Position numbers and translations under genes: made by a program. This document shows positions 1 through 9,419 of a DNA stretch of 9,419 nt, piece by piece. Numbering within the stretch: the first letter of the stretch is position 1; every line of letters starts with the position of its first letter. The stretch is from Halalkalibacterium halodurans (GTDB lineage: Bacteria > Bacillota > Bacilli > Bacillales > Bacillaceae_D). Below the pieces are notes generated by a model. It was given only the letters and a program-made list of their open reading frames with translations. It made no database searches and had not been told where the DNA came from. The DNA lies in contig NZ_SNUY01000010.1 in NCBI RefSeq assembly GCF_004376175.1, positions 77,495 through 86,913 on the forward strand. The letters are read 5' to 3'.

Positions 1-527
1 TTTCATCCTCCCACCATTAGTTGATTAGACACCAATAACGGTAGGGTATTTTGAGAGGGCTGGCAAGCCTTTTCTATTTGTGCAACCTTCTAACATTTTG
101 GTTGCAATACTCTTAACTTTTATTTTGCACTAAACAACTCCAATAACACTAGAAAGAAGTATATGCAGCTTTCTAAGGAGGAATTAGTTAAACGTTTGAT
201 TGAAGTAGAACAATATGTTGCAGAGAATCAACAACGTTGGGTTAGTAATCAATTCGAAAGGTTTAAATAAAAAAAGAGGGCTGTATTATTGCCCCCCAAA
301 AAAGTTAGAGTAAAAACTAATTTTTGGTGTGATTTTTTTATGACAAAATATAGTGAAGAGTTAAATGCATCGAAATTCAGGTTCTACTTATTCAGCAATC
401 GGGCCAGATTGTGGAGTAATTATATTACGTAGTAGACACATACTGCGCAACAAATAATTTCGTTTGAAGACCCGTTTGATTATGAGCATATAGTGAGCCT
501 TATCGAAAAGGAATTGGAGTCTAACTA

Positions 528-674
528 ATGGAAAAGGGAATTAGTATACAAAATCTTATGTTATATGTAGCCTGGCTGGTTGCAGTGGTGGCAACGTTAG
601 GTAGTTTGTATTTTAGTGAAATTCGCTTATTTGTTCCCTGTGAGCTTTGCTGGTATCAGAGGATTGTAATGTAC
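528..674 (+). pseudogene. bdbC: Disulfide bond formation protein BdbC/DsbB family, N-terminal fragment (codons 1-49), truncated by IS3-family insertion
   Basis: GGAG at 516-519 lies 8 nt before ATG 528. The translation [49 protein letters not shown] matches my recollection of the B. subtilis BdbC N-terminus (..[27 protein letters not shown]..), including the CxxC active site. After codon 49 the reading frame runs into the IS terminal repeat, so the 62-aa track ORF 528-716 is a chimera. Confidence 0.85.
671..674. repeat. Target-site duplication GTAC (left copy) of the IS3-family element
   Basis: GTAC lies immediately outside the TGG terminus at 675. An identical GTAC lies at 1913-1916, immediately outside the CCA terminus at 1912. 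The true duplication could be 3 bp (TAC) with a fortuitous G. Confidence 0.7.
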
Positions 675-692
675 TGGTATGTCAACACTAAA

Positions 693-1511
693 TCAAACAA
701 TTTTTTTAAGGGCTAAGTTTCGATAACTTACCGGACTTTGATACCCAAGGGCACTGTGCGAACGAATGTTATTGTACCAATTGATATAATCAAAAAGTTC
801 AAGTTCCAGGTGGTAAAAGGAATGGAAATGCTCTCCATTGATTAGTTCCGTTTTCAAAATCTTAAATGTCGCTTCTGCCACCGCATTATCATAAGGGTTT
901 CCTTTATGGCTCAATGAGCGTCCAATCTCATATTCACTTAATCATTCATCAATGGCCACGTTTTTAAACTCAGATCCGCGGTCTGTATGAAAGAGTTTCA
1001 CATTCTCTAGTGGCCGATTAACCGATGCGAAAGCACGCTGAACTAAAGCTGCGTCTTTGCGTTGTCCAACGCTGTAACCAACTATTTCTCTATTGTATAA
1101 ATCGATTAAAAAACAGACGTAGTTCCAATGTTGTCCTACTTTGACATACGTTAGATCACTAACCAATACAGACATCTCTTCATCTACTTGAAATTCCCGA
1201 TCTAACACATTTGGAACGGATTCTTCATTTGGACGAGAGCTCACTGGTTTGTAGGACGGTTGTGCATACTTTGATTGAATTCCAAGCTCCTCCATTAATC
1301 TACCTATGCGACGTCTGGAAACCTTGTGACCCGCTTTTAAAAGGTCTCCTTTTATTTTGCGAGTTCCATATACTTTACGGTTTTCGTTAAAGATCTTTCG
1401 TATTTTCTCTTTTAATTCTTGTTCTTCTTTAGCCTTTTCTTTTTCTTTTTGAGCAGCTATTTCTGTTTCATAATAAAAGGTACTTCGAGCTATTTGTAGG
1501 ACTTCGCACAT
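693..1511 (-). pseudogene. IS3-family transposase OrfB (DDE/rve catalytic domain) interrupted by an in-frame TGA at 942-944
   Basis: Track ORFs 942-1511 and 693-914 are in the same frame, separated only by a TGA (reverse complement of 942-944): ...FHTDRGSEFKNVAIDE*LSEYEIGRSLSHKGNPYDNAVAEATF.... The first D (SDLTYV) and second D (HTDRGSEF) lie upstream of the stop. The catalytic E (YDNAVAE) lies downstream. The frame is also open upstream of the listed Met (..YFKASCADHGTKIEVIEKNLHLYSVSA-MCEV..), back into the orfA overlap, as expected for an OrfAB fusion. Confidence 0.85.
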
Positions 1512-1552
1512 TGCTGATACCGAATAAAGGTGCAGATTTTTTTCAATTACCT

Positions 1553-1834
1553 CTATTTTCGTCCCATGATCAGCGCAGCTTGCTTTAAAATATCGACCTC
1601 CATTTCTAGCTGTTTATTTCTTTTTCTTAATTCAATCAATTCTTGTTCTTCTGGGCTTCGATTGTCTTTTTCTTTAAACGAACCATACTGTTGAAACTGA
1701 GTAATCCATCTGTCTAATGCAGAAGCAGTTAATTCATATTCACGGACAATATCTTGACGGCTTTTTCCACCTTCATATAAAGCAACCACTTGCTTCTTAA
1801 ATTCTGTGGAAAACGTTCTTCTTTTTTTGGACAT
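1553..1834 (-). CDS. IS3-family transposase OrfA (HTH DNA-binding plus leucine-zipper-like C-terminus)
   Basis: The 93-aa product MSKKRRTFSTEFKKQVVALYEGGKSRQDIVREYELTASALDRWI... is a typical IS3 OrfA HTH, followed by a heptad-like ELIELRKRNKQLEMEVDILKQA. AAGGAG sits 10 nt upstream of the ATG (reverse complement of about 1845-1850). Confidence 0.9.
   Translation of the reverse strand: MSKKRRTFSTEFKKQVVALYEGGKSRQDIVREYELTASALDRWITQFQQYGSFKEKDNRSPEEQELIELRKRNKQLEMEVDILKQAALIMGRK
1583..1589 (-). promoter_or_regulatory. Candidate programmed -1 ribosomal frameshift heptamer U UUA AAG joining orfA to orfB
   Basis: The - strand reads GAT ATT TTA AAG CAA in the orfA frame, so T TTA AAG fits the X XXY YYZ pattern. 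The -1 frame (TTT AAA GCA AGC...) is the open orfB frame. The site lies 10 codons before the orfA stop, the usual IS3 arrangement. Confidence 0.55.
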
Positions 1835-1864
1835 AGTAGATTCGCTCCTTACTCGTTGTGTATT

Positions 1865-1894
1865 ATTCTACTAGCCCTTATTTTTATTGTCCAA
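1865..1894 (-). promoter_or_regulatory. Candidate sigma-A-type promoter inside the orfA-proximal terminal repeat of the IS3 element
   Basis: On the - strand: TTGGAC (1894-1889), an 18-nt spacer, then TAGAAT (1870-1865), located upstream of the orfA ribosome binding site and ATG. This is a hexamer match only. Confidence 0.3.
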
Positions 1895-1912
1895 CTAAGT
1901 GTAGCCTATCCA

Positions 1913-1916
1913 GTAC
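1913..1916. repeat. Target-site duplication GTAC (right copy) of the IS3-family element
   Basis: See 671-674. TAC (1914-1916) re-creates the Tyr49 codon of bdbC. Confidence 0.7.
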
Positions 1917-2084
1917 CCGTTGAGTGTATTACTGGGAATAGCGGCTTACTATAATGATTTAAAAATAAAACGATATGTGCTCCCACTCTCTATTATAGGT
2001 GGAGTCATTTCACTCTATCATTATCTTATTCAAAGGATACCATCATTTGGGCAAATAAAACCATGCGTTGAGGGAGTTCCTTGT
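1917..2084 (+). pseudogene. bdbC: BdbC/DsbB family protein, middle fragment (codons 50-105)
   Basis: In frame after the duplicated TAC: PLSVLLGIAAYYNDLKIKRYVLPLSIIGGVISLYHYLIQRIPSFGQIKPCVEGVPC. I recall B. subtilis BdbC as PLVLILGIATFQGDTRVKKYVLPMAIIGAFISIMHYLEQKVPGFSGIKPCVSGVPC. The fragment is exactly 56 codons with no stops and ends at the transposon junction. Confidence 0.85.
2079..2084. repeat. Target-site duplication (C)CTTGT, left copy, of the Mu/Tn7-like transposon
   Basis: CCTTGT lies immediately left of the TGTT terminus at 2085, and the same hexamer lies at 5333-5338 immediately right of the ...AACA terminus. The real duplication may be 5 bp (CTTGT), as in Mu/Tn7/Tn5053-type elements. 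Confidence 0.75.
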
Positions 2085-2137
2085 TGTTTAAGCTGATCTA
2101 AATATTCCGAAAGTTGATGCTAATGCCTGGCCGAAGG

Positions 2138-2166
2138 TTGACCGATATAATGACCAGAAGTATAAA
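2138..2166 (+). promoter_or_regulatory. Candidate sigma-A promoter in the transposon left end, driving the four-gene operon
   Basis: TTGACC (2138-2143), an exact 17-nt spacer, then TATAAA (2161-2166), about 35 nt upstream of the first ORF. The -35 hexamer overlaps one of the subterminal repeat copies (GGTTGACCGATATAA). Confidence 0.5.
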
Positions 2167-2199
2167 ATCTGGAGAAAGGAAAAGACGTCCCCCATAAAT

Positions 2200-2808
2200 G
2201 TGAAACTACGCCAACAGTTTCACAGGAGACGTCCACCCCAAAAAAGATTATGGTCATTATATCAAATTATTCCTTGGTTGAGAAGCAATCTGGCGTTTTT
2301 TGTTAGAAGTACGGAACGAATCCCCTGCCCTTGTTGTGGAGGAACACTTTCAGTGGCAGGAAGCCGGAAACGTGCATGGTATAAAAGCAGTGGCGAGCGC
2401 TCCAGGCTTGTGATTCGAAGGCTATATTGTGAGGCATGCGATAAGATTCATCATGAACTCCCTGATATTCTTGTGCCTTATAAAAGGTATGATGCGGAGA
2501 GTATAGAAGGTACCGTTTCTACACCACCACGTACAGAGGCAGCGGTGGATGAAGCAACCATCTTTCGATGGAAGAACTGGTTTCAGGTGTGGGTGGCGTA
2601 TGCCATCGGCTGCCTCCGGTCTATCGCGATACGTTTTGATCTGCCTGTGGAGGAATTGTCCGAATCTCCACAAACCGTACTTCACTCCCTGGGACAATAT
2701 GTAGGTATGGAGGAGGGATGGCTGAAGAGAGCTGTCCGTTCCATGACAAATTTAAATCTTTGGGTCACAGACCCGTTCCGCATTTCTGGCCGGACTGCTC
2801 TGGAGTAA
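2200..2808 (+). CDS. Cys4 zinc-ribbon protein of unknown function (DUF6431-like), first gene of the transposon
   Basis: The ORF is 202 aa and has the same elevated G+C as the following genes. It carries CPCCGG...(32 aa)...CEACDKIHHELPDILVPYKRY. From memory, the paired CxxC motifs followed by an LPD(F/I)LxPYKRY motif fit DUF6431 proteins that accompany transposases in Firmicutes. The start is uncertain: GTG at 2200 has only a distant GGAG, and there is no in-frame ATG before the zinc ribbon. Confidence 0.65.
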   Translation: MKLRQQFHRRRPPQKRLWSLYQIIPWLRSNLAFFVRSTERIPCPCCGGTLSVAGSRKRAWYKSSGERSRLVIRRLYCEACDKIHHELPDILVPYKRYDAESIEGTVSTPPRTEAAVDEATIFRWKNWFQVWVAYAIGCLRSIAIRFDLPVEELSESPQTVLHSLGQYVGMEEGWLKRAVRSMTNLNLWVTDPFRISGRTALE

Positions 2809-2823
2809 ACTCATGCTATACCA

Positions 2824-4197
2824 ATGAATGGGAGGCATGAGAAGATGAAAAGTCAACGGAAAGCGGAAGAAACAGCCGCGGAACGTATGCAGTTAATCTC
2901 CCCTCTTTTGGCGGAGGGGTTGGATGCTGGCAAAGCAAGGAAAATCAAGGCTGATATCTGTGAAAGAGCAGGTGTTTCGGAAAGGACCATCCGCCGGTAT
3001 CTTTCCCAGTACCGTAACGAAGGGTTCGAAGGCTTAAAGCCGAAGGAAAAAGGAAGAAAACCTGCCAGGACAGGGATCCCTCCTGCTTTACTGGAGGAGG
3101 CTATCCTTTTGAGGAGGGAGGTTCCGGGGCGGAGTGTCAGCCAGATCATTCAGATTCTTGAGTGGGAAGGAAAGGCAGAGCCGGGAGAATTAAAAAGGAG
3201 TACGCTCCAGGAAAAACTGGCTGAACGGGGCTACAGTTCCCGGCAAATGCGGATGTATACAAGCAGTGGAGTTGCCGCAAGAAGATTTCAAAGAAGGTAC
3301 CGGAACAGCCTTTGGCAGTCTGATATCAAGTATGGCCCCTTTCTACCGATTGGTCCCAACGGGACCAATAAGCAGGTATACCTAGTCTTGTTTATTGATG
3401 ACGCCACAAGATATGTTCTTCATGGTGAGTGGTATCCCACACTGGATCAGTCCATTGTCGAAGACTGCTTCCGTAAAGCGATACAAAAGGCGGGACTGCC
3501 TGAGGCCGTCTACTTTGATAACGGAAAACAGTACCGGACGAAGTGGATGGGGCGAACCTGTTCTAAACTGGGTATCCGTTTATTATACGCAAAGCCGTAC
3601 TCACCTGATTCGAAAGGGAAGGTGGAAAAGTTTAATAGGAACGTTCAGGCCTTTATGGATGAAGCAATGTTGGAAAAACCGAAAACATTGGATCAGTTTA
3701 ACCATCTCTTCCAGGCCTGGCTGAGTGAATGTTATCAGAATAAACCCCACTCTGCTTTGGACGCAGCCAGTCCTGAAGCTGCGTTCCGGTCCGATTCCAA
3801 AACGCTTCGTTTCCCTGAGGTGGATGTACTGGCCAATGCCTTTTTGCATTGCGAAGAAAGAAAAGTAGATAAAGCAGGCTGTATCAGCTTTATGGGCAAG
3901 AAATACGAAGTGGGTCTCTTGTTTATTGGCAGGAAGGTACAAGTGGTTTATGACCTGGCGGACATTTCAGAAGTAACCATTGAATATGAAGGGCATTCTC
4001 CGTGGAAAGCAAGAGAACTGGAGATCGGAGAGCGCGCAGGCAAAAGACCAGTTCTGCCGGATCACCTTCTGATCCAGGAAACAGACCACTCCCGATTACT
4101 ACAGGGAGCTGAACAAAAACTGGAAGAACGGAAACAGATTCAAGCCCCTGCCGTCTCCTACCGGAGAGTAAGGAAGGAGGAAAACGGCTATGTTTGA
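2824..4197 (+). CDS. DDE transposase, rve integrase core with Mu-transposase-type C-terminal domain (TniA/TnsB/MuA-like)
   Basis: N-terminal HTH: AGVSERTIRRYLSQYRNEGFEGLKPKEKGRKP. DDE triad candidates are WQSD, YFDNGKQY and SKGKVEKFNR. The C-terminus VDKAGCISFMGKKYEV..GRKVQVVYDLADISEV resembles the Mu transposase C-terminal beta-barrel. The likely true start is ATG 2845, which has GGGAGG at 2830-2835 and a 9-nt spacer, rather than 2824. Confidence 0.9.
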   Translation: MNGRHEKMKSQRKAEETAAERMQLISPLLAEGLDAGKARKIKADICERAGVSERTIRRYLSQYRNEGFEGLKPKEKGRKPARTGIPPALLEEAILLRREVPGRSVSQIIQILEWEGKAEPGELKRSTLQEKLAERGYSSRQMRMYTSSGVAARRFQRRYRNSLWQSDIKYGPFLPIGPNGTNKQVYLVLFIDDATRYVLHGEWYPTLDQSIVEDCFRKAIQKAGLPEAVYFDNGKQYRTKWMGRTCSKLGIRLLYAKPYSPDSKGKVEKFNRNVQAFMDEAMLEKPKTLDQFNHLFQAWLSECYQNKPHSALDAASPEAAFRSDSKTLRFPEVDVLANAFLHCEERKVDKAGCISFMGKKYEVGLLFIGRKVQVVYDLADISEVTIEYEGHSPWKARELEIGERAGKRPVLPDHLLIQETDHSRLLQGAEQKLEERKQIQAPAVSYRRVRKEENGYV

Positions 4198-4990
4198 AGC
4201 TTTTTATGAATTAACTCATACACCCTTTTCCCGGGCTATTCCAACGGAAGAGCTATATAATTCCTACCTGCTGGAAGAGACACTGGGCAGATTGGAATAC
4301 GCTGCGGAACGCCAGCTATTTGGAGTCGTTACAGGGGATTGCGGCACAGGAAAAACAACCACGATTCGTCGGTTTATGGATGGGCTGGATCCTTCCAAGT
4401 TCTCGCTTTTATATATTTCCGATTCGAAGCTGACGCCCAGGAACTTTTACAGAGGCGTTCTTGAACAGCTCGGCTGCGAATCTAAGTTTTATCGAGGAGA
4501 TGCGAAGAGGCAGCTCCACAAAGAGATTGAACTGATGCGTGGAATCCATGGTATTCAGCCGATTGTAGTAGTGGATGAAGCCCATTTACTGGACCGTGAA
4601 ATGCTTGAAGAGGTTCGGTTCTTATTGAATTTTAAAATGGATGCTCAAAGCCCGATGGCCCTTATACTGGTCGGCCAAAACGAACTTTGGGACCGCCTGA
4701 AGCTCCAGTCTTATTCGGCGATCCGCCAGCGAATTGACTTACAGTGCAAGCTGGTTCATTACGACCGTTCAGAGACAAAGGAATACATGAAGCGCCATCT
4801 GTCCTATTCCGGTGCGAAGCAGGAGATTTTTTCGGATGGGGCAGTAGATTGTATTTATAATTTTTCTAGTGGTTCCGCCCGGCTGATTAACAAAGTGTGT
4901 ACCCATAGTCTTTTATACGGGGCACAGAATAAGCGCAGGATTATCGATGATCATATGGTGAAACAGGTGATAGAAGGAGAACTATCTTGA
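4190..4990 (+). CDS. AAA+ ATPase, TniB/ExeA/MuB-like transposition helper
   Basis: Walker A is GDCGTGKTT and Walker B is IVVVDEAHLL. GGAGG at 4176-4180 lies 9 nt before the ATG. The ATG overlaps the transposase stop by 8 nt (ATGTTTGA), which suggests translational coupling. A position immediately downstream of the DDE transposase is typical of TniA-TniB and IstA-IstB pairs. Confidence 0.9.
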   Translation: MFEAFYELTHTPFSRAIPTEELYNSYLLEETLGRLEYAAERQLFGVVTGDCGTGKTTTIRRFMDGLDPSKFSLLYISDSKLTPRNFYRGVLEQLGCESKFYRGDAKRQLHKEIELMRGIHGIQPIVVVDEAHLLDREMLEEVRFLLNFKMDAQSPMALILVGQNELWDRLKLQSYSAIRQRIDLQCKLVHYDRSETKEYMKRHLSYSGAKQEIFSDGAVDCIYNFSSGSARLINKVCTHSLLYGAQNKRRIIDDHMVKQVIEGELS

Positions 4991-5220
4991 TGTGGGAATG
5001 TCGGTTTATCGCCTATTCTAAGCTTATGAAGTGTTGGCTTTTGGTAAAAGGGGAATATGGCCGCTTCCTGTATGAGGGAACCCGATTTTATATGCGTTTT
5101 GATGAAGGAGTCTTCCTTCCTTGTCAGCTCGAATTCGATAGACAGTGGTATGTGACCATCGGTGATGAGGGCATACGACTTAATTTGAGAAAGAACGAAG
5201 AATACCAAGTTTATATGTAA
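4987..5220 (+). CDS. Small (about 76 aa) protein of unknown function, DUF5348-like, last gene of the transposon
   Basis: The probable start, ATG 4990, overlaps the ATPase TGA stop (TGATG), with GAAGGAGA upstream (4973-4980). There is no TM segment or signal peptide. The beta-rich sequence GRFLYEGTRFYMRFDEGVFLPCQLEFDRQWYVTIGDEGIRLNL fits my recollection of DUF5348 proteins. The family name needs an HMM check. Confidence 0.6.
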   Translation: MMWECRFIAYSKLMKCWLLVKGEYGRFLYEGTRFYMRFDEGVFLPCQLEFDRQWYVTIGDEGIRLNLRKNEEYQVYM

Positions 5221-5225
5221 TTAAT

Positions 5226-5260
5226 AGGGAAGCGATGCACAACCAAGCTTCCCTTTCATT
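5226..5260 (+). terminator. Candidate intrinsic terminator after the transposon operon
   Basis: The stem AGGGAAGC (5226-5233) pairs with GCTTCCCT (5247-5254) around a 13-nt loop, followed by TTCATTT. It starts 6 nt after the stop at 5220. The U-tract is short and interrupted. Confidence 0.45.
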
Positions 5261-5332
5261 TGGACAAAATAGGGAGCAATATCGGGACAAAGTTTCCCGT
5301 CTTCCGCATGACTTTATATGGCGTCAGTAACA

Positions 5333-5338
5333 CCTTGT
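5333..5338. repeat. Target-site duplication (C)CTTGT, right copy
   Basis: See 2079-2084. Confidence 0.75.
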
Positions 5339-5449
5339 AATGTTCAGTATATAAATTGGCTAGGATTTATAACCATTCCTTTTTTATCTCTTACTGCATT
5401 TACCATTATTTCAGTTCTTTTGTTATTGATAAAAACGAATAAGAAGTAG
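5339..5449 (+). pseudogene. bdbC: BdbC/DsbB family protein, C-terminal fragment (codons 106-141 plus stop)
   Basis: NVQYINWLGFITIPFLSLTAFTIISVLLLLIKTNKK* follows the duplicated CCT TGT in frame. I recall B. subtilis BdbC as ..SGQYINWFGFITIPFLALIAFILIIILMCML... Confidence 0.85.
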
Positions 5450-5523
5450 AAAAGCTTATTCAATAGAAGGTTTATCAAGCTGAAAGAGATAGGAATTTTT
5501 TTAAGCGTCCCTTAAATTGCTCC

Positions 5524-5570
5524 AAACTAAAGAAACACACCCATAAGTTCAGGGTGTGTTCCTTTAGTTT
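5524..5570. terminator. Candidate bidirectional intrinsic terminator between convergent bdbC and ccdA
   Basis: A 19-bp stem pairs 5524-5542 with 5552-5570, with one mismatch (5533/5561) and a 9-nt loop. Both arms end in TTTAGTTT-type T-rich sequence. It lies 75 nt after the bdbC stop and 34 nt after the ccdA stop. Confidence 0.6.
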
Positions 5571-5603
5571 AGTAAGTTGTTACTAGCCTTATTGTATTTA
5601 GAC

Positions 5604-6317
5604 TTAAAAATTAAACGGAACAAACCTTGCGAAATATGTAGCAAGAATACGGAATTGTCCAGTAAATAACAAAATGCCTAGTATAATCATAATTGCACCG
5701 CTAATTTTCTGTATAGTCGGTAGCAATCGGTTGAACTTTTTGAGCTTATGCAATGACTTTGACCATAACAATGCAACTGCAAAAAAGGGGAGGGCTAATC
5801 CCATTGAGTAAACAAACAACATAAGCATTCCTGTATATAGAGTTTCGGTTTGACTAGATAAGATAAGAATCGAAGAAAGGACAAGTCCAATACAAGGTGT
5901 CCAACCGGCTCCGAATACGATACCAAGAATGACGGAATTACCGAAACTAGCAGTCTTCCTTTTACCGATTGACAAACGTTTTTCTTTATAAAGCAAATTT
6001 AAAGAAATAACACCTATCATCTGTAACCCAAATACGAAAATAATAATACCGCCGATTTGCTCTATGAGAACTCGATTATTAGAAAATAATTGACCAATTA
6101 CAGTTGAAGAGGCTCCTAATATCATAAAGATAAGGGTGAACCCTGAGATAAAACCTATACTATTGTAAATGAGGAGCCGGCGATCAGCTTCAATTTGATT
6201 TTCCTTCACACTTGTTCCCGTTATTTGTGCTAAATAAGCCGGAACAAGGGGAAGCACACAGGGAGATAAAAAAGAAACTAAGCCCGCTGCAAATGCTAAC
6301 CAAATCGTTACCTCCAT
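5604..6317 (-). CDS. ccdA: Cytochrome c biogenesis thiol-disulfide transporter CcdA (DsbD-family membrane protein)
   Basis: The product is a 237-aa polytopic membrane protein. Both hallmark motifs are present: FLSPCVLPLVPAYL near the N-terminus and GWTPCIGLVL mid-protein. A strong ribosome binding site, GGAGGTG, lies 7 nt upstream of the ATG. Confidence 0.9.
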   Translation of the reverse strand: MEVTIWLAFAAGLVSFLSPCVLPLVPAYLAQITGTSVKENQIEADRRLLIYNSIGFISGFTLIFMILGASSTVIGQLFSNNRVLIEQIGGIIIFVFGLQMIGVISLNLLYKEKRLSIGKRKTASFGNSVILGIVFGAGWTPCIGLVLSSILILSSQTETLYTGMLMLFVYSMGLALPFFAVALLWSKSLHKLKKFNRLLPTIQKISGAIMIILGILLFTGQFRILATYFARFVPFNF

Positions 6318-6346
6318 TTTTAAACACCTCCAATGTTATGGAAAAA

Positions 6347-6862
6347 TTAATGGTTCGAATGATCACTTTCGTTATTGTTCTGATCAGTATTTCCCATTTC
6401 TAAATTAACTGTATCTGGTTTAGATGTGATTTCATCAACATCAACGTCTCCTACTACGACCATTTCTTTTTCCATACGATGCATATCACAAGCCGTTACA
6501 TGATAGTAAATGTAGTAAACACCTTCTTCTTCAAATGTCCAGTCAAGTTGGTAAACACCAGGTTCTACTTTCTCCGCTTTTAGTAGGTGATGATATTCCT
6601 GATTTCCATGTTCCCAAATTTCAAATTCAACTTGATTTGCGTTCTCAACAGGTAACCCTTCATGGGTGATAGTAGTACTAAAGGTCACTTTTTCGTTTGA
6701 TTCAGGTTCACTAAGATTGTAACCAGAATCTATTTCAATTGGCACAAGTGTATTAGAACAATCACTAGTTTTTTCTTCAGTCGAGCAGGCAGATAAAATC
6801 ATAAGTAATGCTAATGAAAGAAATATAAAGTATTTTTTCATTTTTATTTCAGCTTCTTTCAT
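6347..6862 (-). CDS. Lipoprotein, YtkA/FixH-like extracytoplasmic domain (possible metal or cytochrome-oxidase assembly factor), co-transcribed with ccdA
   Basis: The signal peptide has a lipobox (MKKYFIFLSLALLMILSAC|S). The more likely start is the internal ATG at 6841, not 6862. The His/Met-rich beta domain (VEFEIWEHGNQEYHHLL...YYHVTACDMHRMEKEM) resembles YtkA-like lipoproteins from memory. Only 29 nt separate it from ccdA. The C-terminal tail is acidic and Asn/His-rich. Confidence 0.7.
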   Translation of the reverse strand: MKEAEIKMKKYFIFLSLALLMILSACSTEEKTSDCSNTLVPIEIDSGYNLSEPESNEKVTFSTTITHEGLPVENANQVEFEIWEHGNQEYHHLLKAEKVEPGVYQLDWTFEEEGVYYIYYHVTACDMHRMEKEMVVVGDVDVDEITSKPDTVNLEMGNTDQNNNESDHSNH

Positions 6863-6939
6863 ATTTATTTTATTTTGTCGAGGGAATCTGTAGGAACGAT
6901 GCTATTTAAATATTTAATAATATCTTCTTCTTGTTTTTG

Positions 6940-6949
6940 TCAATAATAA
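6940..6949. repeat. 10-bp direct repeat TCAATAATAA, possible target duplication (left copy) of the IS21-family element
   Basis: An identical 10-mer occurs at 9405-9414. Both copies abut sequences containing a TGA(G)CCA motif in inverted orientation. The sequence is AT-rich, so a chance match is not excluded, and 10 bp is longer than the 4-8 bp usually quoted for IS21. Confidence 0.4.
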
Positions 6950-7021
6950 ATTGAGCCAGAGCGATTACGTTAAAAGTGAGCCACTTGAAATATGTTAAGT
7001 CCCATTTATGGAGGGATATGG

Positions 7022-7067
7022 AATGTTCAGGGTGTGTTGCCCGGGAGGGCAACACACCCTGAACATT
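7022..7067. other. Perfect 21-bp-stem hairpin with a GGGA tetraloop between the istB stop and the IS21 end
   Basis: AATGTTCAGGGTGTGTTGCCC (7022-7042) pairs perfectly with GGGCAACACACCCTGAACATT (7047-7067). On the + strand it runs into TTTT (7066-7069). On the - strand, the sense strand for istB, no U-tract follows. Confidence 0.8.
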
Positions 7068-7079
7068 TTCGCGCCTCGA

Positions 7080-7841
7080 TTACCCTTCGGCGTTATTTTC
7101 TTTCCGTTTTATACTTTGCCTAAATCTATAAGACTCCCCGTTAAGTAAATGAATATGTGCTTTGTGGGTGAGACGATCTAAGAGGGCTGCTGTCATTTTT
7201 TCGTCTCCAAAAACGGAAGTCCATTCAGTAAAATCAAGATTGGTTGTGATAATAACGCTTGCGCGTTCATAGCGACTTGAGAAGAACTGAAACAATAGTT
7301 CTGATCCTATCTTTGAGAAGGGCACATATCCTAGCTCATCGATTATGATTACATCAAATTTGAGCCACTTTTTTTCAAATGAAAGCAGAGTATGCTCTTC
7401 TTTTGCCAATAATAATTCCTCTACTAATTGAGCAGCTGTTATAAACTTAACTTTAAGGCCGTTTTTGATTAGTTCAATCCCTAAACCTGTAGCTAGATGG
7501 GTTTTCCCGGTACCACTGTTTCCTAGAAATAATATGTTCTCTTTCTTTTGGACAAATTCTCCTTTAGCCAGGGTCAAAAATCGATTTTTGTTTAGGCTAG
7601 GCATTAAGCTAAAATCATACGAATCTAACGTTTTTTGTACGGTAAATGTAGCTTGCTTAAGTCGCCTTTGTTTTTGATTTTCTTCCCTTGTTTGGAGCTC
7701 AAGTTCTAATAGAGCCATCAGGTATTCTTCATAACGTAAGTTTCTTTCTTCAGCCTCTCTTGCGAGAGAACGATACTGTTTAGCGATCGTTGGCATCCTC
7801 AATTGTTTAGTTATGTGGTCTAATAATAATTCAGTGGTCAT
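7080..7841 (-). CDS. istB: IS21-family helper ATPase IstB
   Basis: Walker A is GNSGTGKTHLA and Walker B is VIIIDELGY. The typical IstB C-terminus is present (ITTNLDFTEWTSVFGDEKMTAALLDRLTHKAHI). The start lies 1 nt after the istA stop. Confidence 0.95.
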   Translation of the reverse strand: MTTELLLDHITKQLRMPTIAKQYRSLAREAEERNLRYEEYLMALLELELQTREENQKQRRLKQATFTVQKTLDSYDFSLMPSLNKNRFLTLAKGEFVQKKENILFLGNSGTGKTHLATGLGIELIKNGLKVKFITAAQLVEELLLAKEEHTLLSFEKKWLKFDVIIIDELGYVPFSKIGSELLFQFFSSRYERASVIITTNLDFTEWTSVFGDEKMTAALLDRLTHKAHIHLLNGESYRFRQSIKRKENNAEG

Positions 7842-7842
7842 T

Positions 7843-9366
7843 TTACTGTCCCCCTGTCAATTGCCCATACTGTGATATGCTAGACTTTTGAATTTTGTAA
7901 TCTAACAAACTCAAAGGGGTATTTTCAATAGGGAGTTTATCGATTGTCACGTCATTATTTGTCAATCGCTGAATTAGCTCATGAACGACTTCATAACGAT
8001 AAACCTGTGTTTTTTCTGCTTGTATTAGAGCTTTTGTTAAATTTTCCATTCCTATCTCGCGATGCAGGAGCAGGAGACGTATGAATTTTCGGTCACCATT
8101 CGCACCTTCTTCTTCACGCATTTTATGATGAAACCTCCTAAACACATCTGGGATGTCTGAAGATTGAAATGCATGAGCATCTCGGATCGCTCTTGGCTTT
8201 TTCAATAGGGCTTCTAAATAATGATCAAGAACTGTAATCATCTGATTCCGTTCGTAAGAGCGGGGATGTTGTGCGATTACCTGGTTTTGAGCCACTACGA
8301 TTACTTGATCCACAAAAATTTTTACCCAAACAGCTTGTCCAACATAACGACATGGAACCGAATATTGATTTGTTTCAACAGTGATTAATGAGGTTTTGTT
8401 CACTTGACACGAAACTAATTTACAAGCTTCGAATTTGTTGGCTGGAAGAGGGTGTAGATGTTCTTTTTCTTTATGCCACATTTGTAAGACTGTTTCTTTT
8501 CTATGTGGTACTTTTCTTCTTTCTGATTCTTCCATACACCAATTTAAAAGATAATTATTTAATTCTTCCATTGATTGTACTTCTGGCAATGGAACGAAGG
8601 CATTTCTTCGGACATAACCAACGGTTCCTTCCACTCTACCTTTTTCGTTCCCAGCTCTAACGTTACAAAATTCTGCTTTAAATAAATAGTGAGCTTGCAG
8701 GGCAAGAAAAGCCTCCTGTTCAAGTCGATCTCTTCCTTGTAAATTCTTTTGCACGGCTGTTTTTAAATTATCAAAAAGTCCTTCTGTCGGAACACCTCCA
8801 AAAAATTGAAAAGCATGCACAAATCCATCTAAGAAAGCCTCTTGTTTTTCATGAAGGTATGCTCTGACGAATCTCATTCGAGATGCCGAAAGTTGCATAC
8901 AGAAGAGGAAAATACGTTGTTTTCGACCCTGTAGTATAATATCCGCCTCTCCCCAGTCGAATTGGAATTGGTGGCCGAGTTGAAAGTCAAGAGGGATAAA
9001 GACTTCCTGTAGCTTCTTTTTGCGCTTTGCAACAATTTTTCTCAGATTAGATTCAGAACCTTTAAATTCATATTCAGCTACTAATCTCTCATACATCCGT
9101 GCAGCTGTATGGCGTTGTTTTCCCCAACGCTTTAAATCATCTTCTAACCATTTATCGATAATAGGTAATATTCTCTCGGTTTCTTCAGAATACTTTGCTT
9201 TACCATATACTTTTTTACGATGAATAGTTGTTGGGGGTTCACCTTGCTTTAAATATTTACTTACAGTATTTCTTGATATTCCTAACTTTTTAGCTATTTG
9301 CCTTTGCGACAGTCCTTCTACCTCTTTCATAAATTTGATATTATAAAATTGAGCCATGTTGATCAT
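7843..9366 (-). CDS. istA: IS21-family transposase IstA
   Basis: N-terminal HTH: GLSQRQIAKKLGISRNTVSKYL. DDE candidates are QFDWGEA, LFDNLKTAV and GNEKGRVEG. The probable true start is the second ATG at 9357 (MAQFYN...), because AAGGA directly abuts ATG 9366 but lies 8 nt before ATG 9357. Confidence 0.95.
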   Translation of the reverse strand: MINMAQFYNIKFMKEVEGLSQRQIAKKLGISRNTVSKYLKQGEPPTTIHRKKVYGKAKYSEETERILPIIDKWLEDDLKRWGKQRHTAARMYERLVAEYEFKGSESNLRKIVAKRKKKLQEVFIPLDFQLGHQFQFDWGEADIILQGRKQRIFLFCMQLSASRMRFVRAYLHEKQEAFLDGFVHAFQFFGGVPTEGLFDNLKTAVQKNLQGRDRLEQEAFLALQAHYLFKAEFCNVRAGNEKGRVEGTVGYVRRNAFVPLPEVQSMEELNNYLLNWCMEESERRKVPHRKETVLQMWHKEKEHLHPLPANKFEACKLVSCQVNKTSLITVETNQYSVPCRYVGQAVWVKIFVDQVIVVAQNQVIAQHPRSYERNQMITVLDHYLEALLKKPRAIRDAHAFQSSDIPDVFRRFHHKMREEEGANGDRKFIRLLLLHREIGMENLTKALIQAEKTQVYRYEVVHELIQRLTNNDVTIDKLPIENTPLSLLDYKIQKSSISQYGQLTGGQ

Positions 9367-9404
9367 CCTTTTCTACCTCTCTTATCTTGATTGTTTGGTC
9401 ACTA

Positions 9405-9414
9405 TCAATAATAA
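9405..9414. repeat. 10-bp direct repeat TCAATAATAA, right copy
   Basis: See 6940-6949. Confidence 0.4.
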
Positions 9415-9419
9415 GAGAG

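Follow-up and report, generated by a model that had tools for sequence, protein, structure and literature searches.

The window analysed here is a 9,419-nucleotide stretch of Halalkalibacterium halodurans DNA, and on its plus strand, from 2085 to 5332, lies a 3,248-bp element with TGTT...AACA ends, whose left end reads TGTTTAAGC... and whose right end reads ...CAGTAACA. All four of its open reading frames are intact, and it carries no cargo genes. The element, its sites and the gene it interrupts are laid out as follows.

528-674, plus strand: 5' part of the bdbC/dsbB-like target gene (Pfam DsbB match on the fragment)
2079-2084: target-site duplication, left copy, CCTTGT (identical to 5333-5338)
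2085-5332, plus strand: transposable element, 3,248 bp (limits of similarity to copies L088-L091; same ends in >30 relatives)
2085-2108, plus strand: left terminal repeat L1 (terminal matrix 17.2 bits, outscored in the window only by the right terminus)
2113-2133, plus strand: left inner repeat L2, GTTGATGCTAATGCCTGGCCG (top window match of the site-2 matrix, 18.7 bits)
2137-2156, plus strand: left inner repeat L3, GTTGACCGATATAATGACCA (top match of the site-3 matrix, 19.6 bits)
2200-2808, plus strand: ORF1, zinc ribbon and helices, DUF6431 (Pfam DUF6431, 8e-29)
2824-4197, plus strand: ORF2, DDE transposase (Pfam rve, rve_3, Mu-transpos_C and HTH)
4190-4990, plus strand: ORF3, MuB/TnsC/TniB/ExeA-type AAA+ ATPase (AAA_22, 2e-24)
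4987-5220, plus strand: ORF4, small all-beta DUF5348 protein (DUF5348 matches of relatives; AlphaFold2 model)
5226-5261, plus strand: possible terminator (stem of 8 bp and loop of 13 nt, followed by UUCAUUU)
5262-5279, minus strand: right inner repeat R3 (position matches the R3 of relatives; not among the top matrix matches)
5284-5304, minus strand: right inner repeat R2 (position matches the R2 of relatives; 4.6 bits, fourth in the window)
5309-5332, minus strand: right terminal repeat R1, read on that strand as TGTTACTGACGCCATATAAAGTCA (top window match of the terminal matrix, 23.8 bits)
5333-5338: target-site duplication, right copy, CCTTGT

The boundaries are fixed by near-identical copies (L088-L091), one from each of four independent assemblies, which are 99.97-100% identical with 1 mismatch over the 3,248 bp and in which similarity to the element breaks off exactly at 2085 and 5332. 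The bdbC/dsbB-like disulfide-bond gene resumes at 1917-2084 and again at 5333-5449, being interrupted also by a neighbouring IS3-type insertion at 675-1916. Removing 2085-5338 together with this second insertion in silico joins the flanks at CCTTGT, restores the BdbC reading frame and regains a 140-aa ORF, the full length of which is covered by a Pfam DsbB match (E 4e-12, model positions 3-147 of 148). A first-pass annotation had proposed a discrete, intact and cargo-free transposon at this position, and the limits of the near-identical copies, the CCTTGT duplication and the restored ORF bear it out. That annotation had further taken a G+C content above that of the flanks as a sign of recent arrival; the contrast is real (44-52% in the element, 31-38% in the flanks), but low G+C is limited to the local flanks and the argument is therefore weak. 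Better evidence of recency comes from the host genome, which holds at least four copies, and from copies only 0-1 base apart across samples, as in the four assemblies above.

Alignment of the family's ends revealed a terminal site and two inner sites at each end, spaced by ~24-25 bp, with TGTTACTGnnnnnnTATAATGnCC as the terminal consensus and inner sites of about TTGACGG-N6-7-TGTCC. Site matrices derived from relatives only, then scored across the whole window, match the subterminal repeats that had been noticed in the sequence beforehand. L1 is presumed to be a site of transposase binding and cleavage, and the position of L2 is conserved across 27 distinct left ends. At the right end of the window copy, R2 and R3 are degenerate and retain mainly TGTCC half-sites. 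Within L3 lies a TATAAT (2146-2151), a candidate -10 box for the operon promoter; 24 of the 27 left ends have it exactly, and no equivalent R3 site at a right end does. The -35 region of the window copy is poor (ATGCCT, 2123-2128), and a simple promoter scan called no promoter in this copy. Beyond ORF4, the hairpin at 5226-5261 folds at -13.4 kcal/mol with a z of only -1.5; a terminator scan did not call it because its loop exceeds 8 nt, and evidence that it is a terminator is weak.

ORF2 (457 aa) combines an HTH, an RNase H-like core (D167/D232/E268), a Mu-type beta-barrel and a conserved C-terminal tail, in which R424, L425, L426 and R436 are invariant and S423 nearly so, the rest of the tail being variable. 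It matches PHROG 310 'transposase' (Mu-type; 6e-53), its family profile finds ShCAST TnsB as the best PDB match (1.4e-12) with IstA second (7e-10), and hhalign pairs it with Tn552 p480 over 373 columns with the catalytic residues aligned (99.1% probability, E 6.5e-19). No NCBIfam IS-family model matched at its cut-off, the top named models being IS481 (186 bits vs 224), an ISNCY model, IS3 and IS21 (59.7 vs 160); tblastn gave 5e-15 for the IS481-like ISEc19 and ~1e-6 for Tn552. ORF3, whose gene overlaps that of ORF2 by 8 nt, matches PHROG 296 'DNA transposition protein' (2e-23), scores 22.3 bits against Pfam TniB (cut-off 22.4) and has no match to Pfam IstB_IS21. Its family profile finds MuB best in the PDB (1.3e-9) and also VchTnsC (3.5e-4), while its similarity to Tn552 p271 is confined to the P-loop; these matches place ORF3 nearest to MuB and TnsC and not beside IstB. 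The TnsB, MuB, p480 and PHROG matches agree with the earlier placement of the transposase/AAA+ pair beside Mu, Tn7, Tn5053 and Tn552, and domain and profile searches of the element found no TnsA, TniQ or resolvase, as had been supposed.

Beyond the window, 35 related copies from ~25 Bacillota genera were delimited by script, all of which start with TGT and finish with ACA, like the ends originally read from the window copy. A perfect 6-bp duplication flanks 23 of the 35 and one of 5 or 7 bp flanks four more (L009, L059; L012, L016), so that of the 5-6 bp first suggested, 6 bp holds for the window copy and the family is mostly 6 with a range of 5-7, as in Tn552, rather than 5. In the remaining ~8 copies there is no matching duplication or the script misplaced an end; a missing duplication would fit occasional intramolecular replication of the element or recombination at a later time. 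Across 24 duplications the target preference is N-Y-N-N-R-N (pyrimidine at position 2 in 23, purine at position 5 in 22), and some duplications fit NCTAGN (ACTAGC, TCTAGA). At its core the family has three co-transcribed genes, DUF6431, transposase and ATPase, and relatives in Metabacillus, Clostridium and even Streptomyces retain this trio at 30-35% identity; the family is widespread in Bacillota and has relatives in Actinomycetota. Multiplication within genomes is evident in Tumebacillus avium, where three sublineages of 2, 2 and 6 copies, 100% identical within each, occupy different sites with different duplications. Clostridium sp. JS66 has been described to carry 15 copies of the DUF6431/DDE/AAA cassette, two of which bordered a deletion and resolved to one, an event its authors explain by homologous recombination. 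In the literature searched, with ISfinder and TnCentral outside the search, we found neither a name nor a study for this gene order, nor a mechanism, the last as had been anticipated; DUF5348 was absent from that literature and DUF6431 occurred in two papers, only as an annotation label. DUF6431-DDE-AAA+ marks a widespread Gram-positive family for which no name or study was located.

The unit had been described as four genes, which is true of the window copy but not of the family, where the fourth slot is variable (DUF6618, an unnamed family of 85-92 aa, other small proteins) or empty. Here the ORF4 ATG at 4990 overlaps the ORF3 stop (TGATG) downstream of a GAAGGAG, in keeping with the coupled layout already pointed out. 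ORF4 itself reaches only 18.5 bits against DUF5348 (cut-off 22.8), and 20 of its 22 aligned relatives match the domain (best 7e-21); through them its original assignment proved correct, as did those of the zinc ribbon, the DDE transposase and the TniB-like ATPase in Pfam and profile searches. The AlphaFold2 model of ORF4 (pLDDT 91) has R. gnavus RUMGNA_01417 (3NRL) as its top Foldseek match (TM 0.71-0.79), Tudor-like matches being only weak. The fourth gene is dispensable, since the six identical T. avium copies lack it, stop ~113 bp past the ATPase gene, each carry their own duplication and have clearly multiplied. We propose that the slot-4 protein is a non-essential modulator.

Among known systems, Tn552 of S. 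aureus (p480, p271, BinL) shares a Gram-positive host, an ATPase gene overlapping the end of the transposase gene, a transposase colinear from the N-terminal HTH to the beta-barrel, and TG...CA ends with repeated transposase sites. The element's 6-bp duplication (5-7 bp in the family) is also similar, that of Tn552 reportedly being 6-7 bp. In contrast, the element has neither resolvase nor res site, whereas in the pN315 copy of Tn552 the pair is flanked by recombinase genes; it is cargo-free, its transposase is only ~22% identical, its ATPase matches p271 at the P-loop only, and it adds a conserved zinc-ribbon gene upstream. With phage Mu (MuA/MuB) it shares the PHROG matches of both proteins, MuB as the top PDB match of the ATPase, three sites per end, the lack of resolvase and TnsA, and a symmetric Y...R target, the preference of Mu being N-Y-(G/C)-R-N. 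Unlike Mu, it is 3.2 kb long and not a phage, its transposase has 457 aa and MuA 663, and no enhancer or repressor genes were recognised in it, a DUF6431 gene standing in place of c/ner. Its 6-bp duplication also sets it apart from Mu, Tn7 and Tn5053, which duplicate 5 bp. Tn5053/Tn402 (TniA, TniB, TniQ, TniR) and Tn7/CAST (TnsA, B, C, D/TniQ) share the transposase-plus-ATPase logic, subterminal site arrays, the borderline Pfam TniB score and, for Tn7/CAST, the TnsB and TnsC matches, but the element lacks TniQ/TnsD, TnsA, TniR, a fixed attachment site and cargo, the last being present in 96% of Tn7-like elements (Benler et al.). IS21 (IstA/IstB) resembles it in multiple terminal repeats, TG...CA ends and the IstA match, and differs in its IstB/DnaC-like ATPase, in the low score of its model and in having no third core gene; the window itself contains an IS21 copy at 7080-9366 (IstB_IS21, 4e-72). 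To our knowledge, IS21 is the only well-studied compact IS with a DDE transposase and an AAA+ helper. IS481, the best named IS model for the HTH and catalytic core, shares ~6-bp duplications, some fitting NCTAGN, but its members are single-gene elements of ~1 kb, whereas the element has two or three extra genes and a transposase with a Mu-type C-terminal barrel.

From this evidence we consider it reasonably probable that the element is an autonomous, recently active IS-like transposon of the Mu/Tn552/Tn5053/Tn7 superfamily that moves by a Mu-type pathway, with a DDE transposase and a MuB/TnsC-type ATPase. Its chemistry and protein contacts are drawn from what is known of the superfamily. The transposase would bind the three directly repeated sites at each end, pair the ends and expose a 3'-OH at each terminal ...CA; the ATP-bound ATPase on target DNA would then recruit and activate the transposase-end complex, probably by contacting the conserved C-terminal tail of the transposase. 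Both 3' ends would join to target positions 6 bp from each other, in sequence of the N-Y-N-N-R-N type, and gap filling by host repair or replication would yield the 6-bp duplication. We favour a pathway independent of cointegrate resolution because resolvase and TnsA are absent and nearly every copy is a simple insertion flanked by a duplication of its own; the 5' strands might then be dealt with by nick-join-repair as in Mu infection or by donor excision followed by repair from the sister chromosome. A Mu-type pathway is nevertheless not assured, because IS481 is the top named IS model and relatives of IS481, IS3 and IS21 use junction or circle intermediates. The restriction of p271 likeness to the P-loop, the uninformative matches of ORF1, the ~8 copies with no matching duplication, the degenerate inner right sites of the window copy and its uncalled promoter also count against the proposed explanation.

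That the unit is only part of something larger, be it a Tn7-like or Tn552-like transposon or a transposable prophage, might be suggested by the Mu-phage protein families that its transposase and ATPase match, but is effectively refuted and thus extremely improbable: exact limits of 3.0-3.4 kb with duplications are conserved in >30 copies, the unit makes up the whole of many draft-genome contigs, as a collapsed repeat would, identical multi-copy sets exist, and the host gene is precisely restored once the unit is removed. An unlikely route, though one with several points in its favour, is copy-out/paste-in or a reactive junction as in IS3, IS481 and IS21, with the ATPase only an IstB-like target-capture helper. 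It would need neither resolvase (absent here) nor TnsA, and it suits a compact, cargo-free element with many identical copies and clean duplications, as well as the ranking of IS481, ISNCY, IS3 and IS21 among models for ORF2, the better tblastn value of ISEc19 and the IstA match. It accords poorly, however, with an ATPase of MuB/TnsC type without IstB_IS21 signal, the failure of every IS-family model to reach its cut-off, the Mu-type beta-barrel, the strong Mu-phage PHROG match, the end-to-end colinearity with p480, and three-site arrays and a symmetric Y...R target resembling those of Mu, Tn7 and Tn552; a junction sequence was present in no retrieved locus, an incidental observation rather than a dedicated search. 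Rather improbable, too, is replicative transposition through a cointegrate as in Tn552, Tn5053 or lytic Mu, the resolvase having been lost and host homologous recombination taking its place. In the Tn552-like relatives inspected (pN315, Listeria, Novosphingobium; ~22-25% identity) a serine recombinase adjoins the transposase in every case, implying cointegrates as the ancestral product, and the rise in copy number within genomes, the missing duplications of some copies and the JS66 deletion fit as well. Yet in the DUF6431 clade a serine recombinase never lies beside the transposase, and a resolvase is consistently missing throughout this deep clade, which reaches from Bacillota to Streptomyces and so speaks against resolution as a necessary stage. 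Moreover, 11 of 11 T. avium copies and 5 of 5 from two other multi-copy genomes have their own duplication, none with the exchanged duplication halves that intramolecular replicative events would leave, and the JS66 deletion was credited by its authors to homologous recombination.

ORF1 (DUF6431) is the first operon gene in all relatives, even very divergent ones (with a weak match in Rhodococcus too), and a 55-sequence alignment has R73, R74, C77, H85, E86, L87, P88, P93, K95, E103, R123 and W127 invariant and D89 conserved in at least 90%. Which start codon is used is uncertain, and conservation is poor over the first ~40 residues; the AlphaFold2 model (pLDDT 62) shows helices after a three-stranded ribbon that spans 49-85. 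Its universal retention, its many invariant polar or charged residues and the lack of another candidate in the element would suit an equivalent of TniQ/TnsD, loading the ATPase for target selection, or of TnsA, cutting the 5' strand. We regard such an equivalence as doubtful, since none of the 55 members matched TniQ or TnsA even at E up to 5, ORF1 has no sequence homologue in the PDB, and a fold search gave nothing significant, its best matches being generic zinc ribbons and, at E 0.09, the zinc-ribbon domain found in large serine integrases. Sequence and fold searches thus detected no homologue of known function; the predicted ribbon and helices are not a restriction-endonuclease-like fold, and insertions follow the loose N-Y-N-N-R-N rather than a fixed attachment site, as against a target selector. 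Most likely, ORF1 binds DNA at the ends as an accessory subunit or a regulator, although this is a guess given the uninformative matches and the moderate confidence of the model. The predicted promoter sits within the binding sites at the ends, where ORF1 is proposed to act.

The element at 2085-5332 is a compact, cargo-free three-protein transposon of the Mu/Tn552 superfamily; it has a new conserved subunit and an accessory slot of variable content. Its boundaries are 2085 (TGTTTAAGC...) and 5332 (...CAGTAACA), and CCTTGT stands on both sides of it (2079-2084 and 5333-5338) as a 6-bp target duplication. Copies in four independent assemblies differ by 0-1 base across 3,248 bp, and their similarity to the window stops exactly at 2085 and 5332. 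The bdbC/dsbB-like gene in the window carries two separate interruptions, the element and an IS3-family insertion; excising 2085-5338 together with the latter yields a 140-aa ORF matching Pfam DsbB over positions 3-147 of 148 (E 4e-12). The first-pass annotation was correct in placing a discrete transposon here and for the most part right in interpreting it, and its estimate of a 5-6 bp duplication settles at 6 bp for this copy, with 5 or 7 bp found in four of 35 family copies. The G+C content of the element (44-52% against 31-38% in the flanks), which it had taken as a sign of recent transfer, is weak in that role and is retained only as a local observation. The element encodes the following proteins:

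2200-2808: ORF1, DUF6431 protein (8e-29)
2824-4197: ORF2, transposase with HTH, rve catalytic core and Mu-transpos_C
4190-4990: ORF3, AAA_22 ATPase (2e-24), resembling ExeA-type ATPases, without an IstB signature
4987-5220: ORF4, divergent DUF5348 protein, its own score below the cut-off

ORF2 and ORF3 overlap by 8 nt, and the ATG of ORF4 overlaps the stop of ORF3. The window copy has the features of a wider family: a co-oriented DUF6431/Mu-type DDE/AAA_22 trio (about 170-200, 450 and 266 aa), TGTT...AACA ends with three sites each, and a duplication of about 6 bp. The same features, at a size of 3.0-3.4 kb, recurred in our genome-scan loci wherever the contig was long enough. Scanning one genome per species returned 80 loci with a transposase identity of 54-77%, spanning Bacillaceae, Paenibacillaceae, Alicyclobacillaceae, Desulfitobacteriia, Lachnospiraceae and others. 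Among plasmids, megablast of the element gave no match, and a translated search found the co-oriented unit in Alicyclobacillus, Planococcus and Ruminococcus albus. DUF6431 precedes the transposase in all loci whose length allows it to be seen, and the core trio is kept at 30-35% identity in Metabacillus, Clostridium estertheticum and Streptomyces; a Rhodococcus relative has a sub-threshold DUF6431 match and a weak HTH. The copy in the window has all four ORFs, but for the family "four-gene" is to be corrected to a three-gene core followed by a variable slot.

The sequences show a discrete element that cuts its target with a 6-bp stagger, carries three-site arrays on both ends and has multiplied in genomes. 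Tumebacillus avium holds at least 11 copies, including three sublineages of 2, 2 and 6 copies; within a sublineage the copies are 100% identical, occupy different sites and have their own duplications, which marks recent transposition. Closer to the window, the flanking CcdA, FixH/YtkA-like protein, IstB and IstA are identical to a series of successive proteins from one Halalkalibacterium halodurans genome; there the ATPase of the element has four accessions, indicating at least four copies. Exact-sequence look-ups for genomic context gave no record for the transposase, CcdA or P0001, and gave results for the ATPase and for clusters. Many scan loci are 3.0-3.3-kb contigs coinciding exactly with the element, as expected for collapsed repeats.

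Alignment of 27 distinct ends revealed three directly repeated sites per end, spaced by 24-25 bp, with TGTTAnTGnnnnnnTATAATGnCC as the terminal site and two inner sites approximating TTGACGG-N6-7-TGTCC. When matrices made without the window were run across it, the top matches were both termini, 2113-2133 and 2137-2156, while the inner right-end sites of this copy matched weakly. Judged by their sequence, the arrays at both ends are putative transposase sites. Of 27 elements, 24 have TATAAT unaltered within the third left site and none has it in the right-end equivalent; in most relatives TTGCCT lies 17 bp upstream. This pairing places a probable operon promoter inside the transposase sites, so that expression is probably autoregulated. 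In the window copy TATAAT lies at 2146-2151 and the -35 is poor. We infer the promoter from family conservation and a terminator hairpin from a weak fold; a simple promoter/terminator scan of the window copy called neither. All 35 copies delimited by script start with TGT and finish with ACA, and their duplications are a perfect 6 bp in 23 and 5 or 7 bp in four more. The six-base duplications have a pyrimidine at position 2 in 23/24 and a purine at position 5 in 22/24, giving the target N-Y-N-N-R-N, a symmetric preference reminiscent of that of Mu.

The pairing of a Mu/Tn7/Tn5053/Tn552-type transposase with its ATPase, already recognized in the first-pass annotation, is supported by Pfam, PHROG, PDB-profile and hhalign matches. 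ORF2 exceeds the Pfam cut-offs for rve (51.3 bits) and Mu-transpos_C (31.7 bits), and its family profile, searched against the PDB, finds ShCAST TnsB (1.4e-12), IstA (7e-10) and then retroviral integrases. Its PHROG match is PHROG 310, a Mu-type phage transposase (6e-53), and hhalign against Tn552 p480 gives a probability of 99.1% over 373 columns, from HTH to barrel, with D167/D232/E268 aligned. For ORF3, the TniB score is 22.3 bits against a cut-off of 22.4, the family profile finds MuB (1.3e-9) and VchTnsC (3.5e-4) in the PDB, and the PHROG match is PHROG 296, 'DNA transposition protein' (2e-23); hhalign with Tn552 p271 is confined to a 26-column P-loop match (probability 11.6%). Pfam finds no IstB_IS21 in ORF3, in contrast to 4e-72 for the IstB of the IS21 element in the window, and by this domain comparison ORF3 is not of the IstB type. 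At the C-terminal tail of ORF2 (residues 423-436, ~4090-4131), R424, L425, L426 and R436 are invariant amid variable surroundings and S423 is nearly invariant (at least 90% of sequences); by analogy with MuA and TnsB, this motif could be a candidate ATPase-binding hook. On plasmid pN315, the gene after the Tn552 transposase (L087, 4459-5217; P-loop GQPGVGKT), presumably p271, is listed in the plasmid gene table as 'recombinase family protein', which looks like an annotation error.

Transposons combining a DDE transposase with a MuB/TnsC-type ATPase (Mu, Tn7 and CRISPR-guided elements) are central models and genome-engineering tools; to our knowledge, the characterized members all need extra partners (TnsA, TniQ, a resolvase) or a phage life cycle. 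With the Mu/Tn7/Tn5053/Tn552 superfamily the element shares an RNase H-fold DDE transposase with a Mu-type C-terminal beta-barrel, an adjacent downstream AAA+ regulator of the MuB/TnsC/TniB clade and, seen as a sequence pattern, TG...CA termini with multiple direct repeats per end. Its 6-bp duplication, unlike the 5 bp of Mu, Tn7 and Tn5053, fits only Tn552 within the superfamily. Tn552 carries the serine resolvase BinL and a res site; the element, which would work as Tn552 or Mu does, is without a resolvase, a recombinase domain being found in none of its four proteins, and there is no space for another gene. Unlike Tn7-like and CRISPR-associated transposons it has no TnsA or TniQ/TnsD (Pfam and NCBIfam on ORF1 and ORF4), and of the tniA, tniB, tniQ, tniR and res site of Tn5053/Tn402 it has counterparts of tniA and tniB only, without TniQ or TniR. 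The absence of TnsA, TniQ and resolvase, also claimed in the first-pass annotation, agrees with the negative domain searches of the four proteins. No NCBIfam IS-family model reaches its cut-off on ORF2: IS481 comes closest (186.1 bits against 224), and IS21 scores 59.7 bits (cut-off 160), the element also lacking the IstB-type (DnaC-like) ATPase of IS21. Whereas IS481 members are single-gene elements of ~1 kb, the element has 3,248 bp and four genes. On these searches it lacks defining features of every named family tested. The architecture is nonetheless an expected kind of variation inside a well-known superfamily, and its mechanism would follow by family analogy.

As in the named families, the transposase would assemble on the site arrays and expose CA-3' ends, and the ATPase, on target DNA, would activate concerted strand transfer. 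What happens thereafter separates the candidate pathways. Were transposition replicative, cointegrates would be resolved by host recombination. The Tn552-like relatives that we inspected (pN315, Listeria, Novosphingobium; ~22-25% identity) all have a serine recombinase beside the transposase, and in the clade of the element we never found a resolvase or serine recombinase. Nearly all copies are simple insertions with their own duplication, and among 16 copies from multi-copy genomes none has swapped half-duplications. Taken together, these observations favor a pathway independent of cointegrate resolution. Its rivals are the replicative one and, suggested by the similarity of ORF2 to IS481 and IstA, a junction intermediate of the IS3/IS481/IS21 type.

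The conserved third component, DUF6431, has a PCPCC...CxxC...HHELPD signature and many invariant basic residues in its family alignment. In the AlphaFold2 model of ORF1 (pLDDT 62), 40 disordered residues at the N-terminus precede a three-stranded zinc ribbon, and helices come after the ribbon. Could it be a disguised TniQ, TnsD or TnsA? A Pfam scan of 55 members (E up to 5) detected no signal of these proteins and only generic zinc ribbons (DUF2089, recombinase, IS66, ISL3 and IS1595 types), the family profile found no homologue among PDB sequences, and Foldseek against the PDB and viral models gave nothing significant, its best match being the zinc-ribbon region of a large serine integrase (E 0.09). 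On these Pfam, PDB-sequence and Foldseek searches the identity is unsupported, and we set it aside. An exhaustive profile search retrieved 1,630 clusters at 50% identity (833 at E up to 1e-10), and among the matches listed (150 of 1,630) all are small stand-alone proteins. Our guess is that DUF6431 binds DNA at the ends as an accessory or regulatory protein; it may possibly act as an adaptor or strand-processing factor. A more far-reaching reading, which we consider doubtful, would make it an essential transposition subunit with a new mechanism, either an adaptor that links the transposase with the ends or with the ATPase filament, or a factor acting on the 5' strands, enabling simple insertions by a machine of the MuA/MuB type without TnsA or resolvase, with the small, translationally coupled fourth-slot proteins (DUF5348, DUF6618 and others) as interchangeable modules tuning target choice, immunity or host-factor use. 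If it were true, this would be a minimal three-protein Mu-like system of only 3 kb.

The gene position after the ATPase, or fourth slot, is variable. DUF5348 is matched by 20 of 22 aligned ORF4 relatives, and its ORF4 model (pLDDT 91) is small and all-beta, with 3NRL, an uncharacterized Ruminococcus gnavus protein, as the sole strong structural match and weak Tudor-like matches besides. In other relatives the place of DUF5348 is taken by a DUF6618-like protein (~106 aa), by a member of an unnamed 85-92-aa family or by some other small ORF; each of these begins at the ATPase stop codon. The ~106-aa family, weakly to clearly DUF6618, occurs in Clostridia and Lachnospiraceae; the 85-92-aa family, with an 'EEYFxKTGFYDLLP' motif, occurs in Desulfosporosinus, Desulfitobacterium and Gracilibacter. 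Loci that carry mutually unrelated small proteins in the fourth slot, in different lineages, are L005, L021, L023, L029, L036 and L082; L033, L041, L044, L045, L061, L065, L077 and L079; and L086. The slot is empty in elements of 3.0 kb from Tumebacillus, Aneurinibacillus and some Neobacillus, and multiplication of the ORF4-less element in T. avium shows that transposition can proceed without ORF4.

Relatives are labeled by PGAP only as 'DDE-type integrase/transposase/recombinase', 'AAA family ATPase' and 'DUF6431 domain-containing protein'. A literature search for a name or study of the unit returned only annotation labels and the cassette of Clostridium sp. JS66, where the trio appears as an unnamed 15-copy 'repetitive gene cassette'; its other mention is in an R. 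gnavus gene table, and DUF5348 is mentioned nowhere in the literature searched. On NCBIfam IS models, PGAP labels and literature the family is unnamed, ISfinder and TnCentral lying outside this comparison. Our work identifies the JS66 cassette, which borders a large deletion in the evolved strain, and accounts for the recurrent 3.0-3.3-kb collapsed-repeat contigs of draft Bacillota genomes. It further gives three Pfam families a genomic context, DUF6431 as a core transposon gene and DUF5348 and DUF6618 as alternative accessory genes. The element represents a very compact natural version of Mu/Tn7-type transposons (3.0-3.3 kb, three core proteins) that has demonstrably multiplied in genomes, and the role of DUF6431, kept from Bacillota to Streptomyces, would reveal how transposition finishes without the known helpers.

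Several loci deserve separate mention. Two family copies contain nested insertions (L073 from T. avium and L042 from Mesobacillus persicus), one of ~2.5 kb within the transposase gene and the other of ~3 kb between the DUF6431 and transposase genes. T. avium also has a lone left end in inverted orientation (L046, 770-847), with a complete copy ~3.4 kb away; it may be left over from another insertion or from a rearrangement. In a Desulfitobacterium metagenome-assembled genome (L029, 1187-3359), a second, distant DDE and AAA+ pair (30%/37% identity to ORF2/ORF3) lies ~1 kb upstream of the family copy. In the relative on a plasmid of Streptomyces sp. NBC_01462, an additional ORF of 92 aa (L085, 3214-3492) sits between the genes for transposase and ATPase and overlaps each of them; it has no Pfam or PHROG match.

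An Rfam scan of the window found no RNA families. Around the element, its neighbors are:

675-1912, minus strand: IS3-family element in the same bdbC gene, with a GTAC duplication (671-674 and 1913-1916)
5604-6862, minus strand: ccdA (DsbD_TM domain) and a YtkA/FixH-like lipoprotein gene, adjoining the disrupted bdbC
7080-9366, minus strand: IS21-family element, IstA 507 aa, IstB 253 aa (IstB_IS21 4e-72)

The IS3-family element has TGG...CCA ends with imperfect inverted repeats of ~40 bp; the split of its orfB into a pair of ORFs (942-1511 and 693-914) probably leaves this copy defective. IstA and IstB of the IS21-family element match H. halodurans proteins exactly, with several copies of each. 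Together, ccdA, the lipoprotein gene and bdbC form a thiol-disulfide/cytochrome-maturation cluster whose bdbC member has been inactivated twice in this strain, and the 9.4 kb of the window host three different IS types.

Follow-up and report, generated by a model that had tools for sequence, protein, structure and literature searches.

DUF6431, a zinc ribbon accessory protein of a Mu/IS481-type insertion sequence with predicted layered control

In a 9,419-nucleotide stretch of Halalkalibacterium halodurans DNA (contig NZ_SNUY01000010.1, positions 77,495 to 86,913; hereafter the window), we found a complete insertion sequence whose first gene encodes a DUF6431 protein. Judging by its conserved gene linkage, DUF6431 belongs to a three-gene Mu/IS481-type insertion sequence as a constant accessory protein. 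By profile comparison, it is a free-standing Cys4 zinc ribbon plus HTH whose homologues are the N-terminal modules of ISL3 and ISH6 transposases and, more weakly, of IS256. The sequence data describe a transposase-ATPase element in which a constant accessory gene is subject to several predicted layers of control. The first-pass annotation had proposed a TniQ/TnsD-like target selector or transposase regulator; the TniQ core and site targeting fell away, and the other half of that proposal, a DNA-binding regulator or accessory protein, is the reading favored here. The element family has neither a name nor a mechanistic account in the literature searched, where only two mentions, both in passing, were found.

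Element boundaries and gene content

The element lies within the host gene bdbC, and the bdbC reading frame resumes on either side of it (Table 1). In a public sequencing run, one contig represents the empty site and joins position 2078 to 5333, and further contig junctions in the same run end at 2084/5332. The empty site and the extra junctions at the same ends indicate that the boundaries are correct and that the element has moved recently. The end repeats follow a family consensus of TTGAC-N9-TGWCC in the alignment of 56 left ends and are degenerate in the present copy. DUF6431 is the first gene, as was first annotated, and neither a TniQ gene nor a resolvase gene is present in the element. 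The transposase scores under the curated cut-offs of both IS481 (186/224 bits) and IS21 (60/160 bits), and its start is likelier at 2845 than at 2824. The DUF5348-like gene was detected in a minority of DUF6431 loci.

Table 1. Features of the DUF6431 element and its insertion site, in window coordinates.
Feature	Coordinates	Strand	Basis or details
6-bp target duplication, left copy, within host bdbC/dsbB	2079..2084	.	
Complete insertion sequence, 3,248 bp, TGT...ACA ends	2085..5332	+	Empty-site contig and further junctions
Left end, three ~23-bp repeats, putative transposase sites	2085..2157	+	56 left ends aligned
Putative conserved inward promoter, family -35 TTGCCT, 17 nt, -10 TATAAT	2123..2151	+	Conservation
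Predicted ~75-nt antisense RNA against the 5' leader	2174..2249	-	Stem-loop 2184-2233, then U-rich tail
Actual 5' part of the gene, 18 codons from an ATG, encoding the first beta-strands	2250..2306	+	
Conserved outward promoter, TTYTCA, 17 nt, extended -10 TGnTAYAAT, in codons 3-12	2256..2284	-	Consensus, 76 loci
T6 run, conserved site of +1 (or -2) recoding between the two frames	2296..2301	+	
DUF6431 main frame	2302..2808	+	Cys4 zinc ribbon 2326-2439, HELPD block 2452-2490, shortened HTH, helical tail
Near-invariant DNA motif at the gene 3' end	2768..2784	+	Kept in two reading frames across clades
Hairpin hiding the transposase Shine-Dalgarno, from 1 nt past the DUF6431 stop	2810..2841	+	z -3.4
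Mu/IS481-like DDE transposase	2845..4197	+	HTH, rve, Mu-transpos_C
ExeA-like AAA+ ATPase	4190..4990	+	AAA_22, weak TniB match
Optional DUF5348-like small gene	4987..5220	+	E 0.002, below cut-off
Right end, same three ~23-bp repeats as the left end	5262..5332	-	
6-bp target duplication, right copy	5333..5338	.	

The host bdbC/dsbB gene is interrupted twice (528-5449), by the DUF6431 element and by an IS3-family element at ~677-1915 with two minus-strand ORFs. Genes for a CcdA/DsbD-like membrane protein and a lipoprotein, identified by eye, adjoin bdbC at 5604-6862, a neighborhood that suggests disulfide/cytochrome c maturation. The same window also holds a separate IS21-like IstA/IstB-type pair (7080-9366, minus strand), an element with an AAA+ helper and no third gene. 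Two long near-perfect inverted repeats with a 14-nt core in common (5524-5570 and 7022-7067) are possibly terminators or members of a small repeat family.

Distribution and linkage of the DUF6431 gene

The 202-codon frame at 2200-2808, read from a GTG, is open and contains the features first ascribed to it, namely, the C43/C46 and C77/C80 pairs, the HELPD...PYKRY block, and a C-terminal half made up of helices. Residues 43-124 of this 202-aa reading match Pfam DUF6431 (E 7.8e-29), and the frame is under purifying selection (dN/dS 0.22; 26 close pairs). Relatives are numerous, with 339 close homologues and 1,649 cluster representatives.

Co-occurrence with the transposase/ATPase pair, which was expected of a functional partner, was found in both directions. 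A transposase lies downstream in 73 of 80 DUF6431 loci. Among 401 sampled Bacillota genomes, DUF6431 matches occur in about a quarter (101/401) and in 54 of the 57 that are transposase-positive; in the other three, the loci are at contig edges or truncated. Gene order, ends, and the 6-bp duplication are retained down to ~30% transposase identity. The DUF6431-transposase pair is also found in Actinomycetota and Pseudomonadota (three phyla in all), usually with an ATPase annotated alongside. The element reaches 11-15 copies per chromosome. A complex prediction for the window's ATPase with the DUF6431 core scored 0.00 with the fold of the partner uncertain, and speaks neither for nor against an interaction.

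Some loci depart from this arrangement. The DUF6431 match is limited to the N-terminal 110 positions in L221, L248, L122, L127, and similar loci, and no transposase was found within 4.5 kb in two extended loci of this type; such matches are possibly decayed or domesticated copies. In L108 (G012:C3:979), the match lies within a 1,335-codon open frame, a possible fusion.

Relationship of the zinc ribbon and HTH to transposases and TnsD

TniQ/TnsD proteins have a core consisting of a helical domain, a zinc finger, and a second helical domain (PMC10293859). The kinship to this core that was first proposed was not supported, with HHalign probabilities of 1% or less (1.0% and 0.7%). The core profile PF06527 is absent among the matches listed for 117 and 31 DUF6431 members, and no TniQ match was found in a genome with 11 DUF6431 copies. 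For the suggested structural comparison with TniQ/TnsD, fold searches on a confident model gave no clear match to any family.

The N-terminus of ISL3 transposases is a much closer relative. It aligns with DUF6431 over ~95-100 columns at HHalign values of 85% for the near clade and 95% for the distant members. At E 0.01 or better, 35 of 117 members match the ISL3 profile and 17 of 117 match ISH6, and the ISL3 model aligns onto DUF6431 loci over profile positions 9-115. A weak IS256 match (E 0.07 to 3e-4) falls in the same register. In the structure of ISCth4, an IS256-family transposase, the corresponding NDB and HTH domains contact subterminal element DNA (PMC7780238). The distant DUF6431 members have clear HTHs, and in the window's clade the HTH is shortened. 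One member has a weak IS1/IS1595 zinc match.

There is also a likeness to TnsD outside its core, in the C-terminal extension, the proposed target-recognition part (PMC10293859). Distant DUF6431 members match residues ~295-425 of Bacillota TnsD at 43-85% over ~115 columns depending on the alignment, in single pairwise comparisons with shallow templates (5-15 sequences). Both halves contribute to the match, and column shuffles gave 0.6% or less. The window's own clade matches this extension at under 1%. Because ISL3 matches the same TnsD region (L136, L285-L299) at 91-95%, DUF6431, ISL3, and the TnsD extension appear from these profiles to have one module in common, and an ISL3-type zinc ribbon plus HTH is a possible origin of the TnsD DNA-reading domain.

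Start codon and frame break

The gene was first annotated from a GTG start, to which low expression was attributed. Low expression is probably right, with the frameshift and predicted antisense control described below as the cause in place of the GTG. Protein-level conservation is lacking over the first 32 codons of the 202-aa reading, and a stop falls there in 46 of 67 related loci. We therefore rejected the GTG start as an accident of the open frame; the conserved N-terminus uses a different frame, beginning at ATG 2250, and agrees with the N-termini of in-frame homologues.

Among 81 non-identical loci, the two frames are in a +1 (or -2) relation in 67, -1 in nine, and in frame in five. A more distant element with a transposase 47% identical keeps the same +1 break. 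The most distant DUF6431 subfamilies are in frame, as is the peptide in ~30 homologues from databases, most of them distant. When one T is skipped in the window, the product is a 185-aa protein with 62% identity end to end with an in-frame homologue. The model of the in-frame homologue reached pLDDT 93 and pTM 0.87, with pLDDT 98 for the first 20 residues; the window core without its first residues reached pLDDT 67, a contrast that is only suggestive, as alignments differ between the models. In +1 lineages, the frame 3' of the break has a dN/dS of 0.22. The mini-ORF has a pN/pS of 0.63 vs 0.50 in the other frame, a comparison made uninformative by constraint on the synonymous sites there. A sequencing error at the T-run was rejected, the covering contigs having no variant letters or indels.

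These patterns indicate that the frame break is very probably real programmed recoding, with a slip at the T-run that may be ribosomal or transcriptional. The alternative, a mutational switch through changes of T-run length in the DNA or an internal start for the main frame, is unlikely. It would account for the recurrence of -1 and in-frame states on the tree (at least four and two changes forced, on a quick tree), and it fits runs that are short (mostly T4-T6; T4-T6 in the +1 class), the failure of both +1 and -2 tRNA-Phe re-pairing to account for all variants, and the GTG that lies directly 5' of the run in many loci. However, +1 is the resting state in 67/81 loci with the selection given above on the downstream frame, and every copy found in three closed multi-copy genomes (11, 4, and 6 copies) is out of frame, so that there is no sign of an in-frame helper. 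Also against this alternative, the in-frame copies L076, L111/L227, and L222 sit in elements with missing or truncated transposases, and about two in five loci, including that of the window, have no ATG, GTG, or TTG at the junction. Earlier mention of the programmed break was not found in the literature searched.

The same +1 break is present at the Alicyclobacillus dauci DUF6431 locus (L279:3291-3764), where the RefSeq start lies ~90 nt inside the matched region, past the first Cys pair. Near the 3' end of the gene (2760-2808), a one-base insertion, seen also in L002, L004, L006, L009, L011, and L021, alters the frame of the final codons, and in the window's clade it brings the DUF6431 stop beside the transposase hairpin.

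Promoters, antisense RNA, and DNA motifs

The putative inward promoter overlaps the end repeats, with its -10 at 2146-2151 and a predicted transcription start near 2158. A candidate promoter TTGACC-17-TATAAA was rejected because of the conserved -10 at 2146. The outward promoter, with a predicted start near 2249 on the minus strand, was the only hit of a promoter search and is not significant alone. Third positions of codons 3-5 are near-invariant; read on the minus strand, they form its extended -10, and a conserved -35 lies at a spacing of 17 nt.

Both sides of the leader hairpin change in 18 of 19 pairs, a count made on a hand-given structure that was derived from the same sequences and that the count thus favors; RNAalifold on the gappy leader alignment returned an empty structure. 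G-U pairs number 70 on the minus strand vs 19 on the plus strand, and the minus strand is the more stable in 37 of 42 cases; the hairpin has a z of -6.5. Together with the U-rich tail, this bias and stability assign the hairpin to the minus strand. An Rfam search gave no real match for the antisense RNA. The convergent promoter, the covarying minus-strand hairpin, and the U-tail suggest an RNA-OUT-like antisense RNA, as a prediction. An inverted repeat over the ATG can mask the start codon in read-through transcripts (unpaired 0.22 vs 0.50). This repeat is, however, invariant and not covarying, and two look-alike convergent promoters explain it better.

The hairpin over the transposase RBS is found in most relatives (mean z -2.9; 52 loci). 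In the window, the DUF6431 stop is 1 nt from the hairpin, a spacing well fitted to translational coupling. The stop precedes the hairpin by 9-19 nt in most relatives, so coupling is not general. A -10-like box at the 5' edge of the hairpin suggests an alternative, namely, an internal promoter, with a predicted plus-strand start at about 2815, giving a transcript without the blocking arm. The conserved motif at 2768-2784 is upstream of a TA(A/G/C)ACT -10-like box and is a candidate protein-binding site.

Synonymous sites are strongly constrained in the last third of the gene (2646-2736). This segment may form a hairpin at 2646-2672, and it carries two TGTCC motifs resembling those of the end repeats.

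Target sites

The target preference expected of a selector was not found, as 50 distinct insertion sites have no shared locus by blastn or tblastx. The duplications are 6 bp in 40 sites, 7 bp in seven, and 5 bp in three. Within 100 bp of the forty 6-bp sites, no position outside the duplication rises above shuffle level, and inside it there is a weak symmetric nYWWRn preference. One chromosome carries 11 copies scattered on both strands. A tRNA gene lies within 300 bp of 3/50 targets, at differing distances. Targeting is near-random, and a sequence-specific selector role is very unlikely.

Proposed role of the accessory protein

We propose, with about even odds, that DUF6431 is a DNA-binding accessory protein that is scarce, acts positively, and has its site within the element. 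The inward promoter, overlapped by the end repeats, would transcribe the gene, and the convergent promoter would give a short hairpin antisense RNA against the leader. Most ribosomes would terminate after 18 codons; the full protein would come from the minority that shift by +1 at the T-run. The scarce product would then bind the element and act positively, either by turning on transposase expression or by helping end assembly. Candidate sites are the end region and the invariant motif that precedes the putative transposase promoter. In the window's clade, ribosomes ending at the DUF6431 stop could also open the hairpin over the transposase RBS. DUF6431 would in this way be rate-limiting, a throttled license for transposition rather than a target finder.

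Insertion sequences throttle positive transposition factors, and repressors such as InsA are the abundant product. A positive factor is favored by this throttling pattern, by a module that reads element DNA in the IS256 family, and by targets without a motif. The retention of the gene beside transposases of down to ~30% identity in three phyla and the throttling features are consistent with such a role. Points against it are the shortened HTH of the window's clade, the weak IS256 match, and a binding site that is a guess. A sequence-independent targeting role may also be compatible with the absence of a target motif.

One form of such a role, which we consider doubtful though worth stating, is a minimal adaptor of the TniQ/TnsE type that is not a TniQ homologue and that would bind target DNA with low specificity or recognize a DNA structure, and would load or cap the AAA+ ATPase. 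Constant co-occurrence with the ATPase, the zinc ribbon and HTH module that distant members have in common with the TnsD extension, and near-random insertion all accord with it. However, DUF6431 lacks the TniQ core, through which the adaptor connects with the transposase machinery; the MuB, IstB, and Tn552 p271 ATPases need no selector to capture targets; and the closest homologous module sits on transposases. The most far-reaching reading is likewise tentative: in a large unnamed family, DUF6431 could be a third core protein of transposition, built on the zinc ribbon and HTH of ISL3 and the TnsD extension as an independent, core-less counterpart of selectors or assembly factors, gated by a new +1 recoding on short T-runs and by antisense RNA, with its translation licensing the transposase.

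We regard as improbable a repressor resembling InsA or OrfA that would attach to the ends or the promoter and reduce transposition. IS1 InsA has a zinc ribbon and HTH architecture like that found here, one DUF6431 member carries the weak IS1/IS1595 zinc match, and the promoters overlap candidate binding repeats. InsA and OrfA are abundant unshifted products, yet the unshifted product here is an 18-aa peptide and the full protein would be rare and further braked by the predicted antisense RNA. There is scarcely any room for a sequence-specific, TnsD-like selector homing the element to an attachment site, which has the module-level likeness of distant members to the TnsD extension in its favor but conflicts with 50 distinct sites lacking a shared locus and showing only weak nYWWRn within the duplication, with the eleven scattered copies in one chromosome, and with the present copy inside bdbC.

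Gene callers in the window's clade give DUF6431 a wrong or truncated N-terminus, and clones or models based on such annotation miss part of the fold; the protein is corrected here, a function is put forward from homology, and three control elements open to test are described. If true, conserved +1 recoding on runs of T4-T6 would widen the known range of bacterial recoding signals. The module in common hints at the source of the DNA-reading part of TnsD. A compact Mu-like element of low specificity could also serve as a mutagenesis tool in Gram-positive bacteria.

Comparison with known systems

Like the ISL3 and ISH6 transposases, DUF6431 has a Cys4 ribbon whose beta-hairpin is long, followed by a conserved proline segment and then an HTH. 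Unlike in those transposases, the module is free-standing, lacks a catalytic domain, carries an extra helical tail, and serves an unrelated Mu/IS481-type transposase. It is not fused to a DDE domain in the loci examined, where it forms a separate short gene before a different transposase.

Like the TniQ/TnsD proteins of Tn7, Tn5053, and CASTs, it is the product of a third gene that accompanies those for a TnsB-like transposase and a TnsC-like ATPase. It differs in lacking the Hel1-ZF-Hel2 core, in lying upstream of the transposase, in its size of ~185 aa, and in having no attachment site, and the element makes a duplication of mostly 6 bp rather than 5 bp. IS21, Tn552, and Mu resemble the element in the transposase-ATPase pair, the TG...CA ends, the repeated subterminal sites, and low target specificity. 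Tn552 also makes 6-bp duplications. The constant extra DUF6431 gene and the lack of a resolvase set the present element apart from these three.

Tn6049 of Cupriavidus metallidurans is 3.5 kb and encodes a GspA-like ATPase (PMC2864759); plasmids bearing it are absent among the 60 transposase matches listed. A DUF6431-DDE-AAA cassette with the identical three-gene order occurs at 15 copies per chromosome in Clostridium sp. JS66 (bioRxiv 10.64898/2026.08.16.744336). The section of that preprint on the cassette describes it as a repeat at a deletion boundary and does not report ends, mechanism, or recoding.

The control predicted here resembles the recoding and antisense control of other insertion sequences, in that a frame transition would limit a transposition protein and a convergent promoter would give a short hairpin antisense RNA over the leader. 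IS1 and IS3 use -1 frameshifts, and IS10 is under antisense control by RNA-OUT. In IS1447, +1 transcriptional slippage occurs on A9 and needs seven A's (PMC6211511); the T4-T6 runs of the +1 class are shorter than that. Unlike in IS1/IS3 and IS1447, the predicted shift in DUF6431 takes place in an accessory gene, after 17 codons and on a short T-run, and the unshifted product would be a tiny peptide and not a regulator.
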